Numbered from the stretch's first letter, positions 1-63,008 are shown. The stretch: DNA of 63,008 bases from a bacterium (GCA_025355565.1 JANXZK010000008.1:1-63008), one strand, 5' to 3'. Translations and numbers: made by a program. The notes: a model not told the origin generated them from the letters alone.

Positions 1-7
1 ACCCGAG

Positions 8-1106
8 TTCAACAATCAATTGCAACACTTGTATTAAGATATAAGTGTTATGCAAAAAATCAAAAAGAAGAAACTTCAAAAGCAAAGGCGCGAATTTAAT
101 CAGCTGACTCTGGAAGACAGGGTTAAAATTGAGATCAAGTACCGTGAAGGTTTGAGTCTTCGTGATATTGCAAAATATCTTGGAGGTGGTCGGACTGCCA
201 GTGCGGTATGTCGTGAGATCGGCAGTAGGCCCCGTAAGGGCGTAGGCAAATATCAAGCTCATATAAGTCATGCCAAAGCCCTGGAGCGTCGGTATGGAAA
301 GAAACCAGATCGACTCAAGGATGATTTCATACGAACGTATGTGAAAACGAAACTGAAAGATCTTCATTGGTCACCGGAACAGATCTCACTGCGTCTGCCG
401 ATAGATCATCCGGGATATGAAATATCGTATGAAGCCATATACCAATTCATCTACTCGCAAATCAGCCCAAGCGGGTATGGTAAGCTGAAGGATGGTTGTG
501 AAGACTTGCGTCCGTATCTGCCGAGACGCCACAAACGACGACAGACAAAGGGCTTTAGACAGGCACAGAAGACCTGGAGACCGGAATTGCCTTCGATTGA
601 GAACAGACCTGCAGTCGTCGACAGAAGAAAGCAGATCGGGCATTGGGAGGATGACACGATGGTATCGAGACAAAGCACTGAACGATTGAAGACGATCAAC
701 GAGAGGGTCTCTGGAGTCGTATTGATCGGCAAGATGAGAGACGGCACGATCTCTGAATCAAACAGAGTCGTTAATGAAAGACTCGGAAAGATACCCGAAC
801 ATATTCGAAAGACGCTTACTCGGGACAGGGGTACAGAAAATTTCGGACATGAAGAGCTTCAAAAAGATCTGAATATTTCCTGCTACTTTGCCCATGCTTA
901 CTGTTCACAAGAAAGGGGTTCGAATGAGAATTTGAATGGACTCATACGACGATTCTTTCCAAAGAAAACTGACTTTTCAAAGGTTACAGATGAGCAAATT
1001 AACCGGGCTGAATTCCTTTTGAATTCAAGGCCGAGGAAGCGACATGGCGGGAAAACCCCGCTTGAAGTATTATTAGCACGTACTGGTGTTGCAATTACTT
1101 ATTGAA
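8..1106 (+). mobile_element. IS30-family insertion sequence (ends approximate, close to window edge)
   Basis: Single IS30-type transposase ORF flanked by ~21-bp imperfect inverted repeats (8-28 vs reverse complement of 1086-1106). The core AATTGCAACAC at 18-28 matches GTGTTGCAATT at 1086-1096 perfectly. The right repeat overlaps the stop codon. Confidence 0.6.
50..1105 (+). CDS. IS30-family DDE transposase
   Basis: 351 aa. N-terminal HTH (LSLRDIAKYLG), HWSPEQIS region, and DDE-type core (HWEDDT, TRDRGTEN, ERGSNENLNGLIRRFFPK) typical of IS30 transposases. Confidence 0.9.
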   Translation: MQKIKKKKLQKQRREFNQLTLEDRVKIEIKYREGLSLRDIAKYLGGGRTASAVCREIGSRPRKGVGKYQAHISHAKALERRYGKKPDRLKDDFIRTYVKTKLKDLHWSPEQISLRLPIDHPGYEISYEAIYQFIYSQISPSGYGKLKDGCEDLRPYLPRRHKRRQTKGFRQAQKTWRPELPSIENRPAVVDRRKQIGHWEDDTMVSRQSTERLKTINERVSGVVLIGKMRDGTISESNRVVNERLGKIPEHIRKTLTRDRGTENFGHEELQKDLNISCYFAHAYCSQERGSNENLNGLIRRFFPKKTDFSKVTDEQINRAEFLLNSRPRKRHGGKTPLEVLLARTGVAITY

Positions 1107-1252
1107 TTCAGCAAATCATGCAAATAGAATATTTTCCCTATTTCTGGCAATTGTATTTATTGTCATTTAAACTACTATACCCATCACGATAAATATATTA
1201 CTAATTCCCACTTTAAATATTTTCTGATAATGGTATATAATCAGCATATCAT

Positions 1253-2965
1253 ATGGAAATCACTCCAATATCAATAATCATATGGATTTCAGCCATTCTC
1301 ATCGTCAGTCTTGACATAGTCATTATTATAGGAAGCAAAAATCTTTCATCAAGGTTATTCGCATTGCTAACACTCATAACTGCCATCTGGGTCATAACCC
1401 AAGGGATACTAATATCTTCAATTGATATAACATTAAGTATTGCGCTACTTCGACTACAGTATATTCTTGGCATAACAATAGCAATAGGATTTCTTCATTT
1501 TTCTTATGTATACCCACACGATATTAAACCATCAAAAAAATCACTCGCAATATCGACATCAATCTTGCTGATCTTCACATATCTATATCTATTTACAAAT
1601 ACCTTATTGGTCGACGCATATCGAATACAAAGCCTAGGAAATTGGGCATGGACATTTGGTCCATATAGCATAATTTTTGATCTTATTTTTTGCATACTTT
1701 GGATAACATCCCTAGTCAGGATATATCAAACCTATGTTAAAACAACGGGAGAGATTCACAAAAATCTCAAGAATATGTTTTTTACACTTTTCCTTGGTAT
1801 TATTCCCCCAACATTAGCAAACATTGTTTTGCCATCGATCGGAGTATTTAGTTTCAATTGGACGGGACCAATAATGAGTACTGTTTGGATATTTATTATT
1901 GGTTATTCGATCGCCAAATACAGACAAATGGGCGTGAAAGTTGCAATTACCAAGGTATTCGTGATAGCTATGGTTATGATGGCCCTCCTTAACATTTTTG
2001 TCGATCTTATTTTCGGTATATATAGTCGCATCGCATTATTCATCGCATTCGCTATTCTTGGATATTTTCTATTCAAATCTTTAACAAAGGAATCATCGCA
2101 ACGCGAACTTCTCACCTCCCTCAACTCCACCCTCTCCGAAAAGGTTGCTGAACAGACCACAGAGATCCGCAAGGCTTATGAATTGGAGAAACATGCACGC
2201 CGAGAATTGGAAAAGCTCAATGAAACCAAAGACCAATTCATCATGATCACCCAACATCATCTGCGATCACCAGTTACGAATATTCGCTCCGAACTCGAGG
2301 CTATGCAGAACGGCACTTATGGAAAGCTCGATGCCGGACAGAGTCAGGCGATCACGAAGACGAATGCATCCGTCAGTCGACTGACTCGCATCGTTGACGA
2401 TTTCTTGAATATATCCACCCTCAAGGTCGGTTCGCAGATATTGGATATCAAAACCGGCAACATGAAACCTATACTTATCGAAGTCCTCGATGAATTGCGC
2501 ATAGACATCGAGCGGTCACATCTATCCGTCAAATATCCCGAAAGCACTGCTGATTGGCCTCACATCGAGATCGACGCTAGCAAGATGCATGAAGCCCTAC
2601 TCATCGTGATCGACAACGCCGTCAAATACAATGTAGATGGCGGTTCTATCGTGATCAGCACTCGTACAGAAGACAATTCGGTCGAGAATCACACGGACAA
2701 CAGTCGCGTCTTCGAGATGATCATAGAGAATACCGGCATCGGTCTCATCGCCGAAGATCGGGAGAAGCTCTTTACCAGGCACTTCTACCGCAGTAAACGA
2801 GCGCAATCTGCCAATCCCATAGGCATGGGCATAGGACTTTCCGTGGCTCGTGCAGTCGTCCGTGCTCATCATGGAACATTGGAGATCGAGTCGGATGGTG
2901 AAGGAAAAGGCGCGAGGGTGAGGTTTAGGCTTCCCAGATTCGCTCAACAATTGACGATTGTATAA
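1253..2965 (+). CDS. membrane-bound sensor histidine kinase
   Basis: 570 aa. Polytopic hydrophobic N-terminus of ~280 aa, coiled-coil linker, HisKA H-box (ITQHHLRSPVT), and HATPase_c boxes (DNAVKYN, GIGLSVARAVV). Confidence 0.9.
   Translation: MEITPISIIIWISAILIVSLDIVIIIGSKNLSSRLFALLTLITAIWVITQGILISSIDITLSIALLRLQYILGITIAIGFLHFSYVYPHDIKPSKKSLAISTSILLIFTYLYLFTNTLLVDAYRIQSLGNWAWTFGPYSIIFDLIFCILWITSLVRIYQTYVKTTGEIHKNLKNMFFTLFLGIIPPTLANIVLPSIGVFSFNWTGPIMSTVWIFIIGYSIAKYRQMGVKVAITKVFVIAMVMMALLNIFVDLIFGIYSRIALFIAFAILGYFLFKSLTKESSQRELLTSLNSTLSEKVAEQTTEIRKAYELEKHARRELEKLNETKDQFIMITQHHLRSPVTNIRSELEAMQNGTYGKLDAGQSQAITKTNASVSRLTRIVDDFLNISTLKVGSQILDIKTGNMKPILIEVLDELRIDIERSHLSVKYPESTADWPHIEIDASKMHEALLIVIDNAVKYNVDGGSIVISTRTEDNSVENHTDNSRVFEMIIENTGIGLIAEDREKLFTRHFYRSKRAQSANPIGMGIGLSVARAVVRAHHGTLEIESDGEGKGARVRFRLPRFAQQLTIV
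2898..2923. repeat. 26-bp direct repeat, copy 1 (inside the 3' end of the kinase gene)
   Basis: GTGAAGGAAAAGGCGCGAGGGTGAGG is identical to 6566-6591. Confidence 0.95.
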
Positions 2966-3929
2966 GCTCGACCGCAGAAATAACATCACTTATGTTCATA
3001 ACACTGGCTGCTCTGTGCTGATTTCTCACTGGAATATTAATGACCACGCCATTCTCGCCGCATAGATTCTTAAGAGAGGAAAAATTTGTATATCCGCTTC
3101 CTCCCGGAGGAATCTCGTCTTGAACGTTGATACTGGCTTCGCGTGCGATACGTTTTAGTGACTTTATATAACAGTTTTTGACTACAAATCCATCACCATG
3201 ATATTGAATAGCGCACCCGTTACCAAGTTCAGGAATGCATATTTTCTCAACGCATCTATCAAACAGTATTGGCTGTGCATACGCTGCATCAATCACAAAA
3301 CCAAAATTAAATTCACTTCCCATATCCCACATAGATGTTCTCGTTTCTTCCCCAACAGAAAATAAAAAAGTAAACTGAACGTCATTGAATTTACGACTAA
3401 TCACAAATTTTACAAGTTCAATCAAGACAGAACAACCCACCCTATTATCCAAAGCTGTGGCCATAACCGTTCCATCAGAAGCCATATCGAACGACCGTGC
3501 GAAGGACAGCGCTAGTAAATCGGTACCATTGATTTGGGGACTTGTCTCATAATCAAATACCAACTGACCGCCTTTAATATAGCCCGTCTCGTTACTTCCG
3601 ACAACAAAAACCTTAGCATTTTCGACACTTTCGATCCGCGAAAGGTGACCTAACGTCTTTAGTTCTGATTGCCCCGCTTGTTTTTTAGAATACTCAAAAC
3701 CGAACTCATCCATATGGGCTTCTAAAACGATCCTTTTTATTCCAGCCCTCTTTTCACCGACAACGGAAACAACATTACCGTATTTATCTATAAAAGTGTT
3801 TTTATTTATTTCCTTGACAATATTATAGATGTAGCCAGTAATACCGCTTTCAGATTCATATCCGGAAACTCCAGTCTGCATACACAATTGTTTCAAGCCG
3901 GACGCAAATTCGATTGTATTTGATTTCAT
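2925..3929 (-). CDS. M42-family metallo-aminopeptidase (FrvX/endoglucanase-like)
   Basis: 334 aa. EAHMDEFGF and LDNRVGC motifs and overall M42 layout. The 3' end overlaps the kinase 3' end by 41 nt (convergent). Confidence 0.85.
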   Translation of the reverse strand: MKSNTIEFASGLKQLCMQTGVSGYESESGITGYIYNIVKEINKNTFIDKYGNVVSVVGEKRAGIKRIVLEAHMDEFGFEYSKKQAGQSELKTLGHLSRIESVENAKVFVVGSNETGYIKGGQLVFDYETSPQINGTDLLALSFARSFDMASDGTVMATALDNRVGCSVLIELVKFVISRKFNDVQFTFLFSVGEETRTSMWDMGSEFNFGFVIDAAYAQPILFDRCVEKICIPELGNGCAIQYHGDGFVVKNCYIKSLKRIAREASINVQDEIPPGGSGYTNFSSLKNLCGENGVVINIPVRNQHRAASVMNISDVISAVELIQSSIVERIWEA

Positions 3930-3930
3930 A

Positions 3931-4080
3931 TTATTTTAAAAAATTGACGCCTTCGATAGGCGTCACGAGGAATTGGTAAACAGCATCGTCGCCTTTCAGG
4001 TGGTTACGACAGAATGGTGTTGGCTGAATAATCTCATACAATTTAAACTCATACCCGCAGTCTATCATACCAATCAACAT
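3931..4080 (-). CDS. hypothetical 49-aa protein (small ORF not in the track)
   Basis: ATG at 4080. The TAA at 3933-3931 lies one nt before the M42 ATG (TAAtATG). The sequence is protein-like: MLIGMIDCGYEFKLYEIIQPTPFCRNHLKGDDAVYQFLVTPIEGVNFLK. No Shine-Dalgarno seen. Confidence 0.3.
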   Translation of the reverse strand: MLIGMIDCGYEFKLYEIIQPTPFCRNHLKGDDAVYQFLVTPIEGVNFLK

Positions 4081-4086
4081 TTGTCC

Positions 4087-4130
4087 AAAAAATAAGTCCA
4101 GTAATTGTGCTCTCGCACAGCTACTGGACT
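4087..4130 (-). terminator. Rho-independent terminator
   Basis: On the minus strand, AGUCCAGUAGCUGUG / CACAAUUACUGGACU form a stem-loop followed by UAUUUUUU. Confidence 0.6.
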
Positions 4131-4142
4131 TTCGTTACAAAA

Positions 4143-4343
4143 CTACTGACTTCGTACAGGGTGAAGCAACCTCCGAAATCTTCTCTCCGTACGCTGATTA
4201 TTATGGCCGGAACAGGTCACATAATGATTACCGTCAGATCTGCATGCGACGATTACCGAGTGATGCCTATATGCCGCATAACCTGCAGCGTTCAAACTAG
4301 CCATATACTGTGGGCAGAAGTCGGGACAAATCAACCTGAACAT
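4143..4343 (-). CDS. hypothetical 66-aa Cys/His-rich basic protein (possible zinc-binding); alternatively a structured 3' UTR
   Basis: GGAGG (4357-4353) lies 9 nt upstream of the ATG at 4343. The stop is 12 nt before the terminator hairpin. Contains C-x3-C (CPDFC) and C-x9-C-SGH, plus an Arg-rich tail. The track ORF 4143..4415 is the same frame with an upstream extension. Confidence 0.4.
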   Translation of the reverse strand: MFRLICPDFCPQYMASLNAAGYAAYRHHSVIVACRSDGNHYVTCSGHNNQRTERRFRRLLHPVRSQ

Positions 4344-4371
4344 GCCTACGCGCCTCCTTCGGAATGTAACC

Positions 4372-5133
4372 TTAGATAGTCCGTAACTCGGCGACGGATT
4401 TCCTGGCCATGTCATCGGACAAGAGCTCCTCCAAATACTTGAAAGTCTCTTCAGGTGTTCCTTTGAACATCAAAACACCCGCCAACTTTTTTGCTTCTGG
4501 ATTAGTTAGTCCGCGATTTATCAATTCTGGGATGATTCCTGCCATACCCAAATGAGTGTACTTGTCCACGAAATCAATAGCACGTGGTACACGATTTCCA
4601 TCGGTAGATGGCTTACAAGCATACTCTGAGAGGCCTTTGATAATCCCACGGTGGTTGATACGGATTATGAACGTACGGAAACCTAACTCCGTGAGACCAT
4701 GCATCGCCATAGCAACAACTTCTGCATCAGCAGTAGGGTGAGCAACACCGACGGTATCCGCATCGCACTGTGTAAATTCGCGATGATGACCATTGCCCAC
4801 TGTGTCGTCTCGAAATGCAGACGATATCTGATAACGCTTGAACGGCCTGGGAATCCCCTGGTTCATGGCCAAGAATCTTGCCATGGGCACCGTAAGATCG
4901 TAACGCAGTACCAAAGGAGTCTTTCCCGAATCGGCAAAGCGAAATTGGATCTTCTCGCCGTCGCCGTGATGACCATCGAACACCTGTTCATGCTCGAATG
5001 TTGGAGTCTGCAAGGGTTCAGACCCGAACAACTCGTAGACCTCTCGTATTACGGAGAGGGTGTAGTCCCGACGCGCAAATTGATCACCATACAGATCACT
5101 GGTGCCGGACGGTATTGATAACGTTGATTTCAT
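4372..5133 (-). CDS. truncated histidyl-tRNA-synthetase paralog (HisZ-like; class II core motifs 1-2 only)
   Basis: 253 aa. LRYDLTVPMARF and FKRYQISSAFRDD...REFTQCDAD align with LRFDLTVPLARY and FRRYHIGKVYRGE...REFYQCDID of the adjacent HisRS. It has no GGRYD/motif-3 region and no anticodon-binding domain. The start overlaps the hisS stop (TAATG). Confidence 0.8.
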   Translation of the reverse strand: MKSTLSIPSGTSDLYGDQFARRDYTLSVIREVYELFGSEPLQTPTFEHEQVFDGHHGDGEKIQFRFADSGKTPLVLRYDLTVPMARFLAMNQGIPRPFKRYQISSAFRDDTVGNGHHREFTQCDADTVGVAHPTADAEVVAMAMHGLTELGFRTFIIRINHRGIIKGLSEYACKPSTDGNRVPRAIDFVDKYTHLGMAGIIPELINRGLTNPEAKKLAGVLMFKGTPEETFKYLEELLSDDMARKSVAELRTI

Positions 5134-6470
5134 TAATTACCTTCGCTTTCTATGAATGCAAGCAGATTCTCTGCTTTTACTTGTGTTTGTTTTCCAATTT
5201 TCATGTTTTTCACCGAACATTCTCCATTCCGAACCTCGTCCTCGCCTATGATAACGGCGAACGGTATTCCCAATTTGTTGGCATAGGCTATCTTATTCTT
5301 CATCCGAGCCTCTTCTAAATATATCTCGGTTGCTATCCCCGCCCCTCGCAACATTGTGGCTACAGAAAGGGGTAAAGTAAGATCGGACACAAACGGCACT
5401 ATCAACACCTTTGTCGGTGTCGACGAACATTGTTTGATAAGTCCGGCCTCATTTAGTTGATAAAACAACCGCGTAAGACCGATAGAGATGCCAACACCTG
5501 GCAACTTCTGATCCGTGTACTTCTCCGCCAGGTTATCATAGCGACCGCCAGAACAGACCGAACCGATTCCAGGGTACGCTGACAAGATAGTCTCATAAAC
5601 TGTTCCCGTGTAATAATCGAGTCCACGAGCAATCGATAGGTCGATGGCGTAATAACTATCTGGTACGCCAAGCTTCCCTACATTCGTAATCACCTGAGAC
5701 AACTCATCAACTCCCAGTAGGAACTGCTCGTTCTTGATATCCAACGACCTCAGGGATTGTATGATCACATCTGTCGCACCTGAGATTTGGAGAAACTGGA
5801 AGATCTTTTCAATAGTTTCTTTAGTTAGTCCAAGATCGGACATCATTACACTCACTGAGTTTTTCCCGACTTTGTCGATTTTGTCTATGATCCGCATGAC
5901 CTCGACTGACTTCTCTAGTGATATTGCTAACCCCTCAAGAAGCCCCTTCAAGATTTTACGGTTACTAATTCTGATCACAAACGGCCCAAAGTCAAGGCGA
6001 CTGAAGACGTTGTAGATGACACTGGGAATCTCAGCGTCGTTAACGAGGCTGAGGGTATCCCTGCCAATGATATCGATATCACACTGGTAAAATTCACGGA
6101 ATCGACCCTTCTGAGGGCTCTCACCACGATATACCTTACCGATGTGATACCGCCTGAATGGAAATGTTATCTCCCGCTCATGCTTACTCACATATCTCGC
6201 GAGTGGTACAGTAAGATCAAACCTCAGTGCGAGATCTGTGTCACCTTTTGTGAACCTGTAGATTTGCCGTTCTGTTTCGCCGCCTGCTTTGGCGAGCAAT
6301 ACTTCCGCGCGCTCTATGACGGGAGTATCCAAAGGCAAAAAACCGTATTGCTCATAAGTCTCCCTGATCACATTCTCCATGCGATTGAAAGCCATCTGCA
6401 GCGGAGGTAATAACTCCATAAAGCCGGGAAGTACCGTTGTATTCAATTTTTTTGTGCTCATATCGTTCAT
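5133..6470 (-). CDS. hisS: histidine--tRNA ligase
   Basis: 445 aa, full-length class IIa HisRS. Has motif 1, motif 2 (REFYQCDIDIIG), SGGRYDNL, and a C-terminal anticodon-binding domain. Confidence 0.95.
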   Translation of the reverse strand: MNDMSTKKLNTTVLPGFMELLPPLQMAFNRMENVIRETYEQYGFLPLDTPVIERAEVLLAKAGGETERQIYRFTKGDTDLALRFDLTVPLARYVSKHEREITFPFRRYHIGKVYRGESPQKGRFREFYQCDIDIIGRDTLSLVNDAEIPSVIYNVFSRLDFGPFVIRISNRKILKGLLEGLAISLEKSVEVMRIIDKIDKVGKNSVSVMMSDLGLTKETIEKIFQFLQISGATDVIIQSLRSLDIKNEQFLLGVDELSQVITNVGKLGVPDSYYAIDLSIARGLDYYTGTVYETILSAYPGIGSVCSGGRYDNLAEKYTDQKLPGVGISIGLTRLFYQLNEAGLIKQCSSTPTKVLIVPFVSDLTLPLSVATMLRGAGIATEIYLEEARMKNKIAYANKLGIPFAVIIGEDEVRNGECSVKNMKIGKQTQVKAENLLAFIESEGN

Positions 6471-6485
6471 TTTGTTTGATGTTTA

Positions 6486-6515
6486 TTTTTCGAAGACCTA
6501 AAGTGGTCTTCGAAA
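6486..6515. other. perfect 12-bp stem hairpin 16 nt upstream of the hisS start
   Basis: TTTTCGAAGACC-TAAAGT-GGTCTTCGAAAA. No U-tract follows on either strand, so it is not a classical terminator. It may be a leader structure. Confidence 0.4.
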
Positions 6516-6554
6516 AGAGTATAACATATCATACACAAAGCCAACTATGCATCG

Positions 6555-6611
6555 GTAATCTCGTAGTGAAGGAAAAGGCGCGAGGGTGAGGGTGAGATTG
6601 CGGTTCGCTTG
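6555..6611 (+). pseudogene. relic 3' end of a histidine-kinase gene
   Basis: Translates to ...SEGKGARVRVRLRFA*, paralogous to ...DGEGKGARVRFRLPRFAQ of the kinase at 1253..2965. Contains copy 2 of the 26-bp repeat (6566-6591). No upstream kinase ORF. Confidence 0.55.
6566..6591. repeat. 26-bp direct repeat, copy 2
   Basis: Identical to 2898-2923. Confidence 0.95.
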
Positions 6612-6901
6612 ACAAAAGATATTAATCATGCTAAAGTCGTCATACATGAGACCCCACGCAATACGGACCCTATGCGGCCAATTGCGGACGCAATCATCGA
6701 TACTGGCGACAAATTAGCAGCGTGGGTCGATAGCAAGATCCATCCGAAAGATAAAGATGATTGATGACTGGGGGGGTAGCTCGTCTCCCTCCCCATTTTT
6801 ACCACTATGACAGAAATCATACCGATGACATCCCCAACAATTCTAACCATTACTCTCATAATATGGGCTATTTTCATCGTGAAACTCATGGCCGATGCTT
6901 A

Positions 6902-6923
6902 AAGCTAGGGAACATAATTGACA
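6902..6923. repeat. 22-mer AAGCTAGGGAACATAATTGACA (inverted partner of 13606-13627)
   Basis: Exact reverse-complement match to 13606-13627. Ends with a consensus TTGACA hexamer. Confidence 0.9.
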
Positions 6924-6977
6924 GATGTTGATTGGCTCAAACCCTTCGCGGATCTTCCCTATCCTTCAATACACAAT

Positions 6978-7628
6978 TTATTCTGCTGTAGGTCTATCTG
7001 ATAAAAGTTTATTGAACTCTTCATATATTGGATCAAAACTGAACGATTTCTTGAAGAACTGTCTAAACTTGTCTTCTGCCTTGAATGTGGAGGACACTTT
7101 AATCAAATCCAACACTTTTTGTTTACCATACTTTTCGACTAGTATCTGGACAACGAAGCCCGCTTCGGAATAAACACCCTTACCCCCCTTATCGAAATAC
7201 TCTAGAAATTTCTTGAATTCAGTAGGTCTGGTATGCATCACATTTTGTCCGGATGTATAAATAGCAAGGCCTTCCCATAACCAATTCGGTTTAATATTTC
7301 CTCCTGCCAAAATGGACGAAAATGAGTGACTCATCTCATGCTTTATGAGCATTGCATATTCTTCATCACTATATTGTTTGTGATCACTTTCTTTTGAAAA
7401 CTTTGCCTTGTCTAAAACATATACGTTGTTATTCTCTGACCACCCTATTACCCAACTTTCTGTTTTCCTTCCAAACAAAGCGTCAATGTCTTTTCTGTCG
7501 TTTACAATAATCAATCTGGGCAGATTTCTAACCCAATGTATACCATAAAATTCATTGAGCTCTCTAAGAGCCGTGTTATAGACACTTTGAAGTTTCTTAT
7601 TGATTTCACTGTTTATTCTATAAATCAT
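6978..7628 (-). CDS. MA-clan (gluzincin, Peptidase_MA_2-like) zinc metallopeptidase
   Basis: HEMSH followed ~18 residues later by WLWEGLAIY (HExxH...E). The ATG at 7628 is preferred over the TTG at 7661 used by the track. Confidence 0.65.
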   Translation of the reverse strand: MIYRINSEINKKLQSVYNTALRELNEFYGIHWVRNLPRLIIVNDRKDIDALFGRKTESWVIGWSENNNVYVLDKAKFSKESDHKQYSDEEYAMLIKHEMSHSFSSILAGGNIKPNWLWEGLAIYTSGQNVMHTRPTEFKKFLEYFDKGGKGVYSEAGFVVQILVEKYGKQKVLDLIKVSSTFKAEDKFRQFFKKSFSFDPIYEEFNKLLSDRPTAE

Positions 7629-7685
7629 GTTCGATGGATTTGTATGTAAAAATATTAGCAATAAAATAGGGTGGGCACAACTTGG

Positions 7686-8996
7686 TCAAGATACCGGCAC
7701 AAACACCTTATCTCTTACCAATGCGCTACATAGTGTAACGGAATCATCTTGAGAAATTCCAGCAACAGCTGATACTTCCTCAACATTAAACCGCTTTCCT
7801 TTGAATAACACTACCAGCTCGTACGTATCATCGGTTAGTATTGCCGGAGTTCCTATGAGGGTTTGGTCTGCGCACAGCACGCCGATTGATTCTTTCCGTG
7901 TGTGCAAATCGGCATTAACTTCAAACCATTGGGATGCTTCGACCATCTGCGTTTGTCGACGAGTCGAAACTATGGTTTGCACAGTTTTGGGTCGAGCATA
8001 TGGATCAATGGCATCGTACCGCCCTGAGCAGCAAAAAGCGTCTACGCGACAGCCGCCACTGCAATCCGCGAAAAGCGAGCAGCTTTTGCAGACATGGGGA
8101 AGCAACGTACCATCTCTCTGGTCACTCATGGCGTTCCATGAAGCGAGCAAGCATGTGGTCTTGATGTTCCCATAGGTCTTGTCTGAGTGTGAGCAGGGAC
8201 GAATATTGCCGTCTGACCCAATCGTGCAAGTCGTTATGCCTGCACTGCATCGTCTCTCAGAGACAAAAGGATATTTCCCAGGTGCCCCGTACGAGCACAA
8301 TGAGTAGCATTCCAGAATACCCACATGCAACCCGTGTTCCCGTTGCAAAACGCAGAGGTCATCCATAGAAGCAACCATCTCTTCACGAGTGATCATTAGC
8401 TTGGAAAAATCCACAGCATTGAGAGGTGGTGAGGCCTTTGTGGCGAAAAACTGACGAACACCGAGGCCTTTAAGTATGATTCCCGTTGGTACAACATCCT
8501 TAACGTTCTGTTTGATGAGTACCATACTGGCAGCAACCGAGATGCCTGTATCGATAGAGATTCTGATACCTCTCAAGGTTTCGTCGAAGGCACCTGCCCT
8601 TTGATTGATGAGGTCGTGAGTTTCTCGATCGTGCGAGCAGATCGAAGTTAATATGCCGCGAACCCCGATTTTGTAAAGTGCCCGCGCATCTTCTTCGGTC
8701 ATGGTTGTGAGGTTGGAATTGACAGTGCATGACACACCTCGTTCAATCAACCTCTCTAGACCCCTGAAGAGAGTGCGTTTTTCAAGCATACATTCACCAC
8801 CTGTGAAGATGACCTGAAAGATTCGGCAATCGATGATTTGGTCAACGAGCCGTTCCAGCATCTCGGCGCTGATTGAGGTCTGAGTAGTATCACTGCAATG
8901 GCGCCAGTGATTGTAACAGTAGAGGCAACTATTATTGCAGGCGGATGTAAGCTCTACTTGGCAAGTGATTGGGGCAGAAAGAACATGATATAACAT
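7686..8996 (-). CDS. radical SAM / SPASM-domain peptide-modifying enzyme with C-terminal PqqD-like (RRE) domain
   Basis: CNNSCLYC (CxxxCxxC) near the N-terminus. Cys-rich SPASM region (CSAGITTCTIGSDGNIRPC...CKSCSLFADCSGGCRVDAFCC). The last ~85 aa fit the PqqD pattern (TYELVVLFKGKRFNVEEVSAVAGISQDD...LVRDKVFVPV). The ATG at 8996 is preferred; the track start at 9062 is a TTG. Confidence 0.85.
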   Translation of the reverse strand: MLYHVLSAPITCQVELTSACNNSCLYCYNHWRHCSDTTQTSISAEMLERLVDQIIDCRIFQVIFTGGECMLEKRTLFRGLERLIERGVSCTVNSNLTTMTEEDARALYKIGVRGILTSICSHDRETHDLINQRAGAFDETLRGIRISIDTGISVAASMVLIKQNVKDVVPTGIILKGLGVRQFFATKASPPLNAVDFSKLMITREEMVASMDDLCVLQREHGLHVGILECYSLCSYGAPGKYPFVSERRCSAGITTCTIGSDGNIRPCSHSDKTYGNIKTTCLLASWNAMSDQRDGTLLPHVCKSCSLFADCSGGCRVDAFCCSGRYDAIDPYARPKTVQTIVSTRRQTQMVEASQWFEVNADLHTRKESIGVLCADQTLIGTPAILTDDTYELVVLFKGKRFNVEEVSAVAGISQDDSVTLCSALVRDKVFVPVS

Positions 8997-9214
8997 AAGT
9001 ATTTTGTAGATTGTTAAAGGACAAACTAATTTGACAATATAATACAAAACACAATTAATCAATAGTCATGCATATTATTCATAGTAGCGTTCATTGAAAG
9101 CTGTAGGACAGATACACTACTCCGCTTCTTTATGCAAAATATTGCTGATAACTATAATCGGCATATTCGACCAGAGCTGATATAGTGAACACTATGAGAA
9201 CACCCCTCGTCTGA

Positions 9215-9847
9215 TTATCTATTCTCTCTATTATACAAACCGATGACGGCATCATAGAATCTTTTGACTGTGTCTTCAACCTTTGACTCCGACCGAACTA
9301 TGATCGGCTCTCCGATATTTACGGTCAACGCTTTACGAAATACTCTCCGTGCACCTAGTCTGAGTGAAACCGGGACCACAGGTGCGCCTGTCTCGATCGC
9401 GAGTACTGCGGCACCAGAATGGAATGGCGCGATCGCCTGATCAGTGACGATCTTTCCTTCTGGATAGATGACGACATTGCCATCTCGTCCGATGATCTCC
9501 ATAGCCTTCTCGAGATTCTTGTGAAGTCCACGTCCTGGAACGATGACGAACACGCCAAATATACTATATATAAAGCTTATTACACCGATATCAGAAAGAA
9601 AATTGAGCCATTTCCAACTGAAATGTTCCACCGCCATGAATCGTAATGGTAGATGTGGTGTGGCGAATCCTAGAATGAGTCGAAACAAAAAACTATCCGC
9701 GAAGCTAAAGTGATTGACAATGATGATAAATGGCCTCTTGATCTTTCCTAGATTTTCCCTACCATCTACACGAAGACGATAAAAAAGATGAAAGTAGACA
9801 TAAGCTATTGGCCATGTCATGAATTGAGAAATCCGCAAAAACATCAT
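9215..9847 (-). CDS. 1-acyl-sn-glycerol-3-phosphate acyltransferase-like (PlsC family)
   Basis: 210 aa. HX4D motif (NHFSFAD) and VIYPEGK motif. Hydrophobic N-terminus. Confidence 0.85.
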   Translation of the reverse strand: MMFLRISQFMTWPIAYVYFHLFYRLRVDGRENLGKIKRPFIIIVNHFSFADSFLFRLILGFATPHLPLRFMAVEHFSWKWLNFLSDIGVISFIYSIFGVFVIVPGRGLHKNLEKAMEIIGRDGNVVIYPEGKIVTDQAIAPFHSGAAVLAIETGAPVVPVSLRLGARRVFRKALTVNIGEPIIVRSESKVEDTVKRFYDAVIGLYNRENR

Positions 9848-9911
9848 AGTGCGCAGATTGTAGCATACAAATCACTAATATATAAAATCACTTATCTCCG
9901 CCATTTCTCTG

Positions 9912-9984
9912 AGCCGAAGGCCGGGATCGAACCGGCGACCCTCGCTTTACGAAAGCGATGCTCTACCAACTGAGCTACTTCGGC
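9912..9984 (-). tRNA. tRNA-Thr (anticodon CGU)
   Basis: 73-nt cloverleaf read by hand: acceptor GCCGAAG/CUUCGGC, anticodon loop UUCGUAA, T-loop UUCGAUC. No encoded CCA. Confidence 0.9.
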
Positions 9985-10036
9985 ATTCTACATGGTATCA
10001 ATCTCGTAGAACCATATCACACTTCAATATCTCGAG

Positions 10037-10109
10037 AGCCGACGTCCGGGATTGAACCGGAGACCTCGCCATTACCAATGGCGTGCTCTACCAACTGAGC
10101 TACATCGGC
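10037..10109 (-). tRNA. tRNA-Thr (anticodon GGU)
   Basis: 73-nt cloverleaf: acceptor GCCGAUG/CGUCGGC, anticodon loop UUGGUAA, T-loop UUCAAUC. Confidence 0.9.
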
Positions 10110-10303
10110 GGCTTACTAATTCACTGTATCAATAAGAGCGCACTGTAAGAATAGACTATTTGCGGTCGCCTGGCAATATTTGCATGTGGCTTGCATGTGG
10201 TCGCGTTTTGTCGAGAGGTTGCTATGCGATCATTGACTGCGCAAGCTCATTCCATGTCTCAAACTGCGCAATCTCTTTGATTTGGTTTCCATAATAGTCT
10301 ATC

Positions 10304-10987
10304 TCAGACTTTCTTCTTCATTATAAACAAATACTTAAATCCGCGAAGATAGAAATTGTGTTGTCTAGCTCGATCATGCCATATCCCCGTGTTCGATGTT
10401 TGGTTATGACGAGTAAGACAAATTATCTCCATTGGTTCGAAATATTTTTCTAGCCTCTGCCACATGAGGAATCCTGTAGCTGTAAATTTCTTTTTTATCC
10501 ATTGATCTGCTATTACCCAACCCATCACTTTTCCAGGTTTCAATATTCTTTCGATCTCTTGAGCAGTTTTTTCTAGTTCATCATAAAATTCCTCCTTTTC
10601 ACAGGATATTTTTCCTATGCAACGTTGATCGTCCGAATATTTGATGTTATCAGAATACGGCGAATCGATGAAAGCAAAGTCTACTGAATTATCTGTAAGA
10701 GGAATCTTACGGGAATCATTCCTTATGATATCTGGTCTGGTGATATTCAAATCGTAGCCGATCACTTTTCTATTCAATTCTTTGGCCACATCAATGGTCG
10801 TCCCGCTTCCGCACATGGGATCGACGACTAAATCATTTTCCTTTGTATATCTCTGTAATAAATTCCAAATGACAAAAGCCGGCGTTACGCCGTTATATTT
10901 GTTATTTCCGTGGGGCTTATCTCCATAATTCTGAGTTGGAAAATCCCAGAGAGTTGTTGATTCTATTGTGATATTCTTTGTAGACAT
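10304..10987 (-). CDS. DNA methyltransferase (N6-A/N4-C type), R-M subunit M1
   Basis: 227 aa. Motif I DPMCGSGTT followed by motif IV-like FIDSPYSD. Confidence 0.85.
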   Translation of the reverse strand: MSTKNITIESTTLWDFPTQNYGDKPHGNNKYNGVTPAFVIWNLLQRYTKENDLVVDPMCGSGTTIDVAKELNRKVIGYDLNITRPDIIRNDSRKIPLTDNSVDFAFIDSPYSDNIKYSDDQRCIGKISCEKEEFYDELEKTAQEIERILKPGKVMGWVIADQWIKKKFTATGFLMWQRLEKYFEPMEIICLTRHNQTSNTGIWHDRARQHNFYLRGFKYLFIMKKKV

Positions 10988-10990
10988 AGA

Positions 10991-11359
10991 TCATTTTAGT
11001 AATTTTTTTAGATCATCAATGAACTTATCGAACATTTTTACCTTTTCACTTTCCTCAATATTTGTTTCGCTCAAAACATAGCCGCCGTCAGTATCAATTT
11101 CTACGATAGCGCGACCTTTCTTCGTCGGAGATTTTATTGTAAGTGTTCCATCTTCATCTGGCGTCACGAAGTAGACCTTAATATGTTTAGTTGCCTGATC
11201 TGACGCCAGTTTAATCTTCCAGTATCCCGTTTGGGCAACTCTTTCTCGCAATGTCACTTTGCTTGATAACACTGCAACAACTTTGCTAGTTCTCGGATCA
11301 AAAATTATAAGATCAACATCAGGAAGATGTGCGCCGAATTCTCCATAATCTACTATCAA
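10991..11359 (-). CDS. putative type II restriction endonuclease (PD...SxK, Cfr10I/NgoMIV-like signature); start uncertain
   Basis: Sandwiched between two methyltransferases. Contains HLPDVD...VLSSKVTLRERVAQ. The frame is open upstream to 11500 with a protein-like sequence but no ATG/GTG/TTG before the TTG at 11359. Confidence 0.45.
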   Translation of the reverse strand: MIVDYGEFGAHLPDVDLIIFDPRTSKVVAVLSSKVTLRERVAQTGYWKIKLASDQATKHIKVYFVTPDEDGTLTIKSPTKKGRAIVEIDTDGGYVLSETNIEESEKVKMFDKFIDDLKKLLK

Positions 11360-11486
11360 ATTTCTCTTAACTAAACTTAATTCCTTTGAAAGATTCGAAC
11401 CGTTTGTTCTTTCAAGACTATTCCCATTGATAACCTCTAGCCTAAGCGCTCGGACTTCATCAGTAATGATGTACTCGATCAGTTTT

Positions 11487-12764
11487 TCAAGATTTCTCCA
11501 TTACTAATATATATTCGGTCGGATAAGCCGAAACCTTATTCTTATCAGTTATACTTGCAAACTTTCCCGTCTTTTTATCTCTAACAGAAGGTAAATTTTT
11601 CGACGGAATCTCCCTTTTTATAATGTCAGCAACTTTCAATCCCAAGTTTTGCAACTGTTCAACAAATACTTCCGCGTTAAGTATCTTAACTCCTTGCAAA
11701 CTGGTGTTCCCGACAACTATACAGGTCTTTCCACCTTTTTTCAGCATACGCTTCATCTCTACAAACACTTGGTTCATCTCGCTAAAATATGTCGATACCT
11801 CCTCGGCTGTTTTGCGATCAATCTTCAATAATTTCCCCCTGATATCTTCGGCAATTGAACTATTCAATACAAGATTTTTCTTGCTGTGATATGAGGTTCC
11901 AATAAAACGTTTTCTAAAATCACTAATATCTTTCGTATATTCCAGCCACAAAGCAGTAAGTTGATGGAGATCTGCATACTCGTACGATGTAACGTATGGT
12001 GGAGAGGTAACAATCAAACTAACACTATTGTCGTGAGCAGGGATTGTCCTCGCATCTGTACATACAACCTTACTTGGCACTTTAAGATATTTTTTCTCGG
12101 ATAGCATTCTAAATAAACTAGCATTGCCTCGCGACATCATCTTTATCTGTTTGAAAAATGTTCTGATGGGTTCTGATGGTTTTTTCTCGAGATCACGAGT
12201 TGGCTTGTTACTCTTTTGCAACCAGATCGAGCAATTCTTCAAAATGTTCGAAAAACCACAGAACAAGAAATCCTGCACATTCCGATCCTTAACTTTCACT
12301 ATTTCACCATAAATAAAGGCAAGGCTTCTCTTTTCCTCGGGCTTAAACCAATAATCAATTCTTTCATGTTGAGGAGCTTTGACTTTCGTCTTTTCATTAT
12401 AAGTCTCAAGCCTCTTTTGAATGGCTCCAAATTCTTTCTCAAGTTTTTCTGGATCAATCGGAGTTATTTTAGCTTTTGTTATAAGAACCGCTACGGGGTT
12501 AATATCAACGGCAATTGAAGGCCTTCCCATGACTTTTGATTCGACAAGAGTTGTGCCACAACCGCCAAAAGGATCAGCTACCAAGTCTCCTGATTTTGTG
12601 TATCTTTCTACCAAGCGAGAAACCACTTGTGGAATAAATTTTGCTGGATAACGGTGATAACCATGAGTAATATACGCAGTATCTTTACGCGTCTTATCAG
12701 AGAATGACCATGATGGATCAATCTTTGTCTTATCGAGATGCGAAGTGATATTATCAGTTATCAT
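11487..12764 (-). CDS. DNA methyltransferase (N6-A/N4-C type), R-M subunit M2
   Basis: 425 aa. Motif I ADPFGGCGTT near the N-terminus and motif IV TSPPYV ~190 aa later (alpha-like order). Confidence 0.85.
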   Translation of the reverse strand: MITDNITSHLDKTKIDPSWSFSDKTRKDTAYITHGYHRYPAKFIPQVVSRLVERYTKSGDLVADPFGGCGTTLVESKVMGRPSIAVDINPVAVLITKAKITPIDPEKLEKEFGAIQKRLETYNEKTKVKAPQHERIDYWFKPEEKRSLAFIYGEIVKVKDRNVQDFLFCGFSNILKNCSIWLQKSNKPTRDLEKKPSEPIRTFFKQIKMMSRGNASLFRMLSEKKYLKVPSKVVCTDARTIPAHDNSVSLIVTSPPYVTSYEYADLHQLTALWLEYTKDISDFRKRFIGTSYHSKKNLVLNSSIAEDIRGKLLKIDRKTAEEVSTYFSEMNQVFVEMKRMLKKGGKTCIVVGNTSLQGVKILNAEVFVEQLQNLGLKVADIIKREIPSKNLPSVRDKKTGKFASITDKNKVSAYPTEYILVMEKS

Positions 12765-12864
12765 GCCCCGATTATATCATTTTCTAAACAAACAAGGGTA
12801 ATTCAATTTTTTCAATTTTTTTGTTACTATTGTATCTATGTCCGAATCATGAGATAATATAGTT

Positions 12865-13263
12865 ATGAAAGGCTACGTCGCAAACATAGAAAAACTATCG
12901 CTTGAAAATGCGGATTTTCGTAGAGTCTTATATACAGCCAAAAATTCCCAGCTCGTTTTGATGTCGCTCTTGCCTGGAGAAGAGATCGGTGAGGAAGTGC
13001 ATGATGTCGACCAATTCCTGCGCGTTGAACAAGGTACAGGCACGGCGATCCTGAACGATATACCTCATAATCTCGCTGATGGTTCGGTCATCATCGTCCC
13101 GGCAGGTACCAAACACAATGTCATGAATACGAGCTCCGATACCATGAAGCTCTACACTCTCTACATGCCGCCACACCACAGAGATGGGATCATCCATAAG
13201 ACAAAAGCCGATGCCGAAGCTGATACTTCTGACGAGTTTGATGGAAAGACGACGGAGAGATGA
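12865..13263 (+). CDS. cupin-domain protein
   Basis: 132 aa. Cupin_2 pattern (GEEIGEEVHDVDQFLRVEQG...IIVPAGTKHNVMN). Confidence 0.8.
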   Translation: MKGYVANIEKLSLENADFRRVLYTAKNSQLVLMSLLPGEEIGEEVHDVDQFLRVEQGTGTAILNDIPHNLADGSVIIVPAGTKHNVMNTSSDTMKLYTLYMPPHHRDGIIHKTKADAEADTSDEFDGKTTER

Positions 13264-13523
13264 TAGACGACAACCTTACCTCTAGATTCACTATATGCAA
13301 AGAAAAGGCGCCGCAGATCATACGGCGCTTCTGTTGATACTGAAGTAAGAAAGTTATTGAACCGCGCGAGACACTCCTTCTCCTTTTCGGTCGGCGGAGC
13401 CCGTGTGATTTCCACCGCAGCTTTCTTCAAGCCCGTGGCGAGCATCTTATCGATGACCTCGATTAGTGAGCCGTTTCTCGCTCCAACATGCAGACTTGGT
13501 ATCTTCGGAACTGTTTTCTTCAT
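13161..13523 (-). CDS. hypothetical protein (doubtful 3' part)
   Basis: The N-terminal ~70 aa look protein-like. The C-terminal part overlaps the cupin 3' end by ~100 nt and looks non-coding. No recognisable domain. Confidence 0.25.
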   Translation of the reverse strand: MKKTVPKIPSLHVGARNGSLIEVIDKMLATGLKKAAVEITRAPPTEKEKECLARFNNFLTSVSTEAPYDLRRLFFAYSESRGKVVVYHLSVVFPSNSSEVSASASAFVLWMIPSLWCGGM

Positions 13524-13597
13524 AATAACCGCCTTTCTTCGTTTGTTTTTACTGTACAGACACAACTGGTACTGTTACAACAATGTAAACATTTATA

Positions 13598-13652
13598 GAA
13601 CATTATGTCAATTATGTTCCCTAGCTTGAACATTATGTTCCCTAGCTTGAAC
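13598..13652. repeat. tandem 21-nt repeat, about 2.5 copies (ATTATGTTCCCTAGCTTGAAC)
   Basis: Units at 13611-13631 and 13632-13652 are identical. A partial unit lies at 13598-13610. The span contains the inverted partner (13606-13627) of the 22-mer at 6902-6923. Confidence 0.9.
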
Positions 13653-13706
13653 ATTACCGACCGAAAGCATCTTTTTCATTCATTAGACCGTGCTAACTAA
13701 AGAATC

Positions 13707-14345
13707 TTACCTCTTTTTCAAAATTCTATGTCTATAACCGAACGTCGGTAAGAAACCAGACGCTTCTATAACAACATCATTCGCGATTTCTCTATCAACA
13801 AAAGCATTTATCTTTACGTTGTCAGTATCATCAAAAATAATGAGACTCCCTGTATGGGTTACATCTAATGAATTTTTCCAATCCACCGAATACACTTCAC
13901 TCTTATGTCCACCATCTATATGCACCAGATCGAACAATACCTCCGGATGCTGCTTATGATAGTTAACTAACGTCTCGCAGGAGTCCCCCCAAAATATTTC
14001 TATCTTTGTGTTTAGAAAATTATTTGATATATATTCAAAGCATGGTCGAGCATAAGTGTGTTCTCCGAGATCAAATAGGACGTAATGAGCGTTCGGATTT
14101 GCCAATATCATAGCGAGAACACTATGCCCTGCATTAAATCCAATTTCACATATCAATTTAGCCCCTTTTACAGCCTTCTTGTAATTTATCCTCTTATTTG
14201 CAAGTACGTCCCACTGATCAAACGACAAATGACGATAAACACAGTTCCCCTCTAATGGTTCTCCCGTTTTTTCGATTAGCTCTTTCAAGTCATCGCAATT
14301 TTTTGAATACTTTTTCTTGTACTTCATATTAAATGCTTTTTCCAT
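13707..14345 (-). CDS. class I SAM-dependent methyltransferase (O-methyltransferase-like)
   Basis: 212 aa. EIGFNAGHS (motif I), FDLVHIDGGH, IIFDDT. Confidence 0.8.
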   Translation of the reverse strand: MEKAFNMKYKKKYSKNCDDLKELIEKTGEPLEGNCVYRHLSFDQWDVLANKRINYKKAVKGAKLICEIGFNAGHSVLAMILANPNAHYVLFDLGEHTYARPCFEYISNNFLNTKIEIFWGDSCETLVNYHKQHPEVLFDLVHIDGGHKSEVYSVDWKNSLDVTHTGSLIIFDDTDNVKINAFVDREIANDVVIEASGFLPTFGYRHRILKKR

Positions 14346-14398
14346 TTTTTAGAATAATCTAGAATATACTTGTCTGCACCCAGAACGCATCTGAAACA

Positions 14399-15343
14399 CT
14401 ATTTTGAATTTTCGACTTGAGACCCTCCTCTAAGAAATCGAATCTCCTTCTTAAGTAACTCAATAAGTTGAGGATCAATTAATTCATCAACAGATATCAT
14501 GCTAACTGCTCCCGTGACTTTTTCAGCCGGATCGCGTTTTTTGTAACATTCCCAGCATAGTTGCGCAAGGTTTCCCTCTTTATAATCTACTGCGTGTGTC
14601 TTGATAAGCTTAGCAACATCTTTTAGATCGCAAAATATCTGCGCTGGCTGACCATGTGTGACTAACACTAATTCAATATTTCTTTTCAATTTATAAACCT
14701 TCTCACTCGTTCTAACTACCAGAGAGTATAACCGAATCAATACGTCTCGGTAACATTCTCCTGACTGCGAAAAGTACTTATTCAATTCAGGATATCTATA
14801 ATTACCGGTATCAAGCAATACCGGATCAGCATATTTATAATCATAATTATTAGGTTGTCCGCTTATTTCAGAAGCATGAACCTCATTAAAAAAGATACGG
14901 TCAGCAATAGCCAGCCCTTTAAATTCCTGACCTTTAACGTATGGTTCTGGCAATATAAACTTACCCTGATCAATTGCTCGCAAGTCATCTTCTTCGATAG
15001 ATAAACATTTCAATTTTTGATCTATTTTCTTTAAGGATTCAATTACCATGTTTGCGGTTTGTTTTGTCCTAATTCTTGGAGAAGTAATTATCATGACCGC
15101 TTTTTTCTTTCGTTCTTTTATCTCGTTAAATAACAACGCGACAACAGCATCGGCTTTTTCTTCTTGCCCATCGATCAAGATAGCATCTCTTCCATAAAGT
15201 CCTAAATCGTCAACATCATCAAAGTGTCGTACGAGAGTGATATTATTCTCAGCTTTGACTCCAGTATCTAGACTGTTATAATGTTCCATAATCAATATTA
15301 TACAGGAAAATATGACTGCGCCAATACTCAATAGAATGAACAC
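14399..15343 (-). CDS. membrane-anchored histidine-phosphatase-superfamily protein
   Basis: 314 aa. N-terminal TM helix. VRHF (RHG variant), TSPRIRTKQTA, SGECY, VTHGQPAQ. The start is uncertain because it overlaps the divergent neighbour by 32 nt. Confidence 0.7.
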   Translation of the reverse strand: MFILLSIGAVIFSCIILIMEHYNSLDTGVKAENNITLVRHFDDVDDLGLYGRDAILIDGQEEKADAVVALLFNEIKERKKKAVMIITSPRIRTKQTANMVIESLKKIDQKLKCLSIEEDDLRAIDQGKFILPEPYVKGQEFKGLAIADRIFFNEVHASEISGQPNNYDYKYADPVLLDTGNYRYPELNKYFSQSGECYRDVLIRLYSLVVRTSEKVYKLKRNIELVLVTHGQPAQIFCDLKDVAKLIKTHAVDYKEGNLAQLCWECYKKRDPAEKVTGAVSMISVDELIDPQLIELLKKEIRFLRGGSQVENSK

Positions 15344-16484
15344 AAAATATACAGGTCACCACGTATCAGCTGGTGGTTTTGTGTTTTTTGAAGACCTCAC
15401 CAGTAAACAGATTTATGTCGCATTAGTTAGGAATAAGTATAGCCAATGGTGGATTCCAAAGGGTCATATAGAAGAATGGGAGAGTCATGTACAATGTGCA
15501 TTTAGAGAAATTGAAGAGGAACTCGGTCTGCCAAAAGACAATCTAGAATATATCGATTTTTGCTGTATTGATAGATATTCTTACGAAGAGAATGGTGAGA
15601 AAAACACAAAGGAACTCTACATAAGTGTATTTAATGCTAAGACGAAGACCAAACTAATCAAATATGCAGAAGAAATCGATCAGCTCGAGGTTGCATGGTT
15701 CACATTCAATGATGCATGTGAGATAATAGCATTCAACAAAAACGAGCTACTCAAAGCAAGAGGGATCTTTGATAAAAGACATCGATTGCGAGATATTGAG
15801 AACCCCACATTTCATAGAGTTAGACTGAAATTATTGAAACAAAAATTCATTACAGGTATTGAATGCTTCATTATTTATGGATCATGCATTCAAAATGCTA
15901 ACTTTGGCATAAAACCAGATGATACGGATATCTGTATTGTAGCAAATAACAGGGATATAGATCTCGAGCTACTGGCAGAATTTATTTTCGATAATTTTGA
16001 AAACCCCGATTTTAGAGTCTATTTTAAAGATGAAGTCGAAAGTAAATTGGATTTCGTAGAAATAGGCGTCGGGATATTTTCTATCGAATATTTTGCCAAC
16101 GGTTTTTCTTTGTATGGTAAAAATATTTTTGTAGATAAACTAAAAAACATAGATAGAGAAAAATATACTTCAAGTCATCTAAATAAAATATTTGAATATT
16201 TCCTTAGAATTCGACGAGAATACATGTCTAAAAAGAATACATATGAATACAGACGTCGTTATATAAGTAAATATGTCGTTAGACTATTACGGAGCATTCT
16301 ACTTGCCACAAAACTGGCGACATACAATCAATTGCAAAATCTAACCAAAGAACAAATCATTGACCTAGCCAAGCATGCAGGAATAATACGAAAAGATAGT
16401 ATCATCAATTTTGATAGTACGAAAGAGCTATATCATCTATTTGAAGAAATCAATGAATATGTCATTAACCAATACAGTCTATAA
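15312..16484 (+). CDS. Nudix hydrolase fused to a Pol-beta-type nucleotidyltransferase with a helical C-terminal domain
   Basis: 390 aa. Nudix box GHIEEWESHVQCAFREIEEELGL, then an NTase motif (IIYGSCIQ...DDTDICIV), then a KNTase/HEPN-like helical tail. Confidence 0.8.
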   Translation: MTAPILNRMNTKYTGHHVSAGGFVFFEDLTSKQIYVALVRNKYSQWWIPKGHIEEWESHVQCAFREIEEELGLPKDNLEYIDFCCIDRYSYEENGEKNTKELYISVFNAKTKTKLIKYAEEIDQLEVAWFTFNDACEIIAFNKNELLKARGIFDKRHRLRDIENPTFHRVRLKLLKQKFITGIECFIIYGSCIQNANFGIKPDDTDICIVANNRDIDLELLAEFIFDNFENPDFRVYFKDEVESKLDFVEIGVGIFSIEYFANGFSLYGKNIFVDKLKNIDREKYTSSHLNKIFEYFLRIRREYMSKKNTYEYRRRYISKYVVRLLRSILLATKLATYNQLQNLTKEQIIDLAKHAGIIRKDSIINFDSTKELYHLFEEINEYVINQYSL

Positions 16485-17493
16485 GGAAGCATCAATAGCC
16501 GATCTCCTTTTAACGACTGACAATAATTACTGCCTATTGGAGAAGAAATATTTTTCTAGATACAACAAACAATTACTCTCAAAACAAGTACTGCCAAATA
16601 AGTACCGATTTTCTACAAAAATATCTATCATAATTCCATCATACAATTCTTCAGATACAGTAGTCGGCACATTGCTGACGATCGACAATCAAATACTATC
16701 TGATACAGAAAGAGATTTGCTGGAGGTAATTGTAGTTGATGATGGTTCGACTGATGATACAGATCAAAAGATTATTCAGCAAAAATATAAATTTGAACTC
16801 AAATACATAAAACAACCAAACGCTGGAAGATCCGCTGCTAGAAACTCTGGTGTTCAGATTTCCACAGGAGATATACTTATCTTTCTCGACTCTGATGTCC
16901 TTCTCGAAAAACATTTTGTAAGGGAAAGTGTATTAAGATGTGAAGCACTTCATGACAGTGTTTTTCTCTCTTTCAAAGAGAATGTCTACATAGATAGTAG
17001 TAAGATTTTCAATTTCATTGAGCACGCAGATAGACCAAATATCGAAAAGGATTTCAGATTTTCAAAAGCAATCACACCGCAATGGAAAAGAATTCATCGA
17101 CTAAACACACCAATTGAGACAAGGACTGTCAGGTTGATGAAAGAGTCGAATAATCTAAAAGATTTCGGCAACGGGAACGTATTAGGTGTCTGGGACCTAC
17201 CATCTATTGCTCTCACATGTTCAATCACTATGAAAAAGAAAACATTTCTAAATACTGGTGGTTTTAATCTAGCATTTGAAGGATGGGGCATGGAAGACAC
17301 TTTCCTAGGTGCATGTCTTATTGCGAATGGAAATTATATCATACCCGTCTATTCAACGGGAGTATTTCATATTAAACATGATTATCGATCAGGAAATGAA
17401 GTAAATCAGATAAATGAATTCAATAAAAATGTGAATATTTACAACAAACTCATCAAGAAAACGCTAAAAGAAATTAGCTCAGACCTACATTAA
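16453..17493 (+). CDS. family 2 glycosyltransferase
   Basis: IIIPSYNS, VIVVDDGSTDDT, ILIFLDSD (DxD). The ATG at 16453 is preferred, to limit overlap with the upstream gene. Confidence 0.85.
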   Translation: MNMSLTNTVYKEASIADLLLTTDNNYCLLEKKYFSRYNKQLLSKQVLPNKYRFSTKISIIIPSYNSSDTVVGTLLTIDNQILSDTERDLLEVIVVDDGSTDDTDQKIIQQKYKFELKYIKQPNAGRSAARNSGVQISTGDILIFLDSDVLLEKHFVRESVLRCEALHDSVFLSFKENVYIDSSKIFNFIEHADRPNIEKDFRFSKAITPQWKRIHRLNTPIETRTVRLMKESNNLKDFGNGNVLGVWDLPSIALTCSITMKKKTFLNTGGFNLAFEGWGMEDTFLGACLIANGNYIIPVYSTGVFHIKHDYRSGNEVNQINEFNKNVNIYNKLIKKTLKEISSDLH

Positions 17494-18316
17494 CGAGATT
17501 GTTTTGATTTTCGATCCAAATAGAAATCGCCTCTAATTCTAACTTTTTATCATGATTATGCTCTAGTTTTGAAATTTCTCGTCTATCAATATTCCAAGGC
17601 TTAAGATAACTTGCATAATGAATTATGCTTATTGGTCTAGGACCCTCACCTATCGTATATCCAAAGAGTTTATTATACTCATCAAGGTGGTAATGAAATA
17701 TGTTAAATTTATGATCCAGATGTAATTCCTTTTGATTGGGCCACTCCGAAAAATAGGCATTAATAAAATCCTGATCACTTCCGTACACAGGTCTTTCTGT
17801 ATTTCCTTCAACCCTGAGATTTTCTATCTTTCCAACCTTACTCATCATGTCCTTAAATAAAAAATGTGATGGCTCGATCACGATCAGACCTGAATTTAAG
17901 CCTAAGTGCCTTGGATTTGTTTTTCTAGGAAGCATGCCCCCCGCATTCGTAGCACTCATGTGTGCATGTCCAAACAATTCATCTACGTTACGCAGTATTA
18001 GCATATCAGCATCTAAATACACGACTTTCTTATATTGCGTCTGATCAAACACTGCCAATTTTGAATAAGTCGGGAACCACCTATGATGTACATTTACATT
18101 GGTTGGATTGACGATTTCTCTTGATATTACGGAGTAAGAAATCAAATTACTATCCAACGCACGAATGGTTTGTTCGGAAATATTAGGAGTCAATAAAACA
18201 TGAAGATCGTACCTGCTGTTAACCAAATTTAGGGAATGGTTCAAGACAAGAATGCCCGGCAGATAGTCATCCGTCGTCAATACTGATATATATACACTAT
18301 TTATTTTATTCATCAT
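17474..18316 (-). CDS. family 8 glycosyltransferase (glycogenin-like)
   Basis: 280 aa. YISVLTTDDYLPG and VVYLDADMLILRNVDELF (DxD). Confidence 0.85.
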   Translation of the reverse strand: MMNKINSVYISVLTTDDYLPGILVLNHSLNLVNSRYDLHVLLTPNISEQTIRALDSNLISYSVISREIVNPTNVNVHHRWFPTYSKLAVFDQTQYKKVVYLDADMLILRNVDELFGHAHMSATNAGGMLPRKTNPRHLGLNSGLIVIEPSHFLFKDMMSKVGKIENLRVEGNTERPVYGSDQDFINAYFSEWPNQKELHLDHKFNIFHYHLDEYNKLFGYTIGEGPRPISIIHYASYLKPWNIDRREISKLEHNHDKKLELEAISIWIENQNNLVNVGLS

Positions 18317-18604
18317 ATTGTGGTAATTACATATTTACTGTTTATTATATATCCATGATTCCACACCTATTTTCGCGGCATACCAAAATACACGTTGATA
18401 TGTTCCGCTCCATTGACGACGAAAGCTATCGACCTCATACGTCCATCATCGATGTCCCCTTTCACCTTATACTTCAATCTCCTGCGACCACTTATTACTG
18501 TATCATTCACAAATACGATTGGATATAGCCATCGGGCATCTTCAAATACTTCTCACCGATGACCTCGTCCAATTCAGCTTCCTTCATTTTCGACTTGTGC
18601 CTAT

Positions 18605-18625
18605 GCGCGTTCGACGGGGCTCGAA
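18605..18625. repeat. duplicated tRNA-Asp 3' segment (att-like)
   Basis: GCGCGTTCGACGGGGCTCGAA matches 18786-18806 (3' acceptor strand plus T-arm of tRNA-Asp) at 20 of 21 positions, in direct orientation. Confidence 0.8.
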
Positions 18626-18786
18626 GCGTACCGCTTCAGTAGAGGTTTCCCATTTTCTTAAATCCCGCTTCGCTCGATTCTCGAAAATATGGGAAAACCT
18701 TTTCGAGTCCCTCTCGGAGCTACGCTCCTCGCGTCCGCTACAAATAAGAAAATAGCCTGGCGTAAAGCCAGACTATTTTCTGATTG

Positions 18787-18860
18787 CGCGGTCGACGGGG
18801 CTCGAACCCGCAACCTCTCCCGTGACAGGGGAGTGCTCTAGCCAGTTGAGCTACGACCGC
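18787..18860 (-). tRNA. tRNA-Asp (anticodon GUC)
   Basis: 74-nt cloverleaf: acceptor GCGGUCG/CGACCGC, anticodon loop CUGUCAC, T-loop UUCGAGC. Confidence 0.9.
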
Positions 18861-19035
18861 ATTTTCAAGTACTTTTCAAAGATCTCCTTCTTTCTTCGTA
18901 GATATAGATCTTTGTCTCATACCAGATGTGGATGATTATACATGAAATCATATAATTTCATAGAGCAAGAAAATGGCCATGAGTTCACTGCTGTGTTGCA
19001 TGAATCGATACCAGATAACATATAGGAAGAGCCAC

Positions 19036-19062
19036 AAAAAGGAGCCCGAGGATCGAGCTCCC
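19036..19062 (-). terminator. Rho-independent terminator
   Basis: On the minus strand, GGAGCUCG-AUCCU-CGGGCUCC followed by UUUUUG, 25 nt after the stop of the 19087..19584 ORF. Confidence 0.55.
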
Positions 19063-19086
19063 TCAACATCACCCACGCAATGACAT

Positions 19087-19584
19087 TCACCGTATATTCC
19101 ACCTAAATACGAACCCGATGTCCGTGACATCTGGGTACGGTCCCGTCGAAGACATCGGGTATTTTGACACATAGAAAGGCCCAAAATATAGACCCTCTTT
19201 AACCCGGAGAATCGGGCCGGACGCCGTGTCGATTCCAAAGTTTACACCGCCGAAAGTCAGGCTGGAATCAAAATCGACGGTATTCATGACGGAATCCATC
19301 CACTGAACTCCGAAGAAACGCCCATCTGCCTGTTGCTGGATCATCTCACCCATGAAGTGTTCATTGAAATAGCTCTCTGCGGTTTTAGTCACGTTCGTAT
19401 CCGTCACACCTGACACACTCTCCATGCTCGATACGACCGAATACGTCGCCGATGCGACGATACTATTTGTGGCAGAAACCTTCCCCACAATGTTGTTCGT
19501 GCCGACCACAGCACTCGTTTGCGGCGCAGATAACACGGCAAACGTGATACCGATCGCGACTAAGTTCCTATATGTAGCTTTCAT
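19087..19584 (-). CDS. hypothetical secreted protein
   Basis: Signal-peptide-like N-terminus from the internal ATG (MKATYRNLVAIGITFAVLSAPQTSA). No recognisable domain. Confidence 0.6.
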   Translation of the reverse strand: MKATYRNLVAIGITFAVLSAPQTSAVVGTNNIVGKVSATNSIVASATYSVVSSMESVSGVTDTNVTKTAESYFNEHFMGEMIQQQADGRFFGVQWMDSVMNTVDFDSSLTFGGVNFGIDTASGPILRVKEGLYFGPFYVSKYPMSSTGPYPDVTDIGFVFRWNIR

Positions 19585-19681
19585 TCTTATACTCCAGGAA
19601 TAAGCATAGCACCGTGCCAGAAAAGCGCATCCACAGGATATACACATATGAAACTAGCTATTTACTCTGGAACCTTCTCTG

Positions 19682-19755
19682 TGTCGGCGGAAGGACTTGC
19701 ACCTTCGACCTTAGCTTTATGAATGCTATGCTCTAACTACCTGAGCTACGCCGAC
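19682..19755 (-). tRNA. tRNA with CAU anticodon (elongator Met or Ile2)
   Basis: 74-nt cloverleaf: acceptor GUCGGCG/CGCCGAC, anticodon loop UUCAUAA, T-stem GAAGG/CCUUC, unusual T-loop UGCAAGU. Confidence 0.85.
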
Positions 19756-19941
19756 ATGTATCGAAATGTACACTGTACGATGTATGAGGGCTACCACCCT
19801 ACATTCACATCGACAGAGATACAATACCGAAAAATGACAGAATAATCAATGCGGGTTACGCTCGAGCTGGATTTGCATTCACTTCCCTTTTGTGGCACAA
19901 TGGCTAGGTTAAAGCGTTATTAAGATAGTTTAGAAATATAT

Positions 19942-20013
19942 CGCGGGGTAGGGTAACAGTAACCCGTCAGGCTCATAACCTGAAAATTGTCGGTGCGATT
20001 CCGGCCCCCGCAA
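19942..20013 (+). tRNA. initiator tRNA-fMet (CAU)
   Basis: The CGCGGGG...CCCCGCA acceptor with a C1-A72 mismatch matches E. coli tRNA-fMet. Anticodon loop CUCAUAA. Short D-arm (GGGU-AACAGUA-ACCC) and T-loop UGCGAUU. Confidence 0.85.
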
Positions 20014-20020
20014 CAAGTAT

Positions 20021-20581
20021 CTATATATAGAAAAACTCCTCGAATACCTTCCTATAACTCTGAATGGTCTTCTTGGCATCGTGTTCGGAAAGAATGAAAC
20101 TTGATCCGTCGTGAGCGATCCTATTTCTCACCTTATGCGCTTCCCAAGCATCATCGAGAGAAGCGAAATCACCAGTGGCAACGCGTTTCAATTTTTCACC
20201 AACAGATTCGCCACGATAGCCCATCCGAGTCAAGATATCATCGAGCATCACGTCAGCTTCGATGATCGCCTGTTTCCAGTCATTTTGATTCGCGGAATTG
20301 ACGTGCTTCTGTACACTCTCCCAACGATTGGTCAAAACCTTGTCCCCCGCCTTGACAGCTTCGTATGCCGGCTCAGTCTTCGTATCATAGATCAGGGATT
20401 CCTTGATACGGATCCTCTTCAATCCTTCGACACAATAGATGATGCCGATAAAGAAAATGAGCGCCAATGGGATCGATACAGCGATGACGATGCCGACCGC
20501 CTGCCTCACGAATTCGAGGAGTGGAGGATACCAACCGAAGATAGTCGTCAGTGCTTTTTCAAGTGCTGGAAGTAGATCCAT
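20021..20581 (-). CDS. hypothetical membrane protein
   Basis: 186 aa. One strong TM segment, then a soluble helical C-terminal domain. No motif recognised. Confidence 0.7.
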   Translation of the reverse strand: MDLLPALEKALTTIFGWYPPLLEFVRQAVGIVIAVSIPLALIFFIGIIYCVEGLKRIRIKESLIYDTKTEPAYEAVKAGDKVLTNRWESVQKHVNSANQNDWKQAIIEADVMLDDILTRMGYRGESVGEKLKRVATGDFASLDDAWEAHKVRNRIAHDGSSFILSEHDAKKTIQSYRKVFEEFFYI

Positions 20582-20635
20582 GATGCAATTATAACGCCAA
20601 GTGAAAACTTATGAAAGCGGCGGAATGATCGTAAC

Positions 20636-22102
20636 TCACACCTCTTCCCCGAACGAGCATCTCACCTCTTCCCCAACACTGAATAGAGACTCTTCATCAC
20701 CATGGCGAGCAGTGATCTGTAACCCTATCGGCAATTCGACACCATCTCTCATCGTCGAGCCACAAGGCACGGATATCGCAGGCAGACCAGTCAGATTGGC
20801 GGTAACGGTAAAGATATCCTCGAGATACATCGCCATCGGATCGGCTGTCTTTTCTCCGATCCTAAATGCGGGAGACGGAGCCGTTGGCGTCATGATAACA
20901 TCCACGGACTTGAATGCTCCTAGGAAATCGTCAGTGATCATCTTGCGGACCGCATTTGCTCTATTGTAATACGCATCATAATACCCTGAAGACAACACAT
21001 ATGTACCGAGGAGGATACGGCGGATCACCTCAGACCCAAACCCCGCGCGGCGTGATTCGAAGTAATCTCGGATACCATTCTCGCCTTCTTTGCGCAGTCC
21101 AAATCTCATACCATCGAAGCGGGCCATGTTCGCGGAAACTTCGGCAGGCATGATGATATAGTATACGAGCAATGAGTATGAAATGTTCGGTAATTTGATC
21201 TCCTTTATTTCGTAACCCTTTTTCTCGAATGACACGATCGACTCATCGAATGCTTCCATCACTGCCTTATCTATACCGTCACCGCTCAAAAAGTGCCTCG
21301 GCACTCCGATCACGGCTTTCTTGCCCCCTCCTCTTCCATTTTCCGATCTTCCTTTTCCATCATTATAAGTCTCATCCCCTATAGTCGTGCCGTCTTTCGC
21401 ATCTTTGCCTTTTATAACATCGAGTAATATTTTCGCGTCACCGACAGTCTTTGCAAATGGTCCGATCTGATCGAGCGACGAACCCATGGCCATAACACCA
21501 TATCTAGATACTCGGCCATAAGTCGGTTTCAATCCGACGACACCACAAAAACTCGCCGGCTGACGGATGGAACCACCAGTATCTGACCCGAGAGCTGCGA
21601 GCGCCATGTTGGCGGCGACTGCCGCGGCAGATCCGCCAGATGAACCACCCGCGACGCGCGTCGGATCAAGTGGATTTTTCGTCACTCCGTAAGCAGAATT
21701 TTCCGTCGATCCTCCCATGGCGAACTCGTCCATATTCGTCCTTCCCAAAAAAACAGCACCCTGTTGTGCCAATTTGGCGATGACAGTCGCATCATATGTG
21801 GCATGATGATCCTCCAGCATCTTTGAAGCGGCGCTTGCGATCTTGCCTTTTATCAAAATATTATCTTTGATCGCGATCGGTATGCCCGTAAGGAGACCAG
21901 CTCTGCCTTCCTCGATCATCTGATCAGCGCGCTTGGCCGCATCGAGTGCATCACCGAATACTTCGAGATAGGCGTGGATCTCACCATCCTTTTTCTTTAT
22001 CTCGTCTAGATAAGCTCGAGTCAACTCAACAGCCGTAAAATCGCCTTTCATGAGATGGTCATGTGCTTTCTTTATCGTAAGTTCTCCGAGTTTGATTGGC
22101 AT
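20636..22102 (-). CDS. gatA: Asp/Glu-tRNA amidotransferase subunit A
   Basis: 488 aa. Amidase signature GGSSGGSAAAVA. Directly downstream of gatC. Confidence 0.95.
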   Translation of the reverse strand: MPIKLGELTIKKAHDHLMKGDFTAVELTRAYLDEIKKKDGEIHAYLEVFGDALDAAKRADQMIEEGRAGLLTGIPIAIKDNILIKGKIASAASKMLEDHHATYDATVIAKLAQQGAVFLGRTNMDEFAMGGSTENSAYGVTKNPLDPTRVAGGSSGGSAAAVAANMALAALGSDTGGSIRQPASFCGVVGLKPTYGRVSRYGVMAMGSSLDQIGPFAKTVGDAKILLDVIKGKDAKDGTTIGDETYNDGKGRSENGRGGGKKAVIGVPRHFLSGDGIDKAVMEAFDESIVSFEKKGYEIKEIKLPNISYSLLVYYIIMPAEVSANMARFDGMRFGLRKEGENGIRDYFESRRAGFGSEVIRRILLGTYVLSSGYYDAYYNRANAVRKMITDDFLGAFKSVDVIMTPTAPSPAFRIGEKTADPMAMYLEDIFTVTANLTGLPAISVPCGSTMRDGVELPIGLQITARHGDEESLFSVGEEVRCSFGEEV

Positions 22103-22115
22103 AAAATTTATTTCC

Positions 22116-22143
22116 CGTTTACCGTTTACTGTTTACTGTTTAC
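22116..22143. repeat. heptamer tandem repeat x4 in the gatC-gatA spacer
   Basis: CGTTTAC CGTTTAC TGTTTAC TGTTTAC on the plus strand. Confidence 0.9.
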
Positions 22144-22148
22144 TACTT

Positions 22149-22433
22149 TCATAATATTTTCTTAACCGCCACGAATTCCCCTATTCTCTGTGGGGCTTCG
22201 TCTAACAACCTCTCCCGATCTTCCGGCGAGGTGACGATGACTCCATCCGCTCGAACGACATTTTTGACCGCGCCAACGCGCCCTTCCGCATCGAGAGAAA
22301 CCTCGACCTTTTTTAGCTGATCGATATACCCCAGAATCGAATCGAACTCCTTTGTGAGCGATCTTTTGTCATCGTCCGTGAGTTTGATGCGTGCCAGTTC
22401 GGCCAGTTTTTCCAATTCTGTGACGGTTATCAT
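22149..22433 (-). CDS. gatC: Asp/Glu-tRNA amidotransferase subunit C
   Basis: 94 aa with a typical GatC N-terminus (ELEKLAELARIKLTDDDK). Confidence 0.9.
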   Translation of the reverse strand: MITVTELEKLAELARIKLTDDDKRSLTKEFDSILGYIDQLKKVEVSLDAEGRVGAVKNVVRADGVIVTSPEDRERLLDEAPQRIGEFVAVKKIL

Positions 22434-22452
22434 GGTTGGGATTGTAGCATAA

Positions 22453-24729
<2,277 letters not shown>

Positions 24730-24737
24730 TCATATCG

Positions 24738-25307
24738 CTACATCCCGGTATATGTGAGACGGATCGCTCTCTCTACGACTTTCGGATTGGATGTGTCAGG
24801 AGTCCATATTCCTGCACTCAATTTGCAATAATTGTATCCACGGGATTCTATCTGCGTTACAGAATTTCCGGCCGTATCGATACCTTTGACGAATGTGATA
24901 TTGGCACATTCAGTGTCGACAAGTTTCACAGTGACGGATGTGACATGAGTACCACTTAGACCATTCACATTAGAAGTCGCAGCATCCCATGCAGGAATGT
25001 CTATCGAAGTTGAACCAGCACAGGTAATTGCTCCTGCAGGAGTAATATTAGGTAGTGTTCCTGTCGTTGTAGCCAAATCTCTAGCGATCTTCGCCGCACA
25101 TTCGATCCCGCTGTCAGCCGCGTAAAATGCATATGTCGACTCCCTGGCTGTCGAGGCCAAGAGATACTGCCCCCTGCTGATCGAAAGGATGAACACCGCG
25201 ACACCGAGAACCAGCGCCGCCGTTAGAACTGCGAAGAGCAACGTATAGCCTCGACTGTATCGGAAACTATCTAGCTCGAACTTTTTTATTTCTTGGACTG
25301 ATTCCAT
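24738..25307 (-). CDS. PilX-like minor pilin / pilus-associated protein
   Basis: 189 aa. N-terminal hydrophobic helix (RGYTLLFAVLTAALVLGVAVF). Last gene of a pseudopilin series. Confidence 0.6.
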   Translation of the reverse strand: MESVQEIKKFELDSFRYSRGYTLLFAVLTAALVLGVAVFILSISRGQYLLASTARESTYAFYAADSGIECAAKIARDLATTTGTLPNITPAGAITCAGSTSIDIPAWDAATSNVNGLSGTHVTSVTVKLVDTECANITFVKGIDTAGNSVTQIESRGYNYCKLSAGIWTPDTSNPKVVERAIRLTYTGM

Positions 25308-25313
25308 ATATGT

Positions 25314-25901
25314 TTAACGAGCAAAATTGACCAGTTGGCTATCCAGTTCTACTTCGTATGGTACGGTACCCTCATTCCAACTGACGATGACATGAACGGT
25401 GCACTCTGTTGAAGTGATCTCACAATTACCACTACCGGTCATAAGCGTCAGATAATAATACCTCTTGAAGATCGTTGGGGAACCAGTATTACTGGGAGCA
25501 TAACCTGTACTACCATTATATAAAATCGGAAAGCCACCGGATGGTCCGCTAGAATTGAACTGGTCATATTCGATAGAATTGGCGTCACATGTAGCAGTCG
25601 GACTGCTACAACCTGGACCATTTATCTCATCTATCCAAGTCGATCCAACGCCATCCAAATTGTTATCCCTCTTGTTCTTTATCACTTCCATACTCTCTTG
25701 TGCGAGAAATGAGGCGATGATCTGATCACGAGCATACAATGCCGAGCTCAGACCCTTACTCGCCACGACTAGCGGACCCGCGATGGCGATCATGAGGACA
25801 GTTATAGCCACGAGAGTTTCGACGATAGTAAAACCGCCTGAATTCTTATCGAGGAGACCCTTGGAGATGCTGGTTTTGGATTTTGTACTTGTATACTTCA
25901 T
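25314..25901 (-). CDS. type IV minor pilin (prepilin-type N-terminal domain)
   Basis: GGFTIVETLVAITVLMIAIAG cleavage/methylation motif. Confidence 0.75.
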   Translation of the reverse strand: MKYTSTKSKTSISKGLLDKNSGGFTIVETLVAITVLMIAIAGPLVVASKGLSSALYARDQIIASFLAQESMEVIKNKRDNNLDGVGSTWIDEINGPGCSSPTATCDANSIEYDQFNSSGPSGGFPILYNGSTGYAPSNTGSPTIFKRYYYLTLMTGSGNCEITSTECTVHVIVSWNEGTVPYEVELDSQLVNFAR

Positions 25902-25931
25902 ACCTGATTCTTAATACCTTATAACCTTTTA

Positions 25932-26645
25932 TTATGGTGTATCACTAGCGGTCCTCGCTGAGATCGCCGTCTGCACGTCGAAATATGTCCTTTCGGTCTC
26001 GCGCGCTCCTACATAACCTGATATTCGTATGGTGGCGAGAGGAAAAGAGGCACTTGTTACTTTGATAAAGTAGTCCGTGATGATCACATTCTTATCGATG
26101 ATAGAGGAAAAGTTGCCTGCACTGCCTGGGCTGCCTGTGTTATAAGTCAAAGTATCTGTACAACCATTACCTCCTGCTTGTGAAGCTTTCAAAATATCCC
26201 AGCGACTACCATCATAAACAAAATGATATGCATATATCAGATTACATGGTGTAGTTTGACTCGAATCGACTTTAGACGACCTGAAGGCGATCATCGGACC
26301 ATCAGTTCCACCTGAGGTTGAAGGTCGTAAACCCGTCGGACAACCGGTAGATGTAAAAGTTGATCCAACTGTTGTCTCACCCCCAACGCAATAAAAATTC
26401 GACCCCACTCTCATCTCACGAGACATCGACTCCAAGGCAAAGTTGATATTGGTCATCGCAGACATGAGAGACTGCGCTTTCTTGTTGGCACTGATGATCT
26501 TCATGAGTGCCCCGAGAGCGACGACGGCAACGACAGAGAATATTGCCAGAGCGACGATCATCTCGATCAACGTAAAACCTAGAGACCTGTCGTGTCCGAA
26601 CATCTTCCAATTCGACTTTTGCCTGTTAGATTTGTACATCATCAT
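25932..26645 (-). CDS. type IV minor pilin (prepilin-type N-terminal domain)
   Basis: LGFTLIEMIVALAIFSVV motif. 4-nt overlap with the upstream pilin gene. Confidence 0.75.
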   Translation of the reverse strand: MMMYKSNRQKSNWKMFGHDRSLGFTLIEMIVALAIFSVVAVVALGALMKIISANKKAQSLMSAMTNINFALESMSREMRVGSNFYCVGGETTVGSTFTSTGCPTGLRPSTSGGTDGPMIAFRSSKVDSSQTTPCNLIYAYHFVYDGSRWDILKASQAGGNGCTDTLTYNTGSPGSAGNFSSIIDKNVIITDYFIKVTSASFPLATIRISGYVGARETERTYFDVQTAISARTASDTP

Positions 26646-27274
26646 ATATCGACAGATATCTGTCCGTTACTTCGCACACTGATCGATCTCATCGTGTTGT
26701 CTGTGCCTTTGATGGTTATCTTGGCATAATCATCTGAGGATTGGGGGGCTCCGCTATCTACAAAGACGATATTCGCGCTCGGATCTGGACGCTTGAAAGT
26801 AATATACAACTGTTGTCCGGGTATGGCGTTACACGTATCATCCCCCCCACATACGCCCGAGATCGTCGCACCCCTCTTCAATGTATATGTACTTATCGAG
26901 ATACGATTGTTGGATCCAGCCACTTGTCCAGGATCTGCGATCGCGAATAGAGTAAAACGGTCATTATTACCTGCCGAACTATCAAAAGCCACCCCGTATG
27001 CGCATTGAAAATTCGGGTCGGCAGTGCTATTGCCGCAAGAGACCGGTGCCCCGCTCGCATCCTTCACGCCTTTCACGCTCAAACCGTAATTCTGCGCGGT
27101 TCGGATCGTGAGAGCGGTATCGTAGACGAGGTTTGTGAGCAGTACGCTTTGATTGAAATTGCCATATTTCACGACCATAAGCGCGGTCATGATGACGAAT
27201 ATGGTGATACAGACCAGCAGTTCGACGAGAGTAAAACCTCTATTGTGCCAACTTTGTTTTCTAGAACGGAGCAT
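26642..27274 (-). CDS. type IV minor pilin (prepilin-type N-terminal domain)
   Basis: RGFTLVELLVCITIFVIM motif. Confidence 0.8.
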   Translation of the reverse strand: MLRSRKQSWHNRGFTLVELLVCITIFVIMTALMVVKYGNFNQSVLLTNLVYDTALTIRTAQNYGLSVKGVKDASGAPVSCGNSTADPNFQCAYGVAFDSSAGNNDRFTLFAIADPGQVAGSNNRISISTYTLKRGATISGVCGGDDTCNAIPGQQLYITFKRPDPSANIVFVDSGAPQSSDDYAKITIKGTDNTMRSISVRSNGQISVDI

Positions 27275-27281
27275 GACCTTA

Positions 27282-28085
27282 TTATATCATGGATAGCAAC
27301 AGCTCTCTGATCATCGCCACGTCGATGACTTGCACATGGAATATGAGCACCAGATAAAACCCCAGGATGAGATATGGTCCAAATGGTATCTCTGTGCCTG
27401 TCTGCCATCTCTTGTATGTCGCGAAAAGCCAGATGACTGAGATGACCGCCGCGATCCAGAATGAGAGCACCAATGCATTCACCCCACCAGCAATACCCAG
27501 AAACCATCCGATACCGAGGACGAGCTTGGCATCACCGAGTCCCATCCATCTCCCCCTAGAAAGGACCCAAATGAGCGCGAATGGTAGTGCGAGCAGTGGT
27601 CCGGCGATAAATGCGGAGATACTCGGCACATGTAGCCACGACGAACCACCGACGCAGAGACCGACGAGAGAGACGAAGATGAATGTGTAGACGAACTGAT
27701 CAGGGATGATCTTGTGTTTGATATCATAAGCGGCGATGACGACCATGAGACAGCTCATGAACATGTATATGAGAGTCGTCACGCCGGAGAGCAGTGTGAG
27801 CGGTGGGAATGTTATAAACACCAGGACAAAAAGTATGCCTGCCATGAATTCGACCAGTGGATACTGCCAAGAGATCTTGCTCCGGCACTTCTTGCATGAA
27901 CCCTTCTGCGCCAAGAAGCTGAAAAGCGGGACCAATTCCTTCCACGTGAGCGTCATGCCACAAGACATGCATCTAGATCTGCCTCCTATGCCTGTGCCCG
28001 TGTTAAATCTGAGTGAGACTACGTTCAAGAAGCTCCCGATGATGGTGCCGAAGACGAATGAGAGAACGAGTGAGAGAGTGTCCAT
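27282..28085 (-). CDS. pilD: prepilin peptidase (A24 family)
   Basis: 267 aa, polytopic. N-terminal Cys cluster (CMSCG...CKKC) and GLGDAKL active-site region. Confidence 0.9.
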   Translation of the reverse strand: MDTLSLVLSFVFGTIIGSFLNVVSLRFNTGTGIGGRSRCMSCGMTLTWKELVPLFSFLAQKGSCKKCRSKISWQYPLVEFMAGILFVLVFITFPPLTLLSGVTTLIYMFMSCLMVVIAAYDIKHKIIPDQFVYTFIFVSLVGLCVGGSSWLHVPSISAFIAGPLLALPFALIWVLSRGRWMGLGDAKLVLGIGWFLGIAGGVNALVLSFWIAAVISVIWLFATYKRWQTGTEIPFGPYLILGFYLVLIFHVQVIDVAMIRELLLSMI

Positions 28086-28121
28086 GAAGGATGATCAAAA
28101 TGTAATAATCAAGACGAACTA

Positions 28122-28721
28122 CTAAGGCGCAGCGTGGTTCCCACCACCAGGAACTTGTGTCTCTATGTTTGGCGAACTCAAACAATAATTAGTCGGTGCG
28201 TTCGTGGAATAGCAGCTAAAATCATTTGCTGAATCGATATTGTATTGTCTCTTACTATCTGGAACACTATCCTTAGTGATACTGTCATTCTGTACTTCGA
28301 GAGAAGTGTGTAACATGTAACTACGACCATCCGGCGTAGCCTTGTATGCATAGACTTCGGCTGATGTAGAGTTCGGAGGGGTTGGTATCGTCTCGATGAA
28401 ATCAGACATAGAATAATATTGGGTTCCACCAGGCTTCTGTCTACCACAACTCGATGAATCACCACCTTGGCCTACCGTAACGCCATCAGATTGAGGATAT
28501 AGATTGCATCGATCAAAATAAAGTTCGAGTGCCATTTGAATATTACCCAAGTCCGATATCCTCTTTGCATCCCTGGCTTTGGCCTTCGCACCAGACATAT
28601 TGGTAACGATAATACCTGTCAATATGGCGATGATGGCTATGACCACCAACATCTCGATCAAAGTGAAACCGCGATTTGATAAACTTTTTGACAACCCAGA
28701 TGATTTGATAGTGCTTTTCAT
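28122..28721 (-). CDS. type IV pilin
   Basis: From the internal ATG: MKSTIKSSGLSKSLSNRGFTLIEMLVVIAIIAIL. The upstream extension in the track is unlikely. Confidence 0.85.
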   Translation of the reverse strand: MKSTIKSSGLSKSLSNRGFTLIEMLVVIAIIAILTGIIVTNMSGAKAKARDAKRISDLGNIQMALELYFDRCNLYPQSDGVTVGQGGDSSSCGRQKPGGTQYYSMSDFIETIPTPPNSTSAEVYAYKATPDGRSYMLHTSLEVQNDSITKDSVPDSKRQYNIDSANDFSCYSTNAPTNYCLSSPNIETQVPGGGNHAAP

Positions 28722-28858
28722 ATTGTGATTGTTAGACAAACTTTGTAGCTTAGTAAAGTTTTTATGTCGTAATTGTAGCACATTTATGTGACGCATGTGG
28801 TCTACTACCCCACAACCCTTAACCATCTACAAACCCACCCCAGATAGCCCTATACACT

Positions 28859-29620
28859 TTATCGTTTCCAGAAAAATCGGCAGATACTTAGAATGTGCCT
28901 CATTAGAGGTAAACCGATTTTATTTGCGCTTGACCTGGCGTATTCGTGATAGATAGTGGCATCTGGCCAATAGTAAACGGAATATCCATTAAGCTTAGCC
29001 CGATAGCACATGTCCGCATCTTCGTAATATATGAAATACTTATCATCAAATGATCCGGTCAGATCAAAAATACTTTTTCGTACAATAAAACATGCACTGA
29101 TTGCCCACTCTACTACACATGGTTTAGATGCAGAGTTAATAACATCCAGCAACAGGGATTTTTCATACCACTTAGCCCGTGGAAATACTTTCCTCAAGAA
29201 TGTGCCGCGCCACAAGAGAAAAGGAACTGTCGGAAAAGACCTGACTGATTCCTGTATATCTAGATTGGGATATAATAATCTTGGTGCAATGATACCGACA
29301 GTCAAGTTATCGATGAAAAATTGCTTGATTTCTCCAATATTCAATTTACTGATCCACGCGTCATCATCTAGGAACATGATGTAGCTTCGTAAAGATTCTC
29401 GTATTGCGACATTCCGAGCTGCCGCTGGTCCGACGTTTGATACTAGAAAGTTGGTCTTAACATTGTGGCACCCTTTTAAGAATACAACTGTTCCGTCCGT
29501 AGAGCCATTATCAATGACGATTACCTGTGCTTTGGGCAATTTCTCTTGAACTGACGCCACGCACCGCTTGAGTTTATCCAACCGGTTTCTCGTGACTATA
29601 ACTACAGATAAGTCTTCCAT
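28859..29620 (-). CDS. family 2 glycosyltransferase
   Basis: LSVVIVTRNR, VIVIDNGSTDGT, MFLDDDA. The ATG at 29620 is preferred over the TTG at 29662. Confidence 0.85.
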   Translation of the reverse strand: MEDLSVVIVTRNRLDKLKRCVASVQEKLPKAQVIVIDNGSTDGTVVFLKGCHNVKTNFLVSNVGPAAARNVAIRESLRSYIMFLDDDAWISKLNIGEIKQFFIDNLTVGIIAPRLLYPNLDIQESVRSFPTVPFLLWRGTFLRKVFPRAKWYEKSLLLDVINSASKPCVVEWAISACFIVRKSIFDLTGSFDDKYFIYYEDADMCYRAKLNGYSVYYWPDATIYHEYARSSANKIGLPLMRHILSICRFFWKR

Positions 29621-29681
29621 ATGGTTTGCGGCAAAAATCGGGTCTCTACTTGATGCATTCAAAGATTATATCATGTAAGAT

Positions 29682-30536
29682 ATGCCCATGGACAACACAC
29701 GAACAGACCTTGACAAGGTGCCATATAGAATAATAGAACCATCGACTAGATTCAGACCTTTTGTCGAAATTAGAGACATATGGCATCACCGTGAGCTAAT
29801 GTACCTTTTGACATGGCGCGATTATAAAATCCGATATAAACAGACTTTAATAGGTATCGCCTGGGCCATTTGCCAGCCAATTTTAGCAACAATAGCTTTT
29901 GTGGTAGTTTTTGGCAGATTTGGCGATATTACCGACAACGCTATTCCATACATACTCTTTGTATACTCCGGTATGATCATATGGCAATATTTCGCCAATT
30001 CAGTAACCGAATCCAGCGGTTCACTTGTTGCATCGAGACAAATGATCACAAAGATCTATTTCCCCAGGATCATCATCCCACTAGCAAAGATATCAACCCA
30101 ACTCATCGATCTCGTCCCTTCATCAATAATATTACTGATCCTTATGATATATTTTGGGACGATACCTTCTATATCAGGAATCGCACTCGTAATTCCAATT
30201 ATTATTAGCTTAACGCTCACGTCCGCCGGCGTCGGGGTCATATTATCAGCCATCAATGTAAAATACCGTGATGTGCAATTCATCGTTCCGTATTTTGTGC
30301 AATTAGGGTTATTTCTTAGTCCTGTCATTTATTCATCTGTAACTTTGGGGAAATATCACCGATTGCTTCTAATCAATCCGGTCAGCGGTGTGATTGATTC
30401 ATTTCGTGCCGCTATATTTGGAACTGTTTTTCCGATCCAGTCGTTTGCAATATCCTGCGCCATAGCCCTCATATTGGGAATAGTTGGGTTGTATTATTTT
30501 GTGAAATCAGAAAGTGCATTTTCTGATATTATTTGA
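29682..30536 (+). CDS. ABC-2 type polysaccharide export permease (Wzm/TagG-like)
   Basis: 284 aa with 6 predicted TM helices and a conserved YKQTLIGIAWAI start region. Followed by its ATPase. Confidence 0.85.
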   Translation: MPMDNTRTDLDKVPYRIIEPSTRFRPFVEIRDIWHHRELMYLLTWRDYKIRYKQTLIGIAWAICQPILATIAFVVVFGRFGDITDNAIPYILFVYSGMIIWQYFANSVTESSGSLVASRQMITKIYFPRIIIPLAKISTQLIDLVPSSIILLILMIYFGTIPSISGIALVIPIIISLTLTSAGVGVILSAINVKYRDVQFIVPYFVQLGLFLSPVIYSSVTLGKYHRLLLINPVSGVIDSFRAAIFGTVFPIQSFAISCAIALILGIVGLYYFVKSESAFSDII

Positions 30537-30552
30537 TGTAACGATCATCTTC

Positions 30553-31785
30553 ATGAAACCAATCATCGAAATAAATAACCTAGGGAAGAGATACCCTATA
30601 ATCCACGACAAAGTCCGTTATGGAACACTGCGCGACACGATCATGGATTTCGCCAGACATCCGCTTGCCAGGAGAAAGATTCATGAAGATTTCTGGGCAT
30701 TGAAGGACGTTAACCTGAATATCGAAAGGGGTGACATTGTTGGCGTCATAGGCAAAAACGGAGCCGGCAAATCCACATTACTCAAGATTATTGCTGGTAT
30801 CACCAAACCTACCGAAGGCAATGTTAGACTGTATGGCCGCGTCTCTTCCCTACTCGAAGTCGGCACTGGCTTTCATCCTGAATTGACAGGCCGCGAAAAT
30901 ATCTTCTTAAATGGTGTCATCCTCGGCATGACTAGAAAGGAAGTCGCCAAGAAATTTGATGAAATACTTGCTTTTGCTGGCATAGCAAAATTCCTAGATA
31001 CACCAGTTAAACATTACTCTAGCGGGATGTATGTTCGGCTCGCTTTCGCGGTGGCAGCACACCTGGAACCGGATATTTTGATTGTTGATGAAGTTCTGGC
31101 AGTTGGCGATGCAGAATTCCAAAAAAAATGCCTAGGTAAAATGGAAGATATTTCCAAGAAAGAAGGAAGGACGATAATATTTGTTAGCCATAATATGCAA
31201 GCTATAAGATTATTATGTAATAATACATTACTGTTGGACGGTGGTATTTCAAAAGAAGTCGGACCGACTAATACAATAATCGAACTGTATCAGTCAGTTA
31301 ACGAAGAAAGCAACAATCCAGTTATATTCGGCAATAATCATGTTGAAAGCCCTGCACAGATTACAAAAGTGTCCATCTATAATTCGGCAAACGATCTATC
31401 AAATATCTTAAACACTAGCGAGGATTTCAATATAGAGATTGAATATGTAGTCAAACAAAATATGGTAGCATCAACTTTGGTCTTTATAGTATCAAACGAC
31501 GATAATATCATCTTACATTCATCGGAATCGGATGATACAGGCAGGTTGAAACGGTATAAAATCGGACATTATAAAACTCGCATATCGATATCGAAGTATA
31601 CATTCAATGTAGGAAAATTCGAAACAAATATTTCAATCCAAAGACCATGCGTAGACTATATTTGTAAAGTCAATGGACCCAGTTTTGAGATAGTAGGTTC
31701 CAATGACTATAGAGATAAGATATTTGGTGGGCAACATTGGGGCATACTTGCGACAATATTAAAATACAATACAGAATATAGATAA
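30553..31785 (+). CDS. polysaccharide ABC exporter ATP-binding protein (Wzt/TagH-like) with C-terminal extra domain
   Basis: Walker A GKNGAGKST, signature YSSGMYVRL, Walker B LIVDE. About 170 aa of beta-rich C-terminal extension, as in glycan-binding Wzt. Confidence 0.9.
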   Translation: MKPIIEINNLGKRYPIIHDKVRYGTLRDTIMDFARHPLARRKIHEDFWALKDVNLNIERGDIVGVIGKNGAGKSTLLKIIAGITKPTEGNVRLYGRVSSLLEVGTGFHPELTGRENIFLNGVILGMTRKEVAKKFDEILAFAGIAKFLDTPVKHYSSGMYVRLAFAVAAHLEPDILIVDEVLAVGDAEFQKKCLGKMEDISKKEGRTIIFVSHNMQAIRLLCNNTLLLDGGISKEVGPTNTIIELYQSVNEESNNPVIFGNNHVESPAQITKVSIYNSANDLSNILNTSEDFNIEIEYVVKQNMVASTLVFIVSNDDNIILHSSESDDTGRLKRYKIGHYKTRISISKYTFNVGKFETNISIQRPCVDYICKVNGPSFEIVGSNDYRDKIFGGQHWGILATILKYNTEYR

Positions 31786-31830
31786 CAATGCAACCGCTTT
31801 AAGTAGACGCAATATTTTATAATTCACATT

Positions 31831-32682
31831 ATGAATCCTAGATACTCAATAATCACTTGCACAAAAAATAGTGCCAAATATCTTACTGAGACTATCACGT
31901 CAGTAAGATCTCAGACATTTAGCAATTATGAGCATATATTTGTAGACGGTTTCTCTACCGATGGTACAAAAGAAATGATACTTAAATATCAGAAACAAAA
32001 CCCTGAAAGAGTTAAACTATTTCAATTTGAAGCTAATGGAATCACTGATGCAATGAATCTCGGAATCAAGTATGCTGCTGGAGAATACCTTATTCACTTA
32101 CATTCGGATGATTATTTGGATAATCCAGATGTCATCATGGACGTGGACGAGTTCTTACGCACCAACGATAATCCTGACTGGATATATGGAAAAGCTAAAT
32201 ACGTAAATTACAAATCCCAATTCATTAGATTATCAAACTCCACACGATTTAGTCGTTTTAATTCAAATGACTTCCTACGAAGGCAGATGTTAAAATATCG
32301 CGACACTGTCTGCCATCAGTCAGTATTTATTAAAAAAGAAGTATTCAACAGACTTGGGGTATTTGATGAGAAAGATACGGATACTGCAGATTATGATTAC
32401 TGGCTGAGGATCATGAACAAGACAAGATGGTTATTTTTCAATCAAATAACCTGTAATTTTAGATTTCATGAGGATGGGCAAAGTTCTTCTGAGATAAATG
32501 CCGAGCGTATGCATTTCTCTACGATCCTCGCTCAAAAGAGAAATCTGAAATTGATCGAGTTCTACTTCATATTGCCAGCTTTTACTGTCATTTCCTATAA
32601 TCATCAACTAATCAAAAGCATGCTCAAGTCTTTTAGATATTCAATAAATCGAACATATGTCTCAACAAATCATAGAACATGA
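31831..32682 (+). CDS. family 2 glycosyltransferase
   Basis: YSIITCTKNSAKYL and HIFVDGFSTDGT. Confidence 0.85.
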   Translation: MNPRYSIITCTKNSAKYLTETITSVRSQTFSNYEHIFVDGFSTDGTKEMILKYQKQNPERVKLFQFEANGITDAMNLGIKYAAGEYLIHLHSDDYLDNPDVIMDVDEFLRTNDNPDWIYGKAKYVNYKSQFIRLSNSTRFSRFNSNDFLRRQMLKYRDTVCHQSVFIKKEVFNRLGVFDEKDTDTADYDYWLRIMNKTRWLFFNQITCNFRFHEDGQSSSEINAERMHFSTILAQKRNLKLIEFYFILPAFTVISYNHQLIKSMLKSFRYSINRTYVSTNHRT

Positions 32683-33626
32683 AACAGCTATCTATAATCT
32701 TCTCATCAGATAACAATTATGCTCAGCATTTGGGAGTTGCCATTTGCTCACTCTTTGAAAACAATAATGCAAAGAAGATAACAATTTATGTTATAGACGG
32801 CGGCATAAATGATGAAAACTTAAAAAAGCTGTCAGCCATAGAAGATCGTTATAATTTTAAGATCAATTATTTACATGCAAATAAAGACGTCTTCAAAAAG
32901 GCATACTTGAGCAATTATCTGACTGAAGCAGCCTACTACAGGATTTCCATAGGCGAGTTGTTGCCAGATAATATAGACAGAGTATTATACCTGGATTGTG
33001 ATGTCATCATTAAAGGTAATATCGAGAGCATATTTCTACAAACATTTGACAATCACATAGTATTGGCCGGTAACGATCCCGGAATTTACGAGTATAAACA
33101 CCTTTCCATCAAGTCTAGAAGAGACTACTTCAATTCAGGGGTCATGTATATTGATCTTAAAAAGTGGCGCAATGAGAAGATCGGTCAAAAATGTATCGAG
33201 TTCATAAACAAAAATCCTGAAAAAATTATATTGCACGATCAGGATGTGTTAAATGCAGCTCTTATCAATAAGTGGAAACGGCTGCATCCGAAATATAATG
33301 TATTATCTGATTTCTATGACCATCGTGGAGCTGATATATTCACAAAAACAGAAATTCTGGAGGCCACACAAAATCCCGTAATCTTACACTTTAATACATT
33401 TAAAAAACCATGGGACTTTCTCTGTCATCATCCAATGAAAAGTGAGTACCGTAAATATTTAAGTTTTACCCCGTGGGCAAATTACAAGGCTTCAATGCCG
33501 TCAATGATTGGATTTGCCAAGTATTATTATTATAGATATATACCTATCAAAACTAGAATCGGAATAAGGAAATATATTCTTGAACCAACCGGTATACGAA
33601 AGAGGTCAACCAGCAAGCCATTATGA
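32679..33626 (+). CDS. family 8 glycosyltransferase
   Basis: IIFSSDNNYAQHLGV and VLYLDCDVII (DxD). ATGA overlap with the upstream gene. Confidence 0.85.
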   Translation: MKQLSIIFSSDNNYAQHLGVAICSLFENNNAKKITIYVIDGGINDENLKKLSAIEDRYNFKINYLHANKDVFKKAYLSNYLTEAAYYRISIGELLPDNIDRVLYLDCDVIIKGNIESIFLQTFDNHIVLAGNDPGIYEYKHLSIKSRRDYFNSGVMYIDLKKWRNEKIGQKCIEFINKNPEKIILHDQDVLNAALINKWKRLHPKYNVLSDFYDHRGADIFTKTEILEATQNPVILHFNTFKKPWDFLCHHPMKSEYRKYLSFTPWANYKASMPSMIGFAKYYYYRYIPIKTRIGIRKYILEPTGIRKRSTSKPL

Positions 33627-33660
33627 TGATTATCATTTGAAACTACCATTGAACTACTAT

Positions 33661-34977
33661 ATGAAATCGATTACCTCTGGATTCACCATCTTAGCCATTA
33701 TCGACTCCATCAGTCTGACTTTGGCGTTCTCTATATCCATATTTATCCGACAATCGATTTGGATTACCAGGCTTTTTGGGCAGACGAAATATGATACGGC
33801 ACTATATCTGATCTCATTTATCATCGCCACTTTCCTGCTTTTAACTATTTTCTCCTCTTTCAAACTTTACCAGATCCGCAACATCGAGCTTTCCACAAGG
33901 GTATTTACAGTATTAAAGGCATTGCTCATATGGACGCTCATCATCACAATGTGCGTCTATGCCATAAAATTCGATTTCTCACGTTTCATCCTGTTCATGA
34001 CCGTTGTCATCACCGCGATATTCATCTGCCTCGGCCGTTTCGCCTATTTCCGATATAGGCGAAATAGGACGCGCGACATAGATATCGACGTCCATATCAT
34101 CGGCACCGGAGAAAGAGCGAAACATATTGAAAAACAACTCAAGGACAACTTCCCCAGCCTCTCGGTGATCTGTCTAGATCCTAATGATCACAGTATTCTC
34201 CAATTTCTGGCTTCGTTAAAAAGCGATGACATATTTATCGCCGATGAACGCCTTTCGCGCGAACAAGTCATGGAAATTCTCGCGAATGAGAAATTGGGTC
34301 ATCATAGCTTTAGAGTGATACTGGATACATTCAGATTAGTGACTGGTGAAGTCCGACTGACCGATATCGACGATATACCATCCATCGTCCCTGGTCAGCA
34401 ACCAAACCACATATATGTCATCACAAAGAGACTCATTGATATAGTGACCTCCGGACTCGGTATGATCTTTATATTCCCTCTCTGGTTATTGATATCATGT
34501 GCGATCAAACTTGATTCCAGAGGGCCCATCCTCATCAAACAGTCACGGATCGGTTCCGATTGTAGACCATTCACTATGTTCAAGTTCCGAACGATGCGAT
34601 GCGACGCTTCTCTCTACGAATATGCTCCTTATGACGGAGATGACTCACGGATAACCAGAATCGGCAAGATATTACGACGTTTGAGCATGGATGAGCTCCC
34701 CCAGCTCTGGAATATCCTGAAGGGCGATATGAGCCTCGTCGGTCCCAGACCAGAAATGGAGTTCATCGTGAAAGAATACGAACCATGGCAAAATACGCGC
34801 TTAAAGGCCAAACCGGGCCTCACAGGCCTATGGCAGATCCTTGGCAGAAAGGATATTCCCCTTCATGAAAACCTCGAGTATGATTTCTACTATGTGTGTA
34901 ACAGGAATCTCACACTAGACACGATCATCATGTTAAAGACCATTCCGGCAGTATTATTTGGTCGAGGAGCTTATTGA
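33661..34977 (+). CDS. polyprenyl-phosphate glycosyl-1-phosphate transferase (WbaP/Bac_transf family, initiating enzyme)
   Basis: N-terminal TM bundle. C-terminal KRLIDIV...PFTMFKFRTM...DELPQLWNILKGDMSLVGPRP. Confidence 0.9.
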   Translation: MKSITSGFTILAIIDSISLTLAFSISIFIRQSIWITRLFGQTKYDTALYLISFIIATFLLLTIFSSFKLYQIRNIELSTRVFTVLKALLIWTLIITMCVYAIKFDFSRFILFMTVVITAIFICLGRFAYFRYRRNRTRDIDIDVHIIGTGERAKHIEKQLKDNFPSLSVICLDPNDHSILQFLASLKSDDIFIADERLSREQVMEILANEKLGHHSFRVILDTFRLVTGEVRLTDIDDIPSIVPGQQPNHIYVITKRLIDIVTSGLGMIFIFPLWLLISCAIKLDSRGPILIKQSRIGSDCRPFTMFKFRTMRCDASLYEYAPYDGDDSRITRIGKILRRLSMDELPQLWNILKGDMSLVGPRPEMEFIVKEYEPWQNTRLKAKPGLTGLWQILGRKDIPLHENLEYDFYYVCNRNLTLDTIIMLKTIPAVLFGRGAY

Positions 34978-36822
34978 TTTGTTTATCTCCTCTATTTTTG
35001 TTTTATAATCTTTCAAAATCTTTAGATTTTCGCTCATTACCGATGAATTTGGGTCATTCTTGTACCAGAGGACAGTTTCGTAATGAGAATATATAGGGAC
35101 AACTCTATTAATATAATCCCATGCTTCCTTATAATTCCTGCGCTCGAAATCGTATTTGATCAACTTTACATATGTTGACAAACTGTTGGCCGGAAAGTAC
35201 TTGATATTGCTGACTAACGCATCGTGATAGCCGATACCATCAGTGGTACTTCCAAACCCCTCGTACGTAGTCGCTAAGTAGCCGTAAAATGTGCCGTTTT
35301 TCGGGAAAATAGATATAGCCTTCTTTATAGCAACCAATGCGTCTGCCGGCATTTCCTCACTCATATACAAATTCCAAAGGCTATACCAAGGAGCAGGATC
35401 GTACGGATTCAGATCTGCCGAAGCCTGATAACTTTCTACGGACACATCGACACGCTGTTTGGTGAAATACAGATAATCCCCATCCCTTCTCGTGCTATCA
35501 GCGCGGAACAATTGGAAAGAAGCTAGTACTGCTATCAAAAGCACAATTAACATTACAACATCTACCCACAAGGAATAGCTCCTCGCTGTTGTATTTTTTG
35601 TTTCATTTGCATCCAAAACACTTCCATATAGAGCACCTGCGAAACAAAAGAAAACCGGTAGTAGAATACTATAGCTCCAATCCATGTCCATAAGTCCGTG
35701 AAATACACTCCCAAATAGACCCACGAACACAATAGAATGAAACCAAGAAAGCTGTTTCTGGCGACGGATCATTCTCCACATTTCCCAAAATAGCGTACCC
35801 AAAAAGGCCAGGAAAATGACCGCAACCACGATTCCATTCTCTACTAACATTCTCAGAAACCAATTATGAGGATCCGCGAACGAACCGTAATTCGGGTCCA
35901 TTTTAAACATTCGAAGAGCGTAAGGATATGTTCCGCCTCCGAAACCAAAAATAGGTCTTTGAATAAAGGTGGCCAATGCATCACCAAAATAGTGGAGACG
36001 CGACACAAAGGCATTATTGTCGGCATCTTCATTCGAAAATACTTGGGCCGCCGGTTTCTCAATAGAAGTTCTAACTGTATTTCGTTTTGCTGCAAACCAT
36101 ATACCACTCACTGATATTACCGCAATCAATATCACTAAAACATATGTTTTCCATGTAGTCCGAATTAGCTGCCAGGTAATATACCCTTTGGACACAAAGA
36201 GAAAAAGTGCGAGTCCGACCACGATCGATAACCAAGTTCCGCGAGAAAAAGTCAGAACGATGTTGGATAGGATAATTGAGGTAGCAACTATCCAAAGACT
36301 TTTTTTCCAAATTACGTGTTCTTTGATTGCGAAATAGCCACTCAGAAAAAGTGGCAGGATTAGAAAAGCGCCGTAGATATTGTGTCCTGCTGATAAGCCG
36401 CTGAGACGAGTATATGATGACAAACCAATAACTGTAAATAGATATGCCATGCAAACAGAATATATCGTTGCAAGTACCGCAAAGACCTTTGCTATAATTT
36501 CCAATAATCTCCTATCCGAGGCAAAGCATTGAGCCGTTATAAATATGGCCATGTATGATAACCACCATAATACATTTTCTATTGAGTGACTCTTTGCTAG
36601 TGAAAATGGTATAAGGATGATTAGAGTTACTATAAACAGGAAAAAGGACACATTAGGGACAGTTCTTCTAATCAAAGCCCTTGAATGGAGAACAGCCAAT
36701 AGTCCTAACGTTCCTATAATGACCGACAATAGCAAACCATATTGAATCCAATAGCTACTGAATATAAAGCATGAGATCATCTGCAAACACAATATAATAT
36801 ATAACATCTTCTTCATGGTCAT
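34954..36822 (-). CDS. O-antigen ligase/polymerase-like (Wzy_C) polytopic membrane protein with C-terminal TPR-like domain
   Basis: 622 aa with at least 10 TM helices. Has the FSRGTWLSIVVGLALF region typical of Wzy_C. About 200 aa of soluble helical-repeat C-terminus. Immediately downstream of a pilin gene. Confidence 0.8.
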   Translation of the reverse strand: MTMKKMLYIILCLQMISCFIFSSYWIQYGLLLSVIIGTLGLLAVLHSRALIRRTVPNVSFFLFIVTLIILIPFSLAKSHSIENVLWWLSYMAIFITAQCFASDRRLLEIIAKVFAVLATIYSVCMAYLFTVIGLSSYTRLSGLSAGHNIYGAFLILPLFLSGYFAIKEHVIWKKSLWIVATSIILSNIVLTFSRGTWLSIVVGLALFLFVSKGYITWQLIRTTWKTYVLVILIAVISVSGIWFAAKRNTVRTSIEKPAAQVFSNEDADNNAFVSRLHYFGDALATFIQRPIFGFGGGTYPYALRMFKMDPNYGSFADPHNWFLRMLVENGIVVAVIFLAFLGTLFWEMWRMIRRQKQLSWFHSIVFVGLFGSVFHGLMDMDWSYSILLPVFFCFAGALYGSVLDANETKNTTARSYSLWVDVVMLIVLLIAVLASFQLFRADSTRRDGDYLYFTKQRVDVSVESYQASADLNPYDPAPWYSLWNLYMSEEMPADALVAIKKAISIFPKNGTFYGYLATTYEGFGSTTDGIGYHDALVSNIKYFPANSLSTYVKLIKYDFERRNYKEAWDYINRVVPIYSHYETVLWYKNDPNSSVMSENLKILKDYKTKIEEINKSISSSTK

Positions 36823-36870
36823 GATTATAACATCTCCTGCATTATGATCCTTTGTACATCACGATGATAC

Positions 36871-36900
36871 AAATCTACCCACCATTTGGTGGGTAGATTT
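36871..36900 (-). terminator. stem-loop after the pilin gene (probable partial terminator)
   Basis: AAAUCUACCCACC-AAAU-GGUGGGUAGAUUU on the minus strand, 22 nt after the pilin stop. Confidence 0.5.
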
Positions 36901-36922
36901 GGTCGAACTGATACGAGACTGC

Positions 36923-37378
36923 CTAATACACACAAGCCGTTGTAGGAATCACTAATGCAATCGAGGCTTGTGCAGACACACCTGATGCTCCAGTACTATC
37001 AACGCACCAATATTTTCCTGTAGACAATGGTGCGGCTGCTGCCCAACTAGCACCAGCTGACGGAGCTCCCGTAGAGACACAGCGGGTATTAGTCAACGTA
37101 AGATTACTAAGAAGAGTTCCTAGCCCGTTATTAGCTGTATCGAACAAGGTGCCGGATGATGCAGCTGCTGGACACGTGTTAACTGTAAAGATGGCTCCTG
37201 CTCCTGTATATAATTCTGCCTGAGCTCTCATGCTCGTGAATTGTTCCTGTATCTTTGCATCCTGACCCTTCCCTCTTGCACTTCCCAAACTCACGAGAAC
37301 AACCGAAGCCAAAATACCGATAATAGCGATAACCACGAGCAATTCGATCAATGTGAAACCTCTTGTGTACTTTTTCAT
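36923..37378 (-). CDS. type IV major pilin
   Basis: 151 aa. MKKYTRGFTLIELLVVIAIIGILASV. C-terminal Cys pair. Confidence 0.9.
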   Translation of the reverse strand: MKKYTRGFTLIELLVVIAIIGILASVVLVSLGSARGKGQDAKIQEQFTSMRAQAELYTGAGAIFTVNTCPAAASSGTLFDTANNGLGTLLSNLTLTNTRCVSTGAPSAGASWAAAAPLSTGKYWCVDSTGASGVSAQASIALVIPTTACVY

Positions 37379-37539
37379 TTTTATACTTTGCGGAGGCCAT
37401 ACCTCCGTCTATTATTATTAATAATCGTTAATAAATACTATCCATTAACCAACGACCTTGAATCTAAGGTTGTTACGGATAATTATAGCACTATACCGAT
37501 ATATAGTGCTCAAATGCACCTGTGGATAACAAAACCAGG

Positions 37540-38751
37540 CTACTGCGCACTGGCTATATTGTAGATAGGCATGAGGACGGAAGCTAGGAGTACCGCCACT
37601 CCCCCGCCTAACATCACGATCATCGCCGGTTCGATCAAGGAAACCAAGGAATCGACAGCAGTGGTGACTTCACGAGTATAGAAGCGAGCCATGGTCTTCA
37701 AGATCGAGCCAACTTCACCAGTCTCCTCACCGACTTTGATCATTTGCACCATGATACCGGGGATCTGGCCGGGATTGTTCGAGAGAGATTCGGATAGAGT
37801 CTTGCCGCCTTTCACCGAATCAACCGCAGTGGCGAGAATAGTCTCGTAGACTTTGTTATTGATGACACTGGACGTGAGTTCGAGCGCGCGCACTATCGGG
37901 ATACCGGAGATGAGCATGGTATTCATATTGTCGGAAAGTCTGGACAGGTACAATTTTCGATATAGAGAGCTGATGTATGGAACTCGGAGCTTGAAATGAT
38001 CAAATGCGTATTTGCCAGCAGGCGTTCGGATGAATCTGATGACCAAGAATCCCGCTATGATAAACAATCCTAGGAGGATGAAGCCGTAACTAACGAGGAA
38101 GTTGCTGATACCCATGATGATCTTCGTATAGACCGGGATCTCCGCGCCTGAGTCAGAGATGATGCCGCTGATCTTCGGGATGACCATGGTGAACATGAGG
38201 ATCATAACGACCACGAATGTGACGACGACGAAGGCGGGATAGACGAGGGCGCCACGGACTTTGGAAGACAACTCGTAAGTTCTGTCCATATAATCAGCCA
38301 GATAAGCGAATGTCTCATCGAGTTTACCTGATTCCTCACCGGCTTTGACCATGTTCGTATAGAACGGTGTGAAGATCTTTGGATGTTTTGCCAAAGCCCC
38401 GGAGATAGAGTTACCGCCCTGAATGTCATCAGCGATGATGGTCAATTTGTTCCCTAGAGTGCGATTCTCGGCCTCACCCGCGAGCAGTCGGAAGACGCGC
38501 AGAGCAGAAACTTGCGCTTCGAACAGGGTTGAAAGCTGTCTCGAGAGGATGACTACATCTTTCGATGACACTCGATCAAAGAAAGAGATGTTCTTTGATA
38601 AGAAAGATGACGGCGTACCAGCTTCCTTGACCGAAGTCAGCGTCAGTCCCCTCCTTTGGAGAGATGAGATAGCAACATCAACATTGATGGCATCAACGGC
38701 GCCATTTTTCTTGGCTCCAGTTTCGTCGACAGCTTCGTAGTTGAATAACAT
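37540..38751 (-). CDS. pilC: type IV pilus platform protein (GspF/PilC family)
   Basis: 403 aa with two T2SSF repeats and 3 TM segments. Confidence 0.9.
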   Translation of the reverse strand: MLFNYEAVDETGAKKNGAVDAINVDVAISSLQRRGLTLTSVKEAGTPSSFLSKNISFFDRVSSKDVVILSRQLSTLFEAQVSALRVFRLLAGEAENRTLGNKLTIIADDIQGGNSISGALAKHPKIFTPFYTNMVKAGEESGKLDETFAYLADYMDRTYELSSKVRGALVYPAFVVVTFVVVMILMFTMVIPKISGIISDSGAEIPVYTKIIMGISNFLVSYGFILLGLFIIAGFLVIRFIRTPAGKYAFDHFKLRVPYISSLYRKLYLSRLSDNMNTMLISGIPIVRALELTSSVINNKVYETILATAVDSVKGGKTLSESLSNNPGQIPGIMVQMIKVGEETGEVGSILKTMARFYTREVTTAVDSLVSLIEPAMIVMLGGGVAVLLASVLMPIYNIASAQ

Positions 38752-38782
38752 AAGTATGAATGATTATAACTCGTATATGACC

Positions 38783-39841
38783 CTAGATCATCCTTTCGAG
38801 CACCTTCGGATTCAGTGAATTTTGATACGCGCTCTCCACTGTGATCTCACCGCTACGGACCAATTCGGCTAGAGATCTATTCATATCGATCATGCCTTCC
38901 TGAGAACTGGTCTCAACAACAGAATTCAACTCGTGCGTCCTGCGCTCACGGATCAAATTGGAAACGGCGTTGTTGTTGATGAGGAGCTCATAAGCGGGGA
39001 TCTGCCCTCCGGAAATGCGCGGTATCAGTCTCTGTGAGAATATACCAGTGAGTGAACCAGCGAGCTGGATGCGTATCTGATCTTGTTGGCCAGATGGGAA
39101 TGAGTCGATGATACGATCTATCGTCTGCGAAGCATTGTTCGTATGCAGGGTCGAGAGGATGAGGTGACCGGTCTCGGCGGCGGTGACTGCTGTGGCGATC
39201 GTATTGATATCTCGCATCTCACCGACCATACAGACGTCGATGTCTTCACGGAACATGGCGGTAAGGGCGCTATGGAAGTCTGGCGTATCGATACGGACCT
39301 CTCGTTGGTCGATGATGGACCTTTTGGACTCGAAGAGATACTCGATCGGATCCTCGATCGTCATGATATGCTCGCTCCTAGTCTCATTTATCATCTGCAC
39401 CATCGTCGCCAGGGTCGTGCTCTTACCCACACCGATCGGTCCCACGACTAGGAAGAACCCTTGCTCTTTCCTGGTAAATGACTCCAGTATAGGTGGCAGA
39501 TTTAGCTCAGTCAGTGTCCTTACCATCTTGGGGATGAGTCGGAGTGCCACGGATATGACTCCCTGATGATAATATGCATTGCCTCGGAATCGCGCATTGG
39601 TCAGACTATATGAAAAATCTACGTTTTTTTCTTTTTCCAAGAGCACTTTGTTCTCTGGTGATAGGAAGACGCCCAAGAAACCCTTCATATCCGTCTCTGT
39701 CATGATCGGCATCTTTAGGAGCGGTATCAGGTTGCCCGAAGCACGAATGACCGGATTGCGGCCGACTGAGAGGTGCAAATCTGAAGCACCTTCTTTCAAG
39801 ATCAAGTTTACGAGATCGTCGATTTCTTTTTTGTAGTCCAT
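38783..39841 (-). CDS. pilT: twitching-motility retraction ATPase
   Basis: 352 aa. Walker A GPIGVGKST and the PilT-size GspE core. Confidence 0.9.
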   Translation of the reverse strand: MDYKKEIDDLVNLILKEGASDLHLSVGRNPVIRASGNLIPLLKMPIMTETDMKGFLGVFLSPENKVLLEKEKNVDFSYSLTNARFRGNAYYHQGVISVALRLIPKMVRTLTELNLPPILESFTRKEQGFFLVVGPIGVGKSTTLATMVQMINETRSEHIMTIEDPIEYLFESKRSIIDQREVRIDTPDFHSALTAMFREDIDVCMVGEMRDINTIATAVTAAETGHLILSTLHTNNASQTIDRIIDSFPSGQQDQIRIQLAGSLTGIFSQRLIPRISGGQIPAYELLINNNAVSNLIRERRTHELNSVVETSSQEGMIDMNRSLAELVRSGEITVESAYQNSLNPKVLERMI

Positions 39842-39901
39842 AGAATTTATGTATTAGGTATTAGATATCAAGTATATATCATCATGCTCGCATTTTATGC
39901 T

Positions 39902-40306
39902 TCATACTTTGTTCTTGCTTACATATATCTTTTCCACCTCCGACAACACCTCCGATGGGATCGTCGTCGCCTTCACGATGTATCCGTCGACTTTGACTCT
40001 CTGTGCTCTAGTGATGTCTTCGGATGAGCCCTGATTCGTGAGAGTGATGATAACGGCATTCGGGGCTAGCTTGTCAGAGTGGACCTTCCCAATGAAATCG
40101 AGACCATCCATTCCCGGCATGACGATATCCACCAAGATGATGTCCGGTATGAAACCCTCGGTCATCGTCTTTAGGGCAACATCCGTTCCGTCGCAAGCTC
40201 GGACGTCATAATCCGCTTTACTGAATTTGAGAGCATACATATCGAGGAGGAATTTGTCGTCGTCTACGAAGAGGATCTTTCTTTTTGATGTATTTGTGTC
40301 TGACAT
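39902..40306 (-). CDS. stand-alone response-regulator receiver domain
   Basis: 134 aa. KILFVDDD, DIILVDIVMPGMDG (phospho-acceptor Asp), conserved T and K. Confidence 0.85.
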   Translation of the reverse strand: MSDTNTSKRKILFVDDDKFLLDMYALKFSKADYDVRACDGTDVALKTMTEGFIPDIILVDIVMPGMDGLDFIGKVHSDKLAPNAVIITLTNQGSSEDITRAQRVKVDGYIVKATTIPSEVLSEVEKIYVSKNKV

Positions 40307-40319
40307 GATGTGTATTGTA

Positions 40320-42038
40320 CTACAATTTATTCACTTCTTCTATAGGGATGACTCTCTCGAAGGCCTTGACGAAAGCATCTTCCTTCAAAGTGAGCATACC
40401 CTTCTTGCGGATGATCTTCGACACTTCGAGCTCCGTAGGCGACGTCAGGATCACCTGTTCGATATCTTTGTCCATCATGAACATCTCGAACACTGCCATA
40501 CGTCCACGAGTCCCCTTTGGACAGCTCGGCGTCGGTTTGATCTTGTAGACAGTATCGGAGAATGGCACTTCCTTTCTGAATTCTGGCGGCAAATCGGCGA
40601 ATTGACGATCGACGATCGCCTTCAAGCTCGCGTCTATAGGCACAGGCTCACCACCACCTTCGACGAGTAGCCCGACTAGGCGTTGTGCTACAGCCAGGAT
40701 CAAGGTCGGCGCGATCAAGAACGGATCGACACCCATATCGATGAGACGTGGAATGACACCGGCCGCATTGTTGGTGTGCAAAGTAGAAAATACCAAGTGA
40801 CCAGTCAAAGCCGCTTGCACTGCCAGTTGCGCCGTCTCCTTATCACGGATCTCTCCCACCATGATCACGTCAGGGTCTTGGCGCAGAGTCGTACGCAGTC
40901 CAGTCGAGAAGTCGTAGCCTATCTCAGGTCTCACTTGGGATTGGGATACGCCGTCGATCGAATATTCCACCGGATCTTCGAGCGATAGCACATTGTAAGC
41001 TTCCCTATCGATCTCGTTCAATATGGAATACAGCGTCGTCGATTTTCCGGAACCAGTAGGACCAGTGAGGAGGATCATCCCGTAAGGCGCATTGATCGCT
41101 GTTTTCAGCATCGCCAAATTCTTTGGTGTGAGTCCCATATCGTCGATCTTACGCGCGCCTTTTGCTTGATCCAGGATACGCATCTCAACCTTTTCTCCAT
41201 AGTAAGACGGAAAAGTTGAAACACGGAAATCGATCTTCCTTCCATCGATACGCGCGGAGAAACGGCCGTCTTGAGGCTTGCGTTTCTCATCCAGGCGCAT
41301 ATTGGATAGCACTTTGATGCGTGCCACCACAGCCGAGTGCACCTGCGAGGGCAAGACTAGACTGGTATTCAAAACGCCATCGACTCGGAAACGGACACGG
41401 ATCTTGTCGCGCATGTGCTCGATATGCACGTCTGAAGCTTCCCCTTCGACAGCATAGCGCACGATCGTCGCCACGATCTTCACGACTGGTGCATCTTCGA
41501 TGATCACAGTCTGCTCCCTGCCTTGCTGAGTCGAAGTATCTTCTTTCTTGATCGTATCGGTCGTGTCGATAGTGAGCTCCGTTTCCAATTCATCTAGCGC
41601 CTTCGATACCTCACCAGTGATGCCTTTGTACATCTCGATGACTTTTTTATAGTCATCGCCGGAGATGAGGAACATCTTGTATGGAATATTTTTCTTGGCA
41701 ACGAGGAATGTTATCGCGTCTCTAGCCTCCATGTTATCAGGATTCACGAAACCGACTTCGAGGACACCATCGACGAGCCCTATCGGTACGAAACCGTAAT
41801 GCTGAGCTGCTTCTTCTGGGATGGAATCGAGTGCTTCGAAAGGCACCGACTGATCGGCGATAGAACGAACTGGCATATTCATGAATTCGCCACGTGCTGA
41901 GACGATATCATCAGGTTTTACGCCTCTCGATATGAGGGCATCCTCTAACGGCGTACCAGAACTGACTTCTCTGCGCGTTGTTTGCGCGTCCTCCTTTGAC
42001 AACAGCTTCTTTTGTACGAGGATGTCTATTACACTCAT
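40320..42038 (-). CDS. pilB: type IV pilus assembly ATPase (GspE/PilB family)
   Basis: 572 aa. N-terminal GSPII domain and Walker A GPTGSGKST. Confidence 0.9.
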   Translation of the reverse strand: MSVIDILVQKKLLSKEDAQTTRREVSSGTPLEDALISRGVKPDDIVSARGEFMNMPVRSIADQSVPFEALDSIPEEAAQHYGFVPIGLVDGVLEVGFVNPDNMEARDAITFLVAKKNIPYKMFLISGDDYKKVIEMYKGITGEVSKALDELETELTIDTTDTIKKEDTSTQQGREQTVIIEDAPVVKIVATIVRYAVEGEASDVHIEHMRDKIRVRFRVDGVLNTSLVLPSQVHSAVVARIKVLSNMRLDEKRKPQDGRFSARIDGRKIDFRVSTFPSYYGEKVEMRILDQAKGARKIDDMGLTPKNLAMLKTAINAPYGMILLTGPTGSGKSTTLYSILNEIDREAYNVLSLEDPVEYSIDGVSQSQVRPEIGYDFSTGLRTTLRQDPDVIMVGEIRDKETAQLAVQAALTGHLVFSTLHTNNAAGVIPRLIDMGVDPFLIAPTLILAVAQRLVGLLVEGGGEPVPIDASLKAIVDRQFADLPPEFRKEVPFSDTVYKIKPTPSCPKGTRGRMAVFEMFMMDKDIEQVILTSPTELEVSKIIRKKGMLTLKEDAFVKAFERVIPIEEVNKL

Positions 42039-42073
42039 GTTGGAAAGAAAAACCTGGGAAGTTGAACCCTGAG

Positions 42074-42436
42074 CTACCTTCTCGCTCCACCAGTCTTGGT
42101 CGTCGTAGTCGCGGCGCTCTGCATACCCGATAGCGGAGCAAAAGGATTTGAACGTCCGACATTTTCCGGCGGGATCTGTACCGAATAATCACGCAACGTG
42201 AGGTATGACGGATCTACGAACAGGCCGCTATCTATCGTGAGAGACTTGATCTGTTTCAGCAATGTGAGCACCCGAACACCTACGGCCTGAGCTTCGTTGT
42301 TGGCGATGGAGGTTTCTAGACTAGAATTGGTCGTCGGCACGCTGCCCTCATAATAGAAATATGCGATGAGTGCCACCACGATGATGGTGATGATGATCAT
42401 GATGGTCTTCTTGGAAGTTTTTGGGGTGTTATTCAT
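42074..42436 (-). CDS. small bitopic pilus-cluster protein (PilP-position), hypothetical
   Basis: From the internal ATG: MNNTPKTSKKTIMIIITIIVVALIAYF. The upstream 50 codons in the track overlap pilO and look non-coding. Confidence 0.5.
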   Translation of the reverse strand: MNNTPKTSKKTIMIIITIIVVALIAYFYYEGSVPTTNSSLETSIANNEAQAVGVRVLTLLKQIKSLTIDSGLFVDPSYLTLRDYSVQIPPENVGRSNPFAPLSGMQSAATTTTKTGGARR

Positions 42437-42473
42437 TTTATTTGGTGAAAAATAGAAAATGTGGCACGAGCGA

Positions 42474-43094
42474 TCACTGAGTACGCATCCAATATGTCTT
42501 GAACTCGACACTAAAATCATAAGTATCGGTATCATTGGCCGACATCGTGAGATGCGTGAGATCCATGATACGCAGATTGGCCTCAAGATCTTGCATCAGA
42601 CTGATGAATTGTAGATATGGGGCGCTCACGCCAAATGAGACCGTGACGGTGTCGAGTATCGGTGTAGCGATGATATTGGCTCTGGCGTTGGCAGCGCTGT
42701 TCATCTGCATGGGATTGGCTGGCATGACTGGTGCCACCACGCTCGGAACTGCACCGCCTTTTTGCGTGCCGGTCGAAGCGGTAGCCTTGATATTGCGCAA
42801 GGAGAATCCATGCTTCAGGGCGACGCTATTTAGATCGATGATGAGACGGATGTTATCGACCGTATTCGGTAACATTTTGTTCAACCGGTCTCGATCGTCC
42901 TGTGACAGATTGTTATAATTCTTCAAGACTTGATCGCGGACTTTGATGAGCTGATCGGCACCATCTATAGCAGAGCTATATTGCGTATTGACCTCTTGGA
43001 CAGCCTTGGCATCAGCTAGTATGCCTTTCGTCACGGTAAAATATATACCGGCGGCAAGTACGATCAGGATTGTTGCTGTGATGTTGCGGTTCAT
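42474..43094 (-). CDS. pilO: PilO-like pilus assembly protein
   Basis: 206 aa. Single N-terminal TM plus a coiled coil. Position after pilN. Confidence 0.6.
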   Translation of the reverse strand: MNRNITATILIVLAAGIYFTVTKGILADAKAVQEVNTQYSSAIDGADQLIKVRDQVLKNYNNLSQDDRDRLNKMLPNTVDNIRLIIDLNSVALKHGFSLRNIKATASTGTQKGGAVPSVVAPVMPANPMQMNSAANARANIIATPILDTVTVSFGVSAPYLQFISLMQDLEANLRIMDLTHLTMSANDTDTYDFSVEFKTYWMRTQ

Positions 43095-43147
43095 GATATT
43101 TGATGGAAGATTTTAAAGTTAAAAACGGAAAACGGACGAAAGTATCA

Positions 43148-43804
43148 TCATTGGTCAGTGGTCGAAGTCGCCGTCACTGCCCCATTATTCAGAACTGATC
43201 TGCTGTAAGAGAGAGTAGACGGGTCGACAGTAGCGGTGAATCCAAACGACACCGTACCCGTACCATCGAGCGTAGGATCAGAGAGTATCGGGTTCTTCAC
43301 GATCTTGCGCAGACCATATAGTTCGAGCTGTCCCAAAACATCAGACTGGAAAGCGACTGATTGGAAATTCTTGCCATACCCTTTCATACTGATCTTCACG
43401 CCGTCAGATTGATTGGTTGGGACCGAGAGATCGAGAGACAAGAATCTGGAGCTTTCTGCCGTAAAGTGCGATATCACATCGAAGACTTGTGAGATCGCCA
43501 AGTGATTTGTCAATAGTTGCTTGGCCAGATCTATCTGGATGTTCACGCGTTTCAACTGTTCGATCAGATCGATGTTAAATTGTTTTTCTCTCTCCGCCAA
43601 TTGTGTCTTGTAACTCGCCTGGGCGGCGATGAGATATTGTTTCCAAGCGTATGCTCCGCCGACCGCACCCAGAGATATGACGAAAACGATAACTCCAAAC
43701 ATCATAAAGAGGCTCACCACCCTCCTAGGTGTTCTCGGAACACCCATGCTGGGCACGACCATCGGCTTCTTGGGTATAAATGAAGTTTGGAATTTTGTCT
43801 CCAT
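43148..43804 (-). CDS. pilN: PilN-like pilus assembly protein
   Basis: 218 aa. Cytoplasmic N-terminus, one TM, coiled coil. Immediately downstream of pilM. Confidence 0.6.
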   Translation of the reverse strand: METKFQTSFIPKKPMVVPSMGVPRTPRRVVSLFMMFGVIVFVISLGAVGGAYAWKQYLIAAQASYKTQLAEREKQFNIDLIEQLKRVNIQIDLAKQLLTNHLAISQVFDVISHFTAESSRFLSLDLSVPTNQSDGVKISMKGYGKNFQSVAFQSDVLGQLELYGLRKIVKNPILSDPTLDGTGTVSFGFTATVDPSTLSYSRSVLNNGAVTATSTTDQ

Positions 43805-43888
43805 GATAAATGAGCTAAAAACTATATATGAATGTAATGATTATAGCAGAGAACTGTCTGTAAAGTGTACTAGAGTTGTGTATAAGTA

Positions 43889-44986
43889 TCATTCTAACTC
43901 CGTCAATCTTCGGAGCGCGGCACCGATAGCAACTGAAAATTCCGGTCCGGCCTGGGCGAATTCCTCGGCGAGAAAGGCTGGCGTCTCGAGTTTGCCAAAT
44001 GGATCGGCATAGACAACCTCCGTCTGGAAGCTGATCTTGGCCAAGTCAGTGAAACCTTTCAACAGCACTCCCCCACCGGTCAGGATGACCTTGCTGACGT
44101 TCTTCTCGTATTTCTTTTGATAATTGAGTAGAGCCGCATTGGCTTCGTAGAACATGTAATCGAGGTTAACAGTGATGATCTCCGTGAGCTCCTTGTATTC
44201 GGGACCGCCTTTCAGTCCATAAGTTCGCTTCATATTCTCCGCTTCGGAAACCGTGATCGACAATGCCTTGGACATCGCCAGAGTGATATCTTGACTGCCT
44301 TTGTTGATGATATGAGACGAACGTAGCACGCCGCGCTCGATGATGTAGAGTTTCGTCGATCGCGCGCCAACATCGATGATCATGTTTGTGGCGATACCCT
44401 GATCGACGACGGCTCTGACCGAACTAAAGATCTCTATCTCATAAAAACTCGGATTGAGACCACTGCCGGCCATGATCGTCTGATAGTCGCTGATGTAATC
44501 ATTGTGGATAGCGATAACGAGTACCTCCTGACCCTGTTTTTCCGTTTTCGTCGTCTCATCATCTGTCACATACTGTTCTTCTTTTGGAATAATGGAGAAA
44601 TCCAAGAGCACTTCGCTCAAAGGTACCGGTATATATTTGCGCGCTTCGATGGCCACAACATCGGCCATCTGCTTTTCTGGCACATGTGGGATATTTACAA
44701 ATGTTATCAGGCTGGCCGAGAGCGGCAGAGCCGTACCACAGTTGACTGTCGTCGTCTTCGCTTCACGTAAGATGTCTTTGATCGCGGCGATGATCTTGTC
44801 AGCCGGTAATTGAACAGATCTACCGATTTCTATTCCCGCATATGGACCGAGAGCCAATTCGCCATAAGTCTCCAAGACCGCTCGTCCATGTTTCTTTTTG
44901 ACTTGCACCACCTTTACTGCCGAAGATCCGATATCAACGCCGAGAACGCTCGTTTCTTTCTTGAAAAGATTTGACAAGAATGACAT
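43889..44986 (-). CDS. pilM: type IV pilus assembly protein PilM (actin-like ATPase fold)
   Basis: 365 aa with VLGVDIGSSAVKVVQV and a second DVGARSTK phosphate motif. Confidence 0.85.
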   Translation of the reverse strand: MSFLSNLFKKETSVLGVDIGSSAVKVVQVKKKHGRAVLETYGELALGPYAGIEIGRSVQLPADKIIAAIKDILREAKTTTVNCGTALPLSASLITFVNIPHVPEKQMADVVAIEARKYIPVPLSEVLLDFSIIPKEEQYVTDDETTKTEKQGQEVLVIAIHNDYISDYQTIMAGSGLNPSFYEIEIFSSVRAVVDQGIATNMIIDVGARSTKLYIIERGVLRSSHIINKGSQDITLAMSKALSITVSEAENMKRTYGLKGGPEYKELTEIITVNLDYMFYEANAALLNYQKKYEKNVSKVILTGGGVLLKGFTDLAKISFQTEVVYADPFGKLETPAFLAEEFAQAGPEFSVAIGAALRRLTELE

Positions 44987-45099
44987 GGTGATATTGTAGC
45001 GCCTCGTGAGGAATTATGAAAGCCCTGCCTTAAGTAATCAACGAGAGTTACTTCGACTCGTCATTTACTATCCTAGGCTTGCACGTTAAAATACACACA

Positions 45100-45786
45100 A
45101 TGTCGATATTGCGAACCATTTACTCGACGGTAGTCGAAGCCCTTTTTCCTACTTCCATAGCTGAGCAGGAAGTCTTGAATATGGATGGAAATACCGCTCT
45201 TCACACTCTGCCCAGAGCGAAGAAGTCACCTATTCTGGAGGCATGCTCTATATATTCATACAAAGACGAGCGAGTATGGAGGATGATCTGGAGCATCAAA
45301 TACAAGAAGTCTGTGATCGCCGCGCGAATAGCCGCCTTCGCACTCCTAGAGACCCTCTCGATATATGCGCGAGCGACATTCCCTATCATCGTCATACCGA
45401 TGCCCATCACAAAGAGACGCAGACGTGAGCGCGGCTACAATCAATGCGAATTGATCGTAAGTGAGATAAAAAAAATGGCCGCACTGTCCGCGGATCATAT
45501 CGAAACTAGATCCATTTGCGTAGCCTATGACCTATTACTCCGTACCAGACACAAGTCACGTCAGACACTGAAAGATCGCGAAGGGAGATTGGAAAGCGCG
45601 CAAGATATATTTGAAGTGAACACCGCGGCAGCTGTCTCGCTCAACATGAAACTGGACGGCCTGACTGACTATCTATTGATCGTGATCGACGATGTCGTGA
45701 CTACTGGCAGTACCATCCGTGATGCCATCTCCACACTTCGTAAAGCCGGATTTTCACAAACATTTGGGTTGTCTGTAGCGCATTGA
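45100..45786 (+). CDS. comF: ComF-family phosphoribosyltransferase-like competence protein
   Basis: ERGYNQCELI and a PRTase loop (LIVIDDVVTTGSTI). The ATG at 45100 is preferred over the TTG at 45079. Confidence 0.8.
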   Translation: MSILRTIYSTVVEALFPTSIAEQEVLNMDGNTALHTLPRAKKSPILEACSIYSYKDERVWRMIWSIKYKKSVIAARIAAFALLETLSIYARATFPIIVIPMPITKRRRRERGYNQCELIVSEIKKMAALSADHIETRSICVAYDLLLRTRHKSRQTLKDREGRLESAQDIFEVNTAAAVSLNMKLDGLTDYLLIVIDDVVTTGSTIRDAISTLRKAGFSQTFGLSVAH

Positions 45787-45931
45787 TATAATTTTATAAA
45801 TTATCGTTTACGTACCAGACAAGGGTTCAAGGGCACGGATATTTTCCTGCTGAAAAATTCCTCGTGTTCGCGCCAGTCGCGCTCACAAGTCCCTTTCACC
45901 CCTATCTGGTACTCAACTCTAGATAATAGAA

Positions 45932-47125
45932 CTACACCACTTTAACGAACCTCCTCTTCCCTATCTTCAGTATCGCGCCTTTTGTTGGTTTGAAATTTGG
46001 ATCGGTAACCTTGGTGTCATCTTCTAGTTTGATACCACCAGCATCTATGAGGCGCCTCCATTCGGACTTTGATGGGATGACGGCAGCCAGGACGAGCGCG
46101 TCAGACAGTGATCCATCGGCACCGATCGTAACCTCTCGCACATCATCTGGCACTCCGCCTTTGGAAAAGGCATTATTGAATGATTCTTCGGCCGCTTTCG
46201 CCGCTGTCTCACCGTGGAATCGGCAGACGATATCAGATGCGATGCGTGCTTTGGCTGCACGTGGACCCATAGCGATGATCGTATCCTTTTCTGACATCGG
46301 TATGCGCGTGCAATTCAAGAATAGTGGCTCGATCATCGGGTCAGGCAGAGCCATGATGGAGCCGAATAGATCATTGGCAAGAACATTGACGAAAACGCCA
46401 GTACCGTTCGACTTTGACATGAGCTCGCCGGTTTTCGGATTGGCGATCAGGTTCAGGGCAATGACAAATTTATCCTTATTGTTGATGCGCTTCTGCAGAG
46501 TACGCCCTGCCATGGCATTAAATATCTGATCCGTACCACAGAGCTCCGCGTCAACATCCATAGCGACACTGTCGTAACCTTGCATTAGTGGATACATGAA
46601 CTCGTGCAGATGGATCGGCGTGCCTTCTTTCATTCGTTTAGCGAACATGTCGCGTTCCAACATCTGTTGGACGGTGAAGTTCGCAGACAATTCGAGAATG
46701 TCACCGAAAGAAAGCTTCGAGAGCCATTCTGAGTTGTACATCACCTTAGCTGGATTTTCCTTATCTCCAAAATTCAACACCGGCTTTATTTGCTCGATCC
46801 AACCAGACATGTTTGACTTCACTTCTTCTGCTGATAATTGTTTGCGAGTTGCCTTCTTGTCAGATGGATCACCGATACGCGCAGTAAAATCGCCGAAGAG
46901 GAATATCACTTCATGACCTAACTGCCGTAATTCTTCCAAGAAGAATAGATTCTTTGCGTGCCCGAGATGTATCGCTGTGCCAGTTGGATCTACGCCAATA
47001 TATATCCTTATAGACTTTCCGGTCATAAGCCTAGCAACGAGCTCGTCTTTTGACGGGAAAACTTCCACGACTGTCCCGCGTGCAAATATCTCCTCGATAC
47101 GTGCCTTGTCGGTGATGGTTTTCAT
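45932..47125 (-). CDS. tyrS: tyrosine--tRNA ligase
   Basis: HIGH-type motif (AIHLGH), KMSKS-type motif (LMSKSNG), C-terminal S4-like domain. The internal ATG at 47125 is preferred. Confidence 0.9.
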   Translation of the reverse strand: MKTITDKARIEEIFARGTVVEVFPSKDELVARLMTGKSIRIYIGVDPTGTAIHLGHAKNLFFLEELRQLGHEVIFLFGDFTARIGDPSDKKATRKQLSAEEVKSNMSGWIEQIKPVLNFGDKENPAKVMYNSEWLSKLSFGDILELSANFTVQQMLERDMFAKRMKEGTPIHLHEFMYPLMQGYDSVAMDVDAELCGTDQIFNAMAGRTLQKRINNKDKFVIALNLIANPKTGELMSKSNGTGVFVNVLANDLFGSIMALPDPMIEPLFLNCTRIPMSEKDTIIAMGPRAAKARIASDIVCRFHGETAAKAAEESFNNAFSKGGVPDDVREVTIGADGSLSDALVLAAVIPSKSEWRRLIDAGGIKLEDDTKVTDPNFKPTKGAILKIGKRRFVKVV

Positions 47126-47152
47126 TGAATCACATTGTAACATCAAGATAAT

Positions 47153-47188
47153 ATAACGCAAAACCAGCTGGCCAGAGCCAGCTGGTTT
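47153..47188 (-). terminator. Rho-independent terminator
   Basis: On the minus strand, AAACCAGCUGGC-UCUG-GCCAGCUGGUUU followed by UGCGUU. Lies between the small membrane-protein gene and tyrS. Confidence 0.6.
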
Positions 47189-47225
47189 CGAATACTATGT
47201 CGTCCAAGATGACTCCCGCGAAAGA

Positions 47226-47525
47226 TTACAAACTCTGTGTCGGTGTGCCTCCCGTATTTGATATACCCGGTGTCGGAGCTGGAGCAGTGACTCCCTTTGA
47301 CCACTTCTTTACGACAAAGATGAGGTAGATGAGCTCGAGGATTCCCATGGTGTTGACGACCAACAAGATGATGAACCACCACTTTTCATTTCGCTTCGCG
47401 GCGTGCCAGAGAGAATACCCTTTCAATAATACGACTGCGATCGCCAATACTGCTGCGAGCACACCAAAACCTACGATGAATAACGGACTGATTCCTAGAG
47501 AATACTGATGCCATGAATTGAACAT
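47226..47525 (-). CDS. small membrane protein (two TM helices)
   Basis: 99 aa with two clear hydrophobic helices separated by HAAKRNEKWW. Confidence 0.6.
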   Translation of the reverse strand: MFNSWHQYSLGISPLFIVGFGVLAAVLAIAVVLLKGYSLWHAAKRNEKWWFIILLVVNTMGILELIYLIFVVKKWSKGVTAPAPTPGISNTGGTPTQSL

Positions 47526-47605
47526 GTTAGTAACAATGTTTATGATTAATAATGACTAATCATAGCATATTACGATGAATCGCGGCATACATCGCGGCAT
47601 TTTTG

Positions 47606-47634
47606 TTGAAACAATGGCTTTTTTGGGCTATAGT
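47606..47634 (+). promoter_or_regulatory. sigma70-like promoter for tRNA-Leu
   Basis: TTGAAA, a 17-nt spacer, then TATAGT, ending 47 nt upstream of the tRNA 5' end. Confidence 0.45.
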
Positions 47635-47680
47635 GGACATGCTAAACGGGAAAAGGTAGTATGAAGATTGACAAAATAAT

Positions 47681-47767
47681 GCGCGGGTGGCGAAATTGGT
47701 AGACGCACTACCTTGAGGTGGTAGCGCCCATTAGGGCATGGAAGTTCGAGTCTTCTCCCGCGCACCA
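47681..47767 (+). tRNA. tRNA-Leu (anticodon GAG), CCA encoded
   Basis: 87-nt class II tRNA: acceptor GCGCGGG/CCCGCGC, anticodon loop UUGAGGU, long variable arm, 3' ACCA. Confidence 0.9.
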
Positions 47768-47905
47768 GTAGTAACTTGTTCGGAATGAAGAATGTCGGCA
47801 ATTTGCTGGAGGCTATGAGCGCCGGTAATGTAGAGATCAAATATTCGAGGCACATACTTGGCATGTTTCTTGTCCAGAATGATTGAATTGGTAGCCTTGT
47901 CGTTA
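47768..47905 (-). pseudogene. relic of a serine-recombinase (integrase) gene
   Basis: The fragment ...NDKATNSIILDKKHAKYVPRIFDLYITGAHSLQQIADILHSEQV resembles the recombinase domain of large serine recombinases. It is truncated on both sides, abuts the tRNA-Leu 3' end, and is cut by the IS630 insertion. Confidence 0.45.
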
Positions 47906-47926
47906 TTAACCAACCCCCCAAATACA

Positions 47927-48590
47927 TCAATCAGCATACGCAGTAAGTTTCGTGGTGAAGAACGATCTGATGACTGATGGTCTCATTTGCAATGACTTCA
48001 TGCGTGAATACACATTCTTCCTGAGCTCCGAATAATCAGTTGGGATTGAGGAAAGGTGTACACTCTGTTTCAAGGCGTTGTTTAGAAGCTCATCTGGATT
48101 ATGTTGTGGAGCGTACGGAGGCAGGGAAAAAAAGCTTGATGCGATCACTGTGCTTTTGTTCCCAAAGCCGTGTTTTCTTCGCTTTGTGCACCTGTAGGTT
48201 GTCCACGATGAGATATATCTTCTTTTCCGTGTCTTTGATCAGTCGTTCCGCGAATGTCATAAATAGCCGGGTATTCAGGGCTCCGCGGTACATCATGAAA
48301 CGCATATCACCTCTGTTGGTGATACTCGAAATGAATGATATATGACCTTGTCGTGCAGGTAATCTCACGGCCGGTGTTTTACCCTTGGGTGCATAGCTCC
48401 TTGCGTAAAAAGTGGAGAGTGCCACTCCGGTTTCATCTCCCCAGTGTATTTCTGCACCATTTTCCTTTGCTTCTTCCTCAATCTTGGGGTATTCGATCTC
48501 TAACCAGTGTTTGATCTTCTCCTCCCGACTTCTGCCGCCAAAACACCCATCCCAAATAGCCCTTGCAAAACAAGGGTTATTTAATTTCAT
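47927..48590 (-). pseudogene. IS630 transposase, C-terminal part (frameshifted)
   Basis: DDE_3 core (HWGDETG, IYLIVDNLQVH, LPPYAPQHNPDE). The frame changes within a T7 run (minus strand, about 48127-48135). Confidence 0.85.
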
Positions 48591-50104
48591 TTTTTCTTTT
48601 GTCGTACGAAGGGTATAATTTGGGTATGGGTTACAAAATCAGAACGTCTAAAACTGGAAGCGGTAAGATTGAGGTACAAATAGTTCAATATCATAAAAGG
48701 AAAACAATTGTATTTAAACATTTTGGATCTGGAACAACAGAGATAGAAATACAACACCTAAAAGAAGTCGCCCAAAAGTGGATTGAGAAGGAGTTAAATA
48801 CCTATGGGTTGTTCAGTTTAAATGAAGGTAACGCATTTCTAGAAAATTACAACTATCTTGGTTTTAAATACTTTTATGCATATGAATTCTTGGAAAAGAT
48901 ATTTTATAAATTTAACTTTCATAAATCTTTAAATGAACTGTTTAAGGATTTGGTAATCAGTAGAATTCTAGAGCCAAATTCTAAACGAGAAAGTTTGAAT
49001 TTCTTAAATGAATTTATGGACAAGGATCATTCTTTGGATTCTTTGTACAAACAAATTGTTAAATATGATGAAAGTAAGAAACAGAATTTGGAAAAACAAA
49101 TAGTGGAGATAGCTAAGGATGAATTTGGTTTTGATTTTTCCTTCGTTTTGTATGATGTGACAACACTGTATTTTGAATCTTTTGAAGATTATGAATTCCA
49201 AAAATCAGGATACAGTAAAGACCACAAGGCTAATCAGCCACAGGTAGTGGTGGGGCTGGTGGTAACAAGAGAAGGGTTACCTCTAAGCTATCAAGTATGG
49301 AAAGGTAATACATTTGAAGGTAATACCTTCATACCAATCTTAAAAGCCTTTAAAAACCTGCATAAAATAGAAAAACTCACAGTGGTGGCTGATAGTGCCA
49401 TGTTGTCTAAGATTAATTTTAAAGCACTGAAGGAAGAAGGGTTGAACTATATAGTAGGTGCGAGACTTGGAAACTTAAAACAAGATATTTTGGAAAAGGT
49501 TTTAAAAAGTTTTAAAATGCAAGACAGCTATTCAACTAGGGTTGATGATCTGATTGTTGACTATTCTTCAGCTCGGTATATTAAAGATTTAAGTGATTTA
49601 GAAAAACAAAAAAAGAGAGCAGAAAAATATCTTGGTGAGTTATCATTCAGAACTCCTAAGTTGAAATATTTAAAGACTGAACTTTTCAACAATTCTTTAA
49701 ATCAAGAACTCATAGACAAACATAAAAAAATATTAGGTTTAAAAGGCTACTACTCTGATTTAAATTTATCAAATAAAGAAATTATTAATTATTATCATAA
49801 TCTATATAAAGTTGAACATGCTTGGAGAATTGCTAAGTCTGATTTAGAGACCAGACCTATTTATCATCACAAAGAAGGATCGATCAAAAATCATTTATTA
49901 ATCTGTTTTATAGCTTTAACTATTTCTGTATATCTAGAATTAAAAAACAAAACTTCTATTACTCAAATAATTTCTAATCTAAAGTCCGTGACGGATGCCA
50001 AGATTCAGAACAAACTTAATGGAAATGTACATTATCAAAGAACAGAATTAACTATAGCTGTGTTGGAGATGGAGAAAATGTCGTACTAACGGCAGAAGTC
50101 GGGA
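48524..50104 (+). mobile_element. IS1634-like (IS4-related) element inserted into the IS630 transposase gene
   Basis: 14-bp terminal inverted repeats (CCCGACTTCTGCCG at 48524-48537 and CGGCAGAAGTCGGG at 50090-50103), flanked by a 20-bp direct duplication (CCAGTGTTTGATCTTCTCCT at 48504-48523 and 50105-50124). Confidence 0.8.
48626..50089 (+). CDS. IS1634-family DDE transposase
   Basis: 487 aa from the ATG at 48626. Contains LYDVTTLYFES, VVADSAMLS and YKVEHAWRIAKSDL. Confidence 0.85.
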   Translation: MGYKIRTSKTGSGKIEVQIVQYHKRKTIVFKHFGSGTTEIEIQHLKEVAQKWIEKELNTYGLFSLNEGNAFLENYNYLGFKYFYAYEFLEKIFYKFNFHKSLNELFKDLVISRILEPNSKRESLNFLNEFMDKDHSLDSLYKQIVKYDESKKQNLEKQIVEIAKDEFGFDFSFVLYDVTTLYFESFEDYEFQKSGYSKDHKANQPQVVVGLVVTREGLPLSYQVWKGNTFEGNTFIPILKAFKNLHKIEKLTVVADSAMLSKINFKALKEEGLNYIVGARLGNLKQDILEKVLKSFKMQDSYSTRVDDLIVDYSSARYIKDLSDLEKQKKRAEKYLGELSFRTPKLKYLKTELFNNSLNQELIDKHKKILGLKGYYSDLNLSNKEIINYYHNLYKVEHAWRIAKSDLETRPIYHHKEGSIKNHLLICFIALTISVYLELKNKTSITQIISNLKSVTDAKIQNKLNGNVHYQRTELTIAVLEMEKMSY

Positions 50105-50572
50105 CCAGTGTTTGATCTTCTCCTTGTCCTGCTCGTAGGCATACTTCGTCGGTCGCTGGGGAGTCAGTCCCCAACGGTTGGTATATTTGCTCACTGTTTG
50201 TAGCCAAATCTTCCGTTTGGTTTTCTCTTGGATGCAATGTCGGATAGCCTTACGGTTCCATAGGGCGTATGGTAGGCCTAGTTCCTGGGGAGTTTTGGTC
50301 TCGATGTTCTTTTTGATTGTTTCTTCCTGCTTTTTGGTGAGTATCCTTTGTTCGTACAGTTCGCGGCCTCTTTTCATGCCTCTACAATCGCGAGACTCAA
50401 TGTCTTTCCTGTTTGACGACCATCTACTCACGGTCTCTTCACTAACTTCCACAATCTCTGCAGCCTTCTTCTGTGTCCAGCCTTCATCTATCTTGCTAAA
50501 TGCAAGTCGGCGGAGCTCCGCCTGCGTTTCTTCCGAGAGAGAGCGGAAGTCTCTTGTTTGGGTGGTGTTCAT
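50105..50572 (-). pseudogene. IS630 transposase, N-terminal HTH part
   Basis: HTH regions (WTQKKAAEIVEVSEETVSRW, ALWNRKAIRHCIQ). Ends at ...EKIKHW, which is duplicated at the other side of the insertion. Confidence 0.85.
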
Positions 50573-50669
50573 GTACCCATTGTATCACAAAATTGATGTA
50601 TTTGGGGGGTTGGTTAATAAGTTCAACTATGAGGAGATCCATCCATATAGTTTAACACCACCAAATATT

Positions 50670-50995
50670 ATTGCCTGTGGCGCCACTCGCCCCAACCGGC
50701 TTCTCCGGGCAGGCCGTGCGCGGCCGCTTTTACGAGAGCCACTGGTAGGAGAGAGTACGAACGCGCCCACTTCCGCCCTAACTTTGTATGTGGCGCTCCT
50801 TTCGCGCATACCCATATGCCTCCGCGCATTTCCCCCAATTGCTCATTGCAATAGGGGTGCGCTACGGCACATCGGTATGCGCTAGTCGCGAATTGGTTTC
50901 GTGGTTACGGGCGGAAGTAGACGCGTTCTCATCTCCAAAGCGGCTCGCGCACCGCCTACCCTCCAAAGCCGGTAGGACGGGGCGAAGGATATTTT
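50670..50995 (+). other. GC-rich, highly self-complementary ~320-nt non-coding element (candidate structured RNA)
   Basis: Nested long-range pairings, e.g. ACGCGCCCACTTCCGCCC (50759-50776) with GGGCGGAAGTAGACGCGT (50909-50926). Also local hairpins GGCCG-TGCG-CGGCC and CCTACC...GGTAGG. Only nonsense ORFs. Confidence 0.3.
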
Positions 50996-51062
50996 TTGTA
51001 TTTAAGAAATAGGATCTATATTTTGTAAATTCGTAATTGATTCATTTAGAAAATCAACATCC

Positions 51063-51299
51063 CTAGAATGTAGAACCACTATAAACAGCGGATTTATAAG
51101 CATTTTGTGAGGTTAGATTTATTGTCGGAAAACCGATTTCAGTAATAATCCTTTTGACTATGACAACATTTTTGCGATTTATTTCCGTGAGATCGGATGC
51201 AATAATTTTACCAGCTCTAAAATCCTTTATAGCCTGCTGATCTGTCTCCTTTATTGTCTCCAATATTAGAGTATCTCTTTTTATCAAAGCTGTATCCAT
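51063..51299 (-). CDS. hypothetical protein
   Basis: 78-aa ORF with plausible composition and no recognisable motif. Confidence 0.4.
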   Translation of the reverse strand: MDTALIKRDTLILETIKETDQQAIKDFRAGKIIASDLTEINRKNVVIVKRIITEIGFPTINLTSQNAYKSAVYSGSTF

Positions 51300-51318
51300 A
51301 GAAATACTATACTATATC

Positions 51319-51359
51319 GAAAAGAAAAAGGAGCTAGGCGGACGATGCCACCGAGCTCC
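51319..51359 (-). terminator. Rho-independent terminator
   Basis: On the minus strand, GGAGCUCGGUGG-CAUCGU-CCGCCUAGCUCC followed by UUUUUCUUUUC. Confidence 0.55.
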
Positions 51360-51397
51360 TCACGTGTCTAGCTACTCAATCACGAGTAGCTTTGCGC

Positions 51398-51505
51398 TTA
51401 GACGCTTTCTCCAGTGCTTCCATCGCCGCCACCGGAAGAGTCGGAATCACCCTCGTAGGACGGGCAACCCTCATCGTCGCTTTCGCGTTGAATAACATTA
51501 ATCAT
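51398..51505 (-). CDS. 35-aa acidic micro-protein candidate
   Basis: AAGGA 6 nt upstream of the ATG. Sequence MINVIQRESDDEGCPSYEGDSDSSGGGDGSTGESV. Followed by two hairpins including the terminator. Confidence 0.3.
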   Translation of the reverse strand: MINVIQRESDDEGCPSYEGDSDSSGGGDGSTGESV

Positions 51506-51629
51506 AAGGATCCTTATGGTTACAGTTTTTCGCTATGTCGAGCCACTCATACATGAGTCGGTTCTCCCTCTATAGAGGTAAAGTTAATTTGGCACCCTAT
51601 CATCGAAATCATCTACCCCGTCATCAGCC

Positions 51630-51698
51630 CTATCGGGCATTACGGGTATCGATGTCAATCGTCGGCATAGGGTCACCGATCGTGCTTGTTGTTGGCAT
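51630..51698 (-). CDS. 22-aa micro-ORF candidate
   Basis: GGAGG 6 nt upstream of the ATG at 51698. Sequence MPTTSTIGDPMPTIDIDTRNAR. Confidence 0.3.
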   Translation of the reverse strand: MPTTSTIGDPMPTIDIDTRNAR

Positions 51699-51839
51699 AT
51701 AAACCTCCGTATTACTCAGTCTTAATGACTCTATGTACAAGTCATTCTGTAAACACACTATCAGACTTTGAATTACGAAACTCCTTTTTCTCCTTGTTTT
51801 CATATACAATAGTAAAGGCCCCTGCAAAGGGCCTGAACT

Positions 51840-52637
51840 ATGACTTACATTTCCCTCTACAATGACGTAGTGGCAAAAGTAAAATTCTTCTTCAAACAGT
51901 TACATCTTACCATATCTAAAAGTACAGGTCGAAAATTAGCTATTACTCCAGAAGACACAGTTGCACTGTCACTCTTCAAACAAGCTCAAGGAATCGAAAC
52001 CAAGAAATCAGTCTGGCAAATCTTCAATCTAAAATGCAGTTACAAGACCTTGGTGGTGAACATGAATCGCATGGCAATCTGGGCACTACTCATTCTTCAG
52101 TCAATCCTCAAATGGAATCAGAAACACTCGCACATTGTTAAACACACAGACTCAACAGATATACCAGTCTGTCTCACAAAGAATGGCAGTAGACACAGAA
52201 CCATGAGTGCCTATGCGACATGGGCACATGGCCCAAAAGGTTGGTATTACGGCCTCAAATTGAGTCTGACAGCCGATCTTGATCGTAATGTATTAGCAGT
52301 ATTCTTAAATTCAGGCAACTCCAGTGACAGGAAGACCTTCAAGACCATGAACAAGGATTTGCTAGGCATATTCGTAGCTGATGCGGGATATATATCCAAA
52401 GACCTCGAACGAGAGTTCTATATTGAAAACAAGAGAATCCTGTTTGCCAAACCAAGAGCCAACATGAAAAGGATTGCTACAACATTCCAGACAAGACTAT
52501 ATGACACAAGAATGTTGATCGAATTGAACTTTAGGAATCTCAAAATGTTTTATGGACTTGTTACCTCTCTTCCAAGATCAGTGGATGGCTACTTAGGAAA
52601 TTACACTTACTCTCTCCTCGCGCATGTACTCGCGTAG
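51840..52637 (+). CDS. IS982/IS5-like DDE transposase
   Basis: 265 aa. DSTDIPVC, GWYYGLKLSL, FVADAGYIS and RMLIELNFRNLK, arranged as in IS982-type transposases. Element ends not resolved. Confidence 0.7.
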   Translation: MTYISLYNDVVAKVKFFFKQLHLTISKSTGRKLAITPEDTVALSLFKQAQGIETKKSVWQIFNLKCSYKTLVVNMNRMAIWALLILQSILKWNQKHSHIVKHTDSTDIPVCLTKNGSRHRTMSAYATWAHGPKGWYYGLKLSLTADLDRNVLAVFLNSGNSSDRKTFKTMNKDLLGIFVADAGYISKDLEREFYIENKRILFAKPRANMKRIATTFQTRLYDTRMLIELNFRNLKMFYGLVTSLPRSVDGYLGNYTYSLLAHVLA

Positions 52638-52788
52638 GACAATTATTTGAAGAAGAACAATATTTTTGCAGAAAACACAGTCAACTGTGGTTGTTTGAGG
52701 TGGGAGAGTTATCAACAGATTGTGGAGTTTTGTAATTCACAGTATCAGAGTATATTACTATTTGTCACGGGGGTATCGAAATCTAGCT

Positions 52789-54039
52789 CTATTTGGCCAT
52801 AGCTTGACCTAATATAAGAATTGCTGGGTTCACAGAAAACATCTTCTCTGCAGTCTTCTGAATAAGATCGGGTGAATGGATAATTGACTCGTAATTTTCC
52901 AATTCCTGTTCTATCGACTGTATTGTTCCAGTAAAACACCACAATGTGGAATAATATGACGCCTCAGAAAGTGAATTCTCGAACGAAAAAGCTATGTTTG
53001 ATCTAATGAATGCCAACGCCTTATTTAATTCACTTTTTGGTAAATTGTTGGAGGAGATTTTATCTAATTCATCTCTTATTATCTCCAGACACTCCGAGAC
53101 CTTATCATTTGCCAAACCAACCTGAATAGTCAATACACCAAAATTTCTACCATTAAAATTATTACTCCCTACTACATATGCCAAAGCTCGTTTTTCACGA
53201 ATCTCATAAAAAAGTCGTGAGGATTTTCCTCTGGTCAAAAGTACAGATAATATATTGCTTATATAATGATCTTTATCTTCAGATTTAAATCCTCGATAGC
53301 CGACCACAAGCACTGCCTGTTTTGAATCGGGCATATTTTGCAACATTGGTTCTTTTTGTGGTACGACATGTAAATCTATTAGTGGCAATTTTTCACCTGA
53401 TTCAATACTCTCGAAATATTTTTTAGCCAGTATCAATACTTGATCCTCGGATATGTTTCCGCACACTGTTAGAACCATATTCTTGGCGCAATGCGTTCGT
53501 TGATGATATGACAAAATAGCAGAGCGAGAAATTTTTTTCACATCATCAACATCACCGGTAGTTAATCCGCCAATTCTCGAACCTGGAAAAATCACAGAAT
53601 ATATTAATCGTTGAGCGAACTTCTCAGGATCAGATTTGAATCTGTATATCTCTTGCTCAATAATTTTTTTCTGCTTCTCAATGTCTTCGTCTCTTATAAG
53701 CGGATGACTAGATATTTCTGAAAGATATTCAAAGGCTGTTTCCGAATCTTCCTTTAACACTTTAACGACATATTCGATGGTTTCCTTATTGGTAGTCGCG
53801 TTTCGCGAACCACCCCGTTCATCGATAAGCTCGGCGAGTTGTCTTTCAGTTGGAAACTTCTCTGTTCCATCAGAAACTATATGTTCTAGAAAATGAGCTA
53901 CGCCGATTTCATCTAACGACTCATACATGCTTCCAGCGATCACCATAAGACTCATTGAAACATTTAGACTATTCTGTCTCGGGATATGTATAACAGTTAA
54001 TCCGTTTGGCATTGTAAATGTTGAAATTTTTGACTCCAT
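52789..54039 (-). CDS. M16-family (pitrilysin/insulinase-like) zinc peptidase
   Basis: 416 aa with the inverted zinc motif HFLEH and a downstream Glu, in a two-domain M16 layout. Confidence 0.85.
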   Translation of the reverse strand: MESKISTFTMPNGLTVIHIPRQNSLNVSMSLMVIAGSMYESLDEIGVAHFLEHIVSDGTEKFPTERQLAELIDERGGSRNATTNKETIEYVVKVLKEDSETAFEYLSEISSHPLIRDEDIEKQKKIIEQEIYRFKSDPEKFAQRLIYSVIFPGSRIGGLTTGDVDDVKKISRSAILSYHQRTHCAKNMVLTVCGNISEDQVLILAKKYFESIESGEKLPLIDLHVVPQKEPMLQNMPDSKQAVLVVGYRGFKSEDKDHYISNILSVLLTRGKSSRLFYEIREKRALAYVVGSNNFNGRNFGVLTIQVGLANDKVSECLEIIRDELDKISSNNLPKSELNKALAFIRSNIAFSFENSLSEASYYSTLWCFTGTIQSIEQELENYESIIHSPDLIQKTAEKMFSVNPAILILGQAMAK

Positions 54040-54207
54040 TATTATACTTTACCATAAAATTAGACCCTATACAAAATTTCATAGATCTTGCAAGATTATT
54101 AGAATATCAATTACGATAGCAATTTGAATCAATTTTAAATCGTCACATAAAGATATTGAACCACGTTATTCTTGTTAAAATTATAGCGTTAGATTACAAT
54201 TTCATAG

Positions 54208-54852
54208 ATGAAGAAAACCATTTATTTTGTTCGCCACGGCGAAAGCGAAGGTAATGCGAGCGAGATTGGAAATGTGAACCATTCTCCATTGAGTGAGAGA
54301 GGACGAAAACAAACAGAGTTTGTCGCAAAAAGATGTTTGAGCCTTTCTATTCAGACAATAATTACCAGTAATCTTGAAAGAGCTATTGAGACAGGACGAA
54401 TTATAGGCTCACTTCTCGGAATAAGGACAGAATCATCAGAATTATTTGCCGAACGCAGGAAACCGTCAGCAGTCTTTGGTCAGGTGATCGAGTCGTTGGA
54501 GGCTCAAAAAGTATGGCGGGCTCTCTGGGACAATTTTCACATTCCAGGATTCAGACATTCTGATGAGGAAAATTTTGAAGATCTAAAGACGAGAGCGATT
54601 AAAGCCTTGGAATATCTGGCTTTTAGAAACGAGGATGTCATTCTTGTCGTGACGCACGGTATTTTCCTAAAAATCATCATAGCGGTCGCGGTAATGGGAG
54701 ATGATCTTAACGGTCAGGAGTGCGTGCGTTTCATGTCTCGATTCGAAATAGAGAATACCGGTGTATCCGTTCTTAAGTATGACAGCGAAGAAAGATTTGG
54801 GCGCAAATGGGTAATTTTGACGTGGAATGACCAAGCCCATTTAGGAGAATGA
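54208..54852 (+). CDS. histidine phosphatase family protein (phosphoglycerate-mutase-like)
   Basis: IYFVRHGESEGN and VVTHGIFL. Confidence 0.85.
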   Translation: MKKTIYFVRHGESEGNASEIGNVNHSPLSERGRKQTEFVAKRCLSLSIQTIITSNLERAIETGRIIGSLLGIRTESSELFAERRKPSAVFGQVIESLEAQKVWRALWDNFHIPGFRHSDEENFEDLKTRAIKALEYLAFRNEDVILVVTHGIFLKIIIAVAVMGDDLNGQECVRFMSRFEIENTGVSVLKYDSEERFGRKWVILTWNDQAHLGE

Positions 54853-54999
54853 TATATTAAATGATTTATTAGTTAACTCCGTTCTAATAACGTTCCAGAC
54901 GGCGCACAGTTTTTCAAAAGTGATGTTTTTGGTTTTTCTACAGCTATTCTTGATGATTGTCACTATTGCAAATCTTACCCGACATGAGATCATCATGTT

Positions 55000-55355
55000 A
55001 TGAATGCCGGAAAAAAGATCATAGTAAATAATAGTGAAATCGGATTCATTTCCAAAAACGGAGATGACTATATATCCTTGACTGATATTGCTCGTTATAA
55101 GAATTCTAAAGAACCAAAGGATATTGTAAAGAATTGGATGAGAAATAGAGGCACTATTGAATTCCTGGGCATATGGGAGAAAATCAATAACCCGGATTTT
55201 ATAGGGGTCGAATTCGACTCCTATAGAGATGAAGCAGGAAGTAATGCTTTCGTACTGTCGCCCCAGAAGATGTCTTAAATATGGCATTGTTCGGGATGAC
55301 TGCAAAAGACTGGAGGGACACGAATTCAAAAAAGTCTCTTAAGGCGTATATTTAA
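55000..55355 (+). pseudogene. KilA-N domain gene remnant (internally deleted/frameshifted)
   Basis: ISLTDIARYKN...NWMRNRGTIEFLGIWEKINNPDF is KilA-N-like. The ORF stops at 92 aa, and a C-terminal-type segment (DVLNMALFGMTAKDWRD) continues in another frame to 55355. Confidence 0.7.
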
Positions 55356-55398
55356 TAGTTATATTTTCAAACGCGGTTTATATTATACTTATATTATC

Positions 55399-55956
55399 AT
55401 GCTATACACACGAAAAGGTGACAGTGGCACTACCAAAGATCTCCGATCCGGTACTGGACAGCGCAAATCCAAGAGCTCCTGCCAAACAGAGACTCTAGGC
55501 GCACTGGACGAGCTCAATTCTTTCTTGGGATTGGTAAAAGTGAAGGCGGCCGGCCTGGCTTGGACAGCGAGCGGCAAGAAAGTCGACCGCATCATCGATC
55601 GGGCACAGAATTCCCTATTCATCGTGCAGGCAGAGGTAGCTGGTGCGGACAAGACGATCAGCAACGACAAAGTGAGCGAGATGGAAGAGTTGATCGATAC
55701 GATAGAAAAGGAAATGCCTCCGATCAAGACATTTTTCATCTCCGGTGGCACAGAGATCGCCGCACTGCTCGACATCTCGCGCACACTGGCACGCAAAGCG
55801 GAGCGTCGAGTGATCGCCAGTATCGAGCTCGGAGAGGTGCGAGTCGGTCCGATCACACTGGCATTCCTAAACAGGCTCTCTTCCCTATTCTACGCTCTCG
55901 CTCGACTAACTAACCATAAAAGTGGTATAAAGGAGGTACCACCGAGTTATAACTAG
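55399..55956 (+). CDS. PduO-type ATP:cob(I)alamin adenosyltransferase family protein
   Basis: MLYTRKGDSGTT N-terminus and a helical-bundle remainder (ETLGALDELNSFLG). Confidence 0.85.
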   Translation: MLYTRKGDSGTTKDLRSGTGQRKSKSSCQTETLGALDELNSFLGLVKVKAAGLAWTASGKKVDRIIDRAQNSLFIVQAEVAGADKTISNDKVSEMEELIDTIEKEMPPIKTFFISGGTEIAALLDISRTLARKAERRVIASIELGEVRVGPITLAFLNRLSSLFYALARLTNHKSGIKEVPPSYN

Positions 55957-56176
55957 GTGGGGAAAGCGTATATGGTGGCTATGGTGTAATAGCAGCACAT
56001 GGGCTTGTGGAGCCCTTAGATCCGGAGCATAACCGGATAGCCACCCAGATTTGGGTATTATCTATCAAATGATCTTTTGGTTGAATCTCTCCAATTCGAC
56101 GCGAACTTTTTGCTCCTTGTAAACAATTATTTATAAGGAAGAGCCATCTGTGCATAACCACTTGTTTTTATCCTTT

Positions 56177-56227
56177 TTGACCAGTATAATACTTGTACTG
56201 GTCAAAAAAGACATATTTTGACCAGTA
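56177..56227. promoter_or_regulatory. three copies of TTGACCAGTA (perfect 10-bp palindrome arms plus a third direct copy) upstream of the AAA ATPase gene
   Basis: TTGACCAGTA at 56177-56186, TACTGGTCAA at 56196-56205, TTGACCAGTA at 56218-56227. The ATG is at 56241. Confidence 0.4.
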
Positions 56228-56240
56228 GAACCAAAATAAT

Positions 56241-57512
56241 ATGCTAAAAACCATAGTATCCAATCAAAAAAAGCAAAAAGAACAGCTTTTATCCCTTGCT
56301 TATATACAAAGAAGTAAAGAACCATTTGCACAGAAATGGCTTAATTCTGATTTAATAAAAGTGATACTTGGTCCCCGCCGAGCGGGAAAATCTGTCTTTT
56401 CTTTGGTACTCCTTAGAGATCGACCATTTATGTACTTCAACTTTGATGATGAAGTCATAGCAAGTAATGGTGGAATAGATACCAATGAATTGATGAAGGA
56501 GTTGCATGCGGAGTATGGTCAGGTCAAAACTATTCTCTTTGATGAAATACAAAATCTTCCAAACTGGGAACTTTTTGTGAACCGCTTGCATCGTGAAGAT
56601 TACAATCTTGTACTTACAGGATCAAATGCTCACCTTCTTTCAAAAGAACTTGCAACCCATCTTACAGGCAGACATATGCCAATAGAAATATTACCATTTG
56701 ATTTTAATGAATTTTTGAAAGCAAAGAAATTTGATACTAATCCTGAATACAGAATGCTTCCAAAGAATTATGGAGAGTTACTTAACCTCATGGAGAACTA
56801 CATGGTGAATGGTGGTTTTCCAGAGGTTGCTGTAAACAATGCTGATCCTAGAGATTATCTGGGTGTATTGTTCGATGCGCTCCTATTTAAAGATGTGGTG
56901 AAGAGACATAAAGTGAAACTTTCTACTCAAGTAGGAAATCTCGGTTCACATCTCATAAATAATTTCTCAAATTTGTACACGGTCCGAAAAATAATGGACG
57001 TATTAAATCTTAAGAGTACAACAACTGTTGAAAAATATATTGATTACCTTGAAGAGGCATACCTTATTTTCTCGTTGCATCAGTATTCTCCAAAGTCTGT
57101 TACTAGAATAAAATCACCTCGTAAAATATATGTCGTTGATAATGGTTTTGTCCTTGCAAAAGCTGTTCAACACTCGCCAGATAAAGGAAAACTCATGGAG
57201 AACCTTGTTTTTATAGAACTTGTTAAACGAGGCAACAAACCAAACCGTGAATTGTTCTATTACAAGACTCGTAATGATCGAGAAATAGATTTTTTGCTTA
57301 TGAAAGGACATGTGGTAACAGAACTTGTGCAAGTATGTTTCGAATCAATAAACCCCGACGTTGAACAGAGAGAAATAAAAGCATTGGTAGAAGCAAGTGG
57401 TGAATTGAACGTCAAAACACTCACTGTGCTTACTTGGGATGAAAAACGTGAAGTGGAAAAAGATGGTCTAAAGATTTCCTTTAAACCCCTACACGAATGG
57501 CTGAAAGCCTGA
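56241..57512 (+). CDS. AAA-family ATPase with DUF4143-like C-terminal domain
   Basis: Walker A GPRRAGKS and Walker B ILFDEIQ. The C-terminal region resembles a restriction-endonuclease-like fold (ELVQV...). Confidence 0.85.
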   Translation: MLKTIVSNQKKQKEQLLSLAYIQRSKEPFAQKWLNSDLIKVILGPRRAGKSVFSLVLLRDRPFMYFNFDDEVIASNGGIDTNELMKELHAEYGQVKTILFDEIQNLPNWELFVNRLHREDYNLVLTGSNAHLLSKELATHLTGRHMPIEILPFDFNEFLKAKKFDTNPEYRMLPKNYGELLNLMENYMVNGGFPEVAVNNADPRDYLGVLFDALLFKDVVKRHKVKLSTQVGNLGSHLINNFSNLYTVRKIMDVLNLKSTTTVEKYIDYLEEAYLIFSLHQYSPKSVTRIKSPRKIYVVDNGFVLAKAVQHSPDKGKLMENLVFIELVKRGNKPNRELFYYKTRNDREIDFLLMKGHVVTELVQVCFESINPDVEQREIKALVEASGELNVKTLTVLTWDEKREVEKDGLKISFKPLHEWLKA

Positions 57513-57539
57513 TCGTTTCGAGGCAGAGCCTCTCTGCTT

Positions 57540-57680
57540 GGCAACGAATATACAATGATGAGGGCGTCGATGGACTTCTCACCAACAAAGGCGACCTAAA
57601 GCGACAGGAATCGTTTAAAAAAGGGGCATTGTCGAGCAGATAGCCAAAATTATATCTCACGACAAACCACAACGTAATTG
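57540..57680 (+). pseudogene. short relic of an IS630-type transposase N-terminus
   Basis: WQRIYNDEGVDGLLTNKGDLKRQESF..., interrupted by a stop, with no continuing ORF. Confidence 0.35.
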
Positions 57681-57863
57681 TGCCTACTAGATAACTACTT
57701 CACATTCTTCGCCACTCGCTCCAACAGCACTTTCGGAAAGTGATCCTCCTCCGCTCCTCGCAAGCTCCTCCTTCGCAAAGTTACGGAGGACACCGTCGGA
57801 GCTCTGGCGGGACGAGTTGGTATGGTGAGAGCGACCAACGGTCTGTGCGCTACATATTCTTTT

Positions 57864-58100
57864 TTATTCTGATAGGTGTGTCTTTATAAATGATCTCCCC
57901 GAACCAGATTTAAAATAAGTCTCAAGCTTAAAAGCAACATACTTATCATGAACGGCCACATAGAAGTCTAATTTCAATGGTCTTCGATTCATGGTAGCAG
58001 GAACGTTTCCCTTTTTATGTCTATCAAAGCGTTCTTTCAAGTCACTCGTACAGCCAACATAATAGCCATCCTTACATTTTAAACTGTATACATAATGCAT
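57864..58100 (-). CDS. GIY-YIG domain protein (small URI-type nuclease family)
   Basis: YVYSLKCKDGYYVGCTSDLKERFDRHKKG. The ATG at 58100 is preferred. Confidence 0.8.
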   Translation of the reverse strand: MHYVYSLKCKDGYYVGCTSDLKERFDRHKKGNVPATMNRRPLKLDFYVAVHDKYVAFKLETYFKSGSGRSFIKTHLSE

Positions 58101-58158
58101 ATATTTGTGTCGCCTTAGCACCTTCGCGACTTCGGCATACTAAAAGCGGATTTCATCA

Positions 58159-58203
58159 CGCCGTAGCTACGCCGTTACAATGAGCTCGCCTACGTCGCTT
58201 CGC
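58159..58203. repeat. 45-nt direct repeat, copy 1 (core of a ~90-bp GC-rich element)
   Basis: CGCCGTAGCTACGCCGTTACAATGAGCTCGCCTACGTCGCTTCGC is identical to 62735-62779. Confidence 0.95.
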
Positions 58204-58265
58204 TCGGCGCTAGCAAAGGACGGTGTGGAAGACGCTGGGGTTTGGGACAAGCGGATTTCACACCG

Positions 58266-58329
58266 TCCTTTCTCTTCTTTATTTTTTGCTGAATTAAATT
58301 CTAAATACTAGTTTGTGAAATGAACAAAA
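58266..58329. repeat. 64-bp inverted repeat, left arm
   Basis: Reverse complement of 62569-62632 with one mismatch. The 55-nt perfect core is 58275-58329. Confidence 0.95.
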
Positions 58330-58353
58330 ACTATAGGATATTTATTGTTGTAC

Positions 58354-61300
58354 TTATTCGTTATTTTGACGATTCTCGAAACGAACAGAATAAAAATCTT
58401 CACCATTCAAATAGGCAGGAAGCTTTTCATTTTTTGTTAAATAAAATCCTTTACTTTCAAACCACGATCGAATACGTTTATTCATTAGTAACGGATATGA
58501 AGTACTAGCTCGCGCTTCCGCTTCAATTGGCACTTTATACGCTGTTGCAACATCAAGCACTCTTTCCATCATCTTACGAGCAAGCGGTGATCCTCTAAAC
58601 TTGGGAAGCACAACCATATCGTATATATGAGCCGCCTGCTCTCCGTGATTAGTTTCAGATTCTTCCGGAAGAACTAGCAAGTATCCAGCGGCTTCGTCAC
58701 CTTGGCGAATAATAAAACTTGATGCCGCTCCAGGAACCTCAAGCTCTCTTTGTTTACGTAATACATCGACTATATGAGCTTTACCTTGTGTCATGCCAAC
58801 AGGATAAGCTTCCGCTTCCATTTTCGCGATCAAATCTGCATCACGCTCAGACAGATTCGCAAATGTAACAATTTTATCTAAAGACTCGACACCCCTAATT
58901 TTTGGCATATCATAAATTTGACCTCCAGTAGCATCTGAATATGATAATCTTGTTTTTGCACGATAGCTATTTTTTTCCAATTTTCCGCCCGGAGGAGTTA
59001 AGTCAGAATAGCCAGTGCCAACCTTCACTGGCTTGCTCGTGTATTCAGTCCAAAAAGTTTGATACACTCTAGATAAAAGAGGAGAAAGATTTTTGTAATT
59101 ATTAGCGACCTCAATATTGTCCAGGACAACCACATCACTTTTATCTTTTTCATTAACACTATCAACGACAACCGATTGTGCAATGATTCGCCCATTATAA
59201 CGAACTGTAAAATATTGAGTGGAAGGGTTAAACATGTAATCATCATTTTTTGAATCACCAAATGGCATACAACAATCTGTATAATTTCCACATACCCACC
59301 CTTCGGGATCAGATTTTGCATGTACTTGAGCTTCCACAATTGGTCCGACATCTACTTTCTGCTCACGCAACAAACGAATAACTTCTTCCTCCAAATCAAT
59401 CGGTACAGCATTGAGCAAATCAATTACTTGGAGTTTTTTCCCGTCTTCCTCTCGCCCTTTCACCAATTGATTCAACGCGAAGAAAAATCCTTTAGGATCC
59501 TTAGCAGTACCTCTGATTTTTTGTTTTTGTGAACCTAACCCCTCTCGCAGAGATTCGGTTAGCGCCCGCCCAACAAATGTTCGTGAGCGAGGAGTAAACG
59601 GCTGTTCTTTGTCCAATTTTCCCTCAAATAAATCTTGGAAATCAGCACGTTGTCGCATTGATTCAAGTGCTGCAAGATTAAACCCTGGTGCAGAAGTAAT
59701 TTCCAACAACTCTGGTGGAAATTTAGACATGTCTATATTGGATTCAATTCCCAAAATTCGCTTTTTAAGTTCCCTGACAGACTGTATTGGCCCCGAACTT
59801 AAAATAGGATCTCGCTCTTTACTGTAACGAGGCAACAAATTTATAAACTCTTGATTCTCGTCCATTGTCTCGATACCACCAAGTATTGACCTAGCATCTG
59901 CTACTTCTAATTTTTGAATATTTGGGCTCCACAAAAGAACATCGTGCCAGTTTGCTATTCGCCCATCAGTTCCACGAGTAGCATTGAACCGCATTAGATA
60001 ACCCTGCATAAGCTCACTGCCGACATGTTCAGCCGCTCCCTTATACCAATTCCGTATTTCTTCAGTTTGACCACTTAGACAAATACGGAAATCCATATCT
60101 GCTTTTCGTTCCGGTGCTTTACTAAATAGTTCGGACCACAGCTTACCTTCATTGCTAGCACGCCACGTTGCATACTTTACTAGTCCATTTGGGTCGAGTA
60201 AAACATAATCACTCGCATATTCGTAGTACAAACTAATTTCTTCGGGTGAAACCGCCTTACGCAATTCAGGTGACCAATCAGAAACCGCAAACTCAAGATC
60301 ATTTTCAATTCCTCCCTTAATCACACCCTCGAGGTAACGTTGTTTATCATTAGAAATAGCTATTCCACGCAAATCTTGCCCGCGCTCAAGCGCTTGAATA
60401 ATTAACCCCAGTGTTGCAGCTCTCCCTTTTTCTTGCTTTTGTTCACCATATGCAGGTTGTTCATCAACCCCTTGACCTAGTAACGCCACGATTATATTTT
60501 TATGTTTTTCTAGATACTCTTTTAATTTTTCTTCCGGAACATCAGCTTTAGAAAGATCATATCGATCCCAATTTACACTACTATCATTACGATAAAATCT
60601 ATCTTCTGGGGTACGACTTGGACTACTTTGCCATACTTGCTTAGCCAGCCAGTGCATTCGCTTGCCTTCATAGAATAAATCTCTAGATTTTCTTACTCCC
60701 ATTAGTTCAAGCCAACTTTTATCTTCCGCTTTTTTGCCAAGCTTTGCACGTGCCACCTCAATTTCACTTTTATTTCTTTCTTCAAGATATTTTAATAGAC
60801 CAGAACGCTCTAAAGTGTAAGCTTGATGCATTTGTTTCTTTAATTGATCAGGTTCAAGTTTAGCTATATCAAAATGCATTGATTGTAGGATAGAAAGACC
60901 TGTCAATTGTTCAGAAACATTTCGGTCGTCTTTATGTAAAACCTGCTGGGCTTTTTCTACTCCAACTAATTTTATAAAATCATAAATCTGATCAGCGGGA
61001 TAAAAATAAGGGCTTTCCTCTCCTCGTCCGCATAAATATTTAGAGATTACTTCTTTCTGTGCTGGCTCTAAGGTGTCGATAGCTTTTCTTGCTAGAATGT
61101 CGTGAACTCCCGACTTTGCATCTCGAATGACTGAAGTTCGATTAAAATTATCTGTATCAATAACTGGTCTGTTGTGTAAATCTGAATAAAAGAAATCCAG
61201 CGATGTTCCTGCTTTTTCTTCCGCATTCGGCTCTCTTAATAATTGCTCAACCCGCTTAGAATTTTGTCGAAACTCCTCATAATCTTTTTGGGGATTCTCT

Positions 61301-62310
61301 CCCATAAGTCCGTATTGCTTTGCAATTTTTTCATATTTAAAATGAAGCTGGTTTTTTATTTTACCTGCCGGTACAGCCGTAATCAGCAATTCTTTATTTT
61401 TGGGATATTCCAGTAAACTCTGAAGAAAAATATCCGTAGCCCATTTTTGCGACTGCTCGCGGATTTCTTTTTTTTCATTATCTCTTAAGAATTGATCGTA
61501 ACATTCATACCAGTCCCCTTTTTGCTTTTCAGTTACAGGTTCACCATAATTTTCTACATATCTTTTTTTAACTAATTCACCATATATTCTTTCGGGTTCT
61601 CCGCTTTGAATCAATTGGACATTTGACTGTATATCTTCGAATCTTTTCTTTACCGTTTGAATAAGCGCGTTGGCGTTCGTCACATCTCCTTCAATTAATT
61701 TACTTTCTTTCTCATTCCATACACGCATACCAAAGTCGTTAGCACATAGATAACGATCCTTTGCTCTAAAATAATATCTATGCGGAAACTTACTACCCGC
61801 ACCTCCCCCTACATTTTTTCGTGAATCAATGCGTAGAGCATCTTTCGCATAAGAAAGCGCAAGTAAATCGCTTGAGCTGATTTCATAATCAGAAAGCTGT
61901 CTTGCGTTTTCATATTCAGAAAGTTGTGTTCCTTCGGGATACTTTTCATCCGTCTGAAAAATAGCAGGTTTGCCATCTTGCTCGAATATATAATAATTTG
62001 CACCTAAAATTCCAATGTCTTTATTGGTTATTCCTAATCGCTCGATAAGCTGGGTATGGTTCTGTTCAGTAGACAAAAAGACAGGAAGTAATTGCTCGAA
62101 GTTTGCATCAACGTAATCCTCAACATCTTTATCAAATTCAAGACGAGTAAGTGGCTGTTCTGCCTTTGCAACTCCAAAACCTTCAGCAAGTTCAGGATGT
62201 ATTCCTTCCGTGCTTCGTGGAGAACGAATATGATCAGAAAGACCTTCTTCTATCTCTTTTTTCGCTTGCTTTTTTGAATAATCCTCTGGAATTGAAAATG
62301 ATTCGCGCAT
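58354..62310 (-). CDS. 1318-aa orphan protein with C-terminal GNAT acetyltransferase domain
   Basis: Uninterrupted 3.96-kb ORF with no signal peptide or TM. The last ~170 aa carry a GNAT pattern (YLLVLPEE..., IYDMVVLPKFRGSPLARKMMERVL = R-G-x-x-x-A CoA loop). I recognise no domain in the first ~1100 aa. Confidence 0.85.
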   Translation of the reverse strand: MRESFSIPEDYSKKQAKKEIEEGLSDHIRSPRSTEGIHPELAEGFGVAKAEQPLTRLEFDKDVEDYVDANFEQLLPVFLSTEQNHTQLIERLGITNKDIGILGANYYIFEQDGKPAIFQTDEKYPEGTQLSEYENARQLSDYEISSSDLLALSYAKDALRIDSRKNVGGGAGSKFPHRYYFRAKDRYLCANDFGMRVWNEKESKLIEGDVTNANALIQTVKKRFEDIQSNVQLIQSGEPERIYGELVKKRYVENYGEPVTEKQKGDWYECYDQFLRDNEKKEIREQSQKWATDIFLQSLLEYPKNKELLITAVPAGKIKNQLHFKYEKIAKQYGLMGENPQKDYEEFRQNSKRVEQLLREPNAEEKAGTSLDFFYSDLHNRPVIDTDNFNRTSVIRDAKSGVHDILARKAIDTLEPAQKEVISKYLCGRGEESPYFYPADQIYDFIKLVGVEKAQQVLHKDDRNVSEQLTGLSILQSMHFDIAKLEPDQLKKQMHQAYTLERSGLLKYLEERNKSEIEVARAKLGKKAEDKSWLELMGVRKSRDLFYEGKRMHWLAKQVWQSSPSRTPEDRFYRNDSSVNWDRYDLSKADVPEEKLKEYLEKHKNIIVALLGQGVDEQPAYGEQKQEKGRAATLGLIIQALERGQDLRGIAISNDKQRYLEGVIKGGIENDLEFAVSDWSPELRKAVSPEEISLYYEYASDYVLLDPNGLVKYATWRASNEGKLWSELFSKAPERKADMDFRICLSGQTEEIRNWYKGAAEHVGSELMQGYLMRFNATRGTDGRIANWHDVLLWSPNIQKLEVADARSILGGIETMDENQEFINLLPRYSKERDPILSSGPIQSVRELKKRILGIESNIDMSKFPPELLEITSAPGFNLAALESMRQRADFQDLFEGKLDKEQPFTPRSRTFVGRALTESLREGLGSQKQKIRGTAKDPKGFFFALNQLVKGREEDGKKLQVIDLLNAVPIDLEEEVIRLLREQKVDVGPIVEAQVHAKSDPEGWVCGNYTDCCMPFGDSKNDDYMFNPSTQYFTVRYNGRIIAQSVVVDSVNEKDKSDVVVLDNIEVANNYKNLSPLLSRVYQTFWTEYTSKPVKVGTGYSDLTPPGGKLEKNSYRAKTRLSYSDATGGQIYDMPKIRGVESLDKIVTFANLSERDADLIAKMEAEAYPVGMTQGKAHIVDVLRKQRELEVPGAASSFIIRQGDEAAGYLLVLPEESETNHGEQAAHIYDMVVLPKFRGSPLARKMMERVLDVATAYKVPIEAEARASTSYPLLMNKRIRSWFESKGFYLTKNEKLPAYLNGEDFYSVRFENRQNNE

Positions 62311-62383
62311 AAAATTAATTACTAATAATTATTGATAATTAGCATAATGATAGCAATTTTTTATAGAATATGCTAGTATAAAA

Positions 62384-62503
62384 ATGGTTAAATTTTCTGT
62401 TCAAACGAGCAGAAAGTGCCGAAAGGCAATGAAGACAAAGACAACCTCCTAGAGGTACTGTCTGGCGGAGTAGAACACAGGTTCTGCTCCGCCTAAATTT
62501 TTA
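62384..62503 (+). ncRNA. candidate small divergent transcript (sRNA or leaderless 22-codon ORF) ending in a strong terminator
   Basis: Possible extended -10 (TGCTAGTAT at 62371-62379). Terminator GGCGGAGTAGAAC-ACAG-GTTCTGCTCCGCC plus TAAATTTTT at 62464-62503. Internal ACCTCCTAGAGGT hairpin. Confidence 0.35.
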
Positions 62504-62568
62504 TCCTAACAACACCCAACCTAGATATCTTTAAAATAGGACTGTAAAATTTATAAATATTCTATCGA

Positions 62569-62632
62569 TTTTGTTCATTTCACAAACTAGTATTTAGAAT
62601 TTAATTCAGCAAAAAATAAAGAAAAGAAAGGA
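62569..62632. repeat. 64-bp inverted repeat, right arm
   Basis: Reverse complement of 58266-58329 with one mismatch. Confidence 0.95.
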
Positions 62633-62734
62633 GCGAAGGCGCAATGCCCCATAAAGACAGAGTCGCAAAGTGACACAATATTTTACCCCTCAGGATTCTC
62701 GACGAAAAAAGTTCGAACTTCAAGTAAAAACTGC

Positions 62735-62779
62735 CGCCGTAGCTACGCCGTTACAATGAGCTCGCCTACGTCGCTTCGC
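62735..62779. repeat. 45-nt direct repeat, copy 2
   Basis: Identical to 58159-58203. Embedded between 17-nt inverted arms (62705-62721 and 62814-62830). Confidence 0.95.
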
Positions 62780-62844
62780 GACTTAGGCGTAGCGAAGGCG
62801 GGGAGTGTGGAACGAAGTTGGAACTTTTTTGGCTAGTAATATGT

Positions 62845-63008
62845 CTAAAATGTAACCCCCAATTTTGCTGTCAGACCAAAGCTGAAATGACATCTGTTGT
62901 AGTCTGAATTAATGTGTTCCTGTTTTATGTGCTCGGCGAAATTTTTTTCAAGAATTCCATCTTCTCCAAGGATGATCTTTGGGTGGTATCCTTGGCGGTT
63001 TTCGTGTC
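62845..63008 (-). CDS. 3' end of an ORF running off the window (function unknown)
   Basis: 53 codons open to the window edge: ...HENRQGYHPKIILGEDGILEKNFAEHIKQEHINSDYNRCHFSFGLTAKLGVTF*. Confidence 0.35.
   Translation of the reverse strand, partial: HENRQGYHPKIILGEDGILEKNFAEHIKQEHINSDYNRCHFSFGLTAKLGVTF

Follow-up and report, generated by a model that had tools for sequence, protein, structure and literature searches.

What do two long inverted arms do around a single giant gene, and where did they come from? The window, by which we mean the whole 63,008-nucleotide stretch of DNA analysed here (GCA_025355565.1 JANXZK010000008.1:1-63008), from a candidate-phyla-radiation (CPR) bacterium, holds such a pair around a gene whose product ends in a GNAT acetyltransferase domain. 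An earlier note on this DNA had offered three readings: a cassette that a recombinase from another locus could invert or excise, a cargo element that is non-autonomous and has very long terminal repeats, or an RNA duplex joining the two ends of the message.

The inverted repeat and its surroundings

The sequence bears out the earlier note in that 58266-58329 and 62569-62632 are reverse complements of each other but for one mismatch and that the repeat contains a perfect core of 55 nt. The distances reported for these 64-nt arms are correct: one arm lies 24 nt past the giant gene's stop codon and the other 258 nt ahead of its ATG. The repeat reaches further inward, however, and extends over 80 nt with 95% complementarity and four mismatches (Table 1), the divergence being concentrated at the inner edge. 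Exactly two copies of the 55-mer occur in the window (0 expected from 100 shuffles), and the arms are its sole inverted pair of at least 40 nt and at least 90% identity with a spacing of 0.8-7 kb. A 44-mer taken from the arm had no exact match in 185,579 species genomes.

Table 1. Positions of the arms, the enclosed module and nearby features in the window
Feature	Position	Strand	Remarks
tRNA-His	55975..56046	+	3' end toward island; 2.2 kb from left arm
AAA_14/DUF4143 ATPase	56241..57512	+	match to candidate defence family PADLOC PDC-S01
GIY-YIG nuclease-domain gene	57864..58121	-	5' end toward left arm
Direct repeat, left copy	58159..58203	+	perfect 45 nt, 62 nt outside left arm
GC-rich hairpin	58215..58271	+	3' stem overlaps outer 6 nt of left arm
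Left arm	58266..58345	.	downstream of giant gene, 8 nt past stop codon; perfect core 58275-58329
Giant cargo gene	58354..62310	-	1318-aa protein; C-terminal GNAT acetyltransferase the only recognisable domain
Divergent mini-transcript, candidate small RNA	62375..62500	+	within bracket; four conserved hairpins, terminator last
Right arm	62553..62632	.	242 nt upstream of giant-gene ATG; perfect core 62569-62623
17-nt inverted pair	62705..62830	.	62705-62721 / 62814-62830, AAAAAAGTTCGAACTTC
Direct repeat, right copy	62735..62779	+	perfect 45 nt, 102 nt outside right arm

The inverted repeat in the window is real. A Logan unitig of 4299 bp (L001), found in 6 samples, corresponds to window positions 58300-62598, that is, to the inner segment plus k-1 = 30 nt of each perfect core. 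It breaks as a k=31 graph does at a true inverted repeat, and an assembly artefact is therefore unlikely.

The giant gene belongs to a family conserved in Paceibacterota/Minisyncoccota and other CPR groups. Residues 1194-1258 of its product match the GNAT domain (Pfam PF00583, 1.7e-07), and an AlphaFold2 model of the protein (pLDDT 80) matches Naa50/Ard1/RimI-type structures with a target-normalised TM-score of about 0.7. The cargo protein is thus predicted, from this model, to have a GNAT fold with its acetyl-CoA binding core. The divergent mini-transcript ends in a terminator made of a stem (62464-62493) and a T run; its putative start was placed by a promoter-like TTAGCA-N17-TAGAAT, read by eye, at which the scan tool made no call. 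Between the ATG and the upstream arm, consensus scans picked up promoter-like sites as well as the divergent terminator, and the promoter-like sequences of the giant gene and of the divergent RNA are both internal to the bracket.

The surroundings form a decayed island with a tRNA-His gene, a defence-like ATPase, a GIY-YIG gene, IS relics and DDE transposase relics. Two genes separate the tRNA-His from the left arm, and this tRNA is possibly the original integration target. The earlier note looked for a target duplication only beside the arms, and its finding of none holds for the directly adjoining bases, where the outer flanks, ending in CACACCGT on the left and beginning with GCGAAGGC on the right, differ. 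Further out, a perfect 45-nt direct repeat flanks both arms and may be an attL/attR-type duplication marking integration junctions.

The loop motif of the GC-rich hairpin, CCCAAACCCC/GGGGTTTGGG, is that of the 'E2' hairpins in the arms of relatives. On the + strand the hairpin leads into the T run of the arm, which gives it the appearance of a terminator that faces inward. On the other side, the 17-nt inverted pair surrounds a 92-nt GC-hairpin block that contains the right copy of the direct repeat. By eye only, the inverted pair weakly resembles the recombinase-tail core GAAGTTCGAAC of relative L154.

Brackets and serine recombinase elements in relatives

In at least 11 further CPR lineages the same GNAT-tailed gene of about 1300 aa lies inside long near-identical inverted repeats, which are unrelated in sequence. 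Their lengths and identities are 204 nt and 98.5% (L002), 150 nt and 94.7% (L006), 141 nt and 100% (L012), 123 nt and 100% (L017), 90 nt and 92% (L151), 268 nt and 100% (L154), 101 nt and 100% (L156), 99 nt and 100% (L158), 50 nt and 100% (L161), 301 nt and 80% (L163), and 24 nt and 100% (L005). Across 31 non-redundant loci (405 kb), long inverted pairs were found around the giant gene in 8 cases, around an adjacent large serine recombinase (SR) gene in 3, and elsewhere in none. Since no other such pairs occur in this comparable sequence, a chance coincidence at the giant gene is improbable.

As in these relatives, the window has long, near-identical inverted repeats that face inward on either side of its cargo and lie where a conserved module begins and ends. 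Homology between the window and L002, L004 and L188 begins 48 nt inward of the upstream arm in the window, at the exact inner end of the SR-derived arm of L002. The downstream arm starts 8-13 nt past the stop codon in the window, L006 and L017 (12-13 nt in the latter two), while in other lineages the upstream distance ranges from 164 to 438 nt and the downstream distance from 9 to 561 nt. The arms of L006 and L017 likewise have no directly adjoining target-site duplication. Two strains that are 99.9% identical (L002 and L003) differ in the state of the bracket. In L153/L174 the giant-gene module sits between 80-nt direct duplications of the end of the target gene, and there it behaves as an inserted cassette.

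In intact relatives the SR gene lies immediately outside one arm, and the arms hold the SR crossover (att) site. The recombinase is about 530 aa long and has Resolvase, Recombinase and zinc ribbon domains. The arms themselves consist of the 3' end of the SR gene together with its GC-hairpin tail; the E1 core, for example, encodes a peptide ending in LEYIYDFARTYFIKNS and a stop, and duplicates SR residues 464-510. We divide this 3' end at the crossover point into segment 'a', the final ~135-146 coding nucleotides of the SR gene ahead of that point, and segment 'b', the remaining ~14 codons, the stop codon and the GC-hairpin tail. Read from the target to the tRNA, the intact layout is a forward b, the cargo, a reversed b, a reversed a, and then the SR gene with its own forward a. 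An a/a' inverted repeat is present in 19 of 21 SR genes. The native tail is absent from all 21 resolvable SR ORFs, at least 13 of which run into a tRNA.

The three junctions of an element (a with b, a with tRNA, outer sequence with b) share only GAG, GGAG, TTGG or TGGTG, a core of 3-5 nt. This is the relation of attP, attR and attL. The internal a-b copy is an intact, inverted attP-like site, and the outer junctions are attR-like (a with the tRNA 3' end) and attL-like (outer sequence with b). The elements integrate at tRNA 3' ends. With the spare inverted attP kept, one bracket surrounds the SR segment and another the cargo segment. In L017 and L154 the cargo of this full architecture is the giant gene, and its orientation relative to the SR gene is opposite between the two. 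The same kind of arms also brackets unrelated cargo and the SR gene itself. Full-text literature searches turned up no account of elements like these from CPR.

Origin and role of the window arms

Taking these comparisons together, we lean, with moderate confidence, toward the view that the window arms are the boundaries of a non-autonomous, decaying cargo cassette that belongs, or once belonged, to the SR-driven family of CPR integrative elements. The arms would act at the DNA level and delimit a 4.2-kb cassette that comprises the giant GNAT-tailed gene and, beside it, the candidate small RNA. In the family, recombination between arms, whether site-specific at the core or RecA-dependent, would flip a segment and keep the arms identical. 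The AT-rich arms of the window would then be equivalents of the 'b' arms in an SR-less derivative that is decaying or dependent on functions supplied in trans, and they may still be able to mediate inversion.

Several observations speak against a place in the SR family. The window arms share no sequence detectable by blastn with the E1 and E2 arms or with any fetched locus, and they are AT-rich whereas those of every relative are GC-rich. A search of the window by tblastn with two SR proteins yielded only a weak relic at 47767-47904, 10 kb from the module, and Pfam identified no recombinase among the neighbouring genes. Neither an 'a'-type repeat nor a CTTTACAAC-type core was found near the module, and an nhmmer profile of E1, whose signature consists of the SR 3' coding end and core (CTTTACAAC followed by GCTCGAAC), matched nothing in the window at a threshold of E<=10. 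The 45-nt repeat outside the arms, moreover, has a direct orientation, which a serine-integrase model does not predict.

Two of the readings in the earlier note are sustained in part by the relatives. The invertible or excisable cassette and the non-autonomous cargo element both gain from the brackets around the same gene family in at least 11 lineages, from the att-bearing arms of the intact cases and from the duplications around the module in L153/L174. The window itself shows no recombinase, att core or second orientation.

More tentatively, and with somewhat less than even confidence, the window repeat may be the SR-less remnant of an undescribed class of CPR elements. In such elements a tRNA-targeting SR would carry attP in its own 3' end, a second attP would be inverted, and the SR segment and a cargo segment, each between identical inverted repeats, could flip as in the 2-micron plasmid; the giant GNAT cargo would still be invertible or excisable in trans by way of the arms and the 45-nt repeat. 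If this is true, the class is the bacterial equivalent, with a serine enzyme, of the 'suicidal' integrases of archaea, a flip of the SR segment would restore the native SR C-terminus, and the cargo repeatedly includes the giant GNAT gene, with either a small RNA or a gene of the XRE-HTH type as its partner.

One alternative, unlikely but by no means negligible, is a lineage-specific inverted duplication with no recombinase history, in which case the brackets of relatives recur in parallel and those of the window are now functionless. It could have arisen by template switching or from the ends of a non-autonomous DDE-type element. This is consistent with the AT-rich arms, with their dissimilarity to every SR-derived arm and with the DDE transposase relics in the window. 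The arms are, moreover, only 95% identical with decay mostly at the inner edge, and the L163 bracket persists at 80% identity without homogenisation. On the other hand, a target-site duplication is absent directly beside the arms, the arm is found only twice in the window and its 44-mer in none of the species genomes, and its position equals that of the SR-derived arms of the closest relatives.

Another possibility is an actively switching segment, served by a recombinase encoded elsewhere, whose flips alter the flanking sequence read from or into the cassette. The geometry is that of Gin/Cin/Pin segments and of the relatives' intact SR elements, a perfect 55-nt core could sustain recombination, and cargo orientation relative to the SR gene differs between lineages. 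Many assemblies also break at the arms, but so they would at any repeat of length k or more. We consider active switching improbable: a recombinase is absent within 10 kb, and in the one lineage with two long assemblies (L201 and L202, of the L006 lineage) both have the same orientation, a second one being seen nowhere at the population level. The window organism is sampled only as k=31 unitigs, which break at the arms. Since both promoter-like sequences are inside the bracket, flipping would uncouple neither the giant gene nor the divergent RNA.

The third reading of the earlier note, in which co-transcribed arms form an 80-bp duplex between the 5' and 3' ends for RNase III processing or stabilisation of a 4-kb mRNA, is very improbable. 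The downstream arm does lie close behind the stop codon in the window, L006 and L017, and arms of this length are a possible RNase III substrate. However, the mismatches in six imperfect brackets did not favour sense-strand G.U pairs (25 give a wobble pair on the sense strand, 25 on the antisense strand and 19 on neither, besides 20 gaps), and three of the four window mismatches give no sense-strand wobble pair. The upstream arm lies beyond the divergent terminator-ended unit and the promoter-like region, arm positions relative to the gene vary widely across lineages, and identical architecture surrounds unrelated cargo and the recombinase gene. Arms are also often 100% identical, which RNA pairing does not need.

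Finally, a chimeric or palindromic assembly join can be dismissed almost entirely: misjoins are common at repeats and the contig ends only 376 nt from the right arm, but the independent unitig stops symmetrically inside the two cores, a unique 4.2-kb segment rather than a fold-back separates the arms, and the same architecture occurs in long contigs from several assemblers and studies.

Comparison with known systems

A cargo cassette of the kind we favour can be set beside several known systems. Serine invertases act on segments such as G of phage Mu (Gin), C of P1 (Cin, with 0.6-kb arms), P of e14 (Pin) and H of Salmonella (Hin). Like these, the window has a unique segment of a few kb between inverted repeats, and the intact relatives have a serine-family recombinase gene outside one arm and the crossover site in the arms. 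Unlike them, the relatives encode a large SR/integrase of ~530 aa rather than an invertase of ~190 aa, their arms copy the recombinase's own 3' end, and what lies between them is an entire gene complete with promoter region, not a set of alternative gene ends. In addition, no invertase gene is present beside or inside the segment in the window.

The doubly bracketed elements of the relatives share their geometry with the Mu G and P1 C segments and also with the yeast 2-micron plasmid (FLP/FRT), in which two unique segments are separated by an inverted repeat that occurs twice and carries the target site, the recombinase being encoded in one segment. The circular form that we infer for L104, L154 and L017 has the same two-segment arrangement. 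These elements differ in residing in CPR bacteria, in using a serine instead of a tyrosine recombinase and in being integrated at tRNA genes, and the window keeps only one bracket.

Terminal inverted repeats around DNA that has no transposase are also typical of TIR- or MITE-like cargo transposons. In contrast to these, the window arms adjoin no target-site duplication, enclose an element that is single-copy in the window and are far longer than the window's IS termini, and the relatives' arms derive from the end of a recombinase gene, not from transposase-binding ends.

With large-SR elements and prophages (phiC31, Bxb1, A118, TnpX, SCCmec ccr) the relatives share the Resolvase, Recombinase and zinc ribbon domains and the attP/attB/attL/attR scheme, in which the common core is very short. 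To our knowledge, however, these systems have a single attP with no inverted duplicate, and none carries cargo between long identical inverted repeats.

The SSV-type 'suicidal' tyrosine integrases have the att site inside the integrase gene, which is partitioned on integration, and a review calls them exclusive to archaea (PMC8371274). The relatives' elements resemble them in that the crossover lies inside the recombinase coding sequence and the ORF, once integrated, is without its ~14 native terminal codons and continues into tRNA sequence. They are, on the other hand, serine rather than tyrosine systems and bacterial rather than archaeal, and they exchange only the extreme C-terminus of the recombinase while keeping a spare, inverted, intact copy.

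The inverted repeat and its surroundings

A repeat search bore out the 64-nt inverted repeat with one mismatch described in the earlier note, as well as its perfect 55-nt core, and delimited arms of 80 nt (see the table). Exactly two copies of the core are present in the window, compared with an expectation of 0 from shuffled sequences, and the arms are the sole inverted pair of at least 40 nt and at least 90% at a spacing of 0.8-7 kb in the 63 kb. They are AT-rich (~28% G+C, calculated from the arm sequences), while every relative's arms are GC-rich, and they matched nothing that we fetched or scanned. Rfam gave no match on the arms of the window and six relatives at either gathering or permissive thresholds. 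An outward promoter read by eye in the arms (TTGTTC-N18-TAGAAT) was dropped because it did not pass a consensus scan.

The absence of a target duplication, also claimed in the earlier note, holds directly beside the arms, but a perfect 45-nt direct repeat farther out had been overlooked. This repeat may represent the integration junctions of the window's cassette, although the serine-integrase model does not predict it; neither it nor the GC-rich flanks of the window had a match in the other loci. Its right copy sits within a 92-nt GC-hairpin block that is enclosed by a 17-nt inverted pair (AAAAAAGTTCGAACTTC). Here GTTCGAAC weakly resembles the recombinase-tail core of L154 and of the E1 block described below, and the region may be a collapsed bracket without cargo.

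The neighbors of the bracket are a GIY-YIG gene, an AAA_14/DUF4143 ATPase gene, a KilA-N fragment, a tRNA-His and IS relics. The ATPase matches the candidate defense family PADLOC PDC-S01 (3e-99). In a search for arm-spanning contigs from other samples, the AAA_14 gene was found only in Logan unitigs and the GIY-YIG product had no record. Two of these unitigs both end at window position 57625, so the graph may branch within the GC-rich spacer there. The tRNA-His is an ARAGORN call that Rfam did not report at its gathering threshold. Two G+C-rich stretches (0.5-0.58) between the IS relics had no convincing ORF or Rfam match.

Features of the window, of homologous loci and of serine-recombinase (SR) elements (L-numbers denote loci of relatives or of recombinase elements)
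Feature	Locus	Position	Strand	Remarks
Left arm / right arm	window	58266-58345 / 62553-62632		80 nt, 95% complementary, 4207 nt apart
Perfect core	window	58275-58329 / 62569-62623		55 nt
Perfect direct repeat	window	58159-58203 / 62735-62779		45 nt; 62 and 102 nt outside the arms
GC-rich hairpin	window	58215-58271		overlaps outer 6 nt of left arm
17-nt inverted pair	window	62705-62830
Giant ORF	window	58354-62310	-	1318 aa; one ORF within bracket; C-terminal GNAT the sole recognizable domain
Small-RNA candidate	window	62375-62500	+	between upstream arm and ATG, divergent from giant gene
ATPase gene	window	56241-57512	+	AAA_14/DUF4143
GC-rich spacer	window	57513-57863
tRNA-His	window	55975-56046	+
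G+C-rich stretches	window	50600-51000, 51300-51600
SR relic	window	47767-47904	-	tblastn E=1e-4
tRNA-Leu	window	47681-47767
XRE-type HTH gene	L005	1778-1990		70 aa
XRE-type HTH gene	L006	449-661		70 aa
XRE-type HTH gene	L201	5776-5988		70 aa
Gene-enclosing inverted repeat	L002			204 nt, 98.5%
Gene-enclosing inverted repeat	L005			24 nt, 100%
Gene-enclosing inverted repeat	L006/L201			150 nt, 94.7%
Gene-enclosing inverted repeat	L012			141 nt, 100%
Gene-enclosing inverted repeat	L017			123 nt, 100%
Gene-enclosing inverted repeat	L151			90 nt, 92%
Gene-enclosing inverted repeat	L154			268 nt, 100%
Gene-enclosing inverted repeat	L156			101 nt, 100%
Gene-enclosing inverted repeat	L158			99 nt, 100%
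Gene-enclosing inverted repeat	L161			50 nt, 100%
Gene-enclosing inverted repeat	L163			301 nt, 80%
Direct repeat	L153 (same in L174)	5392-5471 / 10252-10331		80 nt, perfect
SR element	L104	1104-7240
SR element	L154	124-6908
SR element	L017	5674-11999
SR element	L037, L058, L132, L141
Bracket around diverse cargo	L037			298 nt
Bracket around diverse cargo	L058			315 nt
Bracket around diverse cargo	L082			150 nt
Bracket around diverse cargo	L104			197 nt, 100%
Bracket around diverse cargo	L132			250 nt
Bracket around diverse cargo	L141			177 nt
LOOT RNA (RF03000)	L104	6774-6896	-	73.6 bits

The giant gene and the brackets around its homologs

PDB profile searches, NCBIfam, PADLOC and PHROGs added nothing to the GNAT domain of the giant protein, and a fold search with residues 661-1318 as modelled by AlphaFold2 (pLDDT 80) matched only acetyltransferases of the Naa50/Ard1/RimI type. 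Besides the window's protein, the family comprises 36 clusters at 90% identity, and every one comes from bacteria of the candidate phyla radiation (CPR) of the Paceibacterota/Minisyncoccota type. Identity to the window's protein ranges from 41% to 87%, with a mean column identity of 65% in a 14-sequence alignment. A viral origin was rejected, as a search of IMG/VR found no relative.

The divergent "mini-transcript" of the earlier note gained support as a credible small-RNA candidate. Conserved in the window, L002, L004 and L188, it is predicted to fold into four hairpins and to end in a stem with a T-run terminator on the window's + strand. Compensatory changes occur at three pairs, and several G.U pairs would become A.C on the other strand. 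The same position is occupied in L005, L006 and L201 by an HTH gene of the XRE type (70 aa), which lies 4-13 nt ahead of the giant ATG. This gene and the giant GNAT protein look like a putative toxin-antitoxin-style pairing.

To look for brackets, we compared the upstream flank with the downstream flank by BLAST at loci taken from species genomes (23) and JGI metagenomes (42), and at several more obtained by exact lookup. In the 31 de-duplicated loci (405 kb) there were 11 inverted pairs of at least 40 nt and at least 90%: eight around the giant gene, three around an adjacent recombinase gene and none elsewhere. Other loci had no repeat, or direct repeats in its place (L153/L174, L008, L159, L020). 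Across 4.9 kb the sequences of L002 and L003 agree at 99.9% and only L002 has the downstream arm, so the bracket state can differ among near-identical strains.

In L153 and L174 the direct repeat is the 3' end of an upstream 647-aa helicase-like gene, with its second copy 364 nt past the giant gene. The flanking copies of this gene end indicate that the module was inserted as a cassette; they are the insertion signature of a 4.9-kb module that has no recombinase.

Serine-integrase elements in CPR bacteria

The arm sequences vary by lineage, yet they are assembled from conserved blocks, which also occur singly beside the giant gene in other loci. The main block, E1, matched at least 120 loci in many CPR phyla, and frequently a genome had several copies or a copy stood at the end of a contig; among the matches listed, the giant gene was present in 2 of 120. 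E1 can be read as an ORF end (...LEYIYDFARTYFIKNS*) with GC hairpins behind it, and it keeps a fixed layout with respect to a large serine recombinase of ~530 aa: the SR gene points away from E1 across 230-350 nt, and E1 reads through its tail towards the cargo. E1 duplicates SR residues ~464-510 and continues into the native C-terminus. At exactly that point the full-length SR ORF diverges from it and enters tRNA-derived codons. The idea that E1 might be a small protein gene in its own right was rejected: it had no Pfam match and is the recombinase's own C-terminal coding end. None of the 21 resolvable SR genes had a native tail, at least 13 of them ran into a tRNA 3' end, and 19 were enclosed by an inverted repeat of 114-148 nt (a/a'), mostly 97-100% identical. 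Here "a" is the last ~135-146 nt of SR coding sequence before the crossover, and "b" the remaining ~14 codons with the stop and the GC-hairpin tail.

When the a-b, a-tRNA and outer-b junctions were aligned (L104, L141, L132, L037, L058), they shared only GAG, GGAG, TTGG or TGGTG, a core as short as expected for a serine recombinase. The three relate to one another as an intact attP does to attR and attL. In its canonical integrated form the element therefore runs target, b (forward), cargo, b (reversed), a (reversed), SR (forward), a (forward), tRNA. The ~530-aa SR is integrated at a tRNA 3' end by a crossover that falls within the 3' coding end of the SR gene itself, and the elements keep an internal, inverted spare attP. 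The SR and cargo segments are each flanked by near-identical inverted repeats of 100-300 nt, and such brackets surround diverse cargo. With the giant gene as cargo, the complete architecture is present in L017 and L154, in opposite cargo orientations relative to SR; in L007 and at the locus of an 82% homolog, the SR is decayed or nearby. A full-text search of limited reach found no literature description of such CPR elements; novelty is not proven by it, and the recurrent architecture is apparently undescribed so far.

Comparison of the first ~140 nt past the E1 stop codon in L035, L060, L104, L111 and L141 located a GGGGTNTGGGG loop in the second tail hairpin. It occurs in either orientation across copies with the stem kept, which hints at small local inversions. 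A LOOT RNA lies in the bracketed cargo of L104 beside the right arm; we rejected it as an arm RNA, since it is unrelated to the arms and part of that element's cargo.

Placing the window's repeat

A profile search found no E1 match in the window. The sole trace of an SR is a weak relic that directly abuts tRNA-Leu in the same geometry as in intact SR elements. Nor was an "a"-type inverted repeat found around the AAA_14/GIY-YIG segment. Wherever membership depends on a recombinase or an att core, the tests were negative for the window's locus. For this reason we do not count it among the SR elements, and describe it only as working like, or descending from, elements of this kind. The earlier note's proposals of an invertible or excisable cassette, or of a non-autonomous cargo element, stand in so far as relatives have SR-built brackets and matching arm positions; the window itself has neither recombinase nor att core.

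Several observations speak for kinship. The cargo gene is the same as in the bracketed relatives. Homology to L002, L004 and L188 starts 48 nt inside the upstream arm, which is the end of L002's SR-derived arm, and the downstream arm starts 8-13 nt past the stop in the window, L006 and L017. Next to the left arm stands a hairpin whose loop motif is that of the "E2" hairpins in the relatives' arms, and the bracket is set in a decayed island adjoining a tRNA. The window's arms are 95% identical, compared with 81-85% nucleotide identity between its coding sequence and those of the nearest relatives, so the bracket was formed or last homogenized after the split. This fits recurrent arm turnover. 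The window's repeat is probably a decaying, non-autonomous version of the cargo bracket, and its own copy may be a fossil.

Independent duplication or a pair of transposon ends would account for window arms that have no sequence link to SR arms. We consider this unlikely, as no target duplication adjoins them and the element is single-copy. An active phase-variable switch is more doubtful still: the bracket encloses both promoter-like sites, there is no recombinase close by, and the lineages that allowed a check gave no second orientation. In the search for orientation variants within populations, the 18 contigs of the P0011 lineage had no bracket and a single context, and L201 and L202 have the same orientation. 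L006 and L007, compared for inversion by synteny, have flanks that share only the module and E1.

The third proposal of the earlier note, that the arms pair as an RNA duplex joining the ends of the mRNA, is highly improbable. In six imperfect brackets, wobble-compatible mismatches numbered 25 sense and 25 antisense, another 19 mismatches prevent pairing on either strand, and gaps number 20. Moreover, arm positions differ among lineages, and the same architecture surrounds the recombinase itself as well as unrelated cargo. The upstream arm is also separated from the gene by promoter-like sites and the divergent terminator. The chance of an assembly artefact is close to negligible: an independent 4299-bp Logan unitig from six samples, obtained by exact-protein lookup, equals window 58300-62598, the inner segment plus 30 nt (k-1) of each core, which is the k=31 de Bruijn break at a true inverted repeat and makes a chimeric join very unlikely. 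The repeat is real and its action is at the DNA level, probably as a decaying cassette boundary and not an RNA structure.

CPR bacteria have tiny genomes, and to our knowledge their mobile elements are almost uncharacterized. The window's repeat led to a recurrent and sharply defined architecture: a tRNA-3'-end integrase with its site within its own gene and an inverted spare copy. Flipping of the segments, if it takes place, would give bacteria a new way to invert whole genes in a programmed manner and to let an integrase regulate itself, and would account for the repeated metagenome assembly breaks at these loci. A highly conserved, 1300-aa GNAT-tailed orphan protein emerges as horizontally moving cargo, which narrows ideas of its role, and developers of integrase tools may find the compact att-in-gene sites interesting.

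The att site inside the gene recalls the archaeal "suicidal" tyrosine integrases, which a review describes as exclusive to archaea (PMC8371274). The segments of SR-bearing relatives work like those served by invertases (Mu G, P1 C), and the two-repeat, two-segment layout is that of the 2-micron plasmid. What sets the relatives apart from the invertase and 2-micron systems is their enzyme, a large serine integrase, and their repeats, which are the end of that enzyme's own gene.
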